From assembly GCA_951406725.2 (NCBI GenBank), contig OX597829.1, positions 55,862,001 through 55,926,000 on the forward strand: a DNA stretch of 64,000 nucleotides. The letters run 5' to 3'. The translations under genes and the position numbers were made by a program. Origin of the DNA: Octopus vulgaris (taxonomy: Eukaryota). The notes under the pieces were generated by a model. It was not told where the DNA came from. It made no database searches and saw nothing but the letters and a program-made list of their open reading frames with translations. This document shows positions 1-64,000 of this stretch, piece after piece. Numbering within the stretch: the first letter of the stretch is position 1; the number at the start of each line of letters is the position of its first letter.

Positions 1-2403
1 TCAAGGTCAGCCTTGTTCAAAGTCGATCCAGCTGCAATCAACCCACCTTTGAATATTTAAGAAACGGTGTATCTAGAAATGTATTATTCAATTTATTCTT
101 TCTTTCAACTTTTTAATATGTTGGTGTACGATTTGATTGAGAGTTAAAACCGTATTTTAACACGTCTAGTGACCATGTAAAGGTTCCTTCTAGAGGCCAA
201 TTGAATAGTTGTTCTGTTGTAACTCTGCTGCATCCCTCTACTTCCTACAAATCACCAAATCTTGAAGGACAACTATCGAAACTAATGACAGAATATTGTT
301 ATTTTTAATATACCAGCATGTTAATCTAATGCTACAAAAGCTAGAAAGTAGCTATTCGCTATGATGTGTAAATATTTCGAATAAAATATTAATCCTAATT
401 TTGTAAATGATCATTTCACAAACGAATTCGATTTGTATGATTTTCCTATTTCATACACCATAGCTAACTATTATTCCATGTATTTTTGAAGAAATATCAG
501 TAAATCTTTATTATTGAGCGTCATACTGAAACTGTTTTTTTTCCTTTGCATACATTTGTGAGTATGGTGGATTGGTAAAAACGTTAGAGAGTTCGATGGA
601 ATAGTTTGTAGTGTTTGGTAATGATCGTTTACGTTTTAAGCTTAAAACCTACCAGTTTCAACCAGCTCGTTCCTCCTTCAAAGGACGACGAAGATACTAC
701 AAAAAAGTACTGGTGTTTGATATTAGCTCTTGAAATATTCGAAGGTTATGTCCAGGAATGATCGTTACTCAAACGTTTAAACGAGTAAAAGAATAAAAAC
801 AAAGCAATTCAGAAAGTAGAATGTGTTGATTTGATGTAAAAAAAGAGTAGAGCTTTGATGCCAGATCGCTTTTCGCATGACTCTTGTCAGTCATAGAAAC
901 AGGAGAAACAAACTCACACAATTTTCCAAACTTTTTGTACTTAGTATTTGCCGACACCGACCACTAGTTCTCGGATTCTACTTCAAAAGACCCGACCCAC
1001 TTATTTATGATATTTCCCATAACCATAAAATTAGTTACAGCAATTTATTAGAACATTTCTAGTTAAGTATATTCTCTGCCTTGCAAATATTTATTTAACT
1101 TAAAATAAAACAGATATAAGCAACTAGGGAAGGAGCGATATCTGAAACTAATTCACTTATGCCGTTATTGCTCGTATTTAGATATATAGTTTTCTGATTT
1201 GACAATCTGAAAACTTGCCCCAATATTAGAAATTGATTAGTACTAGTTAGAGCGGTTGAGATGGCTAAGACAGTTGAGCTCTATAATGACGACTTCACTA
1301 TATGAGTTCATCAACATACTGCTTTTATTTCAAATCTTGTTGGTTTGAGATCATTTCACTAGTATATAGTTATGTAGTCCTCTGTTAACGCTTCTTAAGC
1401 AAAATCGTTTCAGCTACGTTTATTATGTTGTTTTGAGGTATGCAGGACTGCATTAGCAAATGTGTCCTTCCTTCGTTTCTCTAAGAGTACTGATAGGTTT
1501 AAAGGATTTTTCATATTTAGGAAAATATTTGACATCAAATAACAAAACTATATCTATATGATCGAAAAAATAAGAAACCCGAAAACATGTTTTTTTTTTT
1601 ATTTTGCTGGTTCTGGCGGGGTACAAAATGCGGAACGTACCCAGAACAGAATATGAATATTTTCAGTTAAATTTTCTTTTGCTTCACAGAAGCATTGCAC
1701 AACAAACCGTATGCACCCCTAAAAATAGAGTTTTGCAACATCATAAACATGCAACGCAAGATTTAAAAGAAATTGGTAAGACTATAAAGAAGATGAATAT
1801 ACCTAATAGTAACACATTTCGTGCCAGATAGACTAAAAATGAAATTCATAAAACAGATTACCTACAAGAACGGCGAACAAACTTCCAGCATTACAATGCT
1901 TAATTGCGTTCTATTATCTTGAATATCACCTGCAGACGTTGAAAGTCTGTGTTCCTAATCTTTGGTTTAGCAAAATAAACACCAAAGAGCACTCAATATG
2001 CAGGATCGATACCACTGATGGCATCGTACGCACTCATACACATGTTGTTTAACTTTAAAATCATCCTTGATCGGGGAGACCTGATGACGAAAGCCGTTTA
2101 ACCATTCCGTCATAAAAATAAAAGAACGAAATGAATTAAAGACTACATTATGCAAAGGGGTCCTTCCTTTTTTGAAATACTACGTATTATTTGCGATAAA
2201 TTTACTTCCTGTTTCTTGGAAATTGAGTGATCAAAGAAAGATTCCTTTGTTAAATATAATTGTTGTCAAAACGTTCTATCGTTAAATAGATTATTAGTAT
2301 CCCTGGACTAATGAGCCCAATCTGTTGAGGCCTTTACAAAAGGCATACACACACACACTCACACATATACGCACCCCCACACAACGCGCGCATACACACA
2401 CAA

Positions 2404-2436
<33 letters not shown>

Positions 2437-2586
2437 CACACGTTCTAAATGTCAACATGTCATTACTTTCAGTTTCCTCGAACAATAGGAAAACGTGATG
2501 GAATTCATGTATACGTATATATGTAAGTATACACACACACAGTCAAACACACGCAAGGGCGCACGCGCGCACACACACACGCACAC

Positions 2587-2620
<34 letters not shown>

Positions 2621-2865
2621 CGTACATACACAAATGTGTACAGATGCATTCATCCCATATATTAGTTTCTTCAGACTTTAACATAACTGATTGTTCAAGG
2701 AAATTGAGAGAAATGACATTGTGACATTTAGAATTCTAGATTCTTTAACGATTATATATATTACATTAGAAGCAAAACCATATTCAGTTACCAAATACAG
2801 ACGCACATGCTATATACTACACACACACACACACACACACACGCATATATGCATTAATATACTCG

Positions 2866-2896
<31 letters not shown>

Positions 2897-3065
2897 ATCT
2901 TATGATCTTCTTGAGGAATATGTAATGATAAAAATCTGTTGGGGGGTAACAGAAATATCCACTGTCGAACAGAGAGTACTCAGAAAGAATGGTTGTATAT
3001 AGTGTGAAAGGGATTTTTACCAGATAAAGTCGACTTTTACACTTGATTATGCAATTTCATGTATG

Positions 3066-3101
<36 letters not shown>

Positions 3102-3874
3102 TCAATTTGGAGTTAGCATTGGTAGATTTACAACCATTAACAATGATGGAGGTAAAAAGTTAAGAGATTAATTAAAAATGTGAGACATTATATGAATGGA
3201 ACAAAGGAATGAATAATGTGTGAATATACTTGCAGATATAGGCTTCCATACAACTAAACAGGGCATTGTTAGCAACGTAGAAGGCTTGTTAGCTTTTAAA
3301 ATTCAAACGACTTGCATTATTTGTGTATCTAGTTTGGAATCTTTTCTGAATGGCAGATGAGTAATAGAGTTTTGGCAAAAAATATATCGTTTCCCTTCAT
3401 ATATTACTGAGATTATTATTCCCTTCATACGTTCTCTAATTAATATGAAATGTGATATTCAAATATTCTTTAGCGATCTTGTTAAGAACAGCGTCATCCT
3501 CTGCCATTGTACCCTAAAACCTAACAAGCCACGATATCAACCATCCATCATTTTATCCTTAACCATCCATGCAACACCCACAGTTCTCATCCTATGTCCT
3601 GTACTGCGTTTACGTACGCAGTATTCGTAACCTATAATCTATACCATTCGCTTTAATACACGCTGTTACCAAGTTCACTATATTCCATATGACACGTAGA
3701 AACACAAAATATTCTCCGCCGAACGTATTTTTCTTCCGTGCTTTAACGTTACTAATTCGCCCATCCTGTCTTATCTTAATTCCCAATGTATTTACCGGCA
3801 TTCATTACTTTATTAAGTTTATATCTCTTACAATTATTTATTAATGATATTCATTGATATTCACACACACACAT

Positions 3875-3961
<87 letters not shown>

Positions 3962-5974
3962 CGTGTGTACGTGTGTGTATGTGTATAAGCTGGAGCAACG
4001 TGAAATAAAGTGTCTTGCTCAAGAACACAAGACACAGCCTGGTCCTGCAATCGAACTCACTACCCCAAGGTTTTTAAGCCCGACGCTCTAACCATTGAGC
4101 GATCTCTCTCTCTCTTTTTCTCTCTCTCTCTTTCTCTCTCTCTTTCTTTCTCTCTCTCTCTTTCTCTCTCTCTTTCTTTCTCTCTCTCTCTCTCTCCATA
4201 TATATATATATGCAAATATTTCAAACAATTACAAAGAATACTGAAACTGGTACATCATCAAATTTTTCTTTTAATTTTACTGTCAGTCATACAACATTAT
4301 TACTTGGTTAAAATGACCGATACATGTTTCCGCTGCACAGAGTGCAGCTACGCATTCAACCCAACAAAACCTGGCGTCCACCTTCCGTTAGGGTCATTCA
4401 ACAAACGTGGTTCGAAGCGAACTGAGTTTATTTATTTGTCGCTAGTTTATTTCCTTATTCTGCACTGTTTCTTTTATTAAGTCTGTCCAGAGTTGATTCT
4501 CTTCCTTATTTCCCATTGATAACGGCTAAAGATCTAGAAAGGAATGTGAGAATCCGTCAGGAGGCAGCGCTGGGTATATATGTGGTGTTTTTACAACTTT
4601 TTACCATAAGAAAGAATTTTTGTATCCATGGTGACTGCTGTGAATTTGCCATTAGAAGTTGAAATATGTCACTAACATATTTTAACTAACATAAATTTCA
4701 CTTATGCCTAAACTCTGATTGGCGATGATATTACAATAACGTGTGTGTGTGTGTGCATGCGTGAGTGTGTGTGTGCGCGTGTACGCATGCATGTATGTGT
4801 ATATATATAAGATATTTATTATATATATATATACATATATATGTTTATCTATTTATATATATGAATATGTATGTGTAAGTGGGCGTGTATATGTATATGT
4901 GTGTGTATGCATGTATGTATGTGTGCATATATATAATATTTATACATATATATATTTATCTATTTATATATATGAATATGTGTACGTGGGTGTGTGGGTG
5001 TGTATGTGTGTGGCGTGTGTGTACGCGTGTCCGTTTATTGCCGAGTGCAATAAGTATTATTGAGGAGGTTTAATAATATTAATAATACCGAAACATGTCC
5101 ATTGCTTTCATCACACGGCTTTAGTAACAACATCCACGCTAATGTACATTGTCTAGGAGTGCTTTTCTATTAATTACGTTGTGGGAGGTTTTAAGCTGTC
5201 GACATAATAATTTACCAGTACTCAGATGATAGGGAAAGGGCAACACATGAACGTAAACAATAAGTGCAGTGACAGATTTCTCTATAATTCTAACTACTGG
5301 TAAGTATTTTTAGGAAGAGTCCATGTTCCTAAGCCATATTACAATAATGAAGAAACGCTCTGTCTTCGGAACATGGTTTTACATGACAACCCCACCACCA
5401 CCACCACCACCACTACCACCACCTTGGCCGCCCCAGATTGTTAAGATGACTGTGCCACGAGAAAGCAATTTCAAATATGCACACAGAAAAAGAGTCCTCT
5501 AATATCTAGGATTTTGAGAATCGTATGAAGCGCAGTTGTTGTAGAGTATTGTGTTTCATTAGAAGTGGGATTCCCCGTGACGGTAGTTCACACCATTATG
5601 TACTCCTTCGTTGGCATTGGACAAATGAAAGATAGAAAGAGAGTACTTTGCGAAATAGAGAGAGAGAAGCAGAAAAGGCTTCATTAGAGACACAACAGAG
5701 ACTCGTGAGAGACATATCCTCAACAAGTTGTAAAAGAAGATAGATGCTGCTTGTTTGATGTGGTTTTAACTCTACCCGTTTTTGTAGTGTGGTGGCTGCG
5801 AGGACAATAGAAGGCAATAAGAACGCGCTTCATTGTGGTCTCAAAAGAACCCGAACATGTCTTGTGTCCTGCGTCACTAGAGAGAACGATACTCTCGATG
5901 TACAGAAATCGTAGTGATTTTCAGTCGAAAACTACTGAAGGGAATGTCCCATAGCGCAAGCTGCATTTCAAGTT

Positions 5975-6037
<63 letters not shown>

Positions 6038-6118
6038 GTGTATGTGTATGTGTATACTTATATATGTATATATATATATATTTATATGTATATATACATG
6101 TGTATGTGTATGTGTATA

Positions 6119-6169
<51 letters not shown>

Positions 6170-6736
6170 GTATATATACATGTGTGTATACATATATGTG
6201 TGCGTATATATATATATATGTGTGTGTATGTACATATGTGTGTGTACGTATGTGCATATATATGTGTGTTTGTGCGCACACACACACACACATATATCCT
6301 AGACCTCTGTCTATTCATAGCCAAGAGAAATTCTAAATGACGGTATCTTGTCTGTAGCTTTTTTTTTAATTACCAAACTAGGATAATTCTTTAGAACATA
6401 CTCTGTGAATAATTGATGTTTGTTTTTTAGCCACTCATTAGCTGCTGTTAAACTATCTATGAAAAGTGATTGTGTTGCCAACATCTGACAGTCTCTACTT
6501 CAATGCACGAAATCTTCAGGTAGGGCATCCTAATTATTTTCCCATACAGATTTCATGAAGTTGTCTCGTCTTGTAGTTTATATCATTCATCTCTCCGGCT
6601 AATTATTTCGCTAATATTACCCTGTGACTCGTTTATTAGAATTTACGTATTCACATATAGTTATACAGAGACTTATAGGCGTACAAACACAAACATACAG
6701 ATGCATTCAACATAATATGCACAAACATTTTACTTA

Positions 6737-6777
<41 letters not shown>

Positions 6778-6845
6778 CAAAGACATTGCTGTGCTGTAAT
6801 GCTTCTGTGTATGTGCTAAAATCTATTTTCTGAATCAACAACTCC

Positions 6846-6898
<53 letters not shown>

Positions 6899-7261
6899 TG
6901 TTTTTCTCTCATTTATATTTATGTATTTACTTTTGTCCATTCAGAAACCGTAGTGAAGCTTTAGAAGCACAAATCCAGTGTTTCTATCACAGTCCATAAC
7001 TCTTTTGGTCATAGTAAGATCCAAACTCAGCATTACAGACAAATGTCAGTTTTAGTGCTCAAGAGTGGGAGTGGGCGTAGATTGCCCTCTGGTCAGTCAT
7101 AATAGTGTTAGATATGTTAATATCAGTACTTGTTCGTAAAAGTGTTTGTTAGAAGTGTCTGGGGGTTAAAATTCAAGTCAATATGAAACATTTCCTTCTC
7201 ACACTCAACAAATAAGCATCTGAAATTAAAGTTTACAATAAGGACGCATTAAGTTATTGCA

Positions 7262-7455
7262 TTGATTTCAAGTTTTGATACAAGTCCAGCAATTTTAGGC
7301 GAGGGTAAGTTGATTACATGGACCCCAATATTCAACTGGTACTTAATTTATCGACTCCGAAAGGATGAGAGGCAAAGTCGACCATGGTGAAATTTGAACT
7401 CAGAACGTGCAGACGGACGAAATGCCGCTAAACATTTCACCAGCTCACAGCCTTA
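7262..7455 (-). mobile_element. tRNA-derived SINE family B, degraded copy
   Basis: Carries the family core aactggtacttaatttatcgactccgaaaggatgagaggcaaagtcgac...tttgaactcagaacg shared with 16697-17108 and 31133-31530. Confidence 0.75.
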
Positions 7456-8260
7456 TTGAGTGGTTATGTTGACATCACCATATTCAAAATTATCTGCTTT
7501 GTTCAAAAAATACGTTCATGTTTTCTGCTTTTAACATGTATACATGTAAGTTGTTGTTTCTCCTAAGATTGGTTTTAATCTAGCAAACCTGTGCACAGCA
7601 GCATTTGTGACCAGACAATTTTACGTCTTATGGTATTGTATGTCTAGGTCTACATTATCTTGGATGTTCTGATTCCTTCTCTTTTTACTACAGTGAAGTG
7701 TGGTTTAAAGAAGATTTGATTCTCATTTGCAGCAAGTCAAAATAACACATAATGACTGTTTATAAGTGTTTCTCGATGGTAAAGCATGCATATTCTATGC
7801 AAACTTAATAGACATTTGAAAAATGGTTTCATATTGAAAGTTCTATGCCATAATCCCGTATTTAAGAATAATTCTGTTTGATGTCTAAGTGAAGAAAAGA
7901 AAATTGAAGTATGTGTTTTCGTTACTAAATAAGCCCATTTAACTCCTAAGGTATAAATACACTTTATAAATGTATGTCAATTTAATTTAAAATATTGTTT
8001 TACTCTTTAAGATCATGCATATCATACTGCTTAAGACACATAAGGTTGAGAGATTTCTCTCGTAATATCGGAAATGAAAATGGTGTCAATATATACAAAT
8101 AAAGGCTATGTTCACTTGTACACTGTCACATCTAATTCCATTACAGAATAGGAAAAAAATTGACTCACTTCAAAAAGTGCTTTTCTCTATATGTGGTCAG
8201 TATGGCCAACGATACCTGAATATCAGCACTGTTTTATAAGTAAAAATATAAAAAAGAAAT

Positions 8261-8673
8261 CGTGGAGTGGCTGTGGGGTAAGTAGCTTGCTAACCAACCA
8301 CATGGTTCCGGGTTCAGTCCCACTGCGTGGTATCTTGGGCAAGTGTCTTCTGCTATAGCCCCGGGCCGACCAATGCCTTGTGAATGGATTTGGTAGACGG
8401 AAACAGAAAAGAAGCCTGTCGTATATATGTATATATATATATATGTGTGTGTATGTGTGTGTGTTTGTGTGTCTGTGTTTGTCCCCCTAGCATTGCTTGA
8501 CAACCGATGCTGGTGTGTTTACGTCCCCGTCACTTAGCGGTTCGGCAAAAGAGACCGATAGAATAAGTACTGGGCTTACAAAGAATAAGTCCCGGGGTCG
8601 ATTTGCTCGACTAAAGGCGGTGCTCCAGCATGGCCGCAGTCAAATGACTGAAACAAGTAAAAGAGTAAAGAGT
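8261..8673 (+). mobile_element. Full-length tRNA-derived SINE family A (octopus type) with internal (TA)/(TG) tract
   Basis: tRNA-like head (gtggctgtggggtaag...gggttcagtcc B-box-like), conserved body, 3' end tgactgaaacaagtaaaagag; several homologous copies in the window. Confidence 0.85.
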
Positions 8674-9535
8674 ATATATATGTGAGTGTAAACTTATTCA
8701 TAATACATTTATTATCTCGTTTAGCTGTAATTATTTTCCGAACGCCTCATATTCAATATTTTCCTTACAACGTAATTAATTTAAGTTTTGCATAATCCTT
8801 AATGTATTCAATATATTGAAACAATTAGCTAATGAGTCAAATTCTGAAAAGGGTAAAAAAAAATCTCTTTCGTTTTGTTCAATAATCATTAACAAAATCT
8901 GGATTATCCAAGATTCGGTGATTTCTGAGATCACACTGAACACTGAAATTAGGAATCTATCAAAAAAGAAAAAAAAAACAACGTTTCTTGACTTTTTTTT
9001 TGTTATTGGATATGTTGGTCGGAAGAAATTTTGGTAGTTTTGTATAAGGGTAGCAGGTGCTATAAAGTGGAAAAGTAAACCGCCTTGGAGTAGAAACGGT
9101 AAAGCATTTTGATTATTGGTTTCTCTTCATTTCTGCAGGAAATGCTCCTCGAATTCTATTGAAAATCCCAACTTCCCGTTTCCCTCCACTTTGTATCAGA
9201 AATATTTTACCCATGCAAGAAGTAAACGCAGAGTAATTCTTAGGGATTTAAAATTTTCTTACGTTTCTCTTTTAATCTTACTTTACTTCTTTTCTCGGTG
9301 ATCTTTCACCGTCAGTACGTTTCTACTATTTCCATCCAGTATTATTATCAATCACTGCACGCTGAAACAACAACTGCTCCATTAATCTACTTTCTTCAAT
9401 ATTGCTGCTGAAAGAGAATCACTCTTTGTGAAGGTAAAAAAAATACGTTCTGATATTACTTTCATACACAAGCCTACTGCTGATGCTGGGATTGTTATAG
9501 CGAAAACTACCGATAGTAGTGGTGGAGAGTATACT

Positions 9536-9536
9536 G

Positions 9537-9600
<64 letters not shown>

Positions 9601-9610
9601 CAGCAGCAAC

Positions 9611-9662
<52 letters not shown>
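9536..9662. repeat. (AGT)n microsatellite
   Basis: Directly visible trinucleotide run; source of the poly-S and poly-L ORFs. Confidence 0.95.
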
Positions 9663-11164
9663 ATGGTGCTAGAAGTGATACTTCTGTAGCTATCAGTCCC
9701 TTAGCTATACTTTCAGCTGAAATTTCTTTTTTTTTTTTTCAACTGGTCTCTTGATGTCTTAATGTACTCCAGAACTACATTAGAATTACATTAGAAATTA
9801 CTGCATTCATTCTATATTAGCTATTTATTGTTTACATTACTATGTAATTATAGCTACGTCAATTAATGACAACGGTTATGTAGAATCATTCTGCAGAATT
9901 ACTATACCGCAGTTTGAGTATTTTTTATTCTGTTAATGAAACCGCTGTTTGTAACTTACTTATCTGCCATGTTCACATATCTGTTTTCTTTCCATCTTAG
10001 AATACAAGAAACAACAATTAGATGCGATCTAAGTTGTCATTCACAAAGCTGAAGAGTATAAAATAAACTTACAATCAGGGCTTGCAAAAAAGGCATAAGT
10101 AGTTTTTATAGGATACTCGAAAGTTCATGTCCTTGATCGAATTAATCAGGTAGCTATTGAGCTTTATCATTGATACACATTATGATTCTATGTAAATTGA
10201 TAAGAAAATTTATATGGATCAAATGTTTGAGCCATTACAGTGATTTGGTAAATGTTACAAAAAGGATTAATTTTATGTAGCGATACAAAAACACAAAAAC
10301 ATTTTCCACATTAGTGTATTTCAAATACTGTCTTCATATTTTATAAGAGATTATATTTGAATTATGTTTATATAGCAAACAAATCATGAATACTACAAAT
10401 AAAAAAAAGGAAGAGAAAAAAAGAAAAAAAAAACAGGACATACACAATATTTCATAAGATGTTCTTGCTTTGATGTTAGCGTTATTGGATACATGGCGGA
10501 AAAATAAATTTAAATCACAGGATGAGATATCGGGCTGTAAAAACAAAGCAATATCACCAATATTATCAATCTATCAATGGATTGAGATTACTTTTATATC
10601 CATGATTACGGTTACATCAGCTTCTAACAGAAGGATGGCTTGCAGTTATCGAGTCAGTACAGCATTTGCTGTTTTTTCCCTTAAAATTATTCTACTTTTT
10701 CTCTCAAGACACTTAGGTCCGTTTCATTTTTCCAAGAAGAAGAGCTCAGATACACCACTTTCAAACTACAGCTGCTTTGAGGTATTTAGAAATCAAGGAT
10801 TATAATAACAATTATATAATCAAGAAAGACTAATGAATAAAATGGAATTCAAATGATGATGACATCCCAAACAATGAGACAATTTTATAGTCAGTCTGGT
10901 TTATAAATCTATACAGAGATGAATACATATCGAAACGCATCCATATTAACAGTTTGCTAAAGGAATAATCTAAATTTACAAGTAAATATAACGAATAAGT
11001 TTATTATAGTTTCAGGACGTTGTTGATCATCCGTTGATTGATTGTTTGTTAGACTTGAATATGTATTCGAAGAAATATGCGATTAATTTTACTAAATTTT
11101 AATATATTTATCAGGACTCACTTGATATGAAAGAGTTATACACACAAATGTTGTGGAAGATTTC

Positions 11165-11214
<50 letters not shown>

Positions 11215-11217
<3 letters not shown>

Positions 11218-11667
11218 AGCAAATATTCTGCTCAATACCACAGATTTGCTTGTCAGTTGTTTGACCTTAACCAGTTGAGCATGTCCCTTAGTGGCTGACG
11301 ATATGTGCATCTCTGATCACGAGCAGAAGTAGTGGGGGAGCATCATAGCCATGTGTTGAGAGGGATTCTTTGGGGTTTGAATAATTCACCTCTGGAAAGA
11401 TGGGTGGTTCTTTCAACATCCTTAAACAACCCTTATTCAGGGACCTTTTGAACGGATGGGTTACTCGACCAGAAGAAAATTTTAGCTGGGCCCCACTTGC
11501 AAGGTCATGCGCTGTTTATCTTGATATGAGATCACCATCTCACACACATATGTTTGTAATGCATGTGCCTAGTGTACCCTTATCAGAAGGGTAGTCATGA
11601 TGGGTATATTGGGCTTCGTATATTTTACCCCAGTGTCACTTTGATGGCATGCACTGCTCTCTCACTC
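11215..11667 (+). mobile_element. (AAT)n-associated non-coding interspersed element, copy 1 (5'-truncated)
   Basis: High identity to four other copies; flanked by (AAT)n on both sides; ends gcactgctctctcactc(aat)n. Confidence 0.85.
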
Positions 11668-11720
<53 letters not shown>

Positions 11721-11755
11721 TGATGATGATGATAACGATAATGATAATAATAATA

Positions 11756-12257
11756 TGGAAGTGTTATCATGTACATTGTTTTGTCTTGGTGTAAAAGATG
11801 GGCAACAGCAAATATTCTGCTCAATACCACAGATTTGCTTGTCAGTTGTTTGACGTTAACCAGTTGAGCATGTCCCTTAGTGGCTGACGATATGTGCATA
11901 TCTGATCACAAGCAGAAGTAGTGGGGGAGTATCATAGTCGTGTGTTGAGAGGAATTCTTTGGGGTTTGAATAATTCACCTCTGGAAACATGGGTGGTTCT
12001 TTCAACATCCTTAAACAACCCTTATTCAGGGACCTTTTGAGCGGGATGGGCTACTCCGCCAGAAGAAAATTCTAACTGGGCCCCACCTGCAAGGTCATGC
12101 GCTGTTTATCTTGATATGAGATCACCATGTCGCGCACATATGGTTGTGATGCATGTGCCTGGTGTACCCTTATCAGACGGGTAGTCATGATGGGTATATT
12201 GGGCTTCGTATATTTTACCCCAGTGTCACTTTGATGGCATGCACTGCTCTCTCACTC
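11756..12257 (+). mobile_element. (AAT)n-associated element, copy 2
   Basis: Same sequence and same 3' end as copy 1; lies in the AAT tail of copy 1. Confidence 0.85.
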
Positions 12258-12331
<74 letters not shown>

Positions 12332-12920
12332 TGATGAAATTAAAGAAATAGTCTGCTCCTGAAGCTCGCTTGTGGCTTTGGTCTTTGTTGTGTAGATATG
12401 TATAACTTCATTAAAAATTACGTCAACTACGAGAGAGGATTGACCAGTTTTTCTACGCTATATTCTCTATATAAAAAGCTTTGCTCTCCGTATACGAAGT
12501 TACTATGTACACCCATTCAGCTTACGATGTAATACGAACTGCATTTTTTCTGTTGCTGCACCTTCAATATCGTCTCGGAAAGTTGGTAAAACAGAAAAAA
12601 CAATCAAAGCTGCATAAAAGCCAGTATATGTTGGAAATTAGGAAATATGACGGAATGCATGTTAAAAACAATAAGTTGATGGATAATATTTTGTAGAAAG
12701 AGGTTATTTTGAAAGAAAATTCTATGAAACGGAATTAAACACTAATTTGGCAATCTTCCAGTGTAGGACATCATTTCACTTATGTTGTCCTGATTACAAT
12801 CATGCTTTGTTGGACAATGGATTCTGAATCATACTTATAGCCAAAGTAGTTGTCGTAGACGTGAACTATTCAATCTTTTGGTTACGGAAACATACTATTT
12901 CACATAAATATATATATATA

Positions 12921-13250
<330 letters not shown>

Positions 13251-13313
13251 TAGACAAAATGAGATAACAAAGCCAAGGGTGTGAGGAGTTTTTAGGACAT
13301 TTATAATGAAATA

Positions 13314-13361
13314 GTCTTACAGCTGTTTCTGGGATATTATGGATATCCCTTCATCAGAGAC
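13314..13361 (-). ncRNA. Minimal type I hammerhead ribozyme in a Penelope-like pLTR-type fragment
   Basis: Minus strand reads gtct-CTGATGA-agggatatccataatatccca-GAAAC-agct-GTA-agac: stem I gtct/agac, stem II gggatat/atatccc, palindromic stem III cagctg, GUA cleavage triplet; ~60 bp from a (TA)n tract. Confidence 0.8.
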
Positions 13362-13920
13362 GATGTGAGATGGTTAAATAGAGGTAAATATTTCAGTTCA
13401 AAATAAGGAATCATTATGGAAAAGGAGGAGATAAGGAATATACAGGGAACTAAGAGAATAAAAGTAGAAATATAAATATAAAATATATAAAGATATTGTA
13501 GTTTCAGTTTCATTATTCGAGGAAAATGGTGTATAGAAGTTGTAAAAAGGTTTCCTATACATGGTATGTAAGATCCAATAGTAGTTCATGTTTAGTCATT
13601 TCAAATATGGAGCCGTGGATTCTGTGTTACTCATTCGAAAGGATCTTGCGGGGGTGAATGAAAATTTGAGAATGTATTGGTAGTATTTCTGGATAGATGG
13701 GATGGAGGGGGTGAGATGTGTATGTTTAGAATGAGGAGATAGGTCAAAATGAAGGCAGGAAGAGAAAATGAGAGGAAGAAAGAGGGAAAAGTGAAAGGAG
13801 TGAAAAAGTGTGAAGAGCGGGTGAAAGAATGATTATAAGGAAAAAGATTTTCTCCAATTATAAGGAAAAAGATTTTACTTTGACGTGCTCAAGATGTTCA
13901 AACTTCAGGCATTAGAATGA

Positions 13921-14487
13921 TGCAGAAGTAAGGACCAAAGTTAGGCAAATCAAATACATACATACATTTATATTTATTCAGCCCTAGACCCAGCATGCGT
14001 AAATTTCTCCAAAATTATAGATTATAAAACGAAGCCATAAAAGAGTTAAAAGTCTATAAGATAAAAAAATGTGTGTGTTAATAATCCTACGGCCGTTTCC
14101 GGGGATCCGGTTGTCCAGTCATAAAATAGGTATTTACATTCATTTTTGAACACCACCTCTTTCATCAGAGAAACGGCTGTAGGATTATTAACTGGATTAG
14201 TAACACCCAAACTTCTTATCTTATAGACATTTAACTCTCTTTAGGACTTCGTTTTATAATCTTGAGTTGACCTGGATAGGTATTTATTTTTCTAACACAT
14301 TTTTAATGTGTATATCTATATATTTACATATTTTTAATGTATTGATTACTCTCTATATTTTTATATATCTATATTTTTTGACATGTTTGATTAAATACAC
14401 TTTTGGAGAAATTGTTGGGTTTAGGGCTGAATAAATATAAATGTATATGTGAACTGGATTTGCCCAACCTTGATTCTTACTTCTACA
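13921..14487. mobile_element. Degraded fold-back element with hammerhead remnants
   Basis: 13921-14099 is an imperfect inverted copy of 14170-14487 (extra ~130 bp in right arm); GAAAC-ggc(c/t)-GTA-ggat in both arms; CTGATGA on minus strand at 14162-14168; abuts (TA)n. Confidence 0.6.
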
Positions 14488-14506
14488 TTATATATACATA
14501 TGCATA

Positions 14507-14555
<49 letters not shown>

Positions 14556-14833
14556 GTCTGTATGTATATATGTGTGTGTTTGTGTGTGTGTGTGTAGTTA
14601 TACTGTTTCGTGGTCAATTAAATGCTTTTGTCTCGGTACAAAGGCAATGGGGATAACTGCAACGTCTGTTCAGTGGAGGCACTAGAGATTCGTAAACGTA
14701 AGTCTAATCTAATTAACCATTCTATGAATTATTCATCTGATGTTCTCTCCAATTCAATAAAACATTCTTAAAAATTATATCAAATAATTAATTGTACTAA
14801 ATAATGTATGGATAACGGCCTTATTCCTTTACC

Positions 14834-15025
<192 letters not shown>

Positions 15026-15089
15026 TTAATCATTTAACATTTTGTCTGTTTATGTCTTTATTCCGTCTTTGTATTGCTCCCTCCCTCCC

Positions 15090-15270
15090 CTCATCCTTTA
15101 TGTCTCAAAATTCTAGCTCCCCACAGCACTGCTCCCATGTCAATTCCGATTTTTTTGACATATTTCTCGAACGTGGTTATTGATGTTCCTACAACAACTG
15201 GAATGACAGACATCCTCCTTATAGTCCACATTCTTGCAATTTCGTCTTTTAGTAGTCAGTACTTTTCAAG
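15090..15270 (-). mobile_element. R4/Dong-type LINE 3' ORF fragment
   Basis: Minus strand translates to LKDEIARMWTIRRMSVIPVVVG...ARILR, the end of a restriction-like endonuclease domain; lies between ATT tracts. Confidence 0.6.
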
Positions 15271-15285
15271 TTATTATTATTATTA

Positions 15286-15356
<71 letters not shown>

Positions 15357-15893
15357 GAGTGAGAGAGCAGTGCATGCCATCAAAGTGATACTGGGGTAAA
15401 ATATACGAAGCCCAGTATACCCATTATGACTACCCGTCTGATAAGGGTACACTAGGCACGTACATCACAGTCATGTGTGCACGACATGATTATCTCATAT
15501 GAAGATAAACAGCGCAGGTGGGGCCCAGTTAGAATTTTCTTCTGGTCGAATAGCCCATCCTGCTCAAAAGGTCCCTGAATAAGGGTTGTTTAAGGATGTT
15601 GAACGAAACACCCATGTTTCCAAAGGTGAACTATCCAAACCCCAAAGAATGCCTCACAGCACATGTTCCCCCACTAATTCTGCTCGTGATCAGAGATGCA
15701 CATATCGTCAGCCACCAAGGGACACGCTCAACTGGTTAAGGTCAAACAACTGACAAGCAAATCTGTGGTATTGAGCAGAATATTTGCTGTAGCCCATCTT
15801 TTATAGCAAGACAAAACAATGTACATGATAACACTTTCAATCAGTTAAGATCAGAAGCCACGAGAGCCACTGCCAGGTACTGCATCAGGGCAT
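15357..15893 (-). mobile_element. (AAT)n-associated element, copy 3 (apparently full length)
   Basis: Reverse complement of copies 1 and 2, extended 5' to atgccctgatgcagtacc; ATT tracts on both sides. Confidence 0.85.
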
Positions 15894-16696
15894 TTTATTA
15901 TTATTATTATTATGCCCTTCCCAATTTCTTTTAACTCTCTGCTTCAATAATTTCTCACGTAACTACTCAGTTTATTTAGCTCAGTTGTAAGTGATCCCAG
16001 CCTCTCTGATCTGCATCTTTATATTATCCCATTGTTCCTATCTTCCATTTTTAGTCTTATCATTATCTCGGGTATTTCTCCCGTTTCTTTATACACATTA
16101 TCACCCTATTCACGGCTCTATTCTAAGAAATATAGTAGTAAACTGCCACCCGTTTGAATTTTTTGCTTTTATTCCCAACTTCTTATCTATCCATCTATAG
16201 TACATAGATGATAAATTAGTTGGTTCCAGGCCTGTCATTGTTCAGTGACTCAGTAGACTGACAATAGATTTAACATTGTAGAACTAATAAGATAATCTCT
16301 CTCTGTAGCCTCCCGATCTCAGTGAGTTTCTTATAACGTACCAACCTGCTATTTATAGTTTGTCACTTTGTCTTCCTTACTCTTCCCTTCTTATTGTATT
16401 TGATTGGCTAATTATAGAATATATCATATACATATTTACCTGCATATGTACATACATATGTGTGCGTGCGTGTGTGTGTGTGCATGTATGTACATATTTA
16501 TACACACAGAAAGTTAATTTGTCGTTGGAGAACATTCTACGTTAGATGGAAAGGACAAAGGGTGAAATATATTAGTAATGTTTGAGGATAACCGTAATAG
16601 TATTGTAGTAATCTTTAAAAATAATGGATGACAATAAAAGTTTTAGCAAATTTTTTAAATCCTTCGCCAACTGCAGAAAGAAAAACGATATCAAAT

Positions 16697-17108
16697 ATTC
16701 TTTTCTACCCTAGGCACAAGGCCCGAATTTTTTTGGGGAGGGAGCCAGTCGATTAGAGGGGACAAACAAGGACAGACAATGGGATTCAGTCGATTACATC
16801 AGTACTTAATTTATCGATCCCGAAAGGATCAAAGGCAAAGTCCACCTCGGCGGAATTTGAACTAAGAACGTAACAGCAGACGAAATACCTATTTCTTTAC
16901 TATCCACAAGGGGCTAAACGCAGAGAGGACAAACAGATTAAGTCGATTACATCGACCCCTGTGCGTAACTGGTACTTATTTAGTCGACCCCGAAAGGAAG
17001 AAAGGCAAAGTTGACCTCGACGGAACTTGAACTCAGAACGTAGCGACAGACGAAATACCACTAAGCATTTCACCCGGCGTGCTAACGTTTCTGCCAGATC
17101 GCCGCCTT
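16697..17108 (-). mobile_element. tRNA-derived SINE family B with internally duplicated core
   Basis: Head ggcggcgatctggcagaaacgttagc...gagttcaagttcc; core gcctttcatcctttcggggtcgat present twice; same dimeric layout as 31133-31530. Confidence 0.8.
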
Positions 17109-17306
17109 GAACGATATCAAATACTGTATGACAAAAGACTTTTTATTAGAAAGAGTGTGCTTATTTGAATTGATCAAAATACCTGAAGTAAAACATTGCA
17201 AATATTTTTGGAAGCCCAAAATAAAAGTGAAGTATCTAATTCCGCCATTATTCTTACATTTAATATATTGCGCTTCAAAATCCGTAAATCACTCGACTTG
17301 TTGACC

Positions 17307-17619
17307 GTTTTGTTGTTGTTTGTTCCTTCTCGAGCCATGCCTGGCTCATAAGGGCCGGTTTCCCGGTTTCCTTGGCGTATAGGTTCCCCACCTGGACGCG
17401 ACGCCGGTCCGTCGCAGGTGAGCTGCAAGATGCAGGAGGAAAGAGTGAGAGAAAGTTGTGGCGAAAGTGGCAGCAGAAGTTTGCCATTACCTTCTGCCGG
17501 AGCCGCATGGGACTTAGGTGTTTCGCTAATAAACACACACATCGCCCGGTCTGAGATTCGAACCCGCGATCCTTCGACCGCGAGTCCGCTGTTCTAACCA
17601 CTAGGGCACATGTTTCCAC
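17307..17619 (-). mobile_element. tRNA-derived SINE family C (resembles octopus OR-type SINEs)
   Basis: Minus strand A box tagtggttag and B box gggttcgaatc, then a non-tRNA body and (AAC)n tail. Confidence 0.8.
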
Positions 17620-17929
17620 CTATTGACCGTTTAAGTATGTTTATATGGGAGTTTCTATATATGTTTGTATTGGAGTTTCTATATATACGTGTGATTAGCT
17701 ATTTCTACATTTTAAACTATTTATGAATAATTGTACTTTTTGTGGCTATTTTGCTGTGTCCTTCATTATTTCAGGGTCGATAAATTAAGTACCTGTTGAT
17801 CCTAGGGGAGGGGCGATGTAATTCACTAAGTTCCTCCTCCGAATTTCAAACCTTGTGTCTATATGAGGAGGAATTATTATAAGAAGGATTAAGAAGAGAA
17901 GGACGAGTTATAATAGTGGAGATGCTATG

Positions 17930-18065
17930 AGGAGGATGGAAGAAGAAGGAGAAGGAGAAGAAGGAGAAGAAGAAGAAGAAGGAGAAGAAGAAGAAGGAGA
18001 AGAAGAAGAAGGAGAAGAAGGAGAAGAAGAAGAAGAAGAAGAAGGAGAAGAAGAAGAATGAGGAG

Positions 18066-18098
<33 letters not shown>

Positions 18099-18170
18099 AA
18101 GAAGAAGAAGAAGAAGAAGAAGAAGAAGAAGAAGAAGAAGAAGAAGAAGGAGGAGGAGGAGAAGTAGTAG
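17930..18170. repeat. (GAA/GGA)n polypurine microsatellite
   Basis: Directly visible. Confidence 0.95.
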
Positions 18171-19167
18171 TATTGGTTCGATGAATAAAGTATGTGGCAG
18201 ATAATTAGGAGAAACAATATTCTTGGGAAAAGATGAATACTCTTAGACGTGCAATACCATCTGACATGCGGAATATACAGCGAGAGGACATAAAACAAAC
18301 TGCACACTCAGGCATACAATTTAGGGCATACATGGAGAATATAGATAGAAATTGAAAGGCGTATGATATATAATCTTCCCATGAATACTTATAGCTTGCT
18401 GTTAAACAATAGCAATCAATAAAATGTTTTGAAAGATAAAGCTTATTGAATCAAGGGAAATGGAGATCTGTTTTCATTTTAAGGAAAACAATAATAATTT
18501 TTTTTTTAAATATAATCTCGCAGAAAGGTAAACAGGCAATGTTATTAAATAGAAGATATTAAGGATACGAAAAGGAACAGCAGATAGATTATAACAATAG
18601 ATGAGTGGCAATACTTCAGATCGAGCAATCATTTACCAATTAATAACAATAACTACCTGTTCTACCGGTTTTACTTAACAAGTTAGGTTGTTCAATTTGA
18701 TAGACGGCTTATTTCACAATCCTTATGACCACTCTTCTGACATTAAAATGTTTTATTGATGTGTCTATTTTATGCATGTGTAAATGATCAATTCAGAGTA
18801 CATGTAGATAATTACGTGTGTTTTTACACGTGGGCTTCGTTTCCTTGTACCTAAACACAACGAAATGACATCATAAACGAATTCGTGAAAGCCTCACACA
18901 AGCTACACAAAGACAGAATATCATCTACATGTTTACACTGCATGCTAGAAATAGCAGCAAGTTTCTGTCACCTCTACCGTCTTGAAAAATAGTTTTTGGA
19001 TGCTATAGTCATCGTTACACTACCTGCTAAAGTATAAATTATCGCGGCTGAAAATACATCTAAGGTCCGTGTTTGTCCAGATCCGCATTAACAGACCTGG
19101 GATGGACAGTAACAACAGCAACACAAATACAAACGTAAACACACACACACACATCTTTATTTTTTTA

Positions 19168-20003
19168 ATCTTTTACTTGTTTCAGTCATTGGACTGTGGC
19201 CATGCTGGGGCACCACCTTGAAGGGTTTTACTTGGACAAATCAATCCCAGTATATCTTTTATCTTTTACTTGTTTCAGTCATTGAACTGTGGCCATGCTG
19301 GGGCACCACCTTGAAGGGTTTTATTTGAACAAATCAATCCCAGTATATCTTTATATTTTACTTGTTTCAGTCATTGGACTGTGGCCATGCTGGGGCACCA
19401 CCTTGAAGGGTTTTACTTGAACAAATCAATCCCAGTATATCTTTTATCTTTTACTTGTTTCAGTCATTGGACTGTGGCCATGCTGGGGCACCACCTTGAA
19501 GGGTTTTAGTTGAACAAATCAATCCCAGTATATCTTTTATCTTTTACTTGTTTCAGTCATTGGACTGTGGCCATGCTGGGGCACCACCTTGAAGGGTTTT
19601 AGTTGAACAAATCAATCCCAGTATATCTTTTATCTTTTACTTGTTTCAGTCAGTGGACTGTGGCCATGCTGGGGCACCACCTTGAAGGGTTTTAGCTGAA
19701 CAAATCAATCCCAGTATATCTTTTATCTTTTACTTGTTTCAGTCATTGGACTGTGGCCATGCTGGGGCACCACCTTGAAGGGTTTTACTTGAACAAATCA
19801 ATCCCAGTATATCTTTTATCTTTTACTTGTTTCAGTCATTGGACTGTGGCCATGCTGGAGCACCACCTTGAAGGGTTTTAGCTGAACAAATCAATCACAG
19901 TATATCTTTTATCTTTTACTTGTTTCAGTCATTGGACTGTGGCCATGCTGGGGCACCACCTTGAAGGGTTTTAGCTGAACAAATCAATCCCAATATCTTT
20001 CAT
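19168..20003 (-). repeat. 93-bp minisatellite, 9 units, derived from the 3' end of SINE family A
   Basis: Unit starts at 19168, 19261, 19353, 19446, 19539, 19632, 19725, 19818, 19911; unit matches the reverse complement of the SINE tail at ~8590-8665. Confidence 0.9.
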
Positions 20004-20190
20004 CCTTTACTTATTTACTGGAGTACCGTCTTGATGAATTTTTAGTCGAATGTATCGACCCAGTACTTAGTTTTTTTGGGTAAGCCTGTTACTTATTCTA
20101 TCGGTCTCTTTTACCGAACTACTAAGTTACGGGATGTAAACACACCAGCACCGGTTGTCGAGCAGTAATGCAGTAGCGGGGACAAACACC
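20004..20190 (-). mobile_element. SINE family A 3' half adjoining the minisatellite
   Basis: tacttattctatcggtctc...taaacacaccagcaccggttgtc matches 8480-8570 in reverse. Confidence 0.75.
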
Positions 20191-20289
20191 CACGCATAGA
20201 CACACACTCACATATACATACATATATATATGTGTGTGTGTATTGTGTATGTGTGCGTACGTGTGTCTGTCTGTGTCTGTGTGTATGTG

Positions 20290-20364
<75 letters not shown>

Positions 20365-20440
20365 CATTTATTTGTTCCCGTCTGGATTACGAAAAGCTTT
20401 GCACATTTTTGTTGATCGTAATTATTTATTGTAGTACATA

Positions 20441-20529
20441 ATTCCTGATGAGGAATCTAATATTTACTTCCTGAAGAGCTCTTCGTCTTTGTCTTTGGAA
20501 TTAACAAGATCCGAAACAATTTGTAGAAT
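20441..20529 (+). ncRNA. Type I hammerhead ribozyme with extended stem II
   Basis: attc-CTGATGA-ggaatct...agatcc-GAAAC-aattt-GTA-gaat; inside a ~250-bp island (20363-20613) bracketed by (TA)n. Confidence 0.7.
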
Positions 20530-20630
20530 GTATATTGGTTCTGCAACAACTCGGATTTGAATTGAATTAAAGTTCGTCTACAGTCGAAATTTTGTTTTCC
20601 TTTATATTTCACTTTATATATATATATATA

Positions 20631-20797
20631 GGCGCAGTCGTGACTCTGTGGTAAGCAGCTTGCTAACCAACCACACAGTTTTGGATTCAGTGTCACTGCA
20701 TGGTACCCTGGGCATGTGTTTTCTATCATTGCCTCGGGCCAACCAAAGACTTATAAGTGAATTTGCTGAACGGAAACTGGAAGAAGCTAGTCGTGTA
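20631..20797 (+). mobile_element. SINE family A 5' half
   Basis: Matches 8261-8420. Confidence 0.75.
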
Positions 20798-20878
20798 TGC
20801 ATGTATAACAGGAGAATTTAGGTAAATAAATCCATCGAAGAGACGGTCAGTAGCGACGTGCCTGCTGGGTTCGGCTGC

Positions 20879-20921
20879 TCTGCATTTATAAGGGGCAAAT
20901 ACCCTGAAACTAGTCTGCAGA
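20879..20921 (+). ncRNA. Decayed hammerhead ribozyme in a GC-rich structured island
   Basis: tctgca-[tttataa]-ggggcaaataccct-GAAAC-ta-GTC-tgcaga: perfect 6-bp stem I and palindromic actagt stem III, but 3 substitutions in CUGAUGA. Confidence 0.55.
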
Positions 20922-21089
20922 TGCCTGACCAGCAAGGGGAAGCGGATGACCTCCCCTGTTCGAAGGTTATAATGGACACAGGTTCGTGCGTCACATAGCT
21001 AGTTAGAGGCGATGGCATCTTGGCGCTAATCAGCGGCAGCTTTAGTCCTATATTTATGGACTGCCATATTAACTTGGCGATAACTATTA

Positions 21090-21143
<54 letters not shown>

Positions 21144-21182
21144 CTCTCGGATGTGTATGTATATATACATATACATACATAC

Positions 21183-21232
<50 letters not shown>

Positions 21233-21233
<1 letters not shown>

Positions 21234-21564
21234 GGAGATCCCCCTTCGGTCATGAACGACCATGGGATTACACCTAGCAAGGTACCTTTGGAGGCACAAG
21301 TCCGGGCAAGGTTGTTTTATGGAAGTTAAGCATGCCATACCAGCCTCCCCTCTCCACGATACCAACGTTATCCAAGGGAAAGGCAAAGGGCAATAAAGCT
21401 TGGCACCAATGACGTCACAACTCATTTCTACAGCTGGGTTAACTGGAGCAACGTGAAATAAAGTGTCTTGCTCAAGAACACAACACGCAGCCCGGTCCGG
21501 GATTTGAACTCACAACCTCACGATGGTAAACTCAACGCACTAACCACTCAGCCATGCGCCTTCA
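21233..21564 (-). mobile_element. tRNA-derived SINE family D
   Basis: Head tgaaggcgcatggctgagtggttag...gagttcaaatccc; body ttcttgagcaagacactttatttcacgttgctccag shared with 29488-29812 and ~3988-4100. Confidence 0.8.
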
Positions 21565-21684
<120 letters not shown>

Positions 21685-21727
21685 AAGGCGCATGGCTGAG
21701 TGGTTAGTGCGTCGAGTTTACCATCGT

Positions 21728-22164
<437 letters not shown>

Positions 22165-22526
22165 TACACCCATACGCTCACACACACTTAGACACATACT
22201 CGTACACATAATATTTTTCATATTTCTTTACAATTATAGACATTTTGTGAATCTAGAGTTACTAGATGTTTCGAAATGTTCAAACAGGTGTAACAAGTAT
22301 CGTTAGACATTGCCAACAACTTGGGCACTTATGCATTTTCTATTAAGTAACGTCGTTGACGGCGTTTACCCTATGTTTCTCGATAGTTGTTCGACCTCTT
22401 CGACCATGAAACTTATGATAGCAATGGATTGACAAATATGTTTGTGAGGCGTGCGTGCGTCAATGTTCTCTCTCTCTCCCATGCTCCACAATATAGACAG
22501 ACAGACAAATAGATAGATAGACCGAC

Positions 22527-22587
<61 letters not shown>

Positions 22588-24824
22588 TGAAGAGATATGC
22601 AAATGTATATAATAATATAATATAGCACACACATACACACACTCACACACTTACGCATATGTTTATAGTATTTGATATATTTCTGGTGGATTTGTTACGA
22701 CTATGGTTGCCATCACTTTTGCTTTGAGTGCAGTCATTGAGAAATAGGTGCTGGTGAAGCTGTAACTCAGTCATTCTACGATTTGCAGAGTGTTGTATAA
22801 ATACTGACTATAAAAGCAGAAGGGGAGTACGTAGTTCTCGCTATTAAAGCACGAAAACTTGATGACAAAAAATGTCATAAAAGCCTCTCAATCTGAATAA
22901 TTCCTCTTTTAATTAGTGCAATTTGAAGCCCAAATAATTTTACAAGATATAAAATGAGAATAATAAAAGAAACCTTCATACTCGTCAACATTGATAGTGA
23001 AGTCTTTGTGAAACACAAATGCATGCTTTCTACGACAAAAACAAAAAATAAAGAAAAAAATTACGATATAGAAGCAACAGAAAATTTATTAGTTGATAGA
23101 TTGAAATAGAAAACAAACAGCGTAATGATGAGTAAATTAACGACTTTATCTTAAGAATAAGTTTGCGAACAGCATTTCGTAAGTTGAATGAATCAAAAAT
23201 CCGAGCAAGAGTCAATGAAACTGAATTTTCGTACCCGGATTACAATCTGTGGATATAAAAGCGAAGGTATTGGATTATGTTGGTAATCATCCATTTATGA
23301 TGAATTAATATCATTAGTAACAACAGCATGCGCTGAAACGCCATTTGCTAAATTGAAAGCAAGAATCGATGGAAAAGATTTCTGTTAGCAAGAATTATTC
23401 GAACAATAACAAAACCTCGGTTAAGCAATATCAATCACTGCAATTGTAAATGCACATGTTTATCAACTACCATAGCTGTGATCGAATACTTAATCAGGAA
23501 GTCCGGTATTCAAATTAAGGCATTATAAGTATGAAACGCTAGGTCACGTTTTTAATTGTTTGCTAGTCAGTACCTACATCATGTATCAATGAAGCTTTAT
23601 ATGAATTTGTAATGTTTCCATACTAAATTGAACGATATTCCAGTTCGAATGATCATAAGTTGAGGCGCGTTTTGTTCAGTCCTTCCGTATTCTTTTATTG
23701 ATAACATCCCTTCGACATTAATTCATCACTTGAACACACTAACAATTTACGACGTTTTGATATTTAAGGTGAAAGGAACAGTAGAATGAGGTTATGAAGC
23801 AGAAATTTGGTTTCACAGATTCTCCATATAGAAGACTTAATAAGTTTATTGGAATTACATATTATATATTACATTATATTAACAGTTATCTGCCCATTGT
23901 GAAAGGTTAGCTTAGCGTTACATTTAAAGCGTCAGAGTAGGAAATATTCCTCTTCACAAACTACCTTTACCAGTGAGATTTAAACGAGAATTAAACAAGG
24001 TCAAGAATCTTGGTGTAATATTGCTATGCGCTTCCGTTGTCCGAAGGAGCACAACGGAAATGTACTATCAATGCATCGGGAGCTTATGTATAGGTTCATA
24101 CATGTGTGTGTGTAGGTGTGTGTGTGTATAGGTGTGTGTAGGTGTAGGTGAGTGATTAAGAAGTTTGCCTCCCAACTACGTAGATAGTTTGAGTTCATTC
24201 CCACTGCGTGGAACCTTGAGCAAGTGTCTCTTAGCATCAAGCCGACCAAAGCTTCGTGATTGGATTTATACTTAAAAAAATAAATAAATTACCCCCCAAA
24301 AGATGAGGTGACAACTGACAGTGTTGTAATAGATAATGCTCAATCATGTGTTAACCATGACACAGTGACAGATCGCATTAAAGATGTTACTAAACCAGCA
24401 ATTACCAAAGTTTTCAGGAGTACCATTTTTGTATAGGAATCCAGAAACCTTTACATTGTAACGAGAAATAATGAAGTTTCTTTGGTGAACTTGTTCATAC
24501 AATAGCTGTCATCGTGTTTAATTTCAGTTTGGTAATTACAAGTGATGAGTATTGATAAAATAATAAGCTACTCTAGCTTTCTATAAATTGCAAAGAGTTC
24601 TGTGAGAATTGATTAAGAAGGCAGAAAGTGACATATGCTGTCTTTTCATTTGTCCTTTTAAAACGGCTTTGTTACTACTACTATTGCAGGAGTCACCCTG
24701 GCACAGAAATAAGTTTCATTTGAAACACTTTTCAAACAGAATTTAAAATATTTACGATTGTGTTTTGAATAAAAAACAGACAGCCTTTTTAAAAGGCTCG
24801 TCTTATGTTACGTGACATAAAACG

Positions 24825-24900
<76 letters not shown>

Positions 24901-24901
<1 letters not shown>

Positions 24902-25087
24902 TATTAATAATGATAAGGAGAACGGAGATTTTTCACATGCATAATTGTATTTAACATTTATTTACAGCATCTGTACGGGACCCACACGTGCTTCAACTGC
25001 AGCGACTGCACACATGTAGTTCCCGTAAAGATGGCGTTAAATAAAACTATGAATGTGAAAAACCTCCGTTCTCACTATTATTGATAC
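24901..25087. repeat. Imperfect fold-back element adjoining (TA)n
   Basis: gtattaataat...gagaacggagatttttcacat pairs with atgtgaaaaacctccgttctc...attattgatac; inner catctgtacggga pairs with tcccgtaaagatg. Confidence 0.75.
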
Positions 25088-25224
25088 TATTACTAACTCT
25101 ACGGAAAATATGCAGTTCTGAGTAGGACACTCGGACTCACCTGCCGAAAAGAGTTATATGGATACCTAGAACTTATTGGGTACCACATAAGGACCGTTGT
25201 GCTTATGTGTATGTGTTTATGTAC

Positions 25225-25255
<31 letters not shown>

Positions 25256-25581
25256 TGCGTGCGTGTATGTGTGCAGAAAAACTTGTAACATCCCCGCATC
25301 GTGTTTGACAGGGGATTCGATCTGACATTGTGTTGAGAGTAAAGAATTTGCATCGTTGTTCAGTCATTAGAAAACACACAGAGAAATATATTTACTTTTC
25401 ATTTTGTATTACCTTAAATAAATAATATAGTTGCAGCGAAATAATATAATGGGGAATATGTCTTTGAAAGTGTGTTTATAATGCCGACATTAAATCTACA
25501 ACCAACAAATTATGAAATTATATATTTATAGACACATACATATATACATACAAACATACATTCATATACATTTATATATAT

Positions 25582-25615
<34 letters not shown>

Positions 25616-25641
25616 AATGTATATGAATGTATATATGTATT

Positions 25642-25698
<57 letters not shown>

Positions 25699-26644
25699 AA
25701 ATATATATGTATGTATAAATCTATATGCATGTATGTATGTATGTATATATGCATGTATAATGAAATCTTGGTCACTATTCGAATTTCATGATCTCTAATG
25801 TTTCATAGCATGGATACTTCTTTCGTATTCATGAAAATCTCAGTTTACAAAAGCATTGATATACTCTACATCAAGTATAGAGTACCATACTACTGTTACA
25901 TTTACAAACGGTAACATTTGTATTATACATGCATTTATATTTGTGCAAGTGTGTGTGTGTGTGTATGCGTGTGTGTTGTACTTGTTAGTTATATCTCACA
26001 ATGTCGTTGTGGAAAGAGAAGGAAGAAGCAGAAGAAATCAATTAAAGAGACACATAAAGTTGGTCTTAAATGTAAGTGGAGTGACTACTGAAGCTGATAT
26101 TCTTGAAAGAGAAATTATGCAAAAGAGATGGACATTATATTTGGATATTTGCATAACGCTGATATGGGAAACAGCTAAACAGAGATGGGGGGAGGTAACT
26201 AGATCTCGTTGGAAAGTTAGAGTTTTAAAGATGTTTATACGATTTATTCGGTATAATTCAAAACAACGCAGCCGACGAGATGCAAAATTAAAAAATGTGA
26301 ATTTTAATATAAGGATGCACAAAATTAAACTAGTAAAAAGAAGCGAAAGGAAAACTAAAATACATTTACATATTTAAAATAATCACATGTTGAACATGCT
26401 TATCTCAGCACTTTCTTTTATAATATCAGTCAAACATAGTTTCATTTTCACCGCCCACATATAGCTATTTATATATACACAACTATATAATTACATATAA
26501 AGCGAAGGATGAATTTATAATAAACACGTAATGTCAATATTTTGCGTGAGCTCAAATATTTAGCTTAAAGTGTTTACAATAAGTAGGAATAGTGTAGCTC
26601 ATAATGCAATGATAGATACTAATAACTGCATGTTTTACTCAGTA

Positions 26645-26715
<71 letters not shown>

Positions 26716-28176
26716 TGATGATGATGATGATGATGTATTATGTGTGTGAGCAAAAGAGTACAGCAGGAGTTATACTAGAGCCTTAGAATGTAGCTAAATG
26801 CTTAAATTGGTTAAAAGTTGTATACAAGTAAAGCAAAATACATTTCCTACAAGGATAATTGTTGAAAATATTTATGTCATATGGAGCTAGATGCAATATT
26901 TTTTTCCAAATGTTTTTTAAGGGTGGATACCTTTGAAAAGAAAATTTCGTATTTTTCGGATGTACACAGTGTACGAGATTTTCTTTTACATATATGATTT
27001 AGCATTATATTGTATTTTCCATTTTAAATTGTATGAGTTACTGATTTTTTAAAATCATGTAGGAAAGTAAAGATGACTCGTTACATTGCTTCTAGAGTAC
27101 TTTCAAAGTGGAATTATGAACTGAGTGAAAAGAAACATTAAAGAATTAATCATACTCTGTAGTACAGTTTTAGGTTTGTGTAACACACTAGTGCAAATTT
27201 AGGAGTGGTAGAATGAGATTAGTTGTGTTTTATTAGTTCTATTTTTATGAGTGACGCTACTAGCAATTTCATGAGAAAATATATCTGTTCTTTAAACCCA
27301 CTTCTAAGAAAACCATTTTGATATTTAGAACGATCATTTAAAATACTGTTGTTTACAGAGATTTGGTAATCTAACTGCAATATGCTTTACTAAATTTATT
27401 TTACAATATTCCCGGGTTGTTACATTGCGTTTGGTCTTAGCTTCAATGAATTTAAGATACGAATGAACTTGCGATACGCCATGATTTATAGATAAATCTA
27501 AGTAGATTTTTTTTTTTTACCTAAAGTAATTAGTAGTTCAAAGTAGTTGAAGAAGTATAGTGAATTTAGGTTATTATTAATAAAACACAAAAGGCCATCA
27601 TCTCTATTAATGCCACTCGTAGCAAGAGTGAGTTTGGTTAGTAAATTGGATACTAAAAACAAGGTCACTAATTTCAGAGGAGACGTAAGTCATATATTTA
27701 AAACTGAAAGTCGTATTAAAATGAATCTTTTTCATTTTCGCAATCATAGATGTCGTTGTCAACACCATCGTCGTTGTCATCATCACCGACTATATCATGA
27801 TGATCATCATCATCAGCACCATCTCCTCCTCCTCCTCCTCCTCCTTCTTCTTCTTCTTCTTCTTCTTCTTCTTCTTCTTCTTCTTCTTCTTCTTCTTCTT
27901 CTTCTTCTTCTTCTTCTTCTTCTTCTTGGTTTCATAATCATTATCATTTTACATAAGAATATTTCGCCATCTTCAAAATTTCACTTCCCAAGAGATCATA
28001 AATTTCGAAGTTATTATTCAAATTTCAAAATGCCTATTAAAATTTAAAGTATGTGGTTTTTACCGCGTTGAATCCTTTAGTTTAGTTTCGAATGTATTTT
28101 CATTGTGATTATGACAACCTTTATTTCCCTTGTTCAACTATGTGTCCGTGTGTTTGTATCTCTCTCTCTCCCCCCC

Positions 28177-28220
<44 letters not shown>

Positions 28221-28339
28221 GCGTATGGCTATCTATGTACATCTCTTACTATCTGTATAAATATATACAAAGATACACATATATATATATATACATATAT
28301 ACAAAGATACACACATATATGTATATATACATGCATATA

Positions 28340-28392
<53 letters not shown>

Positions 28393-28408
28393 GAGAGAGA
28401 GAGATATG

Positions 28409-28680
28409 TATGACGTCTGATCAAATAAGTATCCGGATTTTTGTTATAGTAGCGACGCTAAAGCACGCACGGTGAAACCGTTCGACAAGAATTGACCTTG
28501 AACTCTGCTGTGCAAGCGCACTAAGATTTAATGTTGTATCAGGTCAACCTATAAGTTCTGTTCGATTTTATCGTCTTTAAAGTTGAATGAAATTTAATAG
28601 TATTTTAGAATGTTTTCAGCGAACACATCGAGCAGAATTATTGCATGGAGCCTTGCCAACAGCCTGATTATACTCAATCT
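28409..28680 (+). mobile_element. mariner-type transposon left-end relic
   Basis: TIR-like tatgacgtctgatcaaataagtatccgga, then decayed transposase N-terminus (EHIEQNYCM, cf. EQRxCIKFC). Confidence 0.5.
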
Positions 28681-29466
28681 CAAAGGAGCGAAGAGAGAAG
28701 ATTAATCCCTGGTCACGGCGAAGACGGGAGTCCGGATGGCCCCTGTACAAGGACAATCCGAACACAGACAAATATTGCAAAGACTGACCGGTAGAGCGGA
28801 AATGGCGCGAGACCGAGGTCTCATTGCAGAGTCGGATGTCTCGGAGGTGTTCCGTGAACCGGTCAGCCAAGCGGCGTCCTTTTTGCCCGATGTATAGAGA
28901 AGGGCAGAGAGAGCAGGAAATGCAGTAGATGAAGTGCAGGTGAAGGAATCAGAGATATGATAGGGTCGATGATGGATGCCGGTGAGGTGGGTGGTGTTGG
29001 AAAGGTAAGGGCAAGTGCGACAGCGTAGGCGGGAGCAGGAAAACGAGCCGGGTTGGGAGGTTGGGTTAGGGAAGAAGCTGTGGACCAATAGGTCTCGTAG
29101 GTTGTGGGCTCGTTTGAAGGAGGGGAGGGGTCGGTTAGCGAAGATGTGCGAAGTGGAGGGGTCGGACTGGAGTCGCCGGAAGGTTCGGAGAATGGTGCAT
29201 TGGAGAGGTGGGTTGGTGGGTTGGTAGGTGAGGAGAAACGAGAGACAGGAGACAGCCGGGCGGGTACGTGGGAAGAGAGCAGATGCACGGTCCACTGTAC
29301 GTGCTCTGGCAAGGGCAGTGTGGATAGTAATGAGGGGATATCCACGTAGGATGAAGTGGTGAGCCATACGTTGAGACTGAGTCTCAAAGTCATGGTCGTC
29401 ACTACAGAGCCTGCGTAGACAGAGGAATTGGGAATTAGGGTGGGAAGAGGAGAAGTTGAGGTAGGT
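28681..29466 (-). pseudogene. Penelope-like element ORF fragment: RT C-terminal region, Cys-rich linker and GIY-YIG endonuclease (Neptune-like), frameshifted
   Basis: ORF 28702-29568 has YLNFSSSHP, LRRLCS, RGYP, FKRAHNLRDLLVHS, CSRLRCRTCPY; continues in another frame as CSLCPSLYIGQ..RRLADRFTEHLRDI..VSRHF. Confidence 0.9.
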
Positions 29467-29487
29467 GTATATATATATATATATATC

Positions 29488-29812
29488 AGTGGTTAGAGCA
29501 TTGGGCTCACAATCGTGAGGCAGTGAGTTCGATTCCCGGACCGGGCTGTGTGTTGTGTTCTTGAACAAGACACTCTATTTCACGTTGCTCCAATTCACTC
29601 AGCTGTAGAAATGAGTTGCGACGTCACTGATGCTAAGATGCATCACCCTTTGTCGTTGTCTTGGTGAATATTGGTGGCGTGGAGAGGCGAGACTGGTATG
29701 CATGGGAGACTGCTGGTCTTCCATAAACAACCTTGCTTGGACCTGTGCCTCGGAAGGGAACTTTTTAAGTACAATCCCAAGGTCATTCATGACTAAAGGG
29801 GCTCTTTACCTT
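29488..29812 (+). mobile_element. tRNA-derived SINE family D
   Basis: agtggttagagc A box, gagttcgattccc B box; homologous to 21233-21564. Confidence 0.8.
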
Positions 29813-29816
29813 CACC

Positions 29817-29842
<26 letters not shown>

Positions 29843-29847
<5 letters not shown>

Positions 29848-30401
29848 TCAATTTAGGGTAGCAAAAAATTCAATAGAAATTTATCGCTACCAGCGGCCTA
29901 GTGGAAAAGAGAAAATAGTCAAAGACTAAATATATAAATATAACAAATTTAGGAATGGCCTTAACAGGCCATTCGTCCACCAGAGAGAGCAGCCAGAACT
30001 CAAACCGCCAAGTAGTAGTAATTCAGAAATTAGGTGAAAATTTAAAAACGTTTACCCTAATTCATCTTTTAGACGATGAATCGTTTCTGTGTTTTTCATG
30101 ATAAACTAGCTTAATTAAATTAAATTAAGCTAATCTACAATAGGTCACACTTCATCAGTAAAAAACCTGGGAGAGACAAATATACACGAGGCGTCTGTAT
30201 CAATGCCTCCGGAATATCTGTCTTAAAATTTTCAAGACCAACGTATTCTCGTCAACTTATCAGCAGTAAATATAAACTGCCGATTCAATCTCAGAATTAG
30301 TCAGAAAATTATCAATTAATCAATTTAGGGTAGCAAAAAATTCAATAGAAATTTATCGCTACCAGCGGCCTAGTGTAAAAGAGAAAATAGTCAAAGACTA
30401 A

Positions 30402-30414
<13 letters not shown>
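29843..30414 (-). mobile_element. Retrozyme-like non-coding element: 472-bp unit plus 100-bp terminal direct repeat, inside (TA)n
   Basis: 29843-29942 equals 30315-30414 with 1 mismatch; contains a hammerhead and many short hairpins; no ORF; (TA)n on both sides. Confidence 0.75.
30067..30163 (-). ncRNA. Intact type I hammerhead ribozyme
   Basis: Minus strand: tttta-CTGATGA-agtgt...tagcttaattt aatttaattaagcta...acaca-GAAAC-gat-tc-atc-GTC-taaaa; stem I tttta/taaaa, stem III acgat/atcgt, GUC cleavage triplet. Confidence 0.8.
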
Positions 30415-30451
<37 letters not shown>

Positions 30452-30528
30452 CACCAGGTGGTGCTATTAAGTTAGACATGGCCTGGGCCAATAATGGCCG
30501 AAACCTATCAAAGTATCAAAGTATCAAA

Positions 30529-30566
<38 letters not shown>

Positions 30567-30639
30567 GGTGCTTTTTTCTTTAATATTCTCATGGCTTGCT
30601 AGTATATGAAAAGGTATTTATCATTGAATAAGTACAATT

Positions 30640-30790
30640 TAGTATAGAAAAAGAACGTTTTGGATCTTGGCCTAAGAATATACAAATAAACATTTGAAAC
30701 TTTAATAAGAACCAAGATAGTCTCTATGTATGCAAACATAGTAATGGGATATCTTGAGACGACGATGTAGGATGAAATGAAATAGAAAGG
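30640..30790 (+). pseudogene. Penelope-like RT relic
   Basis: Translates to TKIVSMYANIVMGYLE, resembling the PLE RT motif GTxxAPxYANLxMGxLE. Confidence 0.45.
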
Positions 30791-31132
30791 AATTTTACAT
30801 TCTTTACATTAAGACATAACCCATAAAAAGCATGATTTATTTCATAGCATACTGAGGATGTGACAAAAATTGCATTGGTCAGATAAGCATCTCATAGAAA
30901 ACGGATGACTTGAAACATTTCAAACTATTTCACGGGGACCGTTAAATGATTGGCCAAGAATCCGGTAGCTAAATACTGTACCATCGAGTGAAAACCCCCC
31001 AGGACAACAAAGAATTAACCAACAAACATTTTTATTGAAAAATATATAGGAAATTAAAATCGGTAATTAATTACGGCATATTTTTTTTTTATTTATTTAA
31101 GCACTAGTATTTGTTAAAAAATATATTTGTCC

Positions 31133-31530
31133 AAGGCTGCGAACTGACAGAAACGTTAGCACGCCGGGCAAAATGCTTAGCGGTATTTCGTCTGTCGTTA
31201 CGGTCTTAGTTCAAATTCCGCCGAGGTCGACTTTGCCTTTCATCCTTTCGGGGTCGATTAAATAATTACCAGTTACGCACTGGGGTTGATGCAATCGACT
31301 TAATCCGTTTGTCTGTCCTTGTTTGTCTCCTTTGTGTTTAGCCCCTTGTGGGTAGTAAAGAAATAGGTATTTCGTCTGCCGCTACGTTCTGAGTTCAAAT
31401 TCTACCAAGGTCAACTTTGCCTTTCATCCTTTGGGGAGGGGGTCGATAAATTAAGTACCAGTTGCATGCTAGGGTCGATCTAATCGACTGGCTCCTTCCC
31501 CAAAAATTTTGTGCCTAGAATAGAAAAGAA
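31133..31530 (+). mobile_element. tRNA-derived SINE family B, dimeric
   Basis: Reverse-complement homolog of 16697-17108. Confidence 0.8.
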
Positions 31531-31683
31531 TATATATTTGTCCGTCTCTTTCGGAATATTTAAAACACATAATGCGTGTTTTTAAGAAATTTGAATTATT
31601 CACGTTCATCGCATAACTACCTTCTTTGCTTAGTCATTCTAATTCGAGGCTACTACCAATCGATATACTATATTATATCTTAA

Positions 31684-31907
31684 CCCATTAAGTCCCACTG
31701 TCCTTATAAATAGGACACTAAATGAGAACATTAAATAAGCTATATCACATTGTCTCAGTGTCCTATTTATAGGACACCGAGTATTTCCATTTGTACTTGA
31801 AGTAAAGGAGTTTTAATAATTATTTGTTTCATTTTAACCTATTTTCAATCGTCTGTATAAATTTAAAATTAATATTCAAATATTTAAGTACTCTGCGACT
31901 TAATGGG
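31684..31907. mobile_element. piggyBac-type MITE
   Basis: TTAA|cccattaagtc...gacttaatggg|TTAA; two internal palindromes of type tgtcct..aggaca. Confidence 0.8.
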
Positions 31908-32096
31908 TTAACTGAGGACTAACATCGAGACATCACTCATGTACATTATATAGACTCTCTTCCATGTGAAGTGAAACTGATATGAAATAATGCACTTTCG
32001 AATATATAGTAACGTATTATGAGACGATGAGATTGTCATGGCATATTCTGGAGTAATATGCGTAACTCTGATTTAAGGGAATCGTCAATAACTTTG

Positions 32097-32142
<46 letters not shown>

Positions 32143-32206
32143 GCATACATACATACATATGCAGATATATATTTATACAGATGATTGAAAATAGGTTAAA
32201 ATGAAA

Positions 32207-32244
32207 CTGTCCGATGAACGGCAACGGGAAACTCAGAGTAACAG
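32207..32244 (+). ncRNA. Near-intact minimal hammerhead ribozyme in a pLTR-type 3' fragment
   Basis: ctgt-CCGATGA-acg-gcaa-cgg-GAAAC-tcaga-GTA-acag: one core substitution, GNRA loop on stem II; followed by AATAAA (32271), a T-rich tail and (TA)n at 32351. Confidence 0.7.
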
Positions 32245-32349
32245 GTTTTGTTGAATTTTCTGCTGCTTCAAATAAAGCATATTACTCTACCACTGGTATT
32301 TGAGTACTCTTTTTTTTCCACCTTGTTTCACGTTTATGTGTTTACTCCA

Positions 32350-32398
<49 letters not shown>

Positions 32399-32599
32399 TA
32401 TCTTTGTATGTATGTATGTATGTATTATGTATGTGTGTGTGTGTATGTATGTATATATAAGGAAAATAAGACAAGGTAGAAAATACGAAAATAATTTTAT
32501 CAGGAAGAACATTTTAGTACCGGTTTCAGTCTATGCAACTTTTTCAAGTGCAAAGCATGAAAAACAATTAAATTGTGGAAAATTAAATGAAACGAGGAG

Positions 32600-32850
32600 C
32601 CGATTGAGAGGGTTCAGCAAATAGTTATGGAAGACCATCGCGTCACAATCCATGAAATCGATTACAATGTTGGAGTAAGCACAGAATTAGTGCATTCCAT
32701 TTTAATGGAGGCCTTGTGCATGCGGAGTGTGTTGACGAAATTTCGTCTCCGAGGTGCTGGCGGAGCAGCAGAAGTAACTCCGCATGAAAATCGCTTTGGA
32801 CATGCTGGTCTGAAGACCACCATCACAGGTAATGAAACATGGTCTCAGCT
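32600..32850 (+). pseudogene. mariner transposase fragment
   Basis: MEDHRVTIHEI...VHSILMEALCMRSVLTKF and KTTITGNETW (cf. ITGDETW). Confidence 0.75.
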
Positions 32851-32879
32851 CGTTGCGTTTGGTCATGTACAGGAAGAAT

Positions 32880-32990
32880 GACGCCACCTACCTTATCTTC
32901 CTTATCGCATACCTTGTTGTCAGCTGGGTATACTATATCTATGATCCAGCATCGTTTGCTTTCTTCCTCAAAACTATATCTGGTTTCCTA

Positions 32991-33045
<55 letters not shown>

Positions 33046-33400
33046 GGTCGCACTGAGTCATAAAATCCCATAGGATCTTTGCATTATCATGTTCGATATA
33101 TATATATATATATATATATGTTCGTACCAAATTTTTTTTTCCTCGTCAAGTCCATACTTGTTGCAAAGCATCCAATGAACAATCCTTATTATATTGTCAT
33201 GATATCTCATATTCTTTCTGGGCTAGTGGCGTATATTGACTGGTAATATGCCATACGGTTTCACCATTTTGTCCACAAATTCTACACTTATCACTTTCTG
33301 ATGTGTTGTCTATTCTGTATTTGATGTAATTGGTTCTTAATGCTTGCTCTTAGACAGCACAGATTAGACCTCCGTTTCCAGTTTTAAATCACGTTTAGTC
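32880..33400 (-). mobile_element. R4/Dong-type LINE fragment interrupted by microsatellites
   Basis: EQALRTNYIK..DKCRICGQNGETVWHI zinc knuckle, KILWDF, RKPDIV. Confidence 0.75.
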
Positions 33401-33618
33401 TTGTAAAAATTTTAATATCTACAATTTTGTTTGAAAATTTTATCCTTCTTTTCTCTCTGACTGCCCGAATAATAAGGAAAAATTAAGGCAGTAAGCACCT
33501 GCCAATATATACAAACAGCACAATTACAAAAACTGTAAACCACAGCAAAACTTATAAAAAGAAAAAAACTACAAAAGAAGAGTTCAGAAATTCAAGAATT
33601 CAACGATGTGAACATCAG

Positions 33619-33702
<84 letters not shown>

Positions 33703-33730
33703 TGTGTGTGTATGTGTGTGTGTATGTATC

Positions 33731-34037
33731 TATCTGTAAATATAATGTGTAAGAATTATTCTGTAGCCATGATAAATCTCCGAGTTTCGGATGTTGGGGC
33801 GGAAACCCACGCCGCCATCTCTTCAGTTATCCGGCCATCGAAAAAGTGCTATGAAAATGACTGATGGCCGGATAACTAAAGAGATAGCGGCGTGGGTTTC
33901 CACCCCAACATCCGAAACTCGGAGGTTTATCATTGCTACCGAATAATTGTCACATATCATAGTTATAGATAAATTCTTCTATTTACACAATATCGAGGTC
34001 TCTTTCTTTTCTTTTGTTGTCTTACCATTTCTATCAA
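33731..34037 (+). mobile_element. Fold-back element (~110-bp arms plus ~65-bp tail) with hammerhead-like motif in the arms
   Basis: 33731-33839 inverted to 33863-33971; gataa-CTGAAGA-gatg...catcc-GAAAC...ttatc with degenerate cleavage site; tail ends in TA repeats. Confidence 0.7.
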
Positions 34038-34410
34038 TATATGTATATATATATATTCTATCAGTAATTAAAAATAGATCAAGGTGAATTGGTTCTTTTC
34101 AAGTCCATGGTCAACGCTCTCGTAGTAGTAGTAAACACATTTGACCTCTGTTGACCCCAAGGATGTGAGGCCGCTTTTGTTTCCTTATCGCACAGGAATG
34201 CCCATTGCTGACCCCACCCCACCATCTGCCGAATCTATTTACAGACCTGTAGAATTTGTTCTGGTCACTAAGCAACTTCTCTTCCTCCTACTATTCCCTT
34301 CAACCCTCACATATTTATGATTATCTCAAGTACAAGAGAAAAATTGAAACTGAACACCATTTAATAATACCATTTAATAATAAATACAAATAATAATAAT
34401 AATAATAATA

Positions 34411-34998
34411 CCAAAGATGGGCTACAGCAAATATTCTGCTCAATACCAAAGATGGGCTACAGCAAATATTCTGCTCAATACCTAAGGATGGGCTACAGCA
34501 AATATTCTGCTCAATACCGTTTTGTCTTGGTATAAAAGATGGGCTACAGCAAATATTCTGCTCAATACCACAGATTTGCTTGTCAGTTGTTTGACCTTAA
34601 CCAGTTGAGCATGTCCCTTAGGGGCTGACGATATGTGCATCTCTGATCACGAGCAGATGTAGTGGGGGAGCATCATAGCCATGTGTTGAGAGGGATTCTT
34701 GGAGGTTTGAATAATTCACCTCTGGAAACATGGGTGGTTCTTTCAACATCCTTAAACAACCCTTATTCAGGGACCTTTTGAGCGGGATGGGCTACTCAAC
34801 CTGAAGAAAATTCTAACTGGGCCCCACCTGCAAGGTCATGTGCTGTTTATCTTGATATGAGATCACCATGTCGCGCACATATGGTTGTGATGCATGTGCC
34901 TGGTGTACCTTTATCAGACGGGTAGTCATGATGGGTATATTGGGCTTCGTATATTTTACCCCAGTGTCACTTTGATGGCATGTACTGCTCTCTCACTC
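34411..34998 (+). mobile_element. (AAT)n-associated element, copy 4, with a triplicated ~35-bp segment at its 5' junction
   Basis: Same body as the other copies; gatgggctacagcaaatattctgctcaatacc occurs four times. Confidence 0.85.
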
Positions 34999-35299
34999 AA
35001 TAATAATAATAATAATAATAATAACAACAACAACAACAACACCAACAATAATAATAATAATAATAATAATAACAACAACAACAATAGCAATAATAATTAA
35101 GCCACAACTCATATCGGATCAGAGGAAATATTAACAATGACAGATAGAAAAAAAATGAAAATAATAATATCGGTGAAGATAATAATAATAATGAAAGGAA
35201 GTGGTTGGAATCTCCCTATGTCCTGATTGATGATCCATCTAGTGATGGGATTACAATAAAAACACTGGTAAGTGCACAACCTGATAATCTCTACCTCAT

Positions 35300-35890
35300 A
35301 TGAGTGACAATGAAAAAACAAAATATTGTGAATAACGGTAGTAATGAAACTGAAGCCCTTGATGGTGACAGTGTTGCACCTGGCAGGTCAGAGATACTCG
35401 TCCGAGCCCAGCCTGTCGTTATCCAGCAAGAGACCAACACACATGGCGTAGATGGAACAAACAAGTCAATGCTTTGGTCATGGAGTGTTATTATCTGAAG
35501 AACCCTGTATAGGAAATTGGTATTCATATTAGGGGAAACCGACGACATATGTATGATCAATGGTGAGAAAGAGGATTGCTTCAACTCACGGAACAGAGAT
35601 TATGAGATCATGCTAGAGCATTAAAAAAATCTTTCGTTCACAGAAGTAGAGCTCGAAGCTATCAAAAGACGAGTAAAAGTAATCTCATAGCAGAAAACAG
35701 AGGTGAAATCTCTTATAAAGCACAGGAAAGGAACGGCGATATCTAGCTGAATGAGAGACATATAGATAGTTTGGAAGAAGACAATGATACTAATGATGAC
35801 ATAAAAAATAGGAAAAAGGTAATCTGCGACAGAATATAAGCAAGGCTAGCGACATTTTTTGCAACCTTAAAAGGTTGATCGGTGGAAATT
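35300..35890 (+). mobile_element. Degraded R4/Dong-type LINE N-terminal region
   Basis: LTEQRL*DHARA...TEVELEAIK resembles the R4-clade N-terminal motif; lies between AAT tracts. Confidence 0.45.
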
Positions 35891-35899
35891 GAACCAAAA

Positions 35900-35999
<100 letters not shown>

Positions 36000-37255
36000 T
36001 TACTTTTAATTTGCATGTTTGTTACAATTAGTTACCGAAACACACCCAGCGTCCTAGGGCGAGTGAAGAATAAGAGATGTTGCCGCTTGACTGACAACTT
36101 AGGGAGGGGATAGGGCAGGGGCAGTAGCGAAATATATTCATATAATACAACACAGATATTTACATAGATAAGGTTTTTTTTAAAGAATGTGGGCAGTACT
36201 TGTCAGCACAATCTTTTGAATTTCTCTGAGACATGGTTCTCCTGGGATCTTATCTAGATGTTTCTGACATCCTTTTTTTATCATACCTAAGTCACGTACA
36301 ATAACAGGACCAGTTCTTGCTTTAAGATGCCACATATTTTGTATTTCAATTTCCTGGTCGTTATATTTACTCAGTTTGTCAAATTCCGAGACAGATGTAT
36401 TTTTATGAGTGGGAACACTTACATCTATTAACCTTTAAGTGTTTTCTTCCCTGTCTTCAATAATTATGTCTGGTCGATTAGCCTGGGTCATTCTGTCAGT
36501 GTTGACTGGAAAGACTCAGAGGATATTGACATTTTTACCTTCAACAACTGGCTCAGGATGATGTTCATACCGGTAAGTAGGAGTGGTGATTTTGTAGTGT
36601 TTGCATATTTTCCAATGTCCTACCCTATCGTGGCGATATTTGTATTCGTTTGGTGTCCGCACAGGATATCCCGAAATGAGATGGTCTATTGTTTCGTCAA
36701 ATGTGTCACAGAATTTGCACATAGGGTCAGAAACGTTTTTAAAAACGTTAACGTGGTAGTTTTTTTGCTAGCAAGCCTTAATCTTGTGCTGCTTATACGA
36801 AACCTTCAGTCTCTGCTTTCAGTCCTGAACTTCTCAGCCCCTGATGGGTTGTTACTTGGTCAACATCAGCATTTCGACTTCGAAGTATATACTGACCATT
36901 CAGAGGCTTCTGGCTCCACCGCTCCTCAATTTGTTTCTGCTGGATCTTTTTTTTTTTTTGCAGTCTACTTGATACATTTTGCCTGTTTTGAGGCAGGGGT
37001 TTCAGGTTCATCAACTATTTCAGAGCTAATCCCAAGTTCCCTTGCGAATTTGCTAGCTTCTTTGACAATCGAATGCGATTTTTTGCTATTTTTGTGTTTG
37101 CACACAAGCCGCAGCCTCCTCTCTTACCTGTTCATTGCTATTGTGGAGGTCTAATAGCACAGTTCTACCTGCATCATTCCTCTTCCTCCATTACTTCTGG
37201 GTAGGTACAGACGATCAACGTCTACCTTTGGGTGATGCACGTTCTTGGATATTAG
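36000..37255 (-). pseudogene. R4/Dong-clade non-LTR retrotransposon 3' portion (post-RT region, zinc knuckle, RLE endonuclease, 3' UTR)
   Basis: VDVDRLYLPRSNGGRG, GLKAETEGFV, CKFC..ETIDHLISG, RHDRV, NRPDII, KLSKY..MW; (AAC)/(AAT) tail; stops and frameshifts. Confidence 0.9.
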
Positions 37256-37279
37256 TAGTTTTTTTGTTGCTGTTGTTGT

Positions 37280-37296
37280 TCTTCTTTTTCTTCTTC

Positions 37297-37358
<62 letters not shown>

Positions 37359-37363
37359 CATCA

Positions 37364-37445
<82 letters not shown>

Positions 37446-37497
37446 TATTATTATTATTATTATTATCATTATTATTATTGTTGTTGTTATTGTTGTT
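37280..37497. repeat. (ATT)n microsatellite
   Basis: Directly visible. Confidence 0.95.
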
Positions 37498-37509
37498 GCC
37501 CACTCAGAA

Positions 37510-38150
37510 TGAGTTTAAGTTTGTCAATATAATTACTCATTCCTCTTCTAACTTCACTCGAACCATAAAGATTGTAGAATAGGTACATTAAGAACATTTT
37601 ATTACGTTTGTAAATGATTGCAATCTGACAGACAGTAGCGTCCCTAATTTGCTGCGAATGTATTGCCGTGTGTTCTGATAATGAATTTTCTGTCTGATCA
37701 ATATGTATTTCTTCAGAATTCGAATGTTTTGTGAAGTAGATGAGATTTCTTCTTTTAAACTTCATATTTACATTTTGTAATATTCTTCGACTTTTGTGTT
37801 GATATACTGACCAGTTTGTATTAAGTTTTGTATGTACTGTACTTTTATATCGAGGAATGGTTATTTTGTTTGCTCATCTTTGTGAATTTCAAAGTTGGAT
37901 TTAGATTGTTCAGAAGGACGCAGAATTCTTCCAAAATATCTACAAATTTTGTTCAAATTTGGAATCACCAAGATATTTTTTTCATACGTCCTTTATATAC
38001 CTTCTAAAGAAAGTGCCATAGTTCTCCTCTACTATTTGATTCACTTTTTTTCCAAACATCCAATTATTTAGTTTGGATAAACTGAAGCAAACTTGGTTCC
38101 CATCCCTAGTTTGAAGATAATTTTTCCCATTGCAAAAGAATGTGTAATTT
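37510..38150 (-). pseudogene. Old Penelope-like element relic (RT motif and GIY-YIG)
   Basis: GMGTKFASVYP RT-like motif near 38100; RNLIY...IHIDQT...IHSQQIRD...YIDKLK in ORF 37487-37765 resembles a decayed GIY-YIG domain. Confidence 0.55.
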
Positions 38151-39403
38151 TGTGGATAAGACTTACAGCGTTTAATGTAAAGTCTGCGGTGAATCTGCTG
38201 TTACTCGACCCTGTGTTTAATTACAGTTATTCCTAAATCACGTGGAATATTTTAAGTATAACCTTAGTTTTCATATATATCTGAGATTACCTTACTGTGG
38301 TAGAGTATTGTGTTTTTGAATCATATATTAATATTTACTGAAAGATGTATTGGTATATGTAATTAAATCGACAAATCAAATAGTAGAGAAGCGTATGAGA
38401 TATTGTTGGTTACCTTCAAAGCACAGGCGTAGTGAGCTTTTTCATTTCGAGAAAATTTTGACCACAACACAAGCTCTTCGATGTGGCACTAGAGAAACAC
38501 TATCTATCCACGAAGGTATGTCTGTATATGAGTGCATATATATATATATTTATATATATACATACATATATATATACATGTGAGTGTTTGTGTATACATA
38601 TCATAGACTGCAACACAAAGTTCAGTTTGGGCTTTTTCTCTGGTGAGCTGACATGTGACTGGCAAAAACTAGAAGTGGAAATAATCATCGAATATACAAT
38701 CTCAGTATCCCTATTTACATTTTTAATTAACATTCATGGCGATGTAATTGATTATAAATCAGTAGATACGGTTTATATCATAAATAAACTGTCATCTATA
38801 TCAGCGAGTTTCACAGCAATCCGGAATCACTTGAAGTACCACCAATTGAGGCAGAAACACGTGACCACAACTCTTCACTTGTCTTCAGCCAATCAATCTG
38901 CCTTGTCTCTAATAGTTTATCAGTTTTGGAAGATACTTGATTCTTGATATTAGCTCCCCTTCTCGCTAAACATTGGTACCAGTTGGCCTCAAACGTTTGC
39001 TATACATTCCCTAGATGTAGAGGTAATGTCTAAGAATCAAGAATTTATCATGAGTTAATTTGATTTATCCACATTTGCCGGTTGTCTTTAAATATGCACC
39101 TCTAACTACGGTCACTTGTTTAGCTTGGCTCATTTTCGTCTAATATATGTGTGTGTGTGCGCGTATGCGTACGCGTGTGTGTGCCTTTGTGTGCGCGTGT
39201 GTGTTCGTGTGCATGTGTGTGTATGTGTACATACACTCATTGTTCTATAATAGCTGTGAAAATGAAACTAAGAAAATACCGAAAATCTAAAATGAGGAAG
39301 ATAAAAGTTGAAATCAGTCATGTTTTACAAATTACACACTCACACATACACACACACAGACACACACACACACACACATGTAGGAATGTATGTCTGTATA
39401 TGA

Positions 39404-39458
<55 letters not shown>

Positions 39459-39590
39459 CATACATACATATATATATATACATGTGAGTGTTTGTGTATA
39501 CATATGTATGTATATATATTATATACACACCCACACAAACACACACATATACATACATACATGTACGCAAACACGCTCACATGTACATAC

Positions 39591-39645
<55 letters not shown>

Positions 39646-40894
39646 TATGTGTGTTTGTATATGTGTATGCGTGTGCGTATGTGTATATATATATATATAT
39701 GATAGAAAGAAATATTCAGGAAATTAATCATTGAACAATAAGACCAAATTTTGTTGCACCTTTCCATGACCTCGTAAATATTTCCAAATAATGGGATGAA
39801 GCTTTCCTTTTCATGAGAAAGTATTAAATTAATATCGTGATCAACCGGAGATTCATTCAATTATGAATATATTATGGATTACCTATGATGTACGTGCCAA
39901 CATCTTTCGGAAGCATTGACAAGATATATATATATGATGTTTATTCTCTATGCCTAAGTCATGTTTCTCTTTAGCCTCATCTTACTTTTTTCCAACAGAA
40001 CTTTGATCAAGACCATTCCGTCCACGACCATCCCATCTTAACGTGTACCCATAACTACATTATGCTATGTGTGCTACTTTGTTTGAATAGGTTGGAGATA
40101 CTTGAAGTTATTTAGCCACTGTTTTAGCAACGGTTTCACGAGATAAAGTTCATATAACGTAGAAGCAGATTTCAAACACGATTGTGGTAAACGGCGTCGG
40201 CTTAGCGAAACACGTGGCTAAAAGAAATACGTCTAGCTGATTAATTAGGCTTCTAGATGGATACAATATTGATTTTAGAAGAAATCAACAAATCATTTAC
40301 AATTAAGGGTGCTGAATTTATTGTTCCAATTTATAATATCACGAACAAACGTTTCCAAAACCAACATTAATTATGGAACGCATTTTTTCTATTTTAAGGT
40401 ATTTCAGTCATATTACGTCGACTCCGACTTTACGCCTTCCAGTAGTTCATAAAATAATCACTTGTAATTACTAACAAGCTGGAAGCTGGGATCGATCATC
40501 AAGTTATATTTCTATGTGTGTGTACGATATATGTGTGTGTTTGCGAGTATGGGTATGCCTTTGTATGTGTGTATGTGTGTGTAAATGTTTGTTTTAATGT
40601 CAAGTTATAAATAAAAACAATTTAACATTAAACTGAAAGATTACTCGATGCTTCTAGTAGAGTAAATGTTTATTAAACTTTTGCAAAGAAAGCGTTGACA
40701 GTGACGTATGTCTGTATATGTGCATATATAGGCACATATGTGTATATGTATACATACGCATAGACACACATACACACTACACTCTCTCTTTCTCTCTCAC
40801 GCACACACACACACACACAGACACACACACACACACACACAGACACACACACACACAGAGGTAATGTGTTCCAAACATATATATATTCTTTAAT

Positions 40895-41123
40895 TATTTT
40901 ACTTGTTTCAGTCATTTGACTGCAGCAATGCTGGAGCACCACCTTTAGGGGTTGAGTCGAACAAATAGACCCCAGGACTTATTCTCTATAAGCCTAGAAC
41001 TTATTCTATCGGTATTTTTTGCCGAACCGCTAGTTTACGGTGACATAAACACACCAACACCGGTTGTCAAGCGATGGTGGGGGCGGAGTACAAACACATA
41101 TATATACATACATGCATACATAC

Positions 41124-41156
<33 letters not shown>

Positions 41157-41289
41157 CATACGACGGGCTTCTTTCAGTTTCCGCCTACCAAATCCTCTCA
41201 CAGACTTTGTAGTAGAAGCAGCTTGCCCAAGGTGCCACGCAATGGGACTAAACCCAGAACCATGTGGTTGGGAAGCAAGCTACTTACCA
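40895..41289 (-). mobile_element. SINE family A, near full length
   Basis: Reverse-complement homolog of 8261-8673. Confidence 0.8.
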
Positions 41290-41374
41290 AGGATTATGAA
41301 GTCAGTGTTTGTCAAAATAAATTTAATTTTCAAACATTTTAAAGAATCCACAGACAGAACTTGATACGTATACG

Positions 41375-42240
41375 GACGCCTGCTTTCAAACAAGCACTGA
41401 TGGTAACATGAAGCAATGGAATGGCAAACACCAGGAAGCATTTGGTTTGATATTTGTGTGCATTCTTTTTCTATAATTTCCTTCGATTCGTCGACATTTG
41501 CCGGATTTGTTCGTAATATTTAAATTTTAAGTATTACCATAAAAAAGTTGAGTTGTGAGAGATCCAGTGAACGCGATGTTTATTTCTGCTGAACCCCTTC
41601 GTTCGATCCACCTTTTTGGTAGAATTTCATCAATGTACGCCTTTATATTTCTCTGGTAGTATGGAGGTGCCCTGTCTTAATGGAAATAAAACACCACATC
41701 AAAGTTCTCTCGAATGTTTGACATGACAGGTTGTCGCATTAAGTTCCAGTAAATGGGACCAGTGAGAGTAACATAACAAATTAATTGTCCAATTAATTAT
41801 TTTTTATAAGCCGTACCATACTGTAACTCTCGGCAAATTAACATGAACATTCCTCCATAAATAATAGGTCCATTGGTCTCAGAGGGTGCAAATGTGGAGG
41901 TAAAACAAGTCATTTAATTTAAGCCTTTTTACACCAAAACAATCTTTCTTATCAAATGTGATTTTTTTCTATACAGCTTGCTAAGTATTACTCGTAAGAC
42001 TTCGGTCATCGGTCCAGATCCTCTTTCCAAAGAACACGGATTATTCTATGAATGTACTTTTTCCAATGACGCCACTTCGAATGCAATGGACGTTTGATTT
42101 TGAAATTCTTGTCTCGTGACTTGCTTACTGCACAAAATATGTTTTTTTTTTTTGCTTTGTGAGGTTAGTCGATGTGTGCAGTCTCCCGAAACGTTTATTA
42201 TGAACTTTCTGAACAGTTCCACCCGCTTCAAATCTATCTC
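41375..42240 (-). pseudogene. Tc1/mariner-superfamily transposase relic
   Basis: DRAPPYY...LPKRWIERRG...RSLDLSQLNFFLW*YLK matches the QDGAPPH / RWIGRRG / SPDLTPLDFFLWGYLK pattern. Confidence 0.7.
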
Positions 42241-42477
42241 TAATTCGAGCGGTAGGAATGTAAACAGTTAGGTCTCTTTGAAATTCCTTTCCAAACTTCT
42301 CAGCACTTAGTTTACTTTTTCAAACTTCCAGTCGTACTTTTGGACAAATTTCCTTTCTTCAAAGCTTAGTCTGGCCCCCTTCACTCTTTCAACTGGGTTA
42401 AACTTAAAACGAAATGAAAATTGAATTATCAGCTGTTAATGTGTGTATATATATTTTTGGCCAGCCTGTATACGTAC

Positions 42478-42718
<241 letters not shown>

Positions 42719-42843
42719 TGAGGGTACTACTATTCGTAGATACCAACACGCTAAGAGGGACCAATGCGGTCAAAACTACTAAAAATAAACAAAATTTTAC
42801 CGAATGCAAAACTTCAAAACACATCATTTTAAAAAAGAATTCA

Positions 42844-42907
42844 GTTACATATCACATGTGATTTCGCATTTAATGCAGAATATGCATTTCATGTTCGTCA
42901 GTGCAAC
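42844..42907 (-). ncRNA. Type I hammerhead ribozyme (left-arm copy)
   Basis: gttgca-CTGACGA-acat...atgc-GAAA-tcacatgtga-TA-tgtaac; palindromic stem III, AUA triplet; the stem II closing pair is a mismatch. Confidence 0.7.
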
Positions 42908-42990
42908 AAACTCAAGAAATATAAGAAAAAACATAACATTACAAACTCGATAGCCAACCGTAGAATTCGTCGTAGCTTGTACGAATGTTT

Positions 42991-43054
42991 GTTGCACTGA
43001 CGAACATGAAATGCATATTCTGCATTAAATGCGAAATCATATGTGATATGTAAC
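42991..43054 (+). ncRNA. Type I hammerhead ribozyme (right-arm copy)
   Basis: gttgca-CTGACGA-acat...atgc-GAAA-tcatatgtga-TA-tgtaac; stem I gttgca/tgtaac. Confidence 0.7.
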
Positions 43055-43293
43055 TGAATTCTTTTTTAAAATGATGTGTTTTGAAGTTTTGCATTCGGTA
43101 AAATTTTGTTTATTTTTAGTAGTTTTGACCGCATTGGTCCCTCTTAGCGTGTTGGTATCTACGAATAGTAGTACCCTCAATATAATATAAATGAATATTT
43201 TCAAAGAGGAAGAATTTACGGATTTTTTCTCTTACGATGTTTTTCACGCTGACTACTGATAATTTCTTTTAAAGATTTTATCCTCAATTGTTA

Positions 43294-43361
<68 letters not shown>

Positions 43362-43559
43362 GTGCGTGTGCGTTAATTGATAGAACGGTTGATCGATAAA
43401 TAGTTAGAAATATAGATACAGGTACATATGCATATATACATACATGCATACATGCATTTATACAAACATACATAAATGCATACATACATACATGCATACA
43501 TACATACATACATACATACATACATACATACATACATAAAGAAAAGAAACAATGAAGTC

Positions 43560-44250
43560 CTTGGAGTTCCAAGATACAACCGTAAATGTAGATTCTGTCA
43601 TATTTCTGTGTAAAACATCAGACATGTGATTAGCAGCTGCCCAAAAATGCCATCGAGGTACCACCTCCCTATGCGACATGACGTTGTCGCAAAAACAATA
43701 TACAATGCCATTCGGATAAAAGACTGCCCTGGAATAAATATAGAGAATCCGTCCATTGTTGAATGTGTACACATATCTCAGTGCAAAGAATACTGGTCGA
43801 ACATCCCCATCAAAACATGTCAAATGTAAGGATAACAAGCTGGTTATTGTGGGACAGACAAGAAAAAGCATGTACCGCCATAAAGGTCAGCGGTCCTGCT
43901 GCTGTGAAAACCTCTTTGAAAACCAAAGAGAAAAGAGATAATTATGGACAACTGCTTCGAAACCTTCAGCTTCTATATCCGGATCACAAATTTACCAATA
44001 ATTAATTGGAACACTTGATTTTGTAAGTAAATGCCGAACTGTAAGTGTGGATAATCTTGGATTTTCAGAAAAAGAAATCAACCACCTGATTCGCACATTA
44101 TAAATACAATCTGTAAATGGAACAGTAAAACTATGCAAGACTTTTTTCAAGTTCAAATTGTGACGTTGTCTTCATTATCCACATTCTATTTTTAGAAACC
44201 AGCTCCTTCCTCAGGAACAATTTCAATAATTTAGAAAGAGAAGAGATTCA
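43560..44250 (+). pseudogene. RLE-type (R2/R4-group) non-LTR retrotransposon 3' fragment, distinct family
   Basis: KCRFC...HVISSCP...RHDVVAK, WDRQEKAC, EKRDNYGQL, GTVKLCKTF*; flanked by (CATA)n and (CCAT)n. Confidence 0.75.
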
Positions 44251-44805
44251 CCCATCCATCCATCCATCAAACCATCCATCCATCCATCCATACACACATA
44301 CATACATGCATACACTACATTACATTACGTTACATAAATACATAGCAAGCTTTTCTTTTAAACATGTATTGAAAAGTCTACAGCGTTCTGCTTTTGCCAT
44401 TTTTATCATTTTTGTCATTTCCCCCCATATATTTGCATTAAATTCCTGCAAGTTGTAAGAGATAATAAAATGAAAGCATAATACATCTGCACACTTGGAA
44501 ATGCCCTGGAAACATTTTATTGGTTAGCTGTCTGCGAGAAGGGCATTCTGAGAAAGGTGATACCTAAGCGGTTGAAAGTTACCTTTGAACAGCTGCAAGT
44601 TGATGACTGCAGAAAAAAAAACGTCCCAGGCAGGATAGAGGTCGGACAGTGGAGGATTGCCGGACTGTAGTGATGGACAGATATGCAATGGGTGAAGTGA
44701 TATGGGTGTCGCGAAGAGGAGAGACGAGGGATTAGAGGATACTGTGCTGAAGTGGCTTAGGAATCATGTATTCTAAAAGAAGAGACCACTGTTGTTTTTA
44801 CTACT

Positions 44806-44856
<51 letters not shown>

Positions 44857-45009
44857 ATGGCACTAGCAGCAGCAGCGGAATTAGCTATAGTGGTTGTAGT
44901 AGTAGTAGAAGTAGAAAAGACAGGCTTGTGATACGGTGCATCGGTGGATGAGAGTTTAGAGTGCATTGGTGAACGATTTCATTCCTCTCGATCGGATGAC
45001 ATATGAATA

Positions 45010-45395
45010 TTGGTCTTAAATTTTGGCACAAGGCCTGCAATTTCAGGAAGGGGTAACTTGATTAAGTCGCTGCCATTGCACAACTGGTACTTATTTTATC
45101 GACTCCGAAAGGATGAAAGTCTAAGTCGAGCTCGGCGGAATGGGTGACATTCGTAATATAATATAAGAGAATAGAATGTCATAATATATTATGTTATATG
45201 TCATTTATTAAGGCCTCCGGAATCGTTGGCACGCCGGACACACGGTTTTTTTCCGACTTTGTCTTCTAAGTTCAAATTTCGCTGAAGTCAACTTTGTCTT
45301 TCATCCATTTTGAGTCGATGAAAGAAATACCAGTTGATGTAATCGACCAGCACCACTCCCACCAAATTTCATCGCATGAGCTTGTAATAGAGAAA
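45010..45395. mobile_element. Two head-to-head SINE family B fragments
   Basis: Family core on minus strand at 45010-45140 and on plus strand at 45210-45395. Confidence 0.6.
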
Positions 45396-45596
45396 GGATT
45401 GTGGCGCTTGTTTTCTTCCTCCGTGTTGTCTTGTTTATTCATCTTTCTACTATATATATATATACATATAGTTTGACCAAATGAACCGGCTATTGCAAGG
45501 AAAAATGAATATTGAAAATAACGCATTTGGCCAAATTTGAAAATACGTCAGTTTAACATAATAACAACGATATAAATATATATATATATATATATA

Positions 45597-45935
45597 CCAA
45601 GTGAGATAGGGGTTATGAGTGTAACCCACTATAGGATATCATTTATCCAATATACTGCCAGTAAAGTACCCAGAGAGGCTAATACATAAATGCTAGAAAT
45701 TGCAATGCAATAAATTCATTTATTGTATTATATGGGCGAAGGTAAAATGTTTTACCTCAAATTCATAATACAAAATAAGAAAATGGAGGAATAGATTTCT
45801 ATCAATCATCAGCTACTAGATAATACCAATTCATATAATTTATTAACTGTTGTTATATAAAGTCAGTTAATAAATTATAAGAATTGGTTTTATCTAGTAG
45901 TTGATGATTGATAGAAACCTATTTCTCCATTTTCT

Positions 45936-45941
<6 letters not shown>
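45597..45941. mobile_element. Fold-back element with multi-hairpin tail inside (TA)n
   Basis: 45772-45849 inverted to 45864-45941; 45597-45771 has short hairpins (gggtta/taaccc, ggata/tatcc, ggtaaaa/ttttacc). Confidence 0.7.
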
Positions 45942-46004
<63 letters not shown>

Positions 46005-47334
46005 TATGAGTGTGTGTGTGTGTTTTGGTCAAACGATCGTATCTCTAGCTGCTTCAGATGTCAGGATATCAGAGGTCAAAGTGTAGTACGATGGTTTTAC
46101 TATGGAATGGTGAAACTATCTTTTCGTTTTCGGAAAAAGCAACATTTTGGACTTGCGACACTTTTAGATAATAGAAAATGTGTGTGTACTGTATATATAT
46201 CATACTTCTAGAATTTTACCTTTTAATACTACATAGTATATACTAAATTATATAGTATATACTAAATTATATAATATATAGTATATATATAGCATATACT
46301 ATATATATATATATTGTATAGCATATACTAAGCGAAAAAAGGACCGTCATTGTCGTCTTTGCCAACTAGGCTACATGAATTTTGGTGCAGCCCGGTCAGT
46401 TGGTGACCCGTTGACCGAGTCTGAGTTTCTGTTTACTTATAATTTGTACACACACACACACACACACACACATACCGACATACATGATGTGTTGGAGCAA
46501 CTTTAGTATATTAAACTGAATATAGTAAATATTTGTTGCTGACCAACGGCGGGATAAAATCCAAGATTGCAGCTAAATAGCAAGATTTGCTTTTGGTCTT
46601 TAACCAGCGAAACTAATTTCTGCTCAGTGCGTTACTAACTGTACCACACTTAGAAACTTGATAATAATAATTTCACAGTAAAAATTAAGAAAATAGCAAT
46701 AATGAATGTTGGTAGATGACCTGTGATTTCAGAGAGACGGGGTCAGTTGCATGATTATATATTTTTTGGTTTAAGTTTGCATGTTTTCCAAACAACTAAA
46801 TATTGAAGTTTAACAAAGTTTCATATTTGAGAGGATTAATAGCGTTCCTTGATTAGTTATCCATCATCAATTGTGTTCATGCAACATCTTGAAAGAAGGA
46901 AATCAATTCTGTTTCCCCAGTGCAACATAGCAAACGAGCTTGCTAGTCAATTCACTGCATGAAAACTCCAAGAGTTTCTTTCGTGTCCTAATGGGTGTTT
47001 TTTTTTTATCTTTCCTCTAATTTCTTCATGTTTTACTTTTTATTTTCCAATCTTTCTATTGTCATTTGCTTATTTTATTTTTTCTTCTCTTTTTTTTATT
47101 CGTAACTACATTTTATAGCAATAATAATTGTGCAGCTTTTCAACAACCAGTCAGATCACGAGTTTACTTTCAAATGTATGGACGTTGTTAATCCACAGCT
47201 ACCCAATCATGTTACAGATAAGACCAACAATGCCATCATCGAAATTTGGACTTCAGTTCATTTCTTACTACCCGACATTTTGTATTACGCACACCTTGTA
47301 ATTATACATGAACGCTCTTTCGCTTCTTTGTACG

Positions 47335-48610
47335 TATGTGTATGTGTGTGTATGTGTTTGTATGGATAAGTGTGTACGAGTGTGTGTATGGATAAGTTTG
47401 TATGTATGTGTATGTATATAAATGCATATATATGTGTGTATGTATGTACGTATGTATGTGTGCTTGTATGTATGTATGCATGTATGTAGGTATGTGTGTA
47501 TGCATATATGTATTTATACGTATGTATGTATGCCCGCATGCATAGACGTATGTATATGAGTGTATATATGTATGTTTGTATGCTTGTATGCTTGTATGTA
47601 TGTTTGTTTGTGTGTATGTATATGTATGTGTGTATGTATGTATGTTTGTGTGTATGTATGGGTATGTATGTATATGCCTGTGTGTTTATTCCGGTGTATA
47701 TATGTCATTGTTCAGGTTTATTTCAAAATTTCTTGCTAACAGAGAGAATCACTGCCTAATCTAGATCCAAGGCCCCTTCATTGGAATTTCAACATCAAAA
47801 ACAGAGTATGTATGTATGTATGTATGTATGTATGTATTTATGTATGTATGTATGTACGGATGTATGTATGTATGTATGTATGTATGTATGTATGTATGTA
47901 TGTATGTATGTATGTATGTATGTATTTATGTATATATGTATTTATGTATGTATGTATGTATGTGTGTATGTATTTATGTATGTATTTATGTATGTATATA
48001 TGTATGTGTGTATGTATGTATGTATGTATGTATGTATTTATGTATGTGTGTGTATGTATTTGTGAGTGTGTATGTATGTATGTATGTGTATGTATTTGTG
48101 AGTGTGTATGTATGTATGCATGCATGTAGGCATGCATACATGTATGTATGTACGTACATATGTATGCATGTATGCAGGTTTGTACTTATGTATGTACTTA
48201 TGTATGTACTTATGTATGTAGGTATGTATGTATATGTGCAGATTTGCATGTTTTTTATGTATGTATATATGTATGCATATAGTTGCATATCTATACATGC
48301 TCATATATATTTAAATGGGTTTTGTAATCACGGTTTCTTCTATAACTACAACTAAAAAGAATTTGTTTACATGTTGAGCTGTTGTTTATGTTCTGTTTCT
48401 TGGTTGTTTTGTTGTTGATGTTGTGTCCAGCCACGTTATCTCTGGTAAATCTCTGTATGTTAAATCATTGCGATATTGAATAAAAGGAACCCTCGGCTAA
48501 TTTATCTGAAGATTAACCAGTTATTTAACAAAGTTGGAGGTAGAATACATCGTATTTTCGATAGTCTCCTACGCCAAATACGTGACTTGTTCTTTCGAGT
48601 TCGTAATATA

Positions 48611-48647
<37 letters not shown>

Positions 48648-49327
48648 ATGTATGTATGCATGTATGTATGTATGTATGTATGTTTGTATGCATGCATGTA
48701 TGCATGCATGTATGTATGTACGTATGCATGCATGCATGCATGTATGCATGCATGCATGTATGTATGTATGTATGTACGGATGTATGTATGTATGTATGTA
48801 TGTATGTATGTATGTATGTATGTTTGTATGTATTTATGTATGCATCCATTCATGCATGTATGTCTGTATGTATCCATGCATGCATGTATGTATGCATGCA
48901 TGTCTCTATGTATGTATGTATGTATGTATGTATGCATGCATGCATGCATGTATGTATGTATGCATGCATGCATGCATGTATGTATGTATGTATGCATGCA
49001 TGCATGTATATATGTATGTATGTATGTATATATGTATGCATGTATGTATGTATGTATGCATACATGCATGTATGTATGTATGTATGTATGCATGTATGTA
49101 TGTATGTATGCATGCATGTATGTATGTATGTATATATGTATGTATGCATGCATGTATGTATATATGTATGTATGCATGTATATATGTATGCATGTATGTA
49201 TGTATGCATGCATGTATGTATGCATGCATGTATGTATGTATGTATGTATGTATGTATGTATGTATGTATGTTTGTATGTTTGTATGTATGTATGTATGCA
49301 TGCATGTATGTATGCATGTATGTATGT
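47335..49327. repeat. Large (TATG)/(CATG) microsatellite field with short unique islands
   Basis: Directly visible; source of the 150-314 aa MYVC/HTYI ORFs. Confidence 0.95.
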
Positions 49328-49689
49328 AAGGCATGTCATATCTCCTCAGTTCCAGATGGAAGCGTTGGTCCGCTATCACGTCTTGATACATAGCATATCT
49401 AGAGAGGGGATTGGATTCTGGGGCGGTGGTCATTTCTTCCTGGATTTGAATACTGCCAATTTCTTCCAGCATTGGTGAGTGAATCAGAAAGGAAAGAAAC
49501 ACGCTGGGTCATCAAATGTTACTTTATTGTTTCGGAAAGCAAAGTTGTTCTCGGTTGTATTTTGAACTCAGAGTGCAATGAAGTGGGATGAATAAAGCGA
49601 TGCAATCTATCCGAATCTGCCAAACGGCTTTACATGAGTGTGAGTGTGAGTGTGTATGATCGTGTACGTGTGTGTGTGTGTGTGTTTAA

Positions 49690-49951
49690 AGAGAGAGCAA
49701 GAGAGAGGAAAAGGAGAGAGAGAGAGGTGTGAGGAGAGAGAGAGGTGAGAGGAGAGAGAGAGGTGAGGGTTGAGGAGAGAGAGGTGATAGGAGAGAGTGA
49801 GATGAGAGAGGAGAGAGAGAGAGGCGTGAGGAGAGAGCGAGGTGAGAGGAGAGAGAGATAGGTGATGGTTGAGGAGAGAGAGGTGATAGGAGAGAGTGAG
49901 ATGAGAGAGGAGAGAGAGAGGTGTGTGGAGAGGGAGAGGTTAGAGGAGAGA
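49690..49951. repeat. GA-rich degenerate minisatellite
   Basis: Recurrent gaggtgagaggagagaga units. Confidence 0.85.
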
Positions 49952-51031
49952 GTGCAGTATTCTACATTTATGTTGAATACAACACACTCTGACAGATACA
50001 GTTTGAAACAGACTATCACGAATTGCTAGGTTAGACTACTTAGGACTGTAAATTTTGTTAAATCACAGACTCAGTTTACCTCATTTGTACGCAGTAGCCC
50101 AGGTACTGATTCTACAATCTGAACTCACGACTTCCTTGCACGGCTCGTGAGCACAACGTAGATTCCTGACGTATCATTGTTTCGAAAGTTTGAGCAAAAT
50201 TGATCGTAAATTACTCGTATTTCACTGTCGTCTTTATTAAGCTACCTCGAGAGAATTCAGCTGTGTGGTAAAATTAGAAAAAGGAACCCAACTGCAGGAT
50301 ATTTGAAACATATATGCGTTCGAATGCAACACATTCCGACTGATCTTAATCTGACACATAATGCCACTAAATGCGTAACAAACAGTTGATGTATCTAGAA
50401 CTGGACATTACTCTGCGTGATAAATATGGAATATAGTTAAGCGATTCAGAAAAATCACGTTATACTCGTGTATATGTGTACATACGTGTATATAAATATA
50501 TGTATAGGTGTTATGTACATCACCGGAGCGTGTATTGACCAGATAAATGTTCAATTGTTCATACATTAAAACGGTTCGTTGGATTAATGTACATAGCACA
50601 TGTATTAGTTTTCCTATGGTTACAGAAAGGTTTTCTGAAGTGAACTTTTCGTTATATTGCTGGTTATTATAAATATGATATTGAAAGATATATTATGACA
50701 GAGAATCAGTTTCCGAAGATTGAACATTATAGGAAATGAAATTTTCTAATTATACATATGGGGCTTATCGGTTTTAGTTTGGTTTTAAGTGAAAGAACAT
50801 TTTCAAATGGACCTCATTGAAGCATATTTGAGTACCTAAGTTGTGCGATGGACGTAGGTGTGTGTGGTGTTGGTTGGGTGTTGCGTTTAAGACTTTATTG
50901 ATTGCGTTGTCCATTGTGTGGCTGAATAGCTGCAGCTGTATGTTCGTACCTTCGCGAGCGTGTCTCTTTTGCGCATACACACACACACACACATGCACCA
51001 ATGAAGGTGTTGAAGTAGGAAATCGTCGATA

Positions 51032-51068
<37 letters not shown>

Positions 51069-51154
51069 ACACGTGCGTGTGTATGTATATATGTATCTGT
51101 GCATGTATGTGTGCGTGTTTGTGTACATATATATATATATATATATACACACAC

Positions 51155-51185
<31 letters not shown>

Positions 51186-51281
51186 TGTATGTATGTGTAT
51201 ATGTATGAACGTATGTGTGCATGTATGTATGTATGTATGTATGTGTGCATGTATGTATGTACGAGAGCATGTATGTATACA

Positions 51282-51724
51282 CAGGGTGACTCAAAAGTTT
51301 AACATTAATACAAACCGGCCAATGCCTGAATTTACTTGAGATCAGTCGAATTTATTGATACGCGCCTCGTCTATCTTCTTTATTCTTCCTACACGTCTCA
51401 TCTCCTCGCTACAGCCGACATCCACTTTCCCAGTACACTCCCAACCACGCCCGACTGCCGGCATTCAGGGATTCCAGGACAGCTAATTTGCAACCCCCTC
51501 TGCTACCGCGTGTAGTTGAACTAGATACACCAAGACAACTGAACAGAATAACCACTATGTTTTGCCATTTTAGGCCTAGGGCTATTCTCTCATCCTCTTT
51601 CTAAAATGTGTTGTAAGCAAAATAGTAAAGACACTATTTAAAATATATAGAACCAAAATTGCTACAAATGAAAATTAAAATTTGCTTACCATTTAATTGC
51701 TAAACTTACTTCTGAATCACTCTG
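51282..51724. mobile_element. Tc1/mariner-type non-autonomous element
   Basis: Imperfect TIRs cagggtgactcaaaagt and acttctgaatcactctg. Confidence 0.5.
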
Positions 51725-51851
51725 AATACACATGCATGGACAAGTATGTACATACAAATAGAATAAAGATATCGAAAGCCAAACAACTAGTTTCGTATCA
51801 GATTATAACATTCTGTATTTGTATACTGACAAAACTTGAGGGGCGAATTGA

Positions 51852-52239
51852 ATCAATAAAAGGTTAGTTGAAGAATGTTCATAATGTTTGTGTTATGCAC
51901 TGGTATTTTCCCGGAACTGTTATAAGGTAAGTTTGTATTATTGATATTAGATAATAGGTTAAAGCAGGTCATTATAAGTAGAATCCAATTCTTCCATCTT
52001 CTCATTCGAAAATAGAATAAATTGACACTTTAAAGTTGAGTGCGGACTGCTTACAGAGAACTGTACCAATTGTGCATCAATTCTAGAAACAGCTGTAAGG
52101 GAATTCCTTCACATCTTATTTCTTGATTTCGTCTAACCTATTTTCTAATATCAATAATACAGATTTACTGTTCCAGGAATATACCAGAACATATATTCTA
52201 CAATCATTATGAGCATTCCTCAACTGATCTTTGATTGAT
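51852..52239. mobile_element. Old fold-back element with hammerhead remnant
   Basis: 51852-51961 inverted to 52134-52239 (diverged); GAAACAGCTGTA at 52086-52097 is identical to the motif in the 13314 ribozyme. Confidence 0.5.
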
Positions 52240-52569
52240 CTCATGCTCTAAACATTTGTGACATTCATTTCTGCTCTTATGTTACATCATTTTACCTGAC
52301 GTCAGCGGTTTACCTGTTTAGAAATTCAGTCTATTATACACTGTACCAGTACGACTGAAACCGGCTTATGACAAATCTTCATTAGGCAACGATAACATTC
52401 CTGCATTTATAGTTACAGTTTAAGCTAGAGTTTAGACAGAAACTCAATCTGAGCACCATTTGTATGTAGCCATTTTCTCACGTCATCAAACGTAATATTA
52501 CCTGGCAATTGCATATATATATATATAAACAGGTATATAAAATATAAATAAAATATGTGTGCATACGCA

Positions 52570-52629
<60 letters not shown>

Positions 52630-52824
52630 TGAGTGTGTGAGTATGTATTTGTGTGTGTGTATTTGTATGTACATATGCATATATACAGGCATATATTGGA
52701 GTATGTTTATCTATATAATGTTAGGATCCTGTGGTTACTGAAGAACCGTTTTACATTTGCAGTTTTATAAGGAGTAAATTTTCAATGGAATTCTTATGCT
52801 ATTCAACTGCTTTCCTTAGCATTA

Positions 52825-53703
52825 CGACTGGGTACTCAAAAGAAACTGGAATTTTCCAATATAATTTTATTCATTTAGTTTTACACGTTTACACTTTTGT
52901 CGCCTTCAAAATATTCTTCATTTGAAGCAATGCATCAGTCCAGGCATGTTTGCCACTGTTCGAAGCATTACCGGAACTCTTGCGCCTTTTAACACCTCCG
53001 TCATTTTTTTCTTCACCTCTTCCACATCTGCATATTCCGTAGCACCAGCTTTCATCACCAGCGATGACCTTCGAAAAAGGTCTGCATCAACTTCTAACTG
53101 TTCTTTCAGTTCACAACACGCTCCTGATTGCTTTTGATCTTCCGTGAGCAAGCGAGGCACAAATTTTGCTGCAGCTCTTTTCATTTGCAATTCCTCGCTC
53201 AAAATTCGTTGGCAGGAGCTCCAAGACACATCAGTCATATCAACAAGTTCGTCAATTGTTCGGTGACGGTCCTCCAAGATCACTTCATGAATTTCCATGA
53301 TGTTTTTATTCGTTCAGGAAGTCGACAGACACGTTGAACAAAGTTGGTCTTCAACTGACAAGTGACCATTCCTAAAGTGTGAAAACCACGCATAAACTTG
53401 TGTTTTGCTCATGACAGCATCATTGTTAGTTGTTAGGAGCATGACAACTGTTTCAGCTACCGTTTTCCTAAGCAGAAAACAGAATTTCACAGAAGCAATT
53501 ACTACTCCATTTCAACCATCACAAAAATCGACGAATAGGAGAGAAGTACAGACGCACCACGTGACAGTAGGACTCCAGCCGACAACGCCGGTCGGCAGAC
53601 GGTGCCAGAGGGTTGCATCAAGTGGGATGTAGCGGCGGAAGCCTGAACTACAACTGGCTTGTCCCACAGAGAACGTTTCCGGTTGATTTTGGGTACCTCC
53701 TCA
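52825..53703 (-). mobile_element. Internally deleted mariner transposon with TIRs and TA target duplication
   Basis: TA|cgactgggtactcaaaagaaactggaa...ttccggttgattttgggtacctcctca|TA; EDRHRTIDEL...AAKFVPRLLT and C-terminal CIASNEEYFEGDK. Confidence 0.85.
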
Positions 53704-56186
53704 TATTGTGTTGTTTGAAAAAAATTCCATAAACAACCATAAACAAGCGGATTATTTATTCTGCATAAGAAATATAGAATTAATTATCTTTAGGGCAGAA
53801 GTTCTGAGTATTGGGGTAATAGTCATCCTTTTCTGATCCCAGGTTTCTTCACTTTCTGTCCAGTTTTTAATTATCATATTTTAATTCTTCATCAATATAC
53901 TTTTAATTGTAAATTATTGAACAATTCGTGAAATTAATTTTCTTTATTAATTGCAATAAGTTGAAATGGTAATTTCTTATTTCAGCAAATTGTATATCTC
54001 CCACTTGATACAATGCTCCATTCTGTTGCTAAGAAGATTCTTTTTCTTTTTATTAAACATCATCAAAGAGTAAAATATAAAATCTTCGCAAAACAAAACT
54101 TCGATTTGATTTAATTCCTATGATTCCGAATTCCTATATCGGAATATATACAGGTGGTATCGGCATTTATGGCCAGACTGTCATGTTCAAGTTTCTATTC
54201 AGCAATTTATAATAACCAGTTATCGAGTATCGTATAAACATGAGGATAATTTCTCAAGCTTTAAGCAAATAAGAAGTAATGAAAAAATACCTCCGAAAAT
54301 TTGCAGAAAAAAACAATTCGAACGAACGCCAACACGTTCAAATTTCTCATCTGTTTTCGATGAAATGTGATTACAATTTCAACACCTACCCAAAATCCTC
54401 AGTATGGAAACTATCAGACCTTAGACAAGCATGCACGAAAAATGAACGGATTGAAAAGCGGACGATAACGGAAAAATACAAAACGAAACAAAGGGAAATA
54501 TCGCGCTCACGGTACATCCACCCCCTTGTTGTTTCTTCAATGGATTATAACTCTAAAATTATTTTAGAGCATACTTAAGAATGTCTTTTTATACAGAGTT
54601 AATTTAATTCGAATATTCTGACATTGTATGCCTCCAAAACATAATATACAAAGAGCCTTGTGATAATGATTACGATATTGACTGATAGAAAACTATCAGA
54701 CTAAGGGAGATGTACAAATCAGACTTTAGAAATAATCCAAAAACGTTACAGAAAGCAATTTTGATCATTTGGTTTAGTCCTAGGAATGTCAGTGAAATTT
54801 ATTCTAATATAGGAATATAATAATTATATCTTCGATCGTGTGTTTCTTATCGGATGTGCTTTAAACGTTTTATGCAGCTGTTTAATAGGTTAACGATTAA
54901 AAATCTAATGCTCTCCTGAATCCATTAATACAAGTGTGTTAAGTTTGGCATAAAGATACTTAATAAGACCTTTTGACTGTGAACCCAATCCGAATACATT
55001 CAGCTTTAACGGAACATGTATTGATCAAATGCATTCCAAATGTATTTCCGATTCAAACTCACAAACATATATGTAAGTGTAGTTTCGTACACGCATACAG
55101 ATCGCAATGACTTTAAACGATCCTTTGACTTTCACGGGAGGGGACGATGTTTTAGTTAATTTCATGGCCAGCAATATCTGGCTAGTTGAGTTTTAGTTTA
55201 TCTTTTTTTTTTTTTTGTGCACCACGAACATTCCCAAAACCAGTCATTCTCAATAAACTCACATTTTATTTCATTGTAGAATGTTGCCCTCTATCCCATA
55301 CTGTATGGGTAAGTAGTATTTCACGAAGATTGCGTCGTAGTGGGCAATAAATTGTTGACGTTCTGCTATTTTGTTTTGCATCAAGTATATATTATCAGAT
55401 GATATGTTCAATCATTTTAGCATATGGTATTTAACATAGATGTACCTTCCATAACGAGAGATATAACTTAAGTATTGGTAATTAAAGCAGCGCTTTTAAT
55501 GTCATTTTTAAGATGAGTATATTCAAGTAGTCATGAATATCTTTCTCCGTAAAGTTATGTAATTCTAATTTTGTTTTTATGGAAAACTTGCCATAAAAGT
55601 TGCCATAGTCCCTGCAAATAAGTTCTAACCATTATACGTTTGTATTTCTTATAAACTTCACAAAAACCCTTATTGGGTTCATTTTCCGCCCAGACGCTGC
55701 AGCTGGGTCACAACCAGGGCGTCATGTTTAACGCCACAAACTCACGTCTCTGATCTATTCTTTTGCTGAAACAATAACGCCCTACAGAATATATACATTC
55801 CCTATACACCCACAGGGAACATATCCTATACAACCGTTTCCTGGTAAAATTTCAAAACTTGCACAATAAATACACTGAAACAATGGATGCTGGATATTGT
55901 GGCATCTACAACCCACACAGCTAGTATTTCTAATACACTTGCTATCCAATAATAAAACGTAACACACTCGTCCACAAACACACACGGTCAGCAGAAATGA
56001 TACAGTGTTTACGAAACACAATCGCAACTCAACGAAATGACATGACTCAAAATGCACATAAACAAAACACGACAAACAAAACGCCAAAATAACACTAGAC
56101 ACAACAACGTAGAGACACAGCTCATGAATATGCAACCAGACACGGTGGTGCCGTAGAAATTTGCATGAAACTCTTCAAGAAATGGC

Positions 56187-56187
56187 A

Positions 56188-56220
<33 letters not shown>

Positions 56221-56300
56221 GTGGTGGTGGCGGCGGCGGCGGTGGTGGTGGTGGTGGTGGTGGTGGTGGTGGTGGTGATGATGATGATGATGATGATGAT
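56187..56300. repeat. (ATG)n-(GTG)n compound microsatellite
   Basis: Directly visible. Confidence 0.95.
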
Positions 56301-57339
56301 GAAAAGGATAAGCATTTCAAATGATAAGCAATTAGAAATGCTATGGCACCCAAAAGACAGGTTTATCAAAGAAATCTATATGTGATTCAGTTTAGAAGAA
56401 GGTGCCCAGGCAATCTTAAAAGAAGGAACATTAATTAAGAATACTCAAATCATGCTAGATAAAGAAATTACGACGAGAGAATTTTTACCTGACAAAGACA
56501 TACAAATGACTTAATAATCAATGATCTTTATCTAGTTCATTGATTCCTAATCAATGTGTACAATACACACAAATTAACGAAAAGGAAATGAATAGGTGAA
56601 AAAAACTAGCTAATAGGCATCAATACTGTAGCTGTCTAAGTGATAAGTTGCAGTTATAATATTCTACGCTAAATGAACAAGCAAGACCAGAGAGAAAATC
56701 AAGGTAGATAATGACTACATTTAGAATACACCACCAAAGATCTAACAGAGAATTGCTATATTTACCGTGAACGCAATATGAGGGACTTGCTGCAAATAAT
56801 AAAGCACTATTATAAAATAGTCACCGTAGGTTGGTAAACTATAATAAATTTATACAAATAGCTACTAAACGCAAATAAAAATGTTTTAATGTTTTCACTT
56901 TTCAGGGAAGACAACAAATACAAAACAAATTGAAATGATAATAAAAGAAAGAAAACGATGAAGCCACAAAAATTATGGAACAGATAAAATCTAAGCGAAG
57001 ATTAGGTCTACAAATTTCCATCATAAAACAAAGCCATGTAAAGCTCTAGCATGACCAATACTTGAAGAAGAAAAGCTGAACTGATTGGAAGTAGGCAAGA
57101 GAAAACTGCAATTTAAACTGAGAAGCGTGAAACTCTTGATGTAGGAATTGATGGATTCTTGATTGTGATAATCTACTCAATTAAAATCCACCGAAAGCAA
57201 CACAATTGGTCACTCAGTATTAACCATGAAAGAATGCCAGTAGTATATAGAATACCAGCAGAAAAGCGACACACAAGAAAGGGCTTGAAATAGATAAATG
57301 TGCGATGCTAAATATCAAGTCAGAAGTGATCGAACTTCC

Positions 57340-57968
57340 AAATAAGACATCGATCCGAGCATTGAATGAGGGCGACAGTTACAAATAATTATGTGTTCTG
57401 TTAAAAAGGTGAGAAGCGAATATCTCAAGAGAGGGGAAAAAGGTGCTAAGCTCAAAATTGAATGGAGAGAAAAAGCATCTCTGTAGTTAACACATAAGCA
57501 GCATCTCTAATACGATAATGTTTTGTTTTCCTGAACTGAACGAAAAAAGAAGTGAGAGATATATATATTGTAAAACCAGAATGACAACGTCGGTGTACAG
57601 GTTGCCACATCCCAGCGACAGTGTCGATAGGTTATACCCTCCACGAAGGACGGTGGGGCCAGGGACTGATATCAATAGAAGACTGTGTAAAGATGGCAGA
57701 ATGGGACATAAAAGAATATGTAAGAAGAAGCAGATGAGGAAGGCTTATTTCAGCTGTCAGATGAGGAAGAAGCTGGAGACTGAAACAGAATATAAGAAAA
57801 GAAAACAGGAGCGAGAAACTAAGAAGAAGAAGAAGCAGAAGAAGAAGAAGCAGAAGAAGAAGAAGAAGATTGGGGACTGCTGAAAACTTATGGATACCTA
57901 AGGTTACTGGTGGTAACCGGTTATCCATATAAATCCTACCAGGAATAAGACCGTACCTGAGCCAAACC
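57340..57968 (+). mobile_element. Degraded R4/Dong-type LINE with 3' UTR and (AAT)n tail
   Basis: HPSDSVDRLYPPRRTVG motif; ends at (AAT)n. Confidence 0.6.
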
Positions 57969-58022
<54 letters not shown>

Positions 58023-58354
58023 GTAATAATAACAATAATTGTTTATAAGCTAGAAGGACACGAAACGTACAATGAAATGCGTAATACAATGTTAAACCGA
58101 GACTTACTGAGATTTGTAGATTGATGCAAAAAGTTATGTACAAATAAATATCAGGAAACATTTTAGGTTTATAAAACGCAAATAAGTACATGCAATAATT
58201 TCAAAATACACACCAAGAACGATCAACACCTAAAACAAGAATTCCTCACCCCCAGAAGATCTCCTCTCCACGGAAAGTGCATTTCTCTTCGAACGCTTTT
58301 ACTGTCTTTCTAACTGTCATTAAGAGGAAAGGGTGGTGTCTTTTTCTCTGTTTT

Positions 58355-58865
58355 ATGACGTGGTATGAGCAAAAACTACAGAGAGTGGAGGAGTCGGAGA
58401 CTAGCAAAATCCTCTGGGATTTCCTAATTCAAACAGATCAGGTGTTAGAGTATAACAGACCGGACCTAGGGTGGCGGACAAGGTGCATCACATGTGCTAT
58501 ATAGTTGATGTTGCATGCCCTTTTGACCCATTAATAATCAAGGAGGAAAACAAAAAGATAGATAGATACAACCCTCTTAAGTACGAAATTGACCGGTTAT
58601 AGAAAATGAAGAAAGTGCAGATAGTGTCAATTATTGTTGGGTCCTTCGGAATAGTATGAGAAGGCATCAAGGGGAATATAAAGGAAATTGGAATAGCTTG
58701 CCCTGTAGAACTGTTACGAAAGGTTTACCTCCTTGGCATAACCAGAATAATCAGGAACGTATCAGATAGCTGAAAAGAGCAAATAGCATTGTACCGTAGG
58801 CTGCAGGTGGTAAGTCCGCTACGCATGTAAGATTCAAGGAGTTCCAACAAAACCTGTGATAAAAA

Positions 58866-58866
<1 letters not shown>
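58355..58866 (+). mobile_element. R4/Dong-type LINE endonuclease fragment with 3' UTR
   Basis: WYEQK..KILWDFLIQTD..NRPDL, VDVACPFD, LKYEI, IIVGSFG; (AAT)n tail. Confidence 0.75.
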
Positions 58867-58940
<74 letters not shown>

Positions 58941-59329
58941 TGATGATGATGATGATGACAATAATAATAATAATAATAGTTGTTACACATTTTGGTGGGT
59001 GGAGGTGTAAGTCGATTACATCGACCTTAGTACTCAACTGGTAGTTATTTTATCGACCGGAAAAGAATGATAGGTAACGTCGACCTCGGCAGAATTTGAA
59101 CACAGAATGTCTATACGAATAATACGTTATCGTCAACCTTTACTTACCGATGTAGAAGTAAGGCAGAGAAACGCTAAACTCAGAAGACAGCGTTTCTATT
59201 ACGATATCGGGTTTAAACACTATGTGATATGTAATGAAGAAAGAACGCTATCAGCGGTTAGAAATGTCTGAAAGATTACCAAAATAGCAGGAAAATTCAA
59301 GAACAGAAGGAAGAATAAGAAAGGAAGCA

Positions 59330-60180
59330 GATAGAAGAAAAATATTTCATGGCCGTTTCATGCAGTAAAGCTGAGGCTGCTGTGATCAACGTATGGAAAT
59401 ATGAAACGAGAAACCGAAACACTAATTATAGCTGCTCAAGGACAAGCCATTAGGAGGAATTTGATAACGGCAAAAATTGGTAAAACTCAGAGAGCAAATG
59501 CACAACTTTCTGCGAATAGGAGTCGAAAGAATTAAGCATCTCTTGAGAAGATGAAGTAAACTGGCACACAAAAATAAGTATAAATGCAAGGGTGACCGAT
59601 TGTTAGCCGAGTGTGTGGAACCAAAGTAGCGGAAAAGTGGTATGAACATAAGCCAGAGGCTGTGATGGACAATAAAAATTACAAGATTTTATGGGGTATT
59701 CTCATAAAGATTGACTATTCTAAAGAAGCAAGAAAACTAGATAGAAGACGAAAGAAGTTGTGTAAGATCATAGTCTTTGCAATATTATATAATAATCCTT
59801 TCCACTATAGACACAAGGCCTGAAAATTTGGAGTGTAAAGGTCTAATCGATTACATTCACGCAAGTGCTTGACAAGTACGTATTCTAGCAAATCCAACAG
59901 GATGAAACGCAAAGTCGACCTCGGCGGAATTTGAACACAAAAAGACGGGAAAGACTGTGGAAGACTAAAATAACAACTATTCCTACGGTAACTGATGCAC
60001 TTTACACAACTCTCAATTACTGGAATTGAGTCTCGGATTTTCAACCTGCAGAAAAATGCAACCCTGTATTCTGCAAGAATCTTAAGAAAGCTTCTTGAAA
60101 TTTGAGAAACTTGTCACCGAATCTCTAGACAACATTCTTACTATTATAACTTGTAATGATTTTAACAACAACCACAACAA
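59330..60180 (+). mobile_element. R4/Dong-type LINE fragment interrupted by a SINE B copy (~59795-59945, minus strand)
   Basis: IIAAQGQA, KWYEHKPEAV..KILW, SARILRKLLE; (AAT)n tail. Confidence 0.65.
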
Positions 60181-60213
<33 letters not shown>

Positions 60214-60225
60214 TATAAATAATAA

Positions 60226-60744
60226 ATACCCTGAATAAATACCAAGCAGTGGATCTCATGGTTCTGATCTTAATTTAATTGGTAATGTTAACATGTAAAT
60301 ATTTTTCCTTGGTATAAAAGATGGGCTACAGCAAATACTTTGCTCAATACCACAGATTTGCTTGTCATTTGCTTGACCTTAACCAGATGAGCATGTCCCT
60401 TAGTGGCTGACGATATGTGCATCTCTGATCACGAGCAGAAGTAGTTGGAGAGCATCATAGCCATGTGTTGAGAGGAATTCTTTGAGTTTGAATAATTCAC
60501 CTTTGGAAACATGGGTGTTATGTTTATCATCTTTAAACAACCCTTATTCGGGGACCTTTTCAGAGGGGTGGGCTACTCGACCCGAAGAAAATTCTAACTG
60601 GACCCCACCATTCAAGATCATGAAATGTATACCTTGATATGAGATCACCATGTCGCGCACATATGGTTGTGATGCATGTGCTTCATGTACCCTCGTATAT
60701 TATACTCCAGTGTCACTTTGATGATAGCCACTGCTCTTTCACTC
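60226..60744 (+). mobile_element. (AAT)n-associated element, copy 5 (older, full length)
   Basis: Diverged homolog starting at the same 5' point as copy 3. Confidence 0.8.
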
Positions 60745-60949
60745 AGCAATGATAATAAAAGTAATTTCTGTATTTGCTGCTAATTTATGCATAAAACTAA
60801 ATAAAAACATCGGCATATTGTTTATAAACGCGCAATAAGTAAAAAGTTATATAGAAATGGAGGGTGAAGTGAGGACATTTTACAACGAACATAAATATTT
60901 GAATTATTTAAAACAAAATGGAATGGATATAGCATTATAGACGCTGATG

Positions 60950-61074
60950 TTGCTATTGGGTTAAGAACTTCATGTAACTTTCACGCATGTAACTTTCACT
61001 ATAGTCTTAGGCCGACCAATGCCATCTGAATGAATTTGGAAGTGCCAACTAAGTGGAAGATCATCGTAAATATA

Positions 61075-61135
<61 letters not shown>

Positions 61136-61320
61136 TGAGTTTTTGTGTTTTTATCCCACCATCACTTGAGAACAATTGTTGGTATGTCTACATTTTAGTA
61201 ACTTAGTGCTTCAGTAAAAAAGAGTGCGGTGGACTAAGCACAGATGTTAAGATAAGTACTGGATGAGTCTTTGACTAAACCCTTCCAGGCGGCTCCTCTC
61301 TGTGGTTGCATTCCAATGAC
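60950..61320 (+). mobile_element. Degraded SINE family A
   Basis: ggccgaccaatgcc, internal (TG)n, ataagtactgg and tail similarity to 8261-8673. Confidence 0.55.
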
Positions 61321-64000
61321 TTTTGAATATAAAAATCAGTATTTAGGACGAGATATAATTCACAACATTTAAGCGCAAATTGGATAACCCAACCACAGAG
61401 GACCGAAAACCGATGAGCTGGTGGAGTAAAAGCACAATTATTCTACCTGCCTACTTCCCATTGTATTGAAATCAGATGTTCCAAAAGGCGTCCATGGACA
61501 TTTTATGCATTGGTTGTAGTAAAAAACAAAAATTGCCTTTTCTTCTTGATCAACAACCTATGCTTAGATAGAGCATTGATATGGTTTTCCTTACAATTCC
61601 TAGCTTTCGCTTATCCCTTTTGCCATACATTTTCCTCTCCACCGTTATCGTTCATTATCGTCTTTGGAAACACCAAGAACGCATCTCAGACTTACGTTGC
61701 TCTTTCTTAGCACGATGAAGTTCTTGTTTTTCCGGGCAGTGGCGCTTTCCTTTGTATTCTAGGAGTTTTGTTTTTGCGATCTTTCTTTGATCCTTTTTTC
61801 TCACAATCTTCTGTCGCTTTTCTCAAAATGCCATCCGTTCCTCATTGTAACATGTCAGTAGGATAATAATAATGGTAATACAAGGAAAGGGATTTCGGTC
61901 GCTTCGGCTTCTGAAACCGAGGTCGAGGCGGTCTCTTCCGCCATTACCGAACATTCGACTGTCATTACTGCTGAAACAAGTCACCGGAACCAGCCGTTTT
62001 TGTTGTTGTTATCCGCCGCTCCTCTCCATCTTTCTACTCCCCACCACCACCACCAGCCACTTCGCTTTTTATTTGTGCCCGTTACATGACAGAGTTTATG
62101 AATAGTCCTATGGTTTTTCGGAGATCGTAAGAACTTACAAGTTAACGGTCACCTTTTTCAGCCTACATGTTATTTCTCATCACCTTCGCTCATTGTATTT
62201 GAACATTCCGCACTTGAAAGGTGACAATGAATCAGGACCAAATGTTGTCACCGATGCTTCTGATCCTCTTGTTACCCATGTATCGTACTGATCCTCGTAC
62301 TACGACCTTACTCGACTATAGATGGGTATCCGCCGCATTATATCCGTATCAGCATCGACCTTAGTCTTGGCTAAGAAGGCAACACCCTATGCTTTGGTTA
62401 AGTCGATTGGCAGCACATGAATCCATACAATGAACAAATCCTCCTTCTATTGTTTCACCAAGGACACAGAGAAATACTCACTGTTTCTTCGCGAAGCAAA
62501 AATATGCCACGTCTCTGTTCATTAGCTCTATCGCAAATCCTTGGAAAGTCAATACAGTCTTTTGCGACAGCTCATACTTTTTTCAAACAAGACTTCATCC
62601 AATCAAATTTTCCCAATGCTAATTTGTAAAATTCTTGCTGGGGCAACTTATATTAGAGAGTGAGTACTGTTGTTGTTGCTACCTGAATCACTAAAGCTAC
62701 TTCTAGTGTTATTATGATATGTCCTGGTTTCCAATATTATGTTTTCCTTTTAAAGTATTATGCATATTTTTGCAAAGCATTCGTGTTCTGTCTCTTCTTT
62801 TTGTTTACTGTTTGAAGAAACGTTTGTTATAACTCGGGATACTGCGAGCGGGAAGACATTTTTAATTTACAATTGAAAATATTTTCTCAAAATGAAGTCC
62901 ATATCTAAAACTTCCTCCTTGGAAGCGATATCTGTAAAGTAATTTTTGCAGGCAAAGATGTACGTTGTTGCCATTGCGAAGCGAATCGCCAAAATCACTC
63001 TGATCAGAAAAGTAATTTTCAAGATTTAAATTGCATGTGTTTTGGTGCAAAGCCTTCCGGTTCATATTCACTTTTATTTGAAGCCTATATTATGTAATAA
63101 TCAGGACAAGTTCCAATTGCGCTACCCCTTCACTGTAGTAAGGATTTCGGGGTAGGTTTGTATCTCACTATATTCGCGATATGCCTAGACTTTTTCTTGG
63201 ACTTGAATGCTCTTCTTATTGTTTGTCAAATTACTAAAACTATTCTTAGGGTTAGTATCGATAAAATAAAAGTATCATAAGTTTTCCTTTCACATTATAT
63301 GAAATCTTCTGCAAATTATCCCAGTTCGTACTTTATTCGTTGTCAGTTTAATGCTTAAAGTGTGTTTTTATAGTTCGAAATTTGTGTGAGTGGATATGAA
63401 CTAGTCCATTTCGTCAATATACGAAAGGGGAAAACTTGTTTGCAAAATAAAGATATTACCAGTACATTTCAACTGTTTCAAGGAAGAATTCCTTAGTCTC
63501 ATATGAACGTCCACTCAGCCTAACATGTTACAATGTAAAAGTAGCTTTAAAATTGAACATATTGACAAGCTACCATGTCGCACATAATAAGCTTGAAATT
63601 ACCAATGGTATGATAATTATCGCCATTGCAAAACCAAACGATTGTGTAGAAGCAAAAGGAAAAAGCTAAGGTACCACATCGATCAACATACAGTTGGAGC
63701 GATGTAGAGTCAGATCTGTGAAGGCTTTGACGGTTGAGTTACAAGGATAGATACACAGTAATATGCAGATAGTAACGTCCCAGGAGAAAAACGAAACGAT
63801 ACAAGGTGTGCGAGGTATTTGAAGATATATTTGGTAATTCAAAAAGACAACTTTAATTTATCAAAAACCAAATAAAATTTCGTGGACAAGTTGTCGATAA
63901 GCCTTCTTCTAAGATTATTCTGTGACTCCACCTTTATCTTTAATGATTGTTTCAATGCAGGACCGGAATATTTGACAAGCCTACACCAAATAGCTTTTAC

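Follow-up and report, generated by a model that had tools for sequence, protein, structure and literature searches.

The window analysed here, a stretch of 64,000 nucleotides of the Octopus vulgaris genome (assembly GCA_951406725.2, contig OX597829.1, positions 55,862,001 to 55,926,000), contains between two TA runs a short element that begins and ends with the same 100 bp and carries a hammerhead motif. A sequence-only reading had taken it for a retrozyme-like element, left by reverse transcription of a circular RNA of ~472 nt past its own start and mobilised by the reverse transcriptase (RT) of a Penelope-like element. The locus raises the questions of where copying of such a unit begins, what kind of template was copied and which enzyme was responsible, and these are addressed below with the related copies found in the same genome.

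The copy in the window

The anatomy originally described was confirmed in most respects (Table 1). The 100-bp direct repeats are offset by 472 bp and differ at a single position (29904), (TA)n is present on both the left and the right, all of the local hairpins listed earlier occur in the sequence, and no stop-to-stop ORF of at least 130 aa overlaps the copy. Similarly, the longest ATG ORF in a four-unit array of the same family, termed family 1, is 43 aa. The minus strand folds much better than its shuffles, with z values of -4.36 for the hammerhead region and -7.09 for the whole unit.

Table 1. Positions within the window of the family 1 insertion, its parts and flanks, and of a family 3 insertion.
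Feature	Positions	Strand	Remarks
Left (TA)n target run	29817..29842		read from the sequence
Retrozyme insertion	29843..30414	minus (RNA strand)	1.21 units of the 472-nt family 1 repeat
First copy of the 100-nt B-to-A stretch ('tail')	29843..29942	minus	site B at 29843
Site B signal	29849..29891	minus	hairpin 29857-29891, then in the RNA shared motif 29849-29857
Site A signal	29943..29974	minus	start 29943, shared motif 29944-29953, hairpin 29953-29974
Type I hammerhead motif	30066..30164	minus	long AU-rich stem II extension; A-A at 10.1-11.1
Stem-loop III	30073..30084	minus	palindromic across the family; position 30079 privately changed here
Second copy of the B-to-A stretch	30315..30414	minus	arm stops shortly before site A, in TA-rich sequence
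Right (TA)n target run	30415..30450		read from the sequence
Family 3 two-armed insertion in (TA)n	42713-43301
Family 3 ribozyme	42836-42915	minus
Family 3 ribozyme	42983-43062	plus

The neighbourhood holds other repeats. A SINE-like repeat with a tRNA-like head, recognised by eye, lies between two TA runs at 29487-29812 and has very many related contigs in the sequencing runs compared. On the other side, a short insert between TA runs (30451-30530) resembles a fragment of a Penelope-type minimal hammerhead, and one contig of a sequencing run (X1) joins the element end to sequence beyond this insert, which may be polymorphic. Part of the stretch was found in 19 of the 24 sequencing runs listed, none of them recorded as RNA; in four runs, guessed to be RNA, assembled contigs cover most of the unit, and such contigs show neither strand, ends nor circle.

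A dispersed family with two fixed start sites

The genome searched comprises 2.8 Gb in 227 contigs. The DNA search, in which 39 of 1870 first-look candidates were scored, gave at least 148 family 1 matches. In addition, a 20-nt word from the ribozyme, which misses subfamilies with a different stem III, has 237 exact copies, compared with none for a control word. The 86 insertions analysed comprise 39 chosen by similarity to the window copy and 47 found by the ribozyme word (contigs C1-C8). They consist of 472-nt head-to-tail units, up to ~7 per arm, distributed across many contigs; many arrays carry more than one ribozyme and the window copy carries one. (TA)n adjoins nearly all of the starts in these 86 insertions, and the sampled insertions are flanked by (TA)n on both sides, within which a target-site duplication is unreadable. 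The element of the window thus belongs to a real, young, dispersed and non-coding retrozyme family, and the proposal of a family targeting TA was upheld by the dispersed copies within (TA)n. Of the tandem or circularly permuted copies for which a test had been suggested, tandems were found and free permutation was not, the starts being fixed.

In the direction of the cDNA, which is the plus strand of the window, arms begin either at site A (29943) or at site B (29843, repeated at 30315), which lie 129 and 229 nt, respectively, 3' of the ribozyme cut site in the RNA. Tail-to-tail pairs of arms make up 54 of the 86 insertions: 47 are A/B, none is A/A, one pairs B with a near-B start and six have a second arm that begins elsewhere. 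The 32 one-armed insertions start from A in 23 cases, from B in seven and from neither in two; all arm classes were assigned by eye, with two short or trimmed arms read from their flanks. Independent choice of site by each arm would predict about half same-site pairs. Since the sample of 39 insertions picked by similarity is biased against short A/A pairs, scans for exact TA-to-element junctions, which are free of query bias, were added. These gave 126 A and 110 B junctions, and among the 100 A and 100 B junctions listed, the A/B pairs converging within 6 kb numbered 32, with A/A and B/B pairs absent, as counted by eye.

These counts remove one element of the earlier interpretation, in which the 100 bp were an arbitrary overrun of the RT past its start: the redundancy is 100 bp long because this is the fixed distance between sites A and B. 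The 100-nt B-to-A stretch corresponds to the 'tail' of Penelope elements and is longer than the usual 30-40 nt. The window copy is a single arm, which began at site B, ran one further lap and ended before site A. About 17 of 148 arm ends fall within the TA-rich stretch before site A and about 7 would be expected by our own arithmetic, so a stop there is favoured, which suggests either microhomology with the target or later loss of a second arm. As a separate observation, four loci of families 1 and 2 (L008, L041, L173 and L184) have second arms that start near unit position 55-58, possibly a minor third start site.

Two further families and a duplicated start signal

A second family was found via the neighbour of one locus. 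Its unit of 470 nt is collinear with that of family 1 and 73% identical to it, with a canonical G-C at the base of stem II (2536 first-look candidates; L169-L198, for example L177:1143-1612). Family 3, one insertion of which lies in the window, has a unit of 496 nt without blastn similarity to family 1 (1756 first-look candidates); its copies are 95-99% alike, non-coding and hammerhead-bearing. In arm samples that were both chosen with a B-containing query, the two-armed insertions of family 2 (n=18) include 12 A/B, one B/B and five that pair B with another start, and those of family 3 are A/B in all ten cases. The A-to-B offset is 100 nt in family 1, 102 nt in family 2 and ~108 nt in family 3. 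The arm rule mostly holds in families 2 and 3.

Ahead of each start, the RNA of families 1 and 2 carries a hairpin and a short motif. Within each family the motif is the same at A and B (CCUAAAUU in family 1, CUUAUAUU in family 2 and CCUCAAU in family 3) and differs between families, indicating that the two sites change in concert; in one family 1 subfamily, the motif is altered at site A alone. In the fold of the alignment, the site A and site B hairpins flank a long-range helix. We infer that a protein reads this hairpin-plus-motif signal.

The hammerhead and its predicted activity

In the window copy, stem I is formed on the minus strand by 30164-30159 and 30071-30066, followed by core positions 30158-30152, GAAA at 30087-30084 and stem-loop III at 30084-30073, and the predicted cut falls between 30072 and 30071. 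The core letters were matched by eye to the hammerhead core consensus. The hammerhead had been called intact, which stands for these letters and has to be qualified for the first pair of stem II (10.1-11.1), which is A-A, and for loop III, whose palindrome is disrupted by the private change at 30079; activity is a prediction only. The Rfam hammerhead model search that had been suggested returned no match in the window copy, neither at the gathering score nor at E up to 5, likely on account of the long stem II.

Comparison of related ribozymes supports the fold. Among 40 distinct ribozymes of families 1 and 2, 96.1% of stem cells pair and 8 of 20 stem pairs are changed on both sides, compared with pairing of 33-43% in slid controls, these cells representing a handful of independent events rather than 40. 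Stem III is still palindromic after a double change found in 49 copies. Outside the ribozyme, many of the one-sided changes give G-U wobbles when read on the minus strand, a point in favour of this being the RNA strand. At the first pair of stem II, the window copy and the most numerous subfamilies have A-A and other family 1 subfamilies have A-U or canonical G-C; 17 of the 40 distinct ribozymes are unpaired there. A U-U mismatch at the same place has been reported in a ribozyme whose cleavage is weak in the single form and good in the dimer (Cervera and de la Pena, 2020; PMC7229834, in the text available), so an A-A mismatch is compatible with activity.

It speaks against activity that none of the lowest-energy predicted folds forms the hammerhead. 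In a model that leaves tertiary contacts outside, the active fold of the window copy costs 7.7-8.4 kcal/mol above the ensemble, compared with 2.5-6.1 kcal/mol in most relatives, 6.8-7.9 in one relative and 9.4-12.6 in one mutated relative. As far as can be judged by comparing sequences, the hammerhead fold, of putative activity, is conserved across families 1 and 2. Because it holds a single ribozyme, the window copy cannot undergo the double cleavage that would free a 472-nt monomer; together with the A-A mismatch and the private loop change, this makes it probably a dead end.

A pattern for a short-stem-II ribozyme with identical stem III gave no matches. In the subfamily with a canonical G-C at the base of stem II, core U4 has often changed to C (L091, L097, L116, L117 and L122), and family 1 subfamilies with an unchanged core often carry A-A at this base. 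On a speculative note, a weakened ribozyme may be favoured in family 1.

One template per insertion

The 93 full units of the first 39 insertions were compared with each other. Units diverge by 0.29% within an arm (77 pairs) and by 0.28% between opposite arms (48 pairs), in contrast to 3.45% between insertions (4153 pairs, median 2.3%). In 12 of 23 multi-unit arrays, a variant private to the array among the 39 sampled insertions is present in every unit, and 6 of 12 have such a variant in common to both arms; in one array (L031), two variants occur in all eight units of both arms. Such homogeneity across both arms fits the rolling-circle copying of one monomer. The other 11 arrays have no private variant, several being as close to other arrays as to themselves, and five two-armed arrays show some arm-fixed differences, which are partly alignment edges. 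Two long arms (L051 and L032) have the variant order X-Y-X-Y-Y-Y, which is impossible from a single circle and requires later unequal crossing-over or a mixed template.

In addition, 196 pieces run through the ribozyme cut site, with no bases added or lost at the junction in the ribozymes listed, and copying past this site requires a template that is circular or an uncut multimer. Thus, of the proposal that the RT ran past its start on a circle of ~472 nt, the copying through the cut site stands, the arbitrary overrun does not, and the circle is a prediction. In family 1, 3 of 148 arm ends lie at the cut site (1.6 expected), and this lack of enrichment means that cleaved RNA has left no genomic trace in this family. 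Arm ends of family 3 likewise show no enrichment at the cut site. In family 2, the ends of 4 out of 53 arms come within 2 nt of it; a uniform null, which is too lenient, would predict 0.56, and one of the junctions is doubtful.

An uncut linear multimer transcribed from a parent array could also be copied by a Penelope-type twin start, its homogeneity being inherited or produced by gene conversion or unequal crossing-over. In its favour, the Anolis Penelope enzyme used mainly uncut RNA as substrate in vitro (Frangieh et al., 2024; PMC11167929), the ribozyme of family 1 appears to be attenuated, the X-Y-X-Y-Y-Y order occurs in two arrays, and parent arrays may be among the unsampled copies. However, a new mutation found in every unit of both arms needs a bottleneck of one unit, a pattern seen in 12 of 23 arrays and, across arms, in 6 of 12; no ordered series of variants was noted as common to two sampled arrays, and the hammerhead fold has been kept by compensatory change across 27% divergence. 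We therefore consider copying from a linear multimer unlikely, if still a serious contender. A cleaved linear monomer, on which the RT jumps from the 5' end to the 3' end or to another monomer, would likewise give a one-unit bottleneck, and the family 2 arm ends near the cut site are in its favour. The junctions without added or lost bases in the ribozymes listed speak against such jumps, and switching between different molecules would mix variants inside arrays, making this template quite improbable.

The search for a partner element

Fusion to a Penelope ORF was seen in none of the 86 insertions of family 1, so the unit is not an ordinary pLTR attached to such an ORF, the outcome against which the sequence-only reading had been set. 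Three Penelope proteins of this genome have matches in the flanks at 9 of 115 loci; in no case is the fragment fused to the unit, TA runs or hundreds of bases lying between them. The genome does contain Penelope-like elements with (TA)n targets and open frames of 781 aa, and the Penelope tails measured here are ~33-48 nt long, compared with 100 nt in family 1. Of 6136 first-look candidates for GIY-YIG loci, 150 were scored; comparison of 12 sampled Penelope ends with the units gave no significant resemblance, and the ribozyme covariance model found nothing significant in 43 GIY-YIG loci.

Several candidates were considered and set aside. The ends of the two abundant Penelope groups, and of several less common ones, are unrelated, with tails of ~33-48 nt. 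A degraded Penelope ORF in the window (28715-29502, minus strand), a remnant with RT and GIY-YIG, is GC-rich, old and set apart by TA runs and the SINE-like repeat, and was rejected as parent; an 80% match in one GIY-YIG locus (L126) is a short insertion of a family 2-like relative. A young Penelope-like family (L149-L158 and L168) combines partial tandems and a tail of 38 nt with an open frame of 781 aa; the core of its hammerhead-like motif begins with U instead of C. The repeats upstream of the 781-aa element proved to be same-strand partial tandems rather than inverted arms; only one locus (L154) is visibly two-armed, and there one arm has a short end and the opposite arm a long one. At one of 135 loci (L019:2277-2540, the same as L169:1501-1764), 43 nt of an inverted Penelope 3' end (86%, E 4.5e-8) directly adjoin a family 2 arm, with no TA run in between. 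This chimeric junction is a single hint of a possible co-insertion with the partner element.

The suggested mobilisation by a Penelope-like RT is thus sustained by the Penelope-type insertion signature, with the partner not among the 12 sampled ends, and we regard it as very likely that this is a non-autonomous element moved by Penelope-type machinery. A model stated for vertebrate retrozymes derives small satellites from solo Penelope pLTR fragments by local unequal crossing-over, and the preprint, in the text available, prefers to explain the tandems by local amplification (Li, Clavereau and Pollet, 2026; bioRxiv 10.64898/2026.07.22.740005). Two arrays do carry signs of local duplication, and Penelope fragments lie in the flanks of the 9 loci. 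Nevertheless, ORF fusions are absent from the 86 insertions, the neighbouring fragments are separate, and unequal crossing-over cannot give multi-unit inverted arms each anchored at its own start (as in L031 and L032), so that this origin is largely refuted and very improbable. Inversion by twin priming is known in L1, and some loci have fragments of LINEs nearby. A LINE-type enzyme that employs ordinary twin priming has nonetheless a negligible chance of being responsible, as the unit has no poly(A) or simple-repeat tail of its own, both arms start internally and at fixed sites, and a two-site tail has been described as exclusive to Penelope-like elements (Frangieh et al., 2024).

Proposed mechanism

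The reading that we favour, and hold to be likely, is a non-LTR retrozyme of TA microsatellites in which a Penelope-like RT copies a predicted 472-nt RNA circle from both sites. An array with at least two ribozymes would be transcribed and would cut itself into 472-nt monomers, the ribozymes probably acting as pairs because loop III is palindromic, and the monomer would be ligated into a circle, as in other retrozymes. A Penelope RT-endonuclease would then bind the twice-present hairpin-plus-motif signal and nick both strands of a (TA)n run, one strand being primed at site A and the other at site B. As the pattern in the DNA shows, each arm runs from a fraction of a lap to ~7 laps, scarless through the cut site, and the arms either join tail to tail or a single arm is retained; the window copy represents one B arm of 1.21 laps. 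More tentatively, and with a probability that we place somewhat below even, a Penelope-type RT dimer may grip one small RNA circle at two pseudo-symmetric hairpin-plus-motif sites flanking the central helix, nick the two strands of a TA run and simultaneously start two rolling-circle cDNAs, each from its own site.

These data provide countable evidence on two matters: the copying of animal retrozymes into tandem DNA by Penelope enzymes, with one template per insertion, and the inverted Penelope insertions with a one-sided tail, with start sites that are mutually exclusive between arms. If the dimer reading were true, the insertions would be a genomic record of rolling-circle reverse transcription of an animal circular RNA, and it would explain both the inversion of Penelope insertions and the restriction of their tail to one end. 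The published in vitro Penelope assay could, in addition, take up this small and defined RNA, which has two mapped start signals and exists in three natural versions. The surprise is moderate, as the kind of element is known and the copying of animal retrozyme circles by Penelope-like enzymes has been proposed before (Cervera and de la Pena, 2020, in the text available).

Comparison with known systems

By its testable features, a type I hammerhead per unit, dispersed tandems and the absence of coding capacity, family 1 is a metazoan non-LTR retrozyme as these are described in the available text of Cervera and de la Pena (2020). The unit of 472 nt compares with the 150-450 nt stated there, and stem II is ~55 nt longer. 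Circles and cleavage have been measured for metazoan retrozymes, copying by Penelope enzymes being only proposed; in family 1, circle and cleavage are predicted. Metazoan non-LTR retrozymes have a target-site duplication of >4 bp when one is present; here both flanks are (TA)n and a duplication is unreadable. The main text of that paper makes no mention of twin starts, inverted arms, (TA)n targeting, octopus or cephalopods. Plant LTR retrozymes differ in having type III hammerheads in two LTRs, in contrast to the type I hammerhead of family 1, which lies outside the repeated 100 bp. In the literature covered, outside which subscription papers and repeat libraries fall, we found no cephalopod retrozyme and no one-site-per-arm rule.

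Vertebrate non-LTR retrozymes have been interpreted as Penelope derivatives because they co-occur with Penelope elements and share homology with pLTRs, known elements being matched by 24 of 57 Xenopus families according to the available text of the preprint (Li, Clavereau and Pollet, 2026). They share with family 1 the proposed mobilisation by Penelope and the occurrence as monomers, dimers and multimers, and their family lengths of 51-972 bp take in 472. In place of the pLTR homology described there, family 1 gave no significant match to 12 sampled Penelope ends and shows a Penelope-like insertion anatomy. The Chlamys MRC1 element is also non-autonomous, of Penelope type and inserted as multiple head-to-tail copies; unlike the octopus families, the Chlamys elements resemble their autonomous partners at the 3' ends and belong to a clade without canonical hammerheads, in the text available (Craig et al., 2021; PMC8557442).

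The closest likeness is to Penelope insertions themselves, for which partial tandems, inverted arms, a (TA)n bias and a tail of 30-40 bp that is often one-ended have been described (Craig et al., 2021, in the text available), the tail being the distance between two RT start sites (Frangieh et al., 2024). Partial tandems, an inverted, 5'-truncated second arm, two internal starts and a microsatellite target are all found here. In contrast to Penelope elements with GIY-YIG, family 1 has no ORF, and the tails of the three families are 100-108 nt long rather than 30-40. Both strands are extended by the Penelope enzyme, a predicted dimer, and in vitro the Anolis enzyme showed no difference in start site between the strands and had no need of ribozyme cleavage (Frangieh et al., 2024); this lack of a strand difference differs from the near-strict rule of one site per arm observed here. 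Compared with Penelope-like elements, the retrozymes of families 1 and 2 are further marked by the duplicated hairpin-plus-motif at both starts. The kind of element is thus a known one, and what is new is its threefold longer tail, its duplicated start signal and its coupled arms.
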